This document shows positions 1-38,822 of a stretch of 38,822 nt of DNA, in pieces. How positions within the stretch are numbered: position 1 is the first letter of the stretch; every line of letters starts with the position of its first letter. The position numbers and the translations under genes are program-made. Under the pieces are notes generated by a model. That model was given only the letters and a program-made list of their open reading frames with translations, was not told where the DNA came from and searched no databases. Origin of the DNA: Betaproteobacteria bacterium (lineage in GTDB: Bacteria > Pseudomonadota > Gammaproteobacteria > Burkholderiales > Casimicrobiaceae); the NCBI GenBank assembly GCA_027307095.1, contig DAHUXO010000146.1:1-38822 (forward strand). Reading direction: 5' to 3'.

Positions 1-324
1 GAGCAGCGCCTGTCCCATGCAGTTGTTGATCTTGTGCGCGCCGGTGTGATTGAGGTCCTCGCGCTTGAGCCAGATCTGGGCGCCGCCGAGCTCGCGCGAC
101 CAGCGCTCGGCGTGATAGACAGGCGACGGGCGTCCGACGTAATGCTCGAGCTCGTAGGCGAACTCGGCGACGAACTCCGGGTCTTCGCGATAGCGCGCGT
201 ACTGCGTCTTCAGCTCGTCGAGCGCCCCGATCAGCGTCTCGGCGACGAACACGCCGCCGTACGGACCGAAATGCCCGCGCTCGTCGGGGAGCTCACGCTC
301 CCGTGCCAACTCTGCCATCTGCAC
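1..324 (-). CDS. trpB: Tryptophan synthase beta subunit, N-terminal part (runs off the window edge)
   Basis: Manual translation, not in the ORF track: (M)[30 protein letters not shown]...YVGRPSPVY...[25 protein letters not shown], which contains the PLP-lysine motif [12 protein letters not shown] at 324 follows AGGAG; alternative ATG at 318. Overlaps the trpF 3' end. Confidence 0.96.
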
Positions 325-979
325 TGCGCACTCCTTGCACGAACGCCGCGATCCGCGCCGCATCCTTCAACCCGCGGCGCGGCTTGCCGTCGGGATCGCG
401 CTCCTCGACTCCGGAGGAGACATCGACCGCCCAGGGGTCGATTTCGCGTATGGCGCGCCCGACGTTGCCTGCGTCGAGCCCGCCGGAAAGAATCAGTCGG
501 GGCCCGATCCGCGCCCGGAGCTCGGCCGACAACCGATGCCAGTCGAAGGCCTGCCCGGTGCCTCCCGGAAGATCCCCTTCGAGATGCGTGTCGAACAGAA
601 GCCCCGCAGCGTCGCCGTAGGGGCGCGTGCATTCTAGCAAATCGACCCCGTCCCTGACCGGTATGGCCTTCAGGTAGCGGCGCCCGAAGCTGCGGCAGAA
701 TTCGCCCGGCTCGCCGCCGTGGAACTGCAGCAGGTCGAGGGGCACCGCGGCGAGCGCCGCGCGCACCGCCTCGGGCGGCGGATCGACGAACAGTCCGACC
801 ACGGTCACGAAGGCCGGCACCGCGGCTGCGATCGCCCGTGCCTGGTCATGCGAAACGACGCGCGGCGTCCCCGGCCAGAACACGACCCCGATTGCATCGG
901 CACCGGCCCGTGCGGCGGCGACGGCGTCGTCGACGCGCGTGATGCCGCAGATCTTGATGCGCGTGCGCTCGGACGTCAT
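293..979 (-). CDS. trpF: Phosphoribosylanthranilate isomerase
   Basis: [32 protein letters not shown] and AVDVSSGVE motifs. ATG at 979 overlaps the truA stop (ATGA). Confidence 0.97.
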
Positions 980-1776
980 CCTGCGAATGTTGCCACATCG
1001 CGCCGCGTCGCCGGCAGCCCGAAGCCGGCGTCGTAGTCGGCGCCGGTGAAATGCAGCCCCGATGCGGCAAAGGTCGGCGCGCCCTGGCTGCGGTCGGACG
1101 CGGCCAGGAGCTCCCCGACCCACGCCGGCGCACGCCTGCCGGCGCCGACTTCGACCAGTGCGCCGACGATGTTGCGCACCATGTGCTGCAGGAACGCGTC
1201 GGCGCTGACGTCGAAACGCAGCAGCGCCGCGTCCTGCGCGATGCCGACGCGTGTCACGTCCAGCCTGGTCAGCGTCTTGACCGGGGAGCGCGCCTGGCAC
1301 TCGGCTGCGCGAAACGACGAGAAATCGTGCGTGCCGAGCAGCCGTTGCGCAGCCTCGCGCATCGCGCCGGCATCGAGCGGCGCGTGATGCCAGCCGGCGC
1401 GACCGTGCATGAGCCCGGGCCGCTGCGGCCGGTTCAGCAGCAGGTAGGTGTAGTGGCGCGCAGTGGCGGCGTAGCGCGCATGGAAACGCTCGCCGACCTC
1501 GCGGCACCACAGCACGGCAATCGCAGGGGGAAGATGCGAATTGACGCCGCGCACCCATGCGGTCTGCGGGCGCTGCGCGTCGCAATCGTAGTGGACGATC
1601 TGCGAGGTCGCGTGGACGCCAGCGTCGGTGCGACCCGCTGCTGCGACGCGGATCGGCCTGCCGCCGATCGCCGCGAGCGCGCGCTCGAGCGCATCCTGGA
1701 TCGCGCAGGCCGAGGGCTGCGACTGGAAGCCGCAGAACGGGCCTCCGTCGTATTCGAGGGCGAGCGCGTAGCGCAT
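976..1776 (-). CDS. truA: tRNA pseudouridine(38-40) synthase
   Basis: MRYALALEYDG, AGRTDAGVHA (catalytic Asp), HDFSSFRAAECQ and FLQHMVRNIVG. Conserved fimV-truA-trpF order. Confidence 0.97.
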   Translation of the reverse strand: MRYALALEYDGGPFCGFQSQPSACAIQDALERALAAIGGRPIRVAAAGRTDAGVHATSQIVHYDCDAQRPQTAWVRGVNSHLPPAIAVLWCREVGERFHARYAATARHYTYLLLNRPQRPGLMHGRAGWHHAPLDAGAMREAAQRLLGTHDFSSFRAAECQARSPVKTLTRLDVTRVGIAQDAALLRFDVSADAFLQHMVRNIVGALVEVGAGRRAPAWVGELLAASDRSQGAPTFAASGLHFTGADYDAGFGLPATRRDVATFAG

Positions 1777-1810
1777 GGCGCCACGCGGCGCGTGATGCAG
1801 CGCCCGCGGT

Positions 1811-2398
1811 TCAGGCGTGCTTGGCGAGCAGCGACTGCGCTTCGGACTTCTGCTGCTCGTCGCCTTCGTGCAGGACTTCCTGCAGGATCTCGCGCGCGCC
1901 CTCCTGGTCCCCCATCTCCTGGTACGCCTTGGCGAGATCGAGCTTGGTCGCCGCGTCGTGCCACTGTCCATCGAGCACCGACGGCGTCGGATCCTCGAAC
2001 GCCGGACGGTCCGGGTCGAACGACAGGTCGAGCGTGTCGAGATCGAGCGGCGTCGCGGGTGCTGCGAAGGGCGACGCGGTGGCGGACAGGAGCGGCTCGG
2101 ATTTCGCTTCCGCGGTCGCGCCGAGCGGCGCCGGGCGATCGGCGTCGTCGAGGTGGAAATCCAGATCGAACCTGGGCGGCTCGGCGGTCGTGTCGACGCG
2201 CTCGGAAAGGTCGCCCGCCGGGGCCTCGAACGCAGACTTGGCGCCGCCCAGCGTTCCGGCAAAAGCTGCATTCGCAGCGGCGCCGGCGGCCTCCGTGGCC
2301 GAAAGCTTGCTCTTCTCGGCGGCGGCAACGGCCGCGACTGGCGTGCTCGAACTGCGCGCCAGCGCACTTTCCGCGCCCGCCAGGATGTCGGCCGCCGA
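1811..2398 (-). pseudogene. fimV: FimV C-terminal segment, in frame with fimV but separated from it by one TAG
   Basis: Same frame as 2399..4468 and open for 195 codons after the TAG at 2399-2401. Ends in the canonical FimV C-terminal motif ATKLDLAKAYQEMGDQEGAREILQEVLHEGDEQQKSEAQSLLAKHA*, with TGA at 1811-1813. Confidence 0.85.
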
Positions 2399-4468
2399 CT
2401 AGAGCGACGGGGCCGATTGCGGAACCAGCGAGATGTCGTCCTCGCTGAACAACGGCGTCGCGTGCGACGCAGTGCCGCGCGGCGCCAGCGGAAGCGTCGC
2501 GGCACCCAGCGGGCTGCCCCCGGTCGCAAACGGCCCCGCTGCCGCCGCGGCGGTAGGCGCCGCAGGCGCAGTCGATGCGGTCGCTCCGGCTGGGGCCTCG
2601 TCCTGGAACATCGGATTGGTCGGGTCGAGCTGGCGCCCGAGCGTGACCGCCTTGTGCCAGACGTCACCCTGGCCGTGGCTCACGGCGAAGAGCTCGGAAG
2701 CAACGGTCTCGAATGCAGAGGGCTTGTTGTGCTGGGAATGGATCTCCAGCAGCTTCAGGTAGATCTCCTGGCGCTGCGGGTCCTTCTTCAATGCGTCCTT
2801 CAGGATCTCCTCGGCCTGCGCGTCGCGCCCGTAGGCGAGGTAGACCTCGGCTTCTGCGATCGGATCGACCTCGTCGGTGTCGATGTTGCCCAGGCCCTCG
2901 CGGCTGAAGTCCGAAGCGAGCGAGTTGTCGCCGGTGTTGACCACGCCGCCGCCCGTCGAGCCGAATACCGTGTTCGTCTTGATGTCGGTGCCCGAGATGA
3001 TGCTGTCCTCGAACTTGGTCCCTTTCCGGCGACGCGCGGCGATCAGCCCCGCGATCCCGCCGAGGACGGCCAGCGCGCCCGCGCCCAGCGCCCAGTTCGG
3101 CGTGTTCGAAAGCAGGTCCGCGAAGAATCCCAGGGGCTCCGCCGGCGCGGCTTTGGGCGCCGCGGCCTTGGTTTCGGCAGGTTTCGGCATGGCGGGCTTG
3201 GGTGCTTCGGCAGCGGGTGTCGCGCCGGCCGGCGCGGTGCCGCCTGCGGCGGGCGCCGTGGGGGCGGGCGTTCCGGCGGGGGCTGCGGCAGGTGCCGGGG
3301 GAGCGGGCGTCGCTGCGGAAGTTGCGGCGGGTGCCATCGCCGTCGTCGCGGCAGGCGCCGCACCGCCCTTGGCAATGTCGGCCTGGCCCTGCAGCTGCGC
3401 GAGCGTCTGGTTCTTGAGGTCCAGCGCCTGCTGCATGTCTGCAACCGTCTTCTCGAGTTGCGCGATGCGCGTCTCCGCATCCTTAAGTTCCTGGCCGCGC
3501 GCGATCCCGTCCTCCGACGCCGCGGCCTTGCCTGTCGCGGCCTCGCGCGACACCTTCAGCTTGTCGCTTCCCGGTGCGCCGGCCGGCGTCTTGTCCTCGA
3601 CGGCGACGCCGATCTTGCCCGACGCCTCGCGCGTCGCCCCGGCGCCGCTCCCGGGCGCCGCGGCGGCGATACGGTCACGGTAGTTGCGCCAGTCCTCCGC
3701 CTGCACGTGGACGACGCGGGTGGCCTCCTCGGGCGCGATCGCCTGGACCTGCGCGGCGGTCGGAATCGTGACGATCGCGCCGGCGCGCAGCCGGTTCATG
3801 TTGGCACCGTCGAATGCGGACGAGTTGCCGCGGAACAGCGCGTCGAGCATCTGATCGAGCGTCGCCTGATCCGGCTTGAATTGCTGGGCGATGGCGCGCA
3901 GCGTGTCCCCGCGATGCACCGTGTATTTTTCGGCGCCGGCTCCGGCACCAGCGCCACCCCGGCTGGCCACCGCCGGGGCCGGCACCACGGCCGTCGTCGC
4001 CGCGCGCGTGGTTGCCGGCGTGGCGGCGCGCGGGGTGGTGATCGGCGCGGTCGCGGCCATCGACGTGCCCATGCCTGGCGGATCGAGCAGGAACGTGTAT
4101 TCGCGCACGACCCGGCCCGAGGACCAATCGAGCTCGACCAACAGGTCGAGGAATGGCTCCTGCACCGAGACCGGCGAGGTGACCTTGAGGTAGGGAACAC
4201 CGCCGGTGCTCTCGAGCGAAATCCGCGTCCGCGAAAGCGTCGACTGGTAGGTCAGGTTGTTCTGGCGGTAGAGATTCGGATCCGCAACCTTGGCACGCAG
4301 GGAATCCAGATCGTCCTTGCTGACCGCCGTGAGCTCGATCCGGGCCGAAAGCGGCTGCCCGAGCGCCGAGTCGACCGTCAGCTTGCCGAGCCCCAATGCC
4401 AACGCGGGACCGGGCAGCGCCAACGCGCCGGCGATCAGGCTGTAGGTGAAGATGGGTTTTGCGCGCAT
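2399..4468 (-). CDS. fimV: FimV/HubP-family polar landmark protein (LysM, coiled coil, TM, TPR), prematurely ended by TAG
   Basis: Signal peptide then ALGLGKLTVDSALGQPLSARIEL, EPFLDLLVELDWSSGRVVREYTFLLDPP, LysM YTVHRGDTLRAIA, NMNRLRAG, TM helix WALGAGALAVLGGIAGLIAARRRK, and DPIAEAEVYLAYGRDAQAEEILKDAL. Lies between asd and truA. Confidence 0.93.
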   Translation of the reverse strand: MRAKPIFTYSLIAGALALPGPALALGLGKLTVDSALGQPLSARIELTAVSKDDLDSLRAKVADPNLYRQNNLTYQSTLSRTRISLESTGGVPYLKVTSPVSVQEPFLDLLVELDWSSGRVVREYTFLLDPPGMGTSMAATAPITTPRAATPATTRAATTAVVPAPAVASRGGAGAGAGAEKYTVHRGDTLRAIAQQFKPDQATLDQMLDALFRGNSSAFDGANMNRLRAGAIVTIPTAAQVQAIAPEEATRVVHVQAEDWRNYRDRIAAAAPGSGAGATREASGKIGVAVEDKTPAGAPGSDKLKVSREAATGKAAASEDGIARGQELKDAETRIAQLEKTVADMQQALDLKNQTLAQLQGQADIAKGGAAPAATTAMAPAATSAATPAPPAPAAAPAGTPAPTAPAAGGTAPAGATPAAEAPKPAMPKPAETKAAAPKAAPAEPLGFFADLLSNTPNWALGAGALAVLGGIAGLIAARRRKGTKFEDSIISGTDIKTNTVFGSTGGGVVNTGDNSLASDFSREGLGNIDTDEVDPIAEAEVYLAYGRDAQAEEILKDALKKDPQRQEIYLKLLEIHSQHNKPSAFETVASELFAVSHGQGDVWHKAVTLGRQLDPTNPMFQDEAPAGATASTAPAAPTAAAAAGPFATGGSPLGAATLPLAPRGTASHATPLFSEDDISLVPQSAPSL

Positions 4469-4503
4469 GCCCGACCTCTTCGCTATGCTAATGTGCTCAA
4501 GGT

Positions 4504-4532
4504 AACATAACATCATGTAGTTAGCGGTGCAA
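4504..4532 (-). promoter_or_regulatory. Putative sigma70 promoter for fimV
   Basis: TTGCAC (4527-4532), 17 nt, TATGTT (4504-4509) with an extended TG, in a local AT-rich patch. Confidence 0.5.
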
Positions 4533-4965
4533 GCTAAACCGCGGTATTAAATAGCGTTTTATGCCGACGTCGTTGCGGTCCCGCCGCTGCGCCGTCCGCT
4601 GCGACCGGCGGATGTCACAAGCCCTTGATTCCCCGGAGGCCCGCGGCACAAGCTGTCGCGGGCCGCCCGGCCCGGCGTGGTGTTGCATTCCCGTCCAAGG
4701 CCCCGCCGGCGCTCCGATCCAGTCGCAACGCGGCAGTCGGTTTGCATAAATCTGCCAAAAAGAAGCTGCCGCGTCCACGCCCGCGGGGCGACGCGACGAT
4801 TTCCCAAAAAGCATGAATCGCGCCAGAAACCGGGCCAGGGGCGTCGCTTGGCGGCGGGGACGATGCGAGCGCGCCCCAGCCGTCCGCTGCGAGCCGCCGA
4901 GGGTGAGGTCGTCGGGCGCAGTGCCCCGCTCCCGTCCGTGGGATAGTGCCCGGGTGACCGGCGCT

Positions 4966-6075
4966 TCAGGCGCCCCGCACGATGCGCAGCATCCGCCGCA
5001 GCGGCTCGGCAGCGCCCCACAGCAACTGGTCGCCGCAGGTGAAGGCCCCGAGGTACCCGGGACCGATCGCCAGCTTGCGCAGGCGGCCGACCGGGATGTC
5101 GAGGCGCCCGGTGACGGCCGCCGGCGTGAGGCCCGCGATGCTCGCGTCGCGCTCGTTCGGGACCACGCGCGCCCACTCGTGAGCCCCGGCGATCATCGAC
5201 TCGATTTCGGGCAGCGGCACATCACGCCGCAGCTTGATCGTCATGGCCTGGGAGTGGCAACGCATGGCGCCGACGCGAACGCAGATCGATTCGACCGGAA
5301 TCGGGCTGCGCTCGAGGCCCAGGATCTTGTTGGTCTCCACGCCGCCTTTCCATTCCTCCCGGCTCATGCCGTTGCCGAGGTCCTTGTCGATCCACGGAAT
5401 CAGGCTGCCGGCGAGCGGCACGCCGAAATGCTCGGTGGGGAACCGGTCGTCGCGCAGGATTCCTGCCACCTCGCGGTCGATATCGAGGATCGACGACGAC
5501 GGATCGTCGAGCAGCGCCTTCGCGGCGAGGTGCGCTTCGCCCATTTGCTGCAACAGCTCACGCATGTTCTGCGCGCCGGCACCGGAGGCCGCCTGGTAGG
5601 TCATGCAGGTCATCCACTCCACGAGCCCGTGCCTGAACAGCCCGGCGAGCGCCATCAGCATCAGGCTCACCGTGCAGTTGCCGCCGATGAAGTTGCGTAC
5701 GCCTGCGGCGAGCGCGCGATCGATGACGTCGCGATTGACCGGGTCGAGGACGATCACCGCGTCGTCCTGCATCCGCAGCGCCGAGGCGGCGTCGATCCAA
5801 TAGCCGCGGTAGCCCGCTTCGCGCAGCCGCGGGTACATCGCATTGGTCCAGTCGCCGCCCTGGCAGGTGACGATCGCGTCGACGTCGGCGAAGGCCTTCG
5901 GGTCGTTGGCGTCGCGCAGCGCGGGAACCGGCCTGCCGATCGCAGGGCCTTTCCCGCCCGCAGCGGAGGTCGAGTAGAACACCGGGTCGATCGAATCGAA
6001 ATCGCGCTCCTCCAGCATGCGCTGCAGCAGCACCGATCCCACCATTCCTCGCCATCCGACGAATCCCACCTGCAT
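4966..6075 (-). CDS. asd: Aspartate-semialdehyde dehydrogenase
   Basis: [34 protein letters not shown] (catalytic Cys), QAASGAGA and [20 protein letters not shown] upstream; start at 6075 or 6078. Confidence 0.97.
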
Positions 6076-6106
6076 CATCGACTCCGGCATCCGTGTCCGT
6101 TCAGTG

Positions 6107-7180
6107 TCATTGTGCGCGCAGCGCCGCGACCACTGCGTCGCCCATCGCACGCGTGCCGACCACGGCCTCGCCCGGCTGCGCGATGTCGGCGGTGCGCAGG
6201 CCCTGGCGCAGTGCGCCGCGCACCGCGGCCTCGATCCGCTCAGCGACGTCGGGGCGCGCGAACGTGTGGCGGAACATCATCGCCACCGACAGGATCGTCG
6301 CCAGCGGGTTCGCCACGTTCTTGCCCGCGATGTCCGGCGCCGAACCGTGGATCGGCTCGTAGAGGCCCTTGCCGTTGGCGTCGAGCGACGCGGAGGGCAG
6401 CATGCCGATCGACCCCGCGAGCATCGACGCCTCGTCGGACAGGATGTCGCCGAAGAGGTTGCCGGTGACGATCGTGTCGAAGCCCCTGGGATTGCGCACG
6501 AGCTGCATCGCCGCGTTGTCGACGTACATGTGCGACAGCGTCACGTCCGGATACTGGGCGGCGAGCCTCGTCACGACCTCGCGCCACAGGATCGAGGTGT
6601 CGAGCACGTTGGCCTTGTCGACCGACGTCAGCCTGCGAGCGCGCTTGCGCGCCGTCTCGAAGCCGACGCGCGCGATGCGCTCGATCTCGGGCACCGAGTA
6701 ACGCATCGTGTCGAACCCCTCGTCGTCGCCGGCAGCGGTCTTGCGCCGGCCGCGCGGCTCGCCGAAATAGATGTCCCCGGTCAGTTCGCGAACGATCACG
6801 ATGTCGAGCCCCGCCACGACTTCGGGCTTCAGCGTCGACGCCGCGGCGAGCTCAGGATAGAGCAGCGCCGGGCGCAGGTTCGCGAACAGCGAGAGCGCCT
6901 TGCGGATGCCGAGGATTCCCTGCTCGGGGCGCAACTCGCGCGGCAGGGTGTCGTAGCGCGGGCCGCCGACGGCCCCCAGCAGCACGGCGTCGGCCGCGCG
7001 CGCGAGCGCGAGCGTGGCGTCCGGCAGCGGGTGGCGCGCGGCGTCGTAGCCCGCCCCTCCGATCGGCGCGATCTCGGTCTCGACAGCCACGCCCTGCTCA
7101 CGGAGCAAGGCGAGCAGCTTCTGCGCTTCGCCGACGATCTCGGTCCCGATGCCGTCACCGGGCAGAATGGCGATTTTCAT
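6107..7180 (-). CDS. leuB: 3-isopropylmalate dehydrogenase
   Basis: [41 protein letters not shown] and [13 protein letters not shown]. Confidence 0.98.
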
Positions 7181-7238
7181 GCGTTCGTCGCGCGACGCGC
7201 GTCGTGGGGCCCGCCCCGCCGCGCCTTGCGCGCTGCGG

Positions 7239-7877
7239 TCAGGCGAGCCAGGGTTGGTCGTGCAGCCGCCGCGCCTCGAAGGTGCGGATCTCGTCGGCGT
7301 GCTGCAGTGTGAGTCCGATGTCGTCCCAGCCGTTCAGCAGGCAGCGCTTGCGGAACGGGTCGACCTCGAAGCCGTACGTCAGGCTGCCGTCCGCGGTGGC
7401 GACCGACTGGCGTTCCAGGTCGATGGTCAGCGTGTAGCCGGGGAAGACCGCGACGTCGGCGAACAGCCGGTCGACCTCGCGCTCGGCGAGCACGATCGGG
7501 AGCAGCCCGTTCTTGAAGCAATTGTTGAAGAAGATGTCGGCGTACGACGGCGCGATCAGCGCGCGGAACCCGAAATCGGCGAGCGCCCAGGGGGCGTGCT
7601 CGCGCGAGCTGCCGCAACCGAAGTTTTGCCGCGCGAGCAGGATCGAGGCGCCCCGGTAGCGCGCCTGGTTGAGCACGAAATCGGGATTCGGGCGCCGCGT
7701 CGCGGGATCCATGCCAGGTTCGCCGCGGTCGGTGTAACGCCATGCGTCGAACAGGTTCGGACCGAAGCCCGACCGCTTGATCGACTTCAGGAATTGCTTG
7801 GGGATGATCGCGTCGGTGTCGACATTCGCCCTGTCGAGCGGCGCGACGAGTCCCGTATGGACACGGAAAGGCTGCAT
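7239..7877 (-). CDS. leuD: 3-isopropylmalate dehydratase small subunit
   Basis: [28 protein letters not shown] and [13 protein letters not shown]. Confidence 0.98.
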
Positions 7878-7911
7878 GGATGTATCTGGTCCCGTTCAGT
7901 GCGCCGATGCT

Positions 7912-7975
7912 CCCTCGCCCGCCGAGCTCCCGCTCGGCACCCTCTCCCGCGAGCGGGAGAGGGCCCGGGTGAGGG
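7912..7975. repeat. REP-like nested palindromic element between the entericidin gene and leuD
   Basis: CCCTCTCCCGC-GA-GCGGGAGAGGG (7940-7963) and a second hairpin GCCGAGC-TCCC-GCTCGGC (7921-7938), closed by CCCTCGCCC (7912-7920) pairing with GGGTGAGGG (7967-7975). Confidence 0.7.
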
Positions 7976-7990
7976 GCGAGCGGTGGCCAA

Positions 7991-8137
7991 TCACTTCGGC
8001 TTGGCCGAATCGGCAGCCTTCTCGACAGCCGAGCCGGCGGCCTTGACGTCCTTGCCCGCGCCCTCGATCGTGTTGCAGCCGGCGACGGCGACCACGATGC
8101 CGGCGAGCGCCATCAGTGCGATCAGTTTCTTCATCAT
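7991..8137 (-). CDS. ecnB: Entericidin A/B family small lipoprotein
   Basis: Manual translation, too short for the ORF track: MMKKLIALMALAGIVVAVAGCNTIEGAGKDVKAAGSAVEKAADSAKPK. Lipobox VAGC, family motif CNTxxGxGKD, strong SD GGAGAGGAG. Confidence 0.9.
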   Translation of the reverse strand: MMKKLIALMALAGIVVAVAGCNTIEGAGKDVKAAGSAVEKAADSAKPK

Positions 8138-8152
8138 CAGGCTCCTCTCCTG

Positions 8153-9562
8153 CTAGTAGAGTCGACGGACGTCGACGAAATGTCCGGCGATCGCAGCGGC
8201 GGCCGCCATCGAGGGGCTCACCAGGTGCGTGCGTCCGCCCGCACCCTGCCGACCCTCGAAATTGCGGTTCGACGTCGAAGCGCAGCGCTCGCCCGGCTCC
8301 AGCCGGTCGTCGTTCATCGCGAGGCACATCGAGCATCCCGGCTCGCGCCACTCGAAACCCGCGTCGCGGAAGGTGCGATCGAGGCCTTCGGCCTCGGCCT
8401 GCGCTTTGACCAGCCCCGACCCGGGAACCACCATCGCGAGCTTCACGCTGCCCGCGACGCGGCGGCCGCGGACGACGCCTGCGGCTTCGCGCAGGTCCTC
8501 GATCCGCGAGTTCGTGCACGACCCGATGAACACCTTGTCGATGCGGATGTCGGTGACCGGGACGTTGGGCGTGAGCCCCATGTACTCGAGCGCCCGCGCA
8601 ATGCCTTCGCGCCGCTCGGCGTTGCGCTCGCGATCGGGATCCGGCACGCGGTCCTCGATCGACACGACCATCTCCGGCGACGTTCCCCATGTGACCTGCG
8701 GGCGAATCGTCGACGCGTCGAAGACATGCGTCGTGTCGAACTTCGCGCCGGGATCGCTGGCGAGGGTCCGCCAGCGCTCGACCGCGCGCTGCCAGGTGTC
8801 CGCTGGCGGCGCGAACGGACGGCCCTTCAGGTAATCGATCGTCGTGTCGTCGACGGCGACCATGCCGGCCCGCGCACCCGCCTCGATCGCCATGTTGCAC
8901 ATCGTCATCCGGCTTTCCATCGAAAGCGCGCGCACCGCCTCGCCGGCGAACTCGATCGCATGGCCCGTGCCTCCCGCCGTCCCGATCCTGCCGATGATCG
9001 ACAGGACGAGATCCTTCGCCGTGACGCCATGCGGCAGCGTGCCATCGACGCGAATCAGCATCGACTTCGATTTCTTCATCAGCAGGCACTGGGTCGCGAG
9101 CACGTGCTCGACCTCGGAGGTGCCGATGCCGAAGGCCAGCGCCGCGAAGGCGCCGTGAGTGCTGGTGTGCGAGTCGCCGCAGACGACGGTCATGCCAGGC
9201 AGCGTCGCGCCCGATTCGGGGCCGATCACGTGCACGATTCCCTGCCGCCGGTCGCGGAACGGAAAATACGCCTTCGCGCCGAAAGCCGCGATGTTCGCGT
9301 CCAGCGTCTCCACTTGGGTGCGCGAGATCGGATCGCGGATGCCCTCGTCCCAGTGCGTCGTCGGCGTGTTGTGATCGGCGGTCGCGACGATCGACCCGAC
9401 GCGCCACGGCTTGCGTCCGGCCAGGCGCAGGCCCTCGTAGGCCTGTGGACTCGTCACCTCGTGAACGAGATGGCGATCGACGTAGATGAGCGCGGTCCCG
9501 TCGCCCTCCTCGCGGACGATGTGGCTTTCCCACAGCTTGTCATAGAGCGTACGGGTGGACAT
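8153..9562 (-). CDS. leuC: 3-isopropylmalate dehydratase large subunit
   Basis: [53 protein letters not shown] and [12 protein letters not shown]. Confidence 0.98.
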
Positions 9563-9709
9563 GGAGCGGCGGCGCAGGGCCGTCGGGGTAAGCTGCCGAA
9601 TGGTGATTCTACCGGGTCCTGCGCACCCGGCCGCGGCGCGCGCTTGACTTGGCGGTCCCCGCGGCGCGCGGAAGTCGGGCCGCTCGCATCCCGGCGCAGC
9701 AGCGCGCGC

Positions 9710-10794
9710 CTACGCGCGTTCCGCGACGATCGGAATGCGCCGCTCTTCGACCGCGTGGCAGGCCACCATGCCTGCCAAGGGTGCAGGCGCGAGCTTGGGC
9801 ACTTCGCTGCGGCAGCGGTCGTTCGCATGCGGACAGCGCGGATGGAACGTGCAGCCGGGCGGCGGCGTCAGCGGGTTGGGCACTTCCCCGGCCACCGGGG
9901 TGCGCGCCTTGCCGGTCATCGCGAGGTCCGGAATCGCGTCGAGCAGCATCCGCGTGTAGGGGTGCCGGGGGGTCGCGAACAGCGGCTTCTTGTCGGCGAG
10001 CTCGACGATGCGCCCCAGGTACATCACGCCGACGCGGTCGGCGACGTGATGAACGACCGCAAGATTGTGCGAGATGAACAGGTAGGTCAGGCCGAGCTCG
10101 CGCTGCAGGTCGCGCATCAGGTTCAGCACCTGCGCCTGCACGGACACGTCGAGCGCGGAAGTCGGCTCGTCGCAGACGAGGAACTCGGGTTCGCTCGCGA
10201 GAGCGCGCGCGATCGAGATCCGCTGCCGCTGACCTCCCGAAAACTGGTGCGGATACTTCCGGCCGTCCGCTGCGGCCAGTCCCACGTGGGAGAGCAGGGC
10301 ATCCACGCGCGCGCGTATCGCCTTTCCGCCGACGACCAGGCGATGCGCGCGAATCGGCTCGGCAACGATATCGGCAACGCGCCAGCGCGGATTGAGGCTC
10401 GCGTAGGGATCCTGGAAGATCATCTGCAGCCTGCGGCGCAGGCTGCGCGGCGCGTTTCCCGACGCGAGCGCCGCGACGCTCTCGCCGGCGTAGAAGATCG
10501 ATCCCGACGACAGCCGGTAGAGGCCGACGATCAGCCGCGCGACGGTCGATTTGCCGCATCCGGATTCGCCGACCAGCCCCAGGGTCTCGCCCCGCCGGAT
10601 GTCGAAGCTCACGTCGTCGACCGCATGCAGCAGGCGGCGCGGCTGCCCGCCCAGCGTGCGGGCGAGCCACGGCGGCGACACGTCGAAGGTCTTGCCTGCG
10701 TGCGCGACGCGCAGCAGGACGTCGGCACCGGCACTCGCTGGACCACCTTCGTGCTGCGCACTCCGGTGTTCGCCCTCGGGGCGGCCCGTCGGGC

Positions 10795-10798
<4 letters not shown>
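9710..10798 (-). CDS. dppF: Dipeptide/oligopeptide ABC transporter ATP-binding subunit (DppF/OppF-like)
   Basis: Walker A GESGCGKST, QMIFQDPYASLNPR, FSGGQRQRI, CDEPTSALDVS and the C-terminal GCTFHPRCP...CH. GTG at 10798 overlaps the dppD stop. Confidence 0.9.
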
Positions 10799-11781
<983 letters not shown>

Positions 11782-11786
11782 GCGGG

Positions 11787-12710
11787 TCAGCGCAGGCGCG
11801 GGTTCAGCGCGTCGCGCAGCCAGTCGCCCAGCAGGTTGATCGCGAGCACCATGATCACCAGCGCGAGCCCCGGGAACAGTGTCACCCACCACTCGCCCGA
11901 GAACATGAAATCGTTGCCGATGCGGATCAGCGTACCGAGCGACGGCTCCGTGGCGGGCACGCCGACCCCCAGGAACGAAAGTGTCGCCTCGGTGATGATC
12001 GCGGTCGCGATGTGGATCGTCGCGATGACCAGCACCGGTCCCAGCACGTTCGGCAGCACGTGGCGCGCCATGATCGCCAGCGGATGGATGCCGAACAGCC
12101 TCGCCGCCTGCACGTATTCCTTGTTCTTCTCGACCATCGTCGAGCCGCGCACCGTGCGCGCGTACTGCACCCAGCCCGAGACGCCGATCGACAGCACCAG
12201 CACCCAGAACGCCATCGAATCGTGTGCGCCCGGGAACACGGCCCGTGCGACGCCGTCGATCAGCAGCGCGATCAGAATCGCCGGAAACGAAAGCTGGACG
12301 TCCGCAACCCGCATGATGAACGCGTCGGTCTTGCCCCCGACGTAGCCCGCGAGGAGTCCCAGCGCGACCCCCAGGCCCATCGAGAACAGCACGGCGGCGA
12401 TGCCGACCTCGAGCGAGATCCGTGCCCCGAAGAAGATCGTCGACAGGATGTCCCGCCCCTGGTCGTCGGTGCCCAGCGGATACGACGGATCGCCTCCGGC
12501 GATCCACATCGGCGGCTTCAGCGAGTTCGAGAGGTCGAGCTGGGCGAGGTCGAACGGATTGTGCGGTGCGACCCAGGGGGCCAGCACCGCGGTGCCGACG
12601 CAGGCGGCGAACACGATCGCCGCAACCATCGCGTACGGCGAGTGGCGAAAGCTCCAGGCGAGGTCGCTGTCCCAGGAATCACGCAGCGCGTCGGCAAGGC
12701 GGCCTGCCAC
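11787..12710 (-). CDS. dppC: Peptide ABC transporter permease (DppC/OppC-like)
   Basis: LGTDDQGRDILS, EAA-type motif EYVQAARLFG, RHVLPN, EATLSFLG and NLLGDWLRDALNPR. Confidence 0.9.
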   Translation of the reverse strand: MAGRLADALRDSWDSDLAWSFRHSPYAMVAAIVFAACVGTAVLAPWVAPHNPFDLAQLDLSNSLKPPMWIAGGDPSYPLGTDDQGRDILSTIFFGARISLEVGIAAVLFSMGLGVALGLLAGYVGGKTDAFIMRVADVQLSFPAILIALLIDGVARAVFPGAHDSMAFWVLVLSIGVSGWVQYARTVRGSTMVEKNKEYVQAARLFGIHPLAIMARHVLPNVLGPVLVIATIHIATAIITEATLSFLGVGVPATEPSLGTLIRIGNDFMFSGEWWVTLFPGLALVIMVLAINLLGDWLRDALNPRLR

Positions 12711-12711
12711 G

Positions 12712-13698
12712 TCAGCGCCCCGCCGCGCCCGGGCGGTCGACGCGCAGCCGCGGATCGACGACGAAATAGAGGAGATCGACGATCAGGTTGATGACCACGA
12801 ACACCAGCGCGATCAGGCACAGGTACGCGGCCATCACCGGGATGTCGGCGTAGCTCACCGCCTGGACGAACAGCAGTCCCATGCCAGGCCACTGGAAAAC
12901 CTGCTCGGTAATGATCGAAAACGCGATGATCGAGCCGAGCTGCAGCCCGGTGATCGTGATCACGGGCACCAGCGTGTTCCGCAGCGCGTGGCCGAAGTTG
13001 ACCGCACGGTCGCTCAATCCGCGCGCCCGCGCGAACTTGATGTAGTCGGCGCGCAGCACCTCGAGCATCTCTGAGCGGACCAGCCGCATGATCAGCGTCA
13101 GCTGGAACAGCCCGAGGGTGATCGTGGGCATGATCAGCGACTCGAGCCCCGTGCGCGTAAGGAGCCCGGTCGACCAGCCGCCGAGGTGCACGACGTCACC
13201 GCGGCCGAACGCCGGCAGCCAGCCGAGCTTCACCGCGAACACCAGGATCAGCAGGATGCCGATCAGGAAGGTCGGGAGCGAAACGCCGACGAGCGAACCG
13301 GACATCGCGGTGCGCGCGAGCCACGAGTTCGGGCGCAGGCCCGCGTACACGCCGGCGGGAATGCCGACGGCCAGCGCGAGCAGCGCGGCGCAGATCGACA
13401 GCTCGAGCGTCGCCGGAAGCCGCTGCGCCAGCAGCACCGACACCGGCTTGCCGATGCGCAGCGACACCCCGAACTGGCCATGCAGCGCATTGACGACGAA
13501 GTGGAAGAACTGCACATAGAACGGCTGGTCGAGGCCGAGCTCGTGGGTGAGGCGGATCCGGTCGGCCGGGGTGGCGAACTGGCCCATCATCAGCTGCACC
13601 GGATCGCCGACATACTGGAACAGCGAGAACGCGACGAACGCGACGACGAGCATCACGACGATCGCCTGCAGCAGGCGACGAATGACGAAAGCGGTCAA
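12712..13698 (-). CDS. dppB: Peptide ABC transporter permease (DppB/OppB-like)
   Basis: FVIRRLLQ, LGLDQP, RLPATLEL, DYIKFARARGL, HALRN, FQWPGMG and DLLYFVVDPR. TTG start. Confidence 0.9.
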   Translation of the reverse strand: MTAFVIRRLLQAIVVMLVVAFVAFSLFQYVGDPVQLMMGQFATPADRIRLTHELGLDQPFYVQFFHFVVNALHGQFGVSLRIGKPVSVLLAQRLPATLELSICAALLALAVGIPAGVYAGLRPNSWLARTAMSGSLVGVSLPTFLIGILLILVFAVKLGWLPAFGRGDVVHLGGWSTGLLTRTGLESLIMPTITLGLFQLTLIMRLVRSEMLEVLRADYIKFARARGLSDRAVNFGHALRNTLVPVITITGLQLGSIIAFSIITEQVFQWPGMGLLFVQAVSYADIPVMAAYLCLIALVFVVINLIVDLLYFVVDPRLRVDRPGAAGR

Positions 13699-13705
13699 GG
13701 GAGGC

Positions 13706-13735
13706 AGGCGGGGGCGGTGCTCGCCGCCCCCGCCT
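13706..13735. promoter_or_regulatory. Intercistronic stem-loop between the binding-protein gene and the first permease
   Basis: AGGCGGGGGCGG (13706-13717), 6-nt loop, CCGCCCCCGCCT (13724-13735). No clear U-tract; resembles mRNA-stabilising hairpins of ABC operons. Confidence 0.6.
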
Positions 13736-13748
13736 TCGCGTCAGGCGA

Positions 13749-15326
13749 TCAGTTGACGTGGACCCACTGCATGCGCAGGCGGTTGTCCGCGCTGTGGGTC
13801 ACCACGATGTTCTTGCGCATCGCCCAGGGGATGATCTGCTGGTGCAGCATGATGTGGGCGACGTCCTGCGTATGCAGCATCAGCGCCTGATGGATCAGCG
13901 CGAGGCGCTTTGGGACGTCCGATTCGACCTTCATCCTGTCGATCAGGTCGTCCATCTTCGGGTTGCTGTACGAGCCGTCGTTGTACTCGCCATCGCCCTT
14001 GCCGTCGCGGGTGTGCACGAGGTTGATCAGCGCGTCCTGCGCGTCGAAGGTCGCCACGGCCCAGCCCAGCATGTAGAGGCTGGTATCGAGCTTGTTGATC
14101 TTGGCGAAATACTGCGCCTTGGGCATCGCGTCGAGCTTGACCTTGAGGCCGATCTTCGCCCACATCGACGTCAGCGCCTGGCAGATCAGCGCGTCGTTGA
14201 TGTAGCGGTCGTTCGGGCAGTCGAGCGTGACTTCGAAGCCGTTCGGGTAGCCTGCCTGCTTCAGGAGCACCTTGGCCTTCGCGACGCTGAAAGGCGGCCG
14301 CGTGTTGGCCGCGACGTCGTAGCCGTACACCTGAGGCGTGACCAGCTCGCCGGTCGGGATCGAAAGGCCGCGCATCAGCGTGCGCTTGATCGCCTCGATG
14401 TCGATCGCCTCGTACATCGCCTGGCGCACGCGCAGGTCCTTGAACGGATTCTTGCCCTTGACATTGGAGTACAGCAGCTCGTCGCGCTTCTGGTCCATGC
14501 CGATGAACACGGTGCGGCTCTCGGTGCCCTCGATGACCTTGATGTTCGGGTCGGACTTGAGCTTGGGCAGGTCCTGCAGCGGCGGATCGAGCACGAAATC
14601 GATTTCGCCGGAGAGCAGCGCCGCGGTGCGGGTGGCCGCCGACTTGATCGGCGTGTAGACGATCTCGGTGACGTTGCCTTCGAGCTTGCCCCACCAATGG
14701 GGGTTGGCCTCCAGCACTGTCTTCACGTCGGGCTCGCGCGACTTGAGGATGTAGGGTCCGGTGCCGTCGGCGTGGCTGACGGCGTAGGTCTCCTCCTTCG
14801 CCACGTAATCCTGCACATCGACGACGTTGTGCTTCTCGCACCACGACTTGCTCATGATCCGCACGTCGGTCAGCTGGCGCAGCAGCACCGGCACCGGCCC
14901 GTCGGTGATGAGATCGACGGTCAGGTCGTCGACCTTCTTCGCATCGACGACGCCTACGAGGTAGGCCTTGGTCATCGAGCGCTTCGAGAGCTGGCGATGG
15001 ACCGAGAACACGACGTCGTCGGCGGTGAACGGCTCGCCTTCCTGGAACTTCACGTTCGGCCGCAGGTGGAAACGCCACTGCGTCGGGCCGAGCTGCTCCC
15101 ATTTGACCGCGAGCTGCGGGACCACGTTGAACTTCTTGTCGTACTGGACCAGCGATTCGTACACGTAAGCGTTGAACGTGTTGTTGAAGCTCTCGTTCTG
15201 GGCATACGGATCGAAGGTCAGGATGTCACCCTGGCTCGCCCAGCGGAACGTCTTCGCGTAACCCGGCGCGGCGACCAGCATCGCCGCCAACAGCGCCGAA
15301 ATGCACAGACTCACTCCCTTGCGCAT
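13749..15326 (-). CDS. dppA: Peptide ABC transporter substrate-binding protein (family 5, DppA-like)
   Basis: Signal peptide MRKGVSLCISALLAAMLVAAPGYA, VYESLV, FHLRPNVKFQEGEPFTADDVVFS, GTGPY, NPFKDLRVRQA and CPNDRY. SD GGGAGAG. Confidence 0.92.
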   Translation of the reverse strand: MRKGVSLCISALLAAMLVAAPGYAKTFRWASQGDILTFDPYAQNESFNNTFNAYVYESLVQYDKKFNVVPQLAVKWEQLGPTQWRFHLRPNVKFQEGEPFTADDVVFSVHRQLSKRSMTKAYLVGVVDAKKVDDLTVDLITDGPVPVLLRQLTDVRIMSKSWCEKHNVVDVQDYVAKEETYAVSHADGTGPYILKSREPDVKTVLEANPHWWGKLEGNVTEIVYTPIKSAATRTAALLSGEIDFVLDPPLQDLPKLKSDPNIKVIEGTESRTVFIGMDQKRDELLYSNVKGKNPFKDLRVRQAMYEAIDIEAIKRTLMRGLSIPTGELVTPQVYGYDVAANTRPPFSVAKAKVLLKQAGYPNGFEVTLDCPNDRYINDALICQALTSMWAKIGLKVKLDAMPKAQYFAKINKLDTSLYMLGWAVATFDAQDALINLVHTRDGKGDGEYNDGSYSNPKMDDLIDRMKVESDVPKRLALIHQALMLHTQDVAHIMLHQQIIPWAMRKNIVVTHSADNRLRMQWVHVN

Positions 15327-15379
15327 GGATTCTCTCCCTGTTTGGCCGAATGGGTGACCGCGTGGCCCTGTCGCCAAGC

Positions 15380-15408
15380 ATGATGGCGAACCTGGATCGC
15401 AGCGTCAA
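15380..15408 (-). promoter_or_regulatory. Putative sigma70 promoter of the peptide ABC operon
   Basis: TTGACG (15403-15408), 17 nt, CATCAT (15380-15385). Confidence 0.5.
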
Positions 15409-15447
15409 TGCGCGCCCGCACGCACGCCCAGGCGACGGGGGCAATGC

Positions 15448-16398
15448 CTACGCCGGCGCGACGGCGCGACGGGCCGCGTCGAGCGCGCGCTCGACGCGCG
15501 CCGCCGCCGTCGCCTCGACGTCGCCGGCGAAACAGTCGATCGTCTCCAGATCCATGCTGCGCAACCAGGTCAGCTGCCGTCGGGCGAGCTGCCGGGTCGC
15601 GGCAATCCCCCGCTCGCGCAGGCGGTGCGGCTCTCCGCCGCATTCGAGGTACTCCAGCGCCTGCCGGTAGCCGACGCAGCGCATCGACGGCATCGCCGGA
15701 TCCAACCGGTATCGCTCACGCAGCAAGCGGAGCTCGTCGACCAGGCCCCGCTCGAGCATCGCGTCGAAGCGCGCGGCGATGATCCGGTGCAGGCGCGCCC
15801 GGTCCCCCGGCAACAGCGCGACGACCACCGTCGCGCCGAGGGCAACCGCCGGGGCGCGGACGCCCTGCAGCGAGGAGAGCGGCCTGCCGGTCAGCGCATG
15901 CACTTCGAGCGCCCGCTGGATGCGCTGGGAGTCGGTCGGCGCGAGACGCGCGGCGGACGCCGGATCGCCGCGCGCCAGCTCGGCATGCAGCGCCGGCCAA
16001 CCCAGCTGCGCCGCGCGGACATCCAGCGCCGCCCGCAGGACCGGATCGGCTGGCGGCAGGGCGCTCAGGCCTTCGGTCAGCGCCTTGAAATAGAGCATCG
16101 TTCCGCCAGCCACGATCGGGACACGGCCCCGCGCGCGTATCGCGCCGACGGCCGCGATCGCGTCGCGGTGGAACCTCGCCGCCGAGTAGGCCTCGGTCGG
16201 TTCGATCAGGTCGAGCAGGTGATGGGGAACCTCGGCGCGGGCTGCCGCGTCGGGCTTCGCCGTGCCGATGTCCATGCCGCGATAGACTTGCGCCGAGTCG
16301 GCAGTGACGATCTCGCCGCCCAAACGCCGCGCCAGCGCATGCGCGAGCGCCGACTTGCCCGACGCGGTCGGACCCATCAGCAGCACCACCGGGGTCAC
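15448..16398 (-). CDS. miaA: tRNA (adenosine(37)-N6)-dimethylallyltransferase
   Basis: LMGPTASGKS, DSAQVYRGMDIGTAKP, HHLLD, GGTMLY, QRIQRALEV, VGYRQ and TRQLARRQLTW. Downstream of mutL; SD GGGAGG. Confidence 0.97.
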   Translation of the reverse strand: MTPVVLLMGPTASGKSALAHALARRLGGEIVTADSAQVYRGMDIGTAKPDAAARAEVPHHLLDLIEPTEAYSAARFHRDAIAAVGAIRARGRVPIVAGGTMLYFKALTEGLSALPPADPVLRAALDVRAAQLGWPALHAELARGDPASAARLAPTDSQRIQRALEVHALTGRPLSSLQGVRAPAVALGATVVVALLPGDRARLHRIIAARFDAMLERGLVDELRLLRERYRLDPAMPSMRCVGYRQALEYLECGGEPHRLRERGIAATRQLARRQLTWLRSMDLETIDCFAGDVEATAAARVERALDAARRAVAPA

Positions 16399-16512
16399 GG
16401 ACGCCTCCCGCTGACCGTCACGCGGATCGCCCTGGCCGCGCGAAATGCCATCCCGGCGCGAATTGTCATTCCGGCCTCGGACCGTCGCCGGACCTGCGGC
16501 GTCCCCGGCACG

Positions 16513-18393
16513 TCAGCGCCCCCGCATGAACAGCCGGTCGAGGTCCGCGAGCGAGAGCTGAAACCACGTCGGGCGCCCGTGGTTGCACTGTCCCGCGCGC
16601 TCCGTCGCCTCCATGTCCCGCAACAGGGCGTTCATCTCGGCGATGGTCAGGCTGCGGTTGGCGCGAACCGCACCGTGACAGGCCATCGTCGACAACAGCT
16701 CGTCGCGGCGCGCGTCGAGCGCGCGCGATCCCCCGAACTCGCGGATGTCGTGCAGGACCGCGCGGGCGAGTGCGACGGCGTCCGCGTCCTGCAGGGGCGC
16801 CGGTATGCCTCGCACGGCGAGCGTCGTGGGACCCATCGGCGAAACGTCGAAACCCAGCGCTCCGAGGGCGTGCGCGTACTCGGTAGCGGCCACGATCTCG
16901 AGCGGATCGGCGGAGAACGCCGCCGGCACCAGCAGCGGCTGCACCGGCACGCGCCCGACGAAGGCTGCCTTCAGGCCTTCGTACACGATGCGCTCGTGTG
17001 CGGCGTGCATGTCGACGAGGACCAGGCCCGCGCGGTTCTGCGCGAGGATGTAGACGCCGTGCAGTTGCGCGAGCGCGAATCCCAGCGGATGCGGATCCTC
17101 GCCGTCCTCGGGCCCGGCGACGGCGGCATCCTCCGCGCCCGCCGGCACTCCCGCTCCCGCCCCGGCACCACCGGCACCCGTTTCCTGGAATGCCGACCCA
17201 GCCCCGCCGCGCAGCCCGAACAGCCGCCGGTAGAACACCGCCGGCTCGCCGGCGCCGAACGGCAAGCCCGGTTGCGGCCAGGCGCGACCCGGTGCGCCGG
17301 TCTGCGCCGCGGGGCCCGCTTCCGCCCCCGCGTCCGGCACTCGCGGCGGCAGGCGCGCTGCAGCGAGCCCGAGGCGCTCCGCGGCGGACACCGCGGGCTG
17401 CTCGGCGGCCGTCGACGCAAGCGCGCGCTCGACCGCATGGCGGACGAACTGGTGGATCGCGCCGGAGTCGCGAAAACGCACTTCGGTCTTCTGCGGGTGC
17501 ACGTTGACGTCGACGCGCCGCGGATCGAGCGTCAGCCACAGCACGTAGGCCGGCTGCCGCTCGTGGTGCAGGACATCACGGTAGGCCTCGCGCAGCGCGT
17601 GCGCGAGCACGCGGTCGCGGACGAAGCGGCCGTTGACGAACACGTATTGCATCGGAGCGCCATCCGCGGCATAGGCGGGACGGACCGCGAAACCCGCAAT
17701 GCGGACCTCGCCGCCATCGGCATCGACGGGGGTCGCATGGACCGCGAAAGCGTCGCCCAGGAGCTCCTCGACGCGCGCGCGTCGCCCGGCCGCCTGCAGG
17801 CGTCGCGTCGCGCGCCCGTTGTGCGTCAGCGTGAATCCCGCCTCGCAGTGCGCAAGGGCGATGCGGCGAAACGCCTCGTCGCAATGCGCCCGTTCGGTTG
17901 CCTCGGTGCGCAGGAACTTGCGGCGCGCAGGCGTGTTGAAGAAGAGCTCCTCGAGCGTGACCGTGGTGCCGGCCGCGAGCGCCGCCGGGGTCACCGGCCC
18001 GATGCTGCCGCCCTCGACCTCGATGCGCCAGGCGTGCGGCTTCGACGCCGCGCGCGACGCGATCGACAATCGCGACACCGCCGCCATCGACGCCAGCGCC
18101 TCGCCGCGAAACCCCAACGTCGAGATGGCTTCGAGGTCCACCACGGTCGCGATCTTCGACGTCGCATGGCGACTGACGGCGGGCGTCAGGTCCTCGCGCT
18201 CGATCCCCGAACCGTTGTCGGCGACCCGGATCCGCTTGACGCCCCCGCCCGCGACGTCGACGTCGATCTGCGTCGCGCCGGCGTCGACCGCGTTCTCGAG
18301 CAGCTCCTTGAGCGCCGCCGCAGGGCGTTCGACGACCTCGCCCGCGGCGATCTGGTTGATCAGCAGATCGGACAGTGCGCGGATGGCGCCCAT
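16513..18393 (-). CDS. mutL: DNA mismatch repair endonuclease MutL
   Basis: NQIAAGEVVERP, KELLENAVDAG, DNGSGI, HATSKI, GFRGEALAS, VDVNVHPQKTEV, DMHAAHERI, MACHGAVR and CNHGRPT. Confidence 0.98.
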   Translation of the reverse strand: MGAIRALSDLLINQIAAGEVVERPAAALKELLENAVDAGATQIDVDVAGGGVKRIRVADNGSGIEREDLTPAVSRHATSKIATVVDLEAISTLGFRGEALASMAAVSRLSIASRAASKPHAWRIEVEGGSIGPVTPAALAAGTTVTLEELFFNTPARRKFLRTEATERAHCDEAFRRIALAHCEAGFTLTHNGRATRRLQAAGRRARVEELLGDAFAVHATPVDADGGEVRIAGFAVRPAYAADGAPMQYVFVNGRFVRDRVLAHALREAYRDVLHHERQPAYVLWLTLDPRRVDVNVHPQKTEVRFRDSGAIHQFVRHAVERALASTAAEQPAVSAAERLGLAAARLPPRVPDAGAEAGPAAQTGAPGRAWPQPGLPFGAGEPAVFYRRLFGLRGGAGSAFQETGAGGAGAGAGVPAGAEDAAVAGPEDGEDPHPLGFALAQLHGVYILAQNRAGLVLVDMHAAHERIVYEGLKAAFVGRVPVQPLLVPAAFSADPLEIVAATEYAHALGALGFDVSPMGPTTLAVRGIPAPLQDADAVALARAVLHDIREFGGSRALDARRDELLSTMACHGAVRANRSLTIAEMNALLRDMEATERAGQCNHGRPTWFQLSLADLDRLFMRGR

Positions 18394-18476
18394 GTCAGTG
18401 GCGCCCGGCCGCCCGTAGCCACTGACCGCCCCCTCCGGGGGCAGCGAGCGCAAGCGAGCGTGGGGGTCGTTTCATC
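18394..18476. repeat. Structured intergenic repeat-like element at the GATase-mutL junction
   Basis: Hairpin GTCAGTGGC/GCCACTGAC (18394-18426), hairpin GCCCCC-TCC-GGGGGC (18428-18442), and direct repeat AGCGAGCG x2 (18443-18450, 18453-18460). Confidence 0.55.
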
Positions 18477-19184
18477 TCAGTGGCGAAGCGCGCGTGCCCA
18501 GCGCGCGTAGACGACGTCGGCAACCGTCTGCAGCGCGGCGATCCGTGCATGCAGGTCGCGCAGGATCTCACCTCGCGGCTGCAGGGACGGCAGCGCGGGC
18601 GCCGCGATCTCGGCCGCGGCGATGTCGCACCAGGACTCGACCAGCGCGGGCGTCATCTCGACGTGGCACTGCAGGCCCAGGTGGATGTCCCCGATCACGT
18701 ATGCCTGGTTGGGATTGAACGCGTTGCTGAGCACGCGCGTCGCCCCGGGAGGGAGGTCAAAGACCTCGTAGTGCCACTGGAAAGCCGTGAAGGACTCGCG
18801 GCCGCCGAACCACTCGCGCCGCGACGCGGGTTCTGGCGCCTCGACCTCGATCCAGCCGACCTCCGGCGCCGCGGTGCGTCGCACGCGGGCGCCCAGCGCC
18901 TGCGCCAGCAACTGGCCGCCGAGGCAATGGCCGATCACGGGGACATCCTGCGCGACGGCGCTGCGAAGCAGGCGCGACAGCCGCTCGATCCACGGCAGCG
19001 GATCGGTCGCGCTCATCGGCCCGCCCATCATGCCGATACCGGAGTACGCGAGCGGATCCACCGGCACCGGAACTCCTTCGTCGACGGCGATCAGCCGCCA
19101 GTCGACGGCATGCCGGTCGAGCCAGTCCGCGAAGTAGGCGGGACCCTCCGACGCTGAGAAGCGGAAGACGGCGACCGGCTTCAT
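18477..19184 (-). CDS. Class I glutamine amidotransferase-like protein (stand-alone, GMP-synthase-like domain)
   Basis: GGPMS, nucleophile elbow GHCLGGQLLA, EVGW, FQWH and QCHVE, giving a Cys-His-Glu triad. Confidence 0.9.
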   Translation of the reverse strand: MKPVAVFRFSASEGPAYFADWLDRHAVDWRLIAVDEGVPVPVDPLAYSGIGMMGGPMSATDPLPWIERLSRLLRSAVAQDVPVIGHCLGGQLLAQALGARVRRTAAPEVGWIEVEAPEPASRREWFGGRESFTAFQWHYEVFDLPPGATRVLSNAFNPNQAYVIGDIHLGLQCHVEMTPALVESWCDIAAAEIAAPALPSLQPRGEILRDLHARIAALQTVADVVYARWARALRH

Positions 19185-19214
19185 CGAACACCCGAAGCGG
19201 GCAATCCAGCCGCG

Positions 19215-20033
19215 CTAGAAGCCGCGCGAGATGCGCGCGTAGGCAGAATGGTTGTGGATCGACTCGAAGTTCTCGGCCTCGACCGCGTACGCACCGATGC
19301 GGACGTCGGCTGCGAGCCGCAACGCAACCCCGCGCACCAGGTCCTCGACAAAACGCGGATTGTCGTAGGCGCGCTCGGTCACGTATTTCTCGTCGGCACG
19401 CTTAAGTATGCCGTAGAGCTCCGACGACGCCTCGTCCTCGCCGACACGCAGCAGCTCGGCGACGGACACCGGCTCGCGTGGCTGCACGATGATCGTGACC
19501 AGCGAACGCTGGTTGTGAGCGCCGTAGTCGGAAATCTCCTTCGAGCATGGGCAAAGCGACGTCACCGGCACCGAAACGCTGATCGTCGACGCGTAGCGCC
19601 CTTCCAACAGCTCGGCGGTCAGGCGCAGGTCGTAGTCGAGCAGGCTCGCGACCCCCGAGATCGGCGCGACCTTGCGCAGGAAATACGGAAACGCGAGCTC
19701 GATGCGACCGCCAGGCGCATCGAGGCGCTCGACCAGATCCTCGACGAATCCGCGCAGGCCCGCGACGGAGAGCGGCGTCGCGCCCGGCAATGCGCGCTCC
19801 TCGAGCAACTCGACCAGCCTCGACATATGCGTGCCCTTGCGGTCCTCGGGCAGGGCGACGTAGACGTTGCAGGTCGCGACGATCGTGCGCACGGCGCCGT
19901 CGCCGTCGGCGAATGGCAGCGGGTAGCGCAGGCCCTTGATTCCGACCTGGTCGATCGCGATGCGCCGCTCGTCGCGGCCCGATTGGACATCGGGGATCGG
20001 CATCAGCCGGCTGGGAGTTTCGGGTCGGTTCAT
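19215..20033 (-). CDS. folE2: GTP cyclohydrolase type IB
   Basis: IPDVQS, IDQVGIKGLRYP, KGTHMSRL, TSLCPCSKEIS, GAHNQRS, AYDNPRFVED and ESIHNHSAYA. Follows dxs. Confidence 0.96.
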   Translation of the reverse strand: MNRPETPSRLMPIPDVQSGRDERRIAIDQVGIKGLRYPLPFADGDGAVRTIVATCNVYVALPEDRKGTHMSRLVELLEERALPGATPLSVAGLRGFVEDLVERLDAPGGRIELAFPYFLRKVAPISGVASLLDYDLRLTAELLEGRYASTISVSVPVTSLCPCSKEISDYGAHNQRSLVTIIVQPREPVSVAELLRVGEDEASSELYGILKRADEKYVTERAYDNPRFVEDLVRGVALRLAADVRIGAYAVEAENFESIHNHSAYARISRGF

Positions 20034-20064
20034 AAGCCCAAGTTTGCCATATGGCCGGCGGGCC

Positions 20065-21963
20065 TCAGGCCGCGGGCTTTGCCCACGCACCGGGCTTGCG
20101 CTGCGCGAAGCGGGCATGGATCGACGCCGCGATGCCCTTGGCATCGAGCCCGACGTGCGCCAGGAGGAATGCGGGGTCGCCATGGTCGATGAAGCTGTCG
20201 GGCAGGCCCAGGTGCAGCATCGGGACGAGCACGCCCTCGCTGGCGAGGAACTCGGCAACGGCGCTGCCCGCGCCACCGGCGACGACGTTCTCCTCGACCG
20301 TCACCAGCGCGTCGTGCTCCTCGGCGAGCGCGCGCACCAGTTCCGTGTCGAGCGGCTTGACGAAGCGCATGTTCGCCACGGTAGCATCCAGCTCCTCGGC
20401 CGCGGCCAGCGCCGGATAGAGGAGCGAGCCGAAAGCCAGGATCGCGATGCGGTGGCTGCGCCGCCGCGCCTGGCGTCGCATCTCGCCCTTGCCCACCGGC
20501 AGCGGCACGAGCGCCGGGTCGACCGCCACGCCGGGCCCGGTCCCGCGCGGATAGCGCACCGCGGCGGGCGTGTCCATCCGGAACGCCGTCGTCAGCAGCC
20601 GCCGGCATTCGTTCTCGTCGGCGGGCGCCATCACCGTCGTATTCGGCAGGCAGCGCAGGTAGGTCAAGTCGAAGGCGCCGAGGTGCGTCGGACCGTCCGC
20701 GCCGACGATCCCGGCGCGGTCGATCGCGAACATCACCGGGAGGTTCTGCAGCACGACGTCGTGGATCAGCTGGTCGTAGGCGCGCTGCAGGAACGTCGAG
20801 TAGATGGCGACGACCGGCTTCATGCCTTCGCAGGCGAGCCCCGCCGCGAACGTCACCGCGTGCTGCTCGGCGATGCCGACGTCGAAATAGCGCTCCGGGA
20901 ACTGCTGCGAGAACTCGACCAGTCCCGAGCCCTCGCGCATCGCGGGGGTGATGCCGACGAGGCGCCGGTCGGCGTGCGCCATGTCACAGAGCCAGTCACC
21001 GAAGACCTTCGTGTACGTCGGCGCGCCGCCGGTCTTCGGAACGATGCCGATCGCCGGATCGAACTTCGACACGCCGTGGTAGAGAATCGGGTCCTCCTCG
21101 GCGCGCGCGTAGCCGTAGCCCTTGCGCGTGACTACGTGCAGGAACTGCGGTCCCTTGAGCTTGCGGACGTTCGCCAGCGTCCTCGTCAGGAGCTCGATAT
21201 CGTGGCCGTCGATCGGGCCGATGTAGTTGAAGCCGAATTCCTCGAACAGCGTGCCCGGGAGCACCATGCCCTTGACGTGCTCCTCGGCGCGCTTGGCGAG
21301 CTCGCGCACCGGCGGCAGCTTCGACAGCACCTCCTTGCCGCCGCTGCGAACCGTGTTGTAGAAGCGCGAGGCGAGCACCTTGGCGAGATACTGGTTGATC
21401 GCGCCGACCGGCTCCGAGATCGACATGTCGTTGTCGTTCAGGATCACCAGCAGGTCGGCGCCCTCGGCGTTGTTCAGCGCCTCGAACGCCATCCCCGCGC
21501 TCATCGCGCCGTCGCCGATCACCGCCACGACGTGGCGCGAATCCCCGCTCAACCTCGCCGCCGTCGCCATTCCGAGCGCGGCGGAGATCGACGTCGACGA
21601 ATGCGCGGTGCCGAAAGTGTCGTATTCGCTCTCGCTGCGCCGCGGAAATCCGGCGGGGCCACCCCACTGGCGCAGCTTGTCCATCTGCCCGCGCCGACCG
21701 GTCAGTATCTTGTGCGCGTATGTCTGGTGGCCGACGTCCCACACGATGCGGTCGCGCGGCGTGTCGAAGGTGTAATGCAGCGCGACCGTCAGCTCGACGG
21801 TGCCGAGGTTCGACGACAGGTGACCGCCGGTGCGCGCCACCGACTGCAGCAGGAACGCGCGCAGCTCACGCACCAGCTGCGGCAGCTGCGCGCGTTCGAG
21901 CCGGCGCAGATCAGCCGGCGCGTCGATCGTCGTGAGCAGCGGGTAGGGCTCCGACACGCTCAT
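20065..21963 (-). CDS. dxs: 1-deoxy-D-xylulose-5-phosphate synthase
   Basis: [37 protein letters not shown]...[21 protein letters not shown] and DGPTH. ATG overlaps the ispA stop. Confidence 0.98.
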
Positions 21964-22847
21964 TTCGTCCGCAGCACGATCGAGTCGGCCAGTTCGGCGA
22001 GCCGGTTCGCAGCCCCGCCGAGAGGCGCGAGCGATGCACGGGCCTCCTCGCGCAGCTCCATCGCCCGGCTCTTCGCCTGTGCGAGCCCCGTGAGGGTCAC
22101 GAACGTCGCCTTGTTCCGGGCGGCATCCTTGCCTGCGGTCTTGCCCAGGCTCGCATCCGAGCCTTCGGCGTCGAGCACGTCGTCGACGACCTGGAAAGCG
22201 AGGCCGGCGGCTCGCGCATAGGCGTCGAGCGCCGACGCTTCCGCCGCGTCCAGCCGACGCCCGCACAGCGAACCGAGCCGGATCGCGGCAGCGATCAGTG
22301 CGCCGGTCTTCATCCGATGGAGCACTTCGAGGGACGCCAGGTCGAGCGCCGCGCCGGTGGCCTCGAGGTCGAGCTGCTGGCCTCCCGCCATCCCCGCGCA
22401 GCCCGAAGCCTCGGCGAGGATGCGGCAGGCTTCGGCGGTCGTCGGAGCGGGATCGGCGGCGAGCACCGCGAACGCCAGCGACTGCAGCGCATCGCCCGCG
22501 AGCAAGGCGGTCGCCTCGCCGAAGGCGACATGGCAGGTCGGCTTGCCACGCCGCAGCGTGTCGTCGTCCATGCAGGGCAGGTCGTCGTGCACAAGCGAGT
22601 AGGCGTGGATCAGTTCGACGGCGGCTGCGCGCGAATCGACGCACGCGGGATCCGCGCCGTTGATTTCGGAGGCCGCGTAGGCGAGCAGGGGTCGCAGCCG
22701 CTTGCCTCCGCCGAGGACCGCGTGGCGCATCGCGCTCGCCAGCGTCGCCGCCGGCGCATCCGGGGGCGGCAGCGCGGCGGCCAGCACGCCCTCGACGCGC
22801 TGCTGTCGCTCCCGCGACCACACCGCGAACGGCACGTCGTTACGCAT
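21960..22847 (-). CDS. ispA: Farnesyl diphosphate synthase / polyprenyl synthetase
   Basis: [50 protein letters not shown] and GKTAGKD. xseB-ispA-dxs order. Confidence 0.96.
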
Positions 22848-23079
22848 CCTCGGCCTCGCCGGAACGAAACGGCTGCAGCATCCCTTTTTCGAGGACCTGC
22901 ACCTGCTGCTGCGCGTCCTTCAGCGCGACCTGACAATAGGCGAGGAGCTCAGCGCCGCGCTTGTAGGCGGCGAGCGACGCCTGCAGCGGCAGCTCGCCTC
23001 CTTCCATCCGACCGACGATTTCTTCGAGTTCGGCGAGTGCCGCTTCGAAACTGGGGGGCGTTTCGGTTGTCTCGGTCAT
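22840..23079 (-). CDS. xseB: Exodeoxyribonuclease VII small subunit
   Basis: SFEAALAELEEIVGRMEGGELPLQASLAAYKRGAELLAYCQ..L. Confidence 0.96.
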   Translation of the reverse strand: MTETTETPPSFEAALAELEEIVGRMEGGELPLQASLAAYKRGAELLAYCQVALKDAQQQVQVLEKGMLQPFRSGEAEDA

Positions 23080-23116
23080 TGGGCGATCGGAGTGCGAGGT
23101 CTGCGGGAAGGCTTCG

Positions 23117-23146
23117 AGATTACGGCCGCGTTCGGCACGCGGTCAA
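23117..23146 (-). promoter_or_regulatory. Putative sigma70 promoter of xseB-ispA-dxs
   Basis: TTGACC (23141-23146), 18 nt, TAATCT (23117-23122). Confidence 0.55.
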
Positions 23147-23165
23147 TTCAAAGGACGACGCGACC

Positions 23166-23195
23166 TTGACCATGACTGAAAAAGCCTTATATACT
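23166..23195 (+). promoter_or_regulatory. Putative sigma70 promoter of the Rieske oxygenase gene
   Basis: TTGACC (23166-23171), 18 nt, TATACT (23190-23195). Back-to-back with the xseB promoter. Confidence 0.65.
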
Positions 23196-23387
23196 AGCAC
23201 GTTTGACGACGCGGCCTTTTGGGCTGTCTTCGCGGTGATCGTGCTGTGATCATCGAGAGGCGCCCACGCGATCCTTTCGCGCGGTCGACTTAGCAAAGCG
23301 GTCCGGGCGGCACGGCGTGCCGAAGCCGAGCGGTACCCCCCGGGTTGTTGGGTTGGGTTGGTTGGTTTTCGCATGAAAGGATGGTCG

Positions 23388-24497
23388 ATGTCGGATCTCG
23401 CCACCGCCGCACGGTTGCGGCAATCATCGTCGCAGTTTCCCGCCTCGTGGTATTGCGATCCCCGCGTGCTCGATGCCGAGCGCAGGCACCTGCTCGCGCA
23501 CGGCCCCGGCTATGTCGGCCACCAGCTGATGGTGCCCGAGGTCGGCGACTACCAGGTGCTCGCGGCGCGCGACAACGCGCAGGCGCTCGTGCACGGCCCG
23601 CAAGGCATCGAGCTGCTGTCGAACATCTGCCGCCACCGTCAGGCGATCATGCTGACCGGCAAGGGCAATGCCCGGAGCATCGTGTGCCCGATCCATCGCT
23701 GGACCTACGACTTGGGCGGCCAGCTGCTGGGTGCGCCGCATTTCGAGCCCCAGCCCTGCGTCAGGCTCGGCCGCTCGCCGCTGTCCAACTGGAAAGGCCT
23801 GCTGTTCGACGGCGTGCGCGACGTCGCGCGCGATCTCGCCGGCCTCACGCTGAAGGACCTCGATTTCTCGGGCCATGTGCTGAATCACGTCGACCTGCAC
23901 CAGTGCAACTACAACTGGAAGACGTTCATCGAGGTCTACCTCGAGGACTATCACGTCGAGCCGTTCCATCCCGGGCTCGGCCATTTCGTCACCTGCAACG
24001 ACCTGCGCTGGGAGTTCGCCGAGTGGGCTTCGGTCCAGTTCGTCGGCATCAACGGCGGTCTCGCGAAGCCCGGCACGCCGGCGTACAGGCGCTGGCACAA
24101 GGCGGTGCTCGACTACTATCGCGGCGAGCAGCCGCCGTACGGCGCGGTCTGGCTCACCTATTACCCGAACATCATGGTCGAGTGGTACCCCCACGTCCTG
24201 GTGATCAGCACGCTGATCCCGCAGGCGGTGGACCGGACCCTCAACGTCGTGGAGTTCTACTATCCGGAGGACATCGGGCTGTTCGAGCCCGAGTTCGTGG
24301 CGGCCGAGCAGGCGGCGTATCAGGAGACCGCAAGGGAAGACGATGAGATCGCTGAGCGGATGGACGCCGGCCGCAAGGCGCTGTACGCGCAAGGGCGCAG
24401 CGAGATCGGGCCGTACCAGTCGCCGATGGAGGATGGCATGCAGCATTTCCACGAGTTCTACCGCCGCGAGATGGAATCCCGTCTCGTCGACCTCTGA
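23388..24497 (+). CDS. Rieske non-heme iron oxygenase alpha subunit (possible putrescine 2-hydroxylase)
   Basis: Rieske ligands CRHRQ...CPIHRWTY, mononuclear iron motif NWKTFIEVYLEDYHVEPFHPG and the distal EDD. SD AAAGGA before ATG 23388. The specific substrate is inference. Confidence 0.92.
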   Translation: MSDLATAARLRQSSSQFPASWYCDPRVLDAERRHLLAHGPGYVGHQLMVPEVGDYQVLAARDNAQALVHGPQGIELLSNICRHRQAIMLTGKGNARSIVCPIHRWTYDLGGQLLGAPHFEPQPCVRLGRSPLSNWKGLLFDGVRDVARDLAGLTLKDLDFSGHVLNHVDLHQCNYNWKTFIEVYLEDYHVEPFHPGLGHFVTCNDLRWEFAEWASVQFVGINGGLAKPGTPAYRRWHKAVLDYYRGEQPPYGAVWLTYYPNIMVEWYPHVLVISTLIPQAVDRTLNVVEFYYPEDIGLFEPEFVAAEQAAYQETAREDDEIAERMDAGRKALYAQGRSEIGPYQSPMEDGMQHFHEFYRREMESRLVDL

Positions 24498-24507
24498 GCG
24501 CCCGAAG

Positions 24508-25428
24508 ATGCCACGCGCCACCCGCCATGCTCCGCACGCACCCGTGACGGCCACCGCGCCGGGCGCAGGCGACACCCGGCGTCATGCGACGCTTATCGGC
24601 GCCGAAGACCTGGCGCGCCACATCGGCGACCCTGCGTGGGTGGTCGTCGACCTGCGCCACGACCTGATGCGGCCCGAGCGCTTCGGCATCGAGCAGTACG
24701 AGCAGGGACACATTCCCGGCGCCGCTTTCGCGCGCCTCGATTCGGATCTTTCCGCGCCAATGACCGGACGCAACGGCCGTCACCCGCTGCCGACGCCGGA
24801 GTGCACCGCTGCCGTGTTCGGTCGCCTCGGCATCGACGCCACCAAGCAGGTCGTCGCCTACGACCAGGACCAGGGCGCGTATGCATCGAGACTGTGGTGG
24901 ATGCTGCGCTGGCTCGGTCACGACGCCGTGGCGATCCTCGACGGCGGCTTCGCCCGGTGGGTGCGCGACGGCCATCGGGTCTCCACCGAGCCCGGACGCC
25001 CGCAGGCGACAAAGTTCGCGCCGCACAACGTCCTGCCGACGGTCAGTGCCAGCGGCATCGCCGCGAGCCTCTCGCGCCGCTCGCTGGTACTGCTCGACGC
25101 GCGTGCTGCCGAGCGCTATCGCGGCGACGTCGAGCCGCTCGACCGAGTTGCCGGCCACATCCCCGGCGCACTCAACCGTCCCTACACGCGCAATGTCGCC
25201 GCCGACGGAACCTTCCGCAGCCCGCAGGATTTGCGCGCCGATTTCGAGGGCATGCTGCACGGCCGCTCCGCGGAAGACCTCGTCCACTACTGCGGCTCGG
25301 GTGTGAGCGCCTGCCACAACGTGCTGGCGATGACGGTCGCGGGCTACCCGCTGACGCGCCTGTACCCAGGCTCGTGGAGCGAGTGGAGCTCGGATCCCCA
25401 GCGGCCGGTGGCCAAGGGCGAGGTCTAG
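24508..25428 (+). CDS. sseA: Tandem-rhodanese sulfurtransferase (3-mercaptopyruvate/thiosulfate type)
   Basis: GHIPGA twice, GRHPLP, RLWWML, LDGG, LDAR, active loop YCGSGVSAC and YPGSWSEW. Start position uncertain. Confidence 0.92.
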   Translation: MPRATRHAPHAPVTATAPGAGDTRRHATLIGAEDLARHIGDPAWVVVDLRHDLMRPERFGIEQYEQGHIPGAAFARLDSDLSAPMTGRNGRHPLPTPECTAAVFGRLGIDATKQVVAYDQDQGAYASRLWWMLRWLGHDAVAILDGGFARWVRDGHRVSTEPGRPQATKFAPHNVLPTVSASGIAASLSRRSLVLLDARAAERYRGDVEPLDRVAGHIPGALNRPYTRNVAADGTFRSPQDLRADFEGMLHGRSAEDLVHYCGSGVSACHNVLAMTVAGYPLTRLYPGSWSEWSSDPQRPVAKGEV

Positions 25429-25991
25429 CGCTCTGGGTGTTCAGGCTCGATAGTGAGTGGCCACTTTGCAAGCCTGCGATAGCGGGCACCCTCGCGACCG
25501 GTCTCCGACTGAAGCAGCTCGAACCCGTCGATCCCCCACGAATACGGGCCGATCGGCTGCTCGTCGGGTGAAACGTGGCAGCGGCGCGCGATCGTCACGT
25601 GCGGGTGAAACGGCCGCTCGTCGCGGGCGATGCCGGCTGCGACGAGCGCGCGGGCAAGCGCTGCGGCAAACCGGCCCAACTCCACTGGAGGACGCGACGA
25701 CCCGAGCCAGGCCACGCCGGCACGCTTGAAGCCGCCCAGCCGGTCGAGCACCAGCGTCATGGCCCCGCCACGCTGCATCGCCCCGACGTCGATCAACGTC
25801 GGCAGGCGCGAGCTTGCGATCTCCCCGATGAACGCCAGCGTCAGGTGCAGGTTATCGGCCGGAACCGGGCGGCCGTGCACGCGTCGCGCCGTGGCGCGCG
25901 CGATTTCTCCGACCTCCGGACGCAGCTGCAGCGGCAGCACGCAGGCGTAGAACACCCGAACTGCCGACTGCTCGCCATGGGCCGCGGTCAT
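25425..25991 (-). CDS. thpR: RNA 2',3'-cyclic phosphodiesterase (2H phosphoesterase, LigT family)
   Basis: Two HxT motifs, NLHLTLAFIG and FHPHVTIAR; RVFYA N-terminus; stop overlaps the convergent sulfurtransferase stop. Confidence 0.92.
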   Translation of the reverse strand: MTAAHGEQSAVRVFYACVLPLQLRPEVGEIARATARRVHGRPVPADNLHLTLAFIGEIASSRLPTLIDVGAMQRGGAMTLVLDRLGGFKRAGVAWLGSSRPPVELGRFAAALARALVAAGIARDERPFHPHVTIARRCHVSPDEQPIGPYSWGIDGFELLQSETGREGARYRRLAKWPLTIEPEHPER

Positions 25992-26015
25992 CCGACGCAG
26001 TGTAGCGAAGCGCAC

Positions 26016-26101
26016 TGAAAACCGGGACGGACCACGTTTTCCGTGAAAACCGGGACGGACCACGTTTTCCGCGGAAAACGTGGTCCGTCCCGGTTTTCAC
26101 G
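26016..26101. repeat. 28-bp unit in three copies (two direct, one inverted) forming a perfect 60-bp palindrome
   Basis: TGAAAACCGGGACGGACCACGTTTTCCG at 26016-26043 and 26044-26071, with its exact reverse complement at 26072-26099. Palindrome spans 26042-26101. Confidence 0.95.
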
Positions 26102-26133
26102 CGGATTTCCGGATTTCAAGGTACCCGGCGCTC

Positions 26134-26163
26134 AAACGAAAGCGGCGGCCCGAAGGCCGCCGC
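26134..26163 (-). terminator. Rho-independent terminator of aceA
   Basis: Minus strand GCGGCGGCC-TTCG-GGCCGCCGC-TTTCGTTT: 9-bp GC stem, C(UUCG)G tetraloop and U-rich tail, about 25 nt after the aceA stop. Confidence 0.85.
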
Positions 26164-26186
26164 AATGCCCTGCGCGATGCCAGCGC

Positions 26187-27497
<1,311 letters not shown>

Positions 27498-27728
27498 TGA
27501 CTGCTCCCATCGATGCCGTGCCGGCGACACGGCGCCGGCGGATTGGTCAGTGACGTCCGCAGCCTGCGGACGCCCTTCGCGCGATCGACGCAGGACCTTG
27601 CCTGCACGTTTCGCAACAGGGACCGGCGAGGATCGCCCGACCGGCCTGCGGGCATGGATGGGTCACCCCTTGCCCTTCGCACGCTCGCCGCGGCGTGATC
27701 CTTCCGCGGCTCGACGTGACATGGCTTC

Positions 27729-27757
27729 AAGTTAGCAGAGCCTCGCCGGCCTCACAA
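27729..27757 (-). promoter_or_regulatory. Putative sigma70 promoter of aceA
   Basis: TTGTGA (27752-27757), 17 nt, TAACTT (27729-27734) with an extended TG, at the edge of an AT-rich island. Confidence 0.55.
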
Positions 27758-27796
27758 GGGGTTTTACTGCATTGCACTATGAATTTTTTCACAATA

Positions 27797-27809
27797 AATC
27801 AATAGATTA
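27797..27809 (+). promoter_or_regulatory. Putative IHF binding site upstream of aceA
   Basis: AATCAATAGATTA matches WATCAANNNNTTR exactly and is preceded by an A/T tract. Confidence 0.55.
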
Positions 27810-28039
27810 GAAACTGTTCCCACGATGCGGAAATAAAATGGTCATGTGGTCGACAAATTGCTGCTGCAATGCGCCTCACCGTCCGCGCAATGCACGCAGC
27901 CGGCTCGGATACCTTATGCAAGCCAATGAATTTAAATAAATCATGACAGTCGCGGCACCCGTGGCGACGGGCAGGCGTATCAAGAAAAATCGGAAATGAA
28001 TTCCATGCTCGCCGGGAGGCCCGGCGCGCCGCCCGACGA

Positions 28040-29218
28040 TCAGCCTCTCGCGGCCCGATGCCGCAAAGCCAGCATCGCTTCGATCAACTGCGGATCATCC
28101 CAGGGAACGTCGACGGGATGCCTGCGCAGCCACTGGCTCGCCGGATCGCGCAGCCATTCGCCGGGAAAGACGACGAAGGTCCGCTCCTGGCCCGGCTCCG
28201 GAGCGCTGCGCCCTGGCGGCGGCACTCCCCGCGCCGCCGCACGCAGCGCCGCGCACAGATCCACGCCGAGCACCGCGCCGTAATGGGCCGCCGGGCCGAT
28301 CCTCCGGCTGATCTCGACCAGATAGGGGTTCCCGGCCGCGTCGTCGATCACATACTCGCAGGTGAAGATTCCGCTGATCCCGAATGCCGCAGCCAGAAGC
28401 CGCGCGCATTCGCCCAGATCCGGGGCATCGCGAAAACGAAGGACGGTCGCGGGCGCCGTCGCATCCGCGCGTCCCGGCTGCAGACAATCGCCGGCGTATC
28501 CGGCGAGCATGCGACCCTGCCAGGCCACGACGTTCTGGTACCAGATCCTGCCCTCGATGACCTTCTGGACCATGACGCGGCGCGCGACGTCCGGTTCGAG
28601 GTCGCCGGGGTCGGGGGCGGAGAGCGCCGCGATGGCGGAAACGAGGGACCCGTGGTTCGAGACGATCCGCGTCCCGTCCCCCGCGCCCGAATGCGCGCGC
28701 TTGACGGCCAGCGGATAGCCATGCGATGCGGCGAACCGTTCCGCATCGTCGAGCGTGGCTGCGACGACGTACGGGGGAACCCGCACGCCGGCGCGTTCCG
28801 CTGCCGCCGGGACCCGCGTCCTGTCCGCGCTTTCGCGGTAGTGCGCCGGGTCGCCGAGCGACCCGCGAACCAGATCCGCGAGCTCCGCCCGCAGCTCCGG
28901 CCGCAGCTCGGACGGCGGCGAGACCACGAGCATCGACAGCAGGCGAAACGACATCTCGTCGCAAGGGATCACGTGTGCCGGCGCCACCGCCTTGACGATC
29001 CCCGCGAACGCATGGACCCACTGCAGGGATGTCACCGACTCCGGCAGGTAGGCGATCCGCGAAAGATGGCGGGTGTGCTCGGCCAGCGCATTGCGCGGCG
29101 TGAGCAGGGTGACCTCGAATCCGACCTTGGCGAACGCGCGCGGAGCGCGTGCCGGGGCGTACCAGCTTGCGGCGGTCGAGACCAGCAGGATCGAGTCGTC
29201 GTTGGCCATTGCAGTCAT
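28040..29218 (-). CDS. ATP-grasp domain protein, paralogue 1 (uncharacterised carboxylate-amine ligase-like)
   Basis: IPCDE, GVRVPP, GYPLAVK, VQKVIEG, CEY and VEISRR; C-terminal FPGEWLRDPASQWLRRHPVDVPWDDP. ATG overlaps the paralogue 2 stop (ATGA). Confidence 0.85.
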   Translation of the reverse strand: MTAMANDDSILLVSTAASWYAPARAPRAFAKVGFEVTLLTPRNALAEHTRHLSRIAYLPESVTSLQWVHAFAGIVKAVAPAHVIPCDEMSFRLLSMLVVSPPSELRPELRAELADLVRGSLGDPAHYRESADRTRVPAAAERAGVRVPPYVVAATLDDAERFAASHGYPLAVKRAHSGAGDGTRIVSNHGSLVSAIAALSAPDPGDLEPDVARRVMVQKVIEGRIWYQNVVAWQGRMLAGYAGDCLQPGRADATAPATVLRFRDAPDLGECARLLAAAFGISGIFTCEYVIDDAAGNPYLVEISRRIGPAAHYGAVLGVDLCAALRAAARGVPPPGRSAPEPGQERTFVVFPGEWLRDPASQWLRRHPVDVPWDDPQLIEAMLALRHRAARG

Positions 29219-30363
29219 TCGTTGCGCAAGGCGACCAATGCCTCGAAGAGCGGGGGGTCGTCCCACGGGACATCGCAGGGATGATCGCGCAGCCAGCTGC
29301 TGTCGGGGTCGCGCAGCCACTCCCGCGGAAAGGTGGCGATGATGCCGTCGCCCGCCAGCGACATATCCTGTGGCGATGCATTCGGAACGCCAGCGAGTCG
29401 CGCATACAGCGCGCCGCACATGTCGACCCCGGCGAATTCGTCGAGATGCGTCATCGTCTCCAGGCGCCGGTTGATTTCCAGCAGCAGGGGCGGTCCTCCC
29501 GCCGCAGGGGCGATGAACTCGACCGAGAGGAAGCCGCTGATCCCGAATCCCCGGCACAGCCGCTCGGTGGACTCGCGAATGGAGGCGTTGCGCCGCAGCC
29601 GCACCACGGCGGTCGCCCCCTTGCCCTGCGCGAACGCGACCTCCCGCTCACGCGCAAAGCCGGCGAGGCACGTACCTTCCCAGGCGACCATCGTCTGCGA
29701 GCAGGTGCGACCGTCGATGAACGACTGGACGAGCAGCCGAGGCTGGACCGGCATTCCCAGGTCGATCTGCATCGGTTGCAACAACCCCCGCGCCGCGTCC
29801 GCGAGCTCGTCGGGGTGACGGACGACAGCAACACCCTGGCTCGCAAATCCGAACCGTCGCTTCACGATCACCGGGAAACCGAGGCGCTCCGCATGTGCCG
29901 CGGCCTCCGCGACGCTTTGGGCGACCGCGAAGGGGGGGACCGGAACGCCGAGCGCCAGGGCAGCCGCGGGAAGCGCGGACTTGTCGACGCTGGTGTCGTA
30001 ATGCGCGGGGTCGCCGAGGGACCGCTGCACCAGCTCGCGGAGCGCCGATCCGGCGCTGCCGCGGAAGGCCGGCGGGGGACTGCGCACAAACTCGAACAGC
30101 AGCCGCAGCGCCACCTCGTCGCAGGGTATGAGCAGTCCCGGTGCGACCTCGCGTACCGCCCCGGCGACCGCGAGCAGCCATTGCATCGGCGTCGCGCCAT
30201 CGTGCATCGCGACGCTTCGAGCGATGAATCGCGACTTGAACGCCATCGCGCCCCGCGGCGCGAGCAGCGACACAACGAACCCGGCCTTCGCAAGCGACCG
30301 CGGCATGCGCGCGGTCCCATACCAGCGCGTGGCCGTCGCCACCATCAGCGCGTTGCGATTCAT
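29215..30363 (-). CDS. ATP-grasp domain protein, paralogue 2 (uncharacterised carboxylate-amine ligase-like)
   Basis: IPCDE, VDK, GVPVPP, GFPVIVK, VQSFIDG, VEF and LEINRR; C-terminal FPREWLRDPDSSWLRDHPCDVPWDDP. Start chosen by alignment with paralogue 1 (alternatives 30396, 30405). Confidence 0.85.
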   Translation of the reverse strand: MNRNALMVATATRWYGTARMPRSLAKAGFVVSLLAPRGAMAFKSRFIARSVAMHDGATPMQWLLAVAGAVREVAPGLLIPCDEVALRLLFEFVRSPPPAFRGSAGSALRELVQRSLGDPAHYDTSVDKSALPAAALALGVPVPPFAVAQSVAEAAAHAERLGFPVIVKRRFGFASQGVAVVRHPDELADAARGLLQPMQIDLGMPVQPRLLVQSFIDGRTCSQTMVAWEGTCLAGFAREREVAFAQGKGATAVVRLRRNASIRESTERLCRGFGISGFLSVEFIAPAAGGPPLLLEINRRLETMTHLDEFAGVDMCGALYARLAGVPNASPQDMSLAGDGIIATFPREWLRDPDSSWLRDHPCDVPWDDPPLFEALVALRNE

Positions 30364-30551
30364 CGTGAAACGCAAGCCCCTTCCGTCCGGCGCCATGCGG
30401 CGCACGCGGAACCCATGAATCGCCAGTGGTCGCGCGGACCGCGCGGCCTCCCTCGTGTTCGACGCGCCACTCGCCCGGCGGAACGCTCCGGCGGTGGGCC
30501 ATGCTTGGGGCGCATTCTAGCGCGAGCGGGCGCCCGCGCGGCCGGCTGCGC

Positions 30552-32816
<2,265 letters not shown>

Positions 32817-32901
32817 CTTGCTTCCTCGACTTCGACACCCCGCCGGAAACCGCTCCCGGCGCGGCCGGCGGTCCCGAACGGGCCGCCCGATCCATTGACG
32901 C

Positions 32902-33210
32902 TCAAGTCTCCTCCATCGTGCACTGCAGAGGATGCTGGTGCTTGCGCGCGAGATTGATCACCTGCTCGACCTTGGTCGTGGCCACCTCGCGCGTATAGGT
33001 GCCGCATACGCCCATGCCTTCGCGATGGACCTGGAGCATCACCAACGTCGCCTTCTCACGGCTCATGCTGAACACAGTTTGGAGCACGACGACGACAAAG
33101 TCCATCGGCGTGTAGTCGTCGTTCAGCAGGACCACCTTGTAGAGCGGCGGCGGCTTCACCCGGGTCTGCTCGACCTCGAGCACGCTGCCGTGCTGTTCCT
33201 GATTCGACAT
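32902..33210 (-). CDS. clpS: Clp protease adaptor ClpS
   Basis: [28 protein letters not shown] and HPLQCTME. Alternative start at 33240. Confidence 0.96.
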
Positions 33211-33240
33211 CGCGCGCCGTCGTACCCAGTTGGGGATCAT

Positions 33241-33270
33241 GTTTGACGATTGCAACACATTTTTCAAGGG
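33241..33270 (-). promoter_or_regulatory. Possible sigma32 (RpoH) promoter of clpSA
   Basis: CCCTTGAAA (33262-33270) matches the RpoH -35; the -10 match is poor. Confidence 0.3.
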
Positions 33271-33583
33271 GACGACCGATGGACGGGCACAGGCGCGAGG
33301 TCCATCAGGCGGAATGCGCATCGAACGGCTCGTATCCTACGGAAAGACGGGCGCCGGGCGCCGCGGGGGCCGGGATTCGCTCGGGTGCGGCCGCGACCGC
33401 CCGGGCCAGGCCAGGCACCACATTCGGGCGCAAACCTGTCGAAATCTGCACAAAACCGACGACCCGACACGATCCGGCGCCCGACCCGGTGCGGACTCGG
33501 GTCAAAACGGATTCGGCCGCGACAGGCATGCGGCCCGCCCGGTCCGGACCCGGGCGCCGGCCGGCGCCGCCCGGGATGCGCGG

Positions 33584-34837
33584 TTACATCCGCTCGATCA
33601 TCGCCTTGCCGAAGCCCGAGCATGAGACCTGCGTGGCGCCCTGCATCAGCCGGGCGAAGTCGTAGGTGACGATCTTGTCGGCGATCGCCTTCTCGAGGCT
33701 CGAGGTGATGAGCGTCGCAGCCTCGCGCCAGCCCATGTGCACCAGCATCATTTCCGCAGACAGGATCTCAGATCCCGGATTGACGTAGTCCTTGCCCGCG
33801 TACTTCGGCGCCGTGCCGTGCGTCGCCTCGAACATCGCGATCGAGTCCGACATGTTGGCGCCCGGCGCGATCCCGATGCCCCCGACCTGTGCCGCCAGCG
33901 CGTCGGAGATGTAGTCGCCGTTCAGGTTCAGCGTGGCGATGACGTCGTACTCGGCCGGCCGCAGCAGGATCTGCTGCAGGAACGCGTCGGTGATCACGTC
34001 CTTGACGATGATCTCGCGGCCGGTCCTGGGGTTCTTGAACGAGCACCACGGCCCCCCGTCGACTTCCTTCGCCCCGAATTCGCGCTGCGCCAGCGCATAG
34101 CCCCAGTCGCGGAACGCGCCTTCGGTGAACTTCTGGATGTTCCCCTTGTGCACCAGCGTCATCGACCGCCGGTCGTTGTCGATCGTGTACTGGAGCGCCT
34201 TGCGCACCAGCCGCTCGGTGCCTTCGCGCGACACCGGCTTGATGCCGATGCCCGAGGTCGCCGGGAAGCGGATCTTCCTGACGCCCATCTCCTTGATCAG
34301 GAAGTCGATCACCTTCCTTGCGCCTTCCGATTCGGCCGGCCACTCGATGCCGACATAGATGTCCTCGGCGTTCTCGCGGAAGATGACCATGTCGATCTTG
34401 TCGGGCTCCTTGACCGGAGACGGAACCCCCTTGAACCAGCGTACCGGGCGCAGGCAGACGTAGAGGTCGAGTTGCTGGCGCAGCGCGACGTTCAGCGAGC
34501 GGATGCCGCCGCCGACCGGGGTCGTCAGCGGGCCCTTGATCGACACGACGTAGTCCTTCAGGATGGACAGGGTCTCGTCGGGCAGCCACACATCGGGGCC
34601 GTAGACCTTGGTCGACTTCTCGCCGGCGTAGATTTCCATCCAGTGGATCTTCCGCTTGCCGCCGTAAGCCTTGGCGACCGCGGCGTCGACGACCTTGATC
34701 ATCACCGGGGTGATGTCGAGACCGGTGCCGTCGCCCTCGATGTAGGGAATGATCGGGTTGTCGGGCACGGCGAGGCTGAAGTCCGGCTTGACGGTGATCC
34801 TGGCGCCGCCGGCCGGCACATTCACGTGTTGGTACAT
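33584..34837 (-). CDS. icd: NADP-dependent isocitrate dehydrogenase (dimeric, E. coli type)
   Basis: [51 protein letters not shown] and [19 protein letters not shown]. Confidence 0.98.
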
Positions 34838-34925
34838 TGCGTCTCCTGGGAACACATCGGCTGCGGCGCCCGGCACGGTGCACGGATGTTGCGCCGCGAA
34901 ACCTTTGATTATCCGTGAATCGGCC

Positions 34926-35480
34926 GTGCCCGTGGTCATCCTGCTCAACAAGCCCTACGGGGTGCTCTGCCAGTTCAGCGGCGACGGCACCCGCCCCACA
35001 CTCAAGGATTTCGTCGACGTGCCCGGCGTCTATGCCGCCGGACGCCTCGACGCAGACAGTGAAGGCCTGGTGGTCCTGACGGACGACGGCGCACTGCAGG
35101 CGCGCATCGCCGATCCGCGCTTCAAGCTGCCGAAAACCTACTGGGTGCAGGTCGAGGGCACGCCGACCCGGCAGCAACTCGACGCGTTGCGAAAGGGCGT
35201 CGAGGTCGGCGGCGTCAGGACCCGCCCCGCGCAGGTGCGGGCCGGTGACGAACCCGCCGGCCTCTGGCCGCGCATGCCCCCGATCCGCGTGCGCCTGGCC
35301 ATTCCCACCGCCTGGCTCGTGCTGACCATCGCCGAAGGCAGGAACCGGCAGGTCCGGCGCATGACCGCAGCCGTCGGGCTCCCGACGCTGCGCCTGATCC
35401 GGTGGTCGGTCGGCCCCTGGACCCTCGACGGCCTTGGCCCCGGCGCGTGGCGGATCGCCGACGCACGACCCTCGCCTTAG
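34926..35480 (+). CDS. rluE: 23S rRNA pseudouridine synthase (RluE-like, RsuA family, no S4 domain)
   Basis: [37 protein letters not shown] and [23 protein letters not shown]. Divergent from icd. Confidence 0.9.
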
Positions 35481-35529
35481 CGGGGTGGACCGTGTCGTGG
35501 ACCGCGGCGGGGGCTCAGCCGGGGCACTC

Positions 35530-35538
35530 TGCTAGAAT
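35530..35538 (+). promoter_or_regulatory. Extended -10 element upstream of pcnB
   Basis: TG-C-TAGAAT; no -35 recognised. Confidence 0.45.
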
Positions 35539-35610
35539 TCGCGCCGATCCGCTGTCCGCCGACGCTGCCCGCAGGCGGGCCGCCTGCGTCGCTCGCTCCC
35601 TCCCCCCTCA

Positions 35611-36963
35611 ATGATCCGCCGACTGCTCGCCCGCCTGCTCCCCGGCCGGCGTGCGCGCGACCCGCGCGTCTACGGACCCGACCGGCATCCGGTGCGGCGC
35701 AACCAGCTCTCGAGCGCCGCGCAAAACGTCACGCGCAAGCTGCAGGAAGCCGGCTTCAAGGCCTTCATCGTCGGTGGCGCGGTCCGCGACCTGCTGCTGG
35801 GCATCGAGCCCAAGGATTTCGACCTCGCGACCAACGCCACGCCGGAGCAGGTCAAGCCGCTGTTCCGCAGGGCGTTCATCATCGGCAGGCGCTTCAGGCT
35901 GGTGCACGTCCACGCGGGCAACGACGTGATCGAGGTCTCGACGTTTCGCGCCGCGCAGACCGGCGGCGACGCGACGGACGAGCACGGACGGCTGCTGTCC
36001 GACAACGTCTACGGCTCGCAGGCCGAGGACGCGGCACGGCGCGATTTCACGATCAACGCGCTCTATTTCGATCCGGCGACGGAGTCGATCTGGGATTACG
36101 TCGGCGGCTTCGTCGACATACGCGCGCGGCGGCTGAAGCTGATCGGGCCGCCGGTGACGCGGTACCGCGAGGATCCGGTGCGCATGCTGCGCGCGGTCCG
36201 GCTGGCGGCGAAGCTCTCCCTCTCGATCGAAACGCGCACCGGGGAGCCGATCCCGCGCCTGGCCTCGCTGATGTCGAACGTCCCGCCGGCGCGGCTGTTC
36301 GACGAGATGCAGAAGCTGCTGCTGTCCGGGCACGCGCTCGAGACGCTGAAGAGCCTGCGCGCGCACGGCCTGTCGCACGGCCTGCTGCCGCTGCTGGACG
36401 TGATCCTCGAGCAGCCTTTCGGCCAGAAATTCATCGACGCCGCACTCGCCGGAACCGACTTGCGCGTGCGCGAGGGCAAGGGCGTGTCGCCGGCCTTCCT
36501 GTTCGCGACGCTGCTGTGGCACGAGGTGCTCGCCACGTGGAACGCCGCGAAGGAGCGCGGCGAGCGGCCGCTTCCGGCATTGTTCGACGCCATGGACAAG
36601 GTGCTCTCCGCCCAGGCTGAGCGCATTGCGATTCCGCGCAGGTTCGAGGCGACGATCAAGGAGATATGGTCGCTGCAGCCGCGCTTCGAGCAGCGCGCCG
36701 GATCGCGACCGGCGCGGCTGCTCGAGCACCCCCGCTTTCGCGCCGCCTACGATTTCCTGGCGCTGCGCGGCGAAAGCGGCGAGGCCCCGCAGGCCCTGGT
36801 CGACTGGTGGACGCGCTTCCAGGACGCAGGCGAGGCGGAGCGCGAGACGATGCTCCGCCCGGACGAAGCGCCGAAGAAGCGCCGGCGCCCACGGGGGCGC
36901 AGCCGAAAGCGCGACGCCGGTCCCGGCAGCGATGCAAGCCCCGCTCCCGAAGGCGGGGCGTAG
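35611..36963 (+). CDS. pcnB: Poly(A) polymerase I
   Basis: VGGAVRDLLLG, KDFDLAT, PAP-specific IIGRRFRLVHV, RRDFTINALY, EDPVRMLRA, HPRFRAAYDFL and a basic C-terminal tail. Followed by folK. Confidence 0.97.
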   Translation: MIRRLLARLLPGRRARDPRVYGPDRHPVRRNQLSSAAQNVTRKLQEAGFKAFIVGGAVRDLLLGIEPKDFDLATNATPEQVKPLFRRAFIIGRRFRLVHVHAGNDVIEVSTFRAAQTGGDATDEHGRLLSDNVYGSQAEDAARRDFTINALYFDPATESIWDYVGGFVDIRARRLKLIGPPVTRYREDPVRMLRAVRLAAKLSLSIETRTGEPIPRLASLMSNVPPARLFDEMQKLLLSGHALETLKSLRAHGLSHGLLPLLDVILEQPFGQKFIDAALAGTDLRVREGKGVSPAFLFATLLWHEVLATWNAAKERGERPLPALFDAMDKVLSAQAERIAIPRRFEATIKEIWSLQPRFEQRAGSRPARLLEHPRFRAAYDFLALRGESGEAPQALVDWWTRFQDAGEAERETMLRPDEAPKKRRRPRGRSRKRDAGPGSDASPAPEGGA

Positions 36964-36977
36964 GACGCACGGCGCAG

Positions 36978-37499
36978 GTGGTGGCGCGCGCGTACATCGG
37001 ACTCGGCAGCAACCTCGCGCATCCCCGGCGCCAGCTTGCGCGCGCGCTTCGGCGCATTGCGGGCCTGCGCGGCGTGCGCGTCGTCGCGCGATCGCCGAGC
37101 TACGCCAGCGCCCCCGTCGGGAGCATCCCGCAACCCGACTACGTCAACGCCGTCGCGGCCATCGACACGACCCTCGCGCCGCGGCCGCTGCTCGAGCGCC
37201 TGCATGCGATCGAGCGGGCCGCGGGTCGGCGGCGCGATGCTTCGACGCCGCGAAATTCCGCGCGAACCCTCGATCTCGATTTGCTACTATACGACCGCCG
37301 TCGCGCGCGGCTGCCGATGCTCACGCTTCCGCATCCGCGCATGCACGAGCGCGCGTTCGTGTTGCGACCGTTGGCGGACATCGCGCCGGCGGTGACGATT
37401 CCCGGACGCGGATTGGCCCGCCGATTCCTGGCGCGGGTGCGGAATCAGCGCATCGCGCGCACGCGAACCGCCTTCCCGCAGCTCAAGTCCGGACGCTGA
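36978..37499 (+). CDS. folK: 2-amino-4-hydroxy-6-hydroxymethyldihydropteridine pyrophosphokinase
   Basis: AYIGLGSNL, QPDYVNAV, RTLDLDLLLY and LPHPRMHERAFVLRPL. GTG start at 36978 or 36981. Confidence 0.96.
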   Translation: MVARAYIGLGSNLAHPRRQLARALRRIAGLRGVRVVARSPSYASAPVGSIPQPDYVNAVAAIDTTLAPRPLLERLHAIERAAGRRRDASTPRNSARTLDLDLLLYDRRRARLPMLTLPHPRMHERAFVLRPLADIAPAVTIPGRGLARRFLARVRNQRIARTRTAFPQLKSGR

Positions 37500-37504
37500 A
37501 CGCG

Positions 37505-38149
37505 ATGGAACTCGCCGCCTGCCGCTACGTGGTAATCGAAGGGCCGATCGGCGCCGGGAAGACCAGCCTCGCGCGCGAGCTCGCGCAGCGGCTGCACGCC
37601 GACACCCTGCTCGAGCAGCCCGAGGACAATCCGTTCCTCGTGCGCTTCTACGACGACATGACGCGTTTCGCGCTGCCCACCCAGCTGACGTTCCTGTTCC
37701 AGCGCGTCGACCAGCTGCGCGGCCTCACGCAACTGGACATGTTCCGGCGGCCGACGATCGCGGATTTCCTGCTCGACAAGGATCCCCTGTTCGCGCGGAT
37801 AAACCTCTCCGACGACGAATACGCGCTCTACGGCAAGGTGTACGCGCATCTGAAGCCGCAGACACCGACGCCCGACCTCGTCGTCTACCTGCAGGCCCCG
37901 GTCGACACGCTGGTCGACCGTGTCCACCGGCGCGGCGTCGATTTCGAGCAGGCGATTCCCGCCGATTACCTGGCGCGACTCGCCGACGCCTACACGCGCT
38001 TCTTCTACCGCTACGAGGACGCCCCGCTCCTGATCGTCAACAGCGAGCGCCTCAATTTCGTCGACGACACGACCCACCTCGACCTGCTGCTGCGGCGCAT
38101 TGCCGACATGCGCGGACAACGGGAGTTCTTCAACCTTGGCACCTCCTGA
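37505..38149 (+). CDS. Deoxynucleoside kinase (dCK/dGK family)
   Basis: [34 protein letters not shown] and RGVDFE. Usual folK-dNK-panB order. Confidence 0.93.
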
Positions 38150-38822
38150 CCGCACGCCCGGCGCGAAGCCGCCGGGCCATTCCGATCCCGTTGCCGGCGC
38201 GAAGCCGCCGGGCCACGCCGACCCCCTCCCCGGTTCGAAGCCCCCGGGCTACGCCGATCCCGCGGCGCGCCCGGCGCGCGTGACCGTTCCTGCGCTGCAG
38301 GCGATGGCGCACGAGGGCCGGCGCATCGCGATGCTGACCTGCTACGACGCGAGCCTTGCGGCGCAGTGCGACGCCGCCGGCGTCGATACGCTGCTGGTCG
38401 GCGACTCGCTCGGGATGGTGATCCAGGGCCACGCGTCGACGCTGCCGGTGACCCTCGCCGACGTCGTCTATCACACGCGCTGCGTCGCCCGCGGCAGCCA
38501 GCGCGCGCTGATCATCGCCGACATGCCTTTCGGCTCCTACCAGGCGAGCCCCGAGGCGGCCTACGCGGCGTCGGTCGAAGCGCTGCAGGCGGGCGCGCAG
38601 ATGGTGAAGCTCGAGGGGGGCGCGTGGCTCGCGCCGACGATCGAGTTTCTCGTGCGCCGCAGCGTTCCCGTCTGCGGCCACATCGGCCTCACTCCGCAGT
38701 CGGTGCATGCGTTCGGCGGCTATCGGGTGCAAGGCAAGTCCGATGCCTCGGCGGACGCGGTGATCGCGGATGCCCGCGCATTGGGCGAAGCCGGCTGCGG
38801 GCTGATCGTCGTCGAGTGCGTG
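38136..38822 (+). CDS. panB: 3-methyl-2-oxobutanoate hydroxymethyltransferase (runs off the window edge)
   Basis: Manual translation: VTVPALQAM...[10 protein letters not shown]...[20 protein letters not shown]...ADMPFGSY...VKLEGG...[18 protein letters not shown]. Start is TTG 38136 (GGGAG 10 nt upstream) or GTG 38280. Confidence 0.95.
38157..38264 (+). repeat. Three imperfect 36-bp tandem repeats in frame with panB
   Basis: Units at 38157, 38193 and 38229 encode [12 protein letters not shown] / [12 protein letters not shown] / [12 protein letters not shown]. Confidence 0.9.

Follow-up and report, generated by a model that had tools for sequence, protein, structure and literature searches.

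A tandem ATP-grasp gene pair in Casimicrobiaceae belongs to an unnamed family usually encoded beside a dedicated TctC binding protein

ATP-grasp enzymes work through formation of an acyl-phosphate, and the superfamily includes protein modifiers such as RimK as well as stand-alone amide synthetases of ~400 amino acids, namely the L-amino acid ligases (BL00235, BacD, and RizA) and PylC. A 2009 survey of ATP-grasp amidoligases by Iyer and colleagues reportedly may also cover polysaccharide-linked relatives. Orphan TctC/Bug binding proteins make up some of the largest lineage-specific expansions in bacteria, most of them without a known ligand or purpose, and can signal as well as transport, as set out in excerpts of two reports (PMC5812351, PMC5994714); an excerpt of the former also describes orphan TctC genes that neighbor enzymes for carboxylates taken up by the cell. 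Searches of the literature at the level of titles and abstract openings returned no relevant paper on the pairing of ATP-grasp enzymes with TctC, on the family described here, or on its Casimicrobiaceae host, and nothing relevant on ATP-grasp enzymes together with exopolysaccharide and FAD oxidoreductase; ATP-grasp with tripartite tricarboxylate and ATP-grasp pseudoenzyme heterodimer each gave 0 hits.

The window analyzed here is the whole of a 38,822-nucleotide stretch of DNA from a Casimicrobiaceae genome (G000), in which two ATP-grasp genes, A and B, lie between clpA (upstream) and aceA (downstream).

29215..30363, minus strand: gene A, encoding ATP-grasp protein P0001 (382 amino acids); intact open reading frame
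28040..29218, minus strand: gene B, encoding ATP-grasp protein P0002 (392 amino acids counted from the first ATG; a second ATG lies at 29209); intact open reading frame
29215..29218, minus strand: ATGA overlap comprising the stop of A and the start of B, from the sequence
30514..30519, minus strand: TAGAAT, a likely −10 element conserved 5′ of A orthologues (12 of 13 loci)
29224..29331, minus strand: Trp/Pro/Asp tail of A (residues 345–380), predicted dimer interface from the complex model
28061..28168, minus strand: Trp/Pro/Asp tail of B (residues 351–386), predicted dimer interface from the complex model
28820..28822, minus strand: codon 133 of B, encoding Arg where 55/55 A orthologues and 117/118 other copies in the alignment have Lys
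28307..28309, minus strand: codon 304 of B, encoding Ser where 55/55 A orthologues and 112/118 other copies in the alignment have Asn
27498..28039, no strand assigned: intergenic stretch between B and aceA, where a TctC gene stands in the relatives G008, L063, L069, and L128

BLASTP aligned A and B collinearly with 160 of 381 residues identical (42%), one gap, and an E value of 4e-88. An earlier, sequence-only reading had described the pair as collinear, diverged, joined by ATGA (29218–29215), and flanked by clpA and aceA, all of which held, and the shared motifs that it quoted, including the Trp/Pro/Asp tail, are present in both translations. Its description of A and B as the only nonhousekeeping genes in the window was overstated, since a ring-hydroxylating Rieske oxygenase (23466–24494) and a peptide ABC transporter are also encoded there. 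The TAGAAT that it took for a −10 element (30519–30514) stands 5′ of A in all but one of 13 orthologous loci (12 of 13), whereas its genome-wide frequency is 0.051 per kb, so the recurrence of the hexamer is more than chance; a consensus scanner for promoters and terminators called no full promoter, no −35 element, and no sites.

Both proteins exceeded the cutoff for PF02786, with weak matches to the ATP-grasp Pfam models. Among the NCBIfam matches shown, the best scores were 40.1 bits for A and 44.9 bits for B, against cutoffs of 143 to >1000; the curated cutoffs for CarB, biotin carboxylase, PurK, PurT, Ddl/Van, RimK/LysX, and cyanophycin synthetase were not reached, and scores against the carbamoyl-phosphate-synthase-like proteins of PRK12767 also lay under the cutoffs (40.1 versus 316 and 33.1 versus 218 bits). 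AlphaFold (AF2) models with pLDDT values of 95.2 for B and 91.6 for A showed a three-domain ATP-grasp fold, and their top structural matches were all ATP-grasp proteins (Z 22–25, 10–22% identity), with PurK, 2pn1, PurT, the L-amino acid ligases, and CarB matching about equally. For the B model, these included PurK 3k5h (Z 25.3, rmsd 3.6, 330 residues aligned), the CarB-like orphan 2pn1 of the PRK12767 group (Z 24.7, rmsd 3.0, 290 aligned), PurT (Z 23.8, rmsd 3.8, 327 aligned), the L-amino acid ligases 3vot (BL00235; Z 23.8, rmsd 3.7, 328 aligned) and 3vmm (BacD; Z 23.2), and PylC (Z 22.2); the A model matched 2pn1 with Z 24.2 and rmsd 3.5 over 292 residues. The ligase matches (Z 22–24 to 3vot and 3vmm) were thus tied with PurK and PurT, the L-amino acid ligase 30vh was the sole sequence match among those listed to extend into the N-terminal domain, and graspetide synthetases of the MdnB/MdnC type were much weaker structural matches (7m4s, Z 14.3). 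Carbamoyl-phosphate synthetase (CPS) aligned with the E-x-N-x-R, Lys, and Gln positions of the family. A search of the ESM Atlas through the homologue P0140 returned only unnamed ATP-grasp clusters. A and B are members of an ATP-grasp superfamily family without a name, and with no NCBIfam cutoff reached and solved structures at most 22% identical, the sequence-only reading was right to leave them unplaced. The Arg that it saw at the usual Pro position is invariant in 55/55 A orthologues, 78/78 B orthologues, and 118/118 other copies.

The window genome carries at least five family copies: A, B, one on contig C251, one split between C251 and C140 (whose ends overlap by 118 nt), and pieces on C161 and C203. 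Named close homologues are from Casimicrobiaceae, where a family match at E 1e-40 was found in 58 of 201 genomes, with up to at least nine per genome, nine being the number of matches scored. At 1e-35, with five candidates scored in each, 342 genomes from the order's other families gave no match, and 3 of 400 genomes sampled across the phylum had a distant member. Distant members occur in Alphaproteobacteria and in a further Burkholderiales family, and at E 1e-30 they formed 942 clusters; those inspected lay mostly in polysaccharide clusters or adjoined an FAD oxidoreductase, their neighbors being glycosyltransferases, Wzz/Wzy, flippase, FAD oxidoreductase, and TPR fusions rather than TctC. 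Fusions included one with a flippase (P0375) and two with TPR regions, and two distant proteins (P0250 and P0263) carry two family domains in one chain. Distant members keep the family tail and ATP site but have Pro or Ala at position 305, with Pro at the position of the A/B Arg in 36 of 53. Most copies in the family are singletons, with no second ATP-grasp gene as neighbor.

For analysis of gene context, 100 regions around family matches were fetched, a selection favoring better assemblies, together with 78 metagenome loci; genes were called with our own codon model and a 60-amino acid floor, and six regions yielded no called family gene. A TctC/Bug gene directly adjoined 58 of 102 family genes in the genome regions, standing upstream (30/99) about as often as downstream (28/100); of the positions three to six genes removed, 10 of 598 held one. 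The short metagenome loci gave 31 of 92 adjacent, with both neighbors visible for 55. These counts include kin and so are not independent. Because five genomes contained 16, 17, 10, 57, and 103 TctC genes, adjacency by chance would amount to a few percent. Gaps between enzyme and TctC genes were short, often a 4-nt overlap, and the linkage persisted through changed gene order. Most adjacent TctCs formed one clade (exceptions L131, L165, L115, and L171), apart from most other TctCs of the window genome. Enzyme and TctC trees mirrored one another over 67 pairs (r = 0.875), and when partners were shuffled within genomes (26 cassettes, nine genomes), the observed value of 0.897 was reached in 0 of 5000 shuffles (maximum 0.871); mirror trees can come from physical linkage alone, and only the persistence of the linkage speaks for function. 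In the reverse direction, a profile built from 37 partner TctCs and run on the same 201 genomes gave 77 partner-type hits in 41 genomes, 37 of which have the family as against 58 of 201 overall; 66 of the 77 hits had a listed family gene within 600 nt, including 24 of 31 in genomes outside the profile. The usual unit of this family is one enzyme gene plus one dedicated TctC/Bug gene. The proposed stand-alone module thus gives way to a cassette whose conserved partner is absent from the window, and the scattered singletons that the sequence-only reading would have counted against itself do dominate, without being unpaired. Candidate ATP-grasp–TctC fusions at L109 and L207 were rejected as frameshift artifacts.

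The partner genes scored far above the PF03401 cutoff, and their closest solved protein was Bug27 (E 2e-67). A hydrophobic leader was detected by a simple hydropathy rule in 71 of 75 partners, whereas A and B begin directly at the first strand of the fold, which suggests that enzyme and TctC reside in different compartments. No tctA or tctB gene was found next to family genes or partners among the neighbors annotated, nor a complete tctCBA operon; the window genome has three tctA genes elsewhere, none on a contig with a family gene. Judged by the pincer motif as defined in an excerpt of PMC5812351, 74 of 83 sequences kept the carboxylate-pincer Asp, and the complete canonical motif was seen in 5 of the 75 partners, compared with 11 of 18 TctCs of other kinds. 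The loop of the other 70 partners is noncanonical, which leaves room for ligands other than simple carboxylates, and it varies between lineages, so that a separate substrate for each cassette lineage is probable. No conserved third gene was seen among annotated neighbors, and hence no amine donor or pathway is visible. An O-methyltransferase gene was coupled in one sub-lineage only.

Eleven partner-type TctC hits had no listed family neighbor, and ten of these were fetched. One adjoined a family-gene fragment, two were ordinary TctCs, and seven stood behind an AMP-binding enzyme; six of the seven loci also had a carrier-protein-like gene or domain and a Ser-Asp-His protein. The TctCs of the seven loci group together (0.998) inside the lineage of the ATP-grasp partners. 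As judged from this tree, the nested sub-clade exchanged its ATP-grasp gene for an adenylating enzyme, that is, for a second, unrelated ATP-dependent acid-activating system. The replacement supports acyl activation and transfer as the business of the cassette and is silent on whether TctC binds a precursor or a product.

The origin of the A–B pair was examined with a quick subfamily tree (49 of 161 rows), in which A grouped with copies having TctC upstream (13 rows, SH-aLRT 99) and B with copies having TctC downstream; in a sister lineage, a TctC gene follows the B orthologues. B has a long branch, of 0.34 compared with 0.13 for the sister. An AU test with 26 rows rejected a recent tandem duplication as the origin of A and B (p = 0.0007, lnL lower by 58.8), and the phylogeny places A and B in two old subfamilies. 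In relatives, the clpA–aceA interval is occupied by a TctC and a family gene, by two family genes and a TctC, by two family genes, or by a single family gene, so the pair likely arose when two old cassettes were juxtaposed and their TctC genes were then lost. No TctC remnant was found between B and aceA (best E 0.02, on the wrong strand), and none of the 17 TctCs found in the window genome (assembly 95.7% complete, 368 contigs) is of the lineage of A or B. A B-type gene follows A in all 14 A orthologues of the tree, and the distance to the first conserved motif of B is 21–41 nt in the TctC-less loci measured and 147 nt in a TctC-bearing lineage (one lineage only). The pairing claimed by the sequence-only reading is therefore conserved within a lineage, although it is not the defining unit of the family.

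A carries the full family ATP/Mg site (K128, K168, E283, E296, N298, and R300). B retains K173, E288, E302, and R306, with Arg133 in place of Lys and Ser304 in place of Asn. These two residues, including the missing Asn of E-x-N, had been overlooked in the sequence-only reading. K133R is conservative, since Arg stands at this position in the CPS alignment, and PurT presumably has Ser at the Asn position; with both changes conservative, B may be active, although loss of activity is likely. Five ATP/Mg residues were complete in 55/55 A orthologues, 42/78 B orthologues, and 110/118 other copies, at a similar mean identity within the A and B sets (73 and 70%). The 36 B orthologues lacking at least one of the five carry varied substitutions on separate branches, some nonconservative. 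For B orthologues with context, the site was intact in 9/9 followed by TctC and in 2/9 without TctC (7/9 altered). Family-wide, with the A clade set aside, it was intact in 77/79 TctC-adjacent versus 31/49 TctC-less copies, counts that include the frameshift artifact L207. Counted by tree blocks with L207 left out, degenerate sites occurred in 2/31 TctC-adjacent versus 9/23 TctC-less blocks (Fisher p = 0.005; p = 0.006 if the A clade is counted as one more TctC-less block with an intact site). Tail residues did not differ by TctC status (76/78 versus 46/47). Adjacency to TctC is not required for an intact site, since A orthologues have no directly adjacent TctC and keep it in 55/55, as do the 31 of 49 other TctC-less copies. 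By simple NG86 estimates on this GC-rich DNA, dN/dS in TctC-less lineages was 0.26–0.32 for B and 0.11–0.21 for A, and in a TctC-bearing pair 0.12 for B and 0.09 for A. B is no dead gene and is under purifying selection; in its orthologues the tail core is 99.8% conserved, compared with 83.6% for the ATP site. These residue patterns suggest that A is likely the active ligase in the window and B likely a catalytically relaxed partner subunit, which makes two equal catalytic subunits doubtful.

A complex of A with B was predicted on custom alignments, as a single pairing and as the heterodimer only, and gave an ipSAE of 0.85 (0.84, 0.85, and 0.85), against 0.00 for the best of three controls; of 157 solved pairs, 116 reach the score mark used, as do 2 of 215 mismatched ones. 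At least 97% of contacts agreed between runs, and partner pLDDT was at least 87. The predicted interface is formed by the Trp/Pro/Asp tails, tail to tail, and all 19 interface columns of B are common to those of A. The model thus supports binding of A and B through the very tail that the sequence-only reading had flagged. Because the interface is symmetric and the tail is 98.6% conserved in singletons, the model would probably reflect a general dimer surface of the family, possibly a homodimer contact. Likeness to solved dimers may contribute to the score, as PurK-type structures align into the tail region. At position 366, singletons and A have an acidic residue and B mostly has a basic one or Gln, making this a possible hetero-specific contact on sequence grounds.

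The explanation that we put forward, tentatively and as quite possible, is a family of import-then-ligate cassettes that is reduced in the window to an active ligase A and a relaxed partner B, dimerizing through the tail. TctC would capture a specific organic acid in the periplasm, TctA/B encoded elsewhere would presumably import it, and the cytoplasmic ATP-grasp enzyme, by analogy with the superfamily in general, would activate the acid as an acyl-phosphate and join it to an amine to give an amide. With the TctC gene gone from the window, A would perform the chemistry and B would act as a relaxed subunit, the two presumably forming a heterodimer in the cell through the shared tail, as the model predicts. 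The sequence fits import of a substrate and recapture of a product alike. We consider it unlikely, if worth weighing, that the enzyme makes a small amide (a signal, metal chelator, or private nutrient) that the cognate TctC binds for re-uptake or sensing, so that cassettes diversify as synthase–receptor pairs. This would suit the strict one-to-one co-diversification, the lineage-specific ligand loops, the want of conserved catabolic genes nearby, the biosynthetic type of the replacement module with its carrier protein, and the signaling described for TctC alongside transport (excerpts of PMC5812351 and PMC5994714); however, the annotated neighbors include no recurrent exporter, sensor kinase, or regulator, and loss of substrate supply explains the decay of the ATP site after TctC loss more simply. 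Quite unlikely in our estimate is the extended form, in which each paralogue makes its own amide to be read or retrieved by a co-evolved TctC, the tail lets paralogues mix, and B is a pseudo-enzyme regulator of A; were it true, it would be a chemical signaling or private-goods system of undescribed kind in one bacterial family.

The import-then-ligate reading also has to be set against other roles for B and for TctC. That A and B are independent homodimers, with B orphaned by TctC loss and slowly decaying without any role toward A, is rather unlikely: B is full-length with a dN/dS of ~0.3 across deep TctC-less lineages, it is kept by all 14 A orthologues, and its first motif lies closer to A in TctC-less loci than in the one TctC-bearing lineage, even though the separate subfamilies of A and B, the tail conservation in singletons, the long B branch, and the ability of close relatives of true partners to pass the complex test as well would all be expected under it. 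An obligate two-subunit or two-step ligase with A and B both catalytic, as the sequence-only reading had it, appears improbable. It draws on the conserved order and coupling, the predicted dimer, the two-domain chains P0250 and P0263, and the conservative substitutions in B, and it meets the incomplete ATP sites of 36 of 78 B orthologues, nonconservative changes included, as well as the lack of a second ATP-grasp neighbor in most of the family. Finally, TctC itself could be the substrate, acylated by its cognate enzyme before export in the manner of ATP-grasp protein modifiers such as RimK. This would account for one-to-one co-evolution and for decay upon TctC loss, but invariant positions in the partner alignment are chiefly Gly, Pro, and Ala and include no Lys, and A is intact without an adjacent TctC, leaving it very improbable.

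Since an entire TctC lineage is paired one-to-one with this unnamed ligase family, the search for ligands can be put to a direct test: the TctC ligand should coincide with the substrate or product of the enzyme across dozens of natural variants. The family also offers a candidate ATP-grasp dimerization tail, a natural series in which the ATP site of an enzyme relaxes once the partner gene is lost, and a possible source of new amide-forming biocatalysts. Relative to enzymes of the PurK/PurT/CarB/biotin-carboxylase type (3k5h, 3q2o, 1eyz, and 1a9x) and 2pn1, to which identity is 10–22% with scores far under curated cutoffs, it differs in its Arg-Arg motif, its own Trp/Pro/Asp tail, its multiple copies, and its link to TctC; the L-amino acid ligases and PylC are 10–16% identical to B and have no known TctC link. 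The cassettes resemble the orphan TctC/Bug systems (arylmalonate decarboxylase clusters, AdpC, and Bug27) in having a TctC with a signal peptide and no adjacent membrane partner among annotated neighbors. Unlike in those systems, a dedicated TctC lineage here co-duplicates one-to-one with a ligase, several cassettes occur per genome at unrelated sites, and the pincer loop is noncanonical. The logic of an orphan binding protein with a cognate enzyme is thus known, whereas an ATP-grasp family with its own TctC lineage is uncharacterized.

A four-gene module that looks undescribed, made up of an AMP-binding enzyme, a carrier-protein-like gene, a Ser-Asp-His protein of ~300 aa and a TctC binding protein, was found at these loci of relatives:

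L263:1204-4986, AMP-binding enzyme and TctC
L265:4060-7852, same
L266:1335-5004, same
L267:1110-4933, same
L268:1300-5006, same
L270:3981-7617, same
L269:2425-4959, same

Its TctC branches inside the clade that partners the ATP-grasp family. The carrier-protein-like gene has a DSL motif, and the ~300-aa protein, in which Ser, Asp and His are invariant, has no Pfam match. In L265 the carrier and hydrolase-like parts are joined in one fusion; in L269 the AMP-binding gene alone accompanies TctC. The four-gene module was not found in the window's own genome, where contig C350 carries a TctC kin to the partner clade:

L273:3010-10442, TctC 5' of an ATP-grasp gene distinct from the family

This ATP-grasp gene is PRK12767-like (127 bits, under the cut-off), and is followed by GT2 glycosyltransferase, methyltransferase, SEC-C/TPR protein and RgpF-like genes.

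Cassettes of an ATP-grasp gene and its adjoining TctC occur twice at two loci:

L029:1-8521, two cassettes
L036:2829-9503, two cassettes

The cassettes lie ~5 kb apart, and the stretch between them encodes a TonB-dependent receptor and a member of the Omp85 family. One of the ATP-grasp genes has a coupled O-methyltransferase on its upstream side, and in L036 a sulfotransferase follows. Most TctC partners of upstream-type cassettes (TctC 5' of ATP-grasp) have twin-arginine-like leaders (TctC leaders listed for L031, L043, L177, L185, L188, L201, L224, L232, L236 and L238). Close to one cassette of genome G011, integrase/transposase genes and a LanC-like gene lie at L043:14229-18036.

Around the pair itself, the interval that separates it from clpA holds flavocytochrome c sulfide dehydrogenase genes in many relatives (L033:11522-13166, L057, L059, L128); the window has none. 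An AT-rich stretch 5' of aceA (window 27720-27960) is likely the aceA regulatory region.

At L050, L051, L052, L256, L258, L259 and L045, distant members of the family sit within exopolysaccharide clusters or adjoin a Pyr_redox_3 FAD oxidoreductase. The distant members include a flippase fusion (P0375), a TPR fusion (P0327) and double-domain proteins (P0250, P0263).
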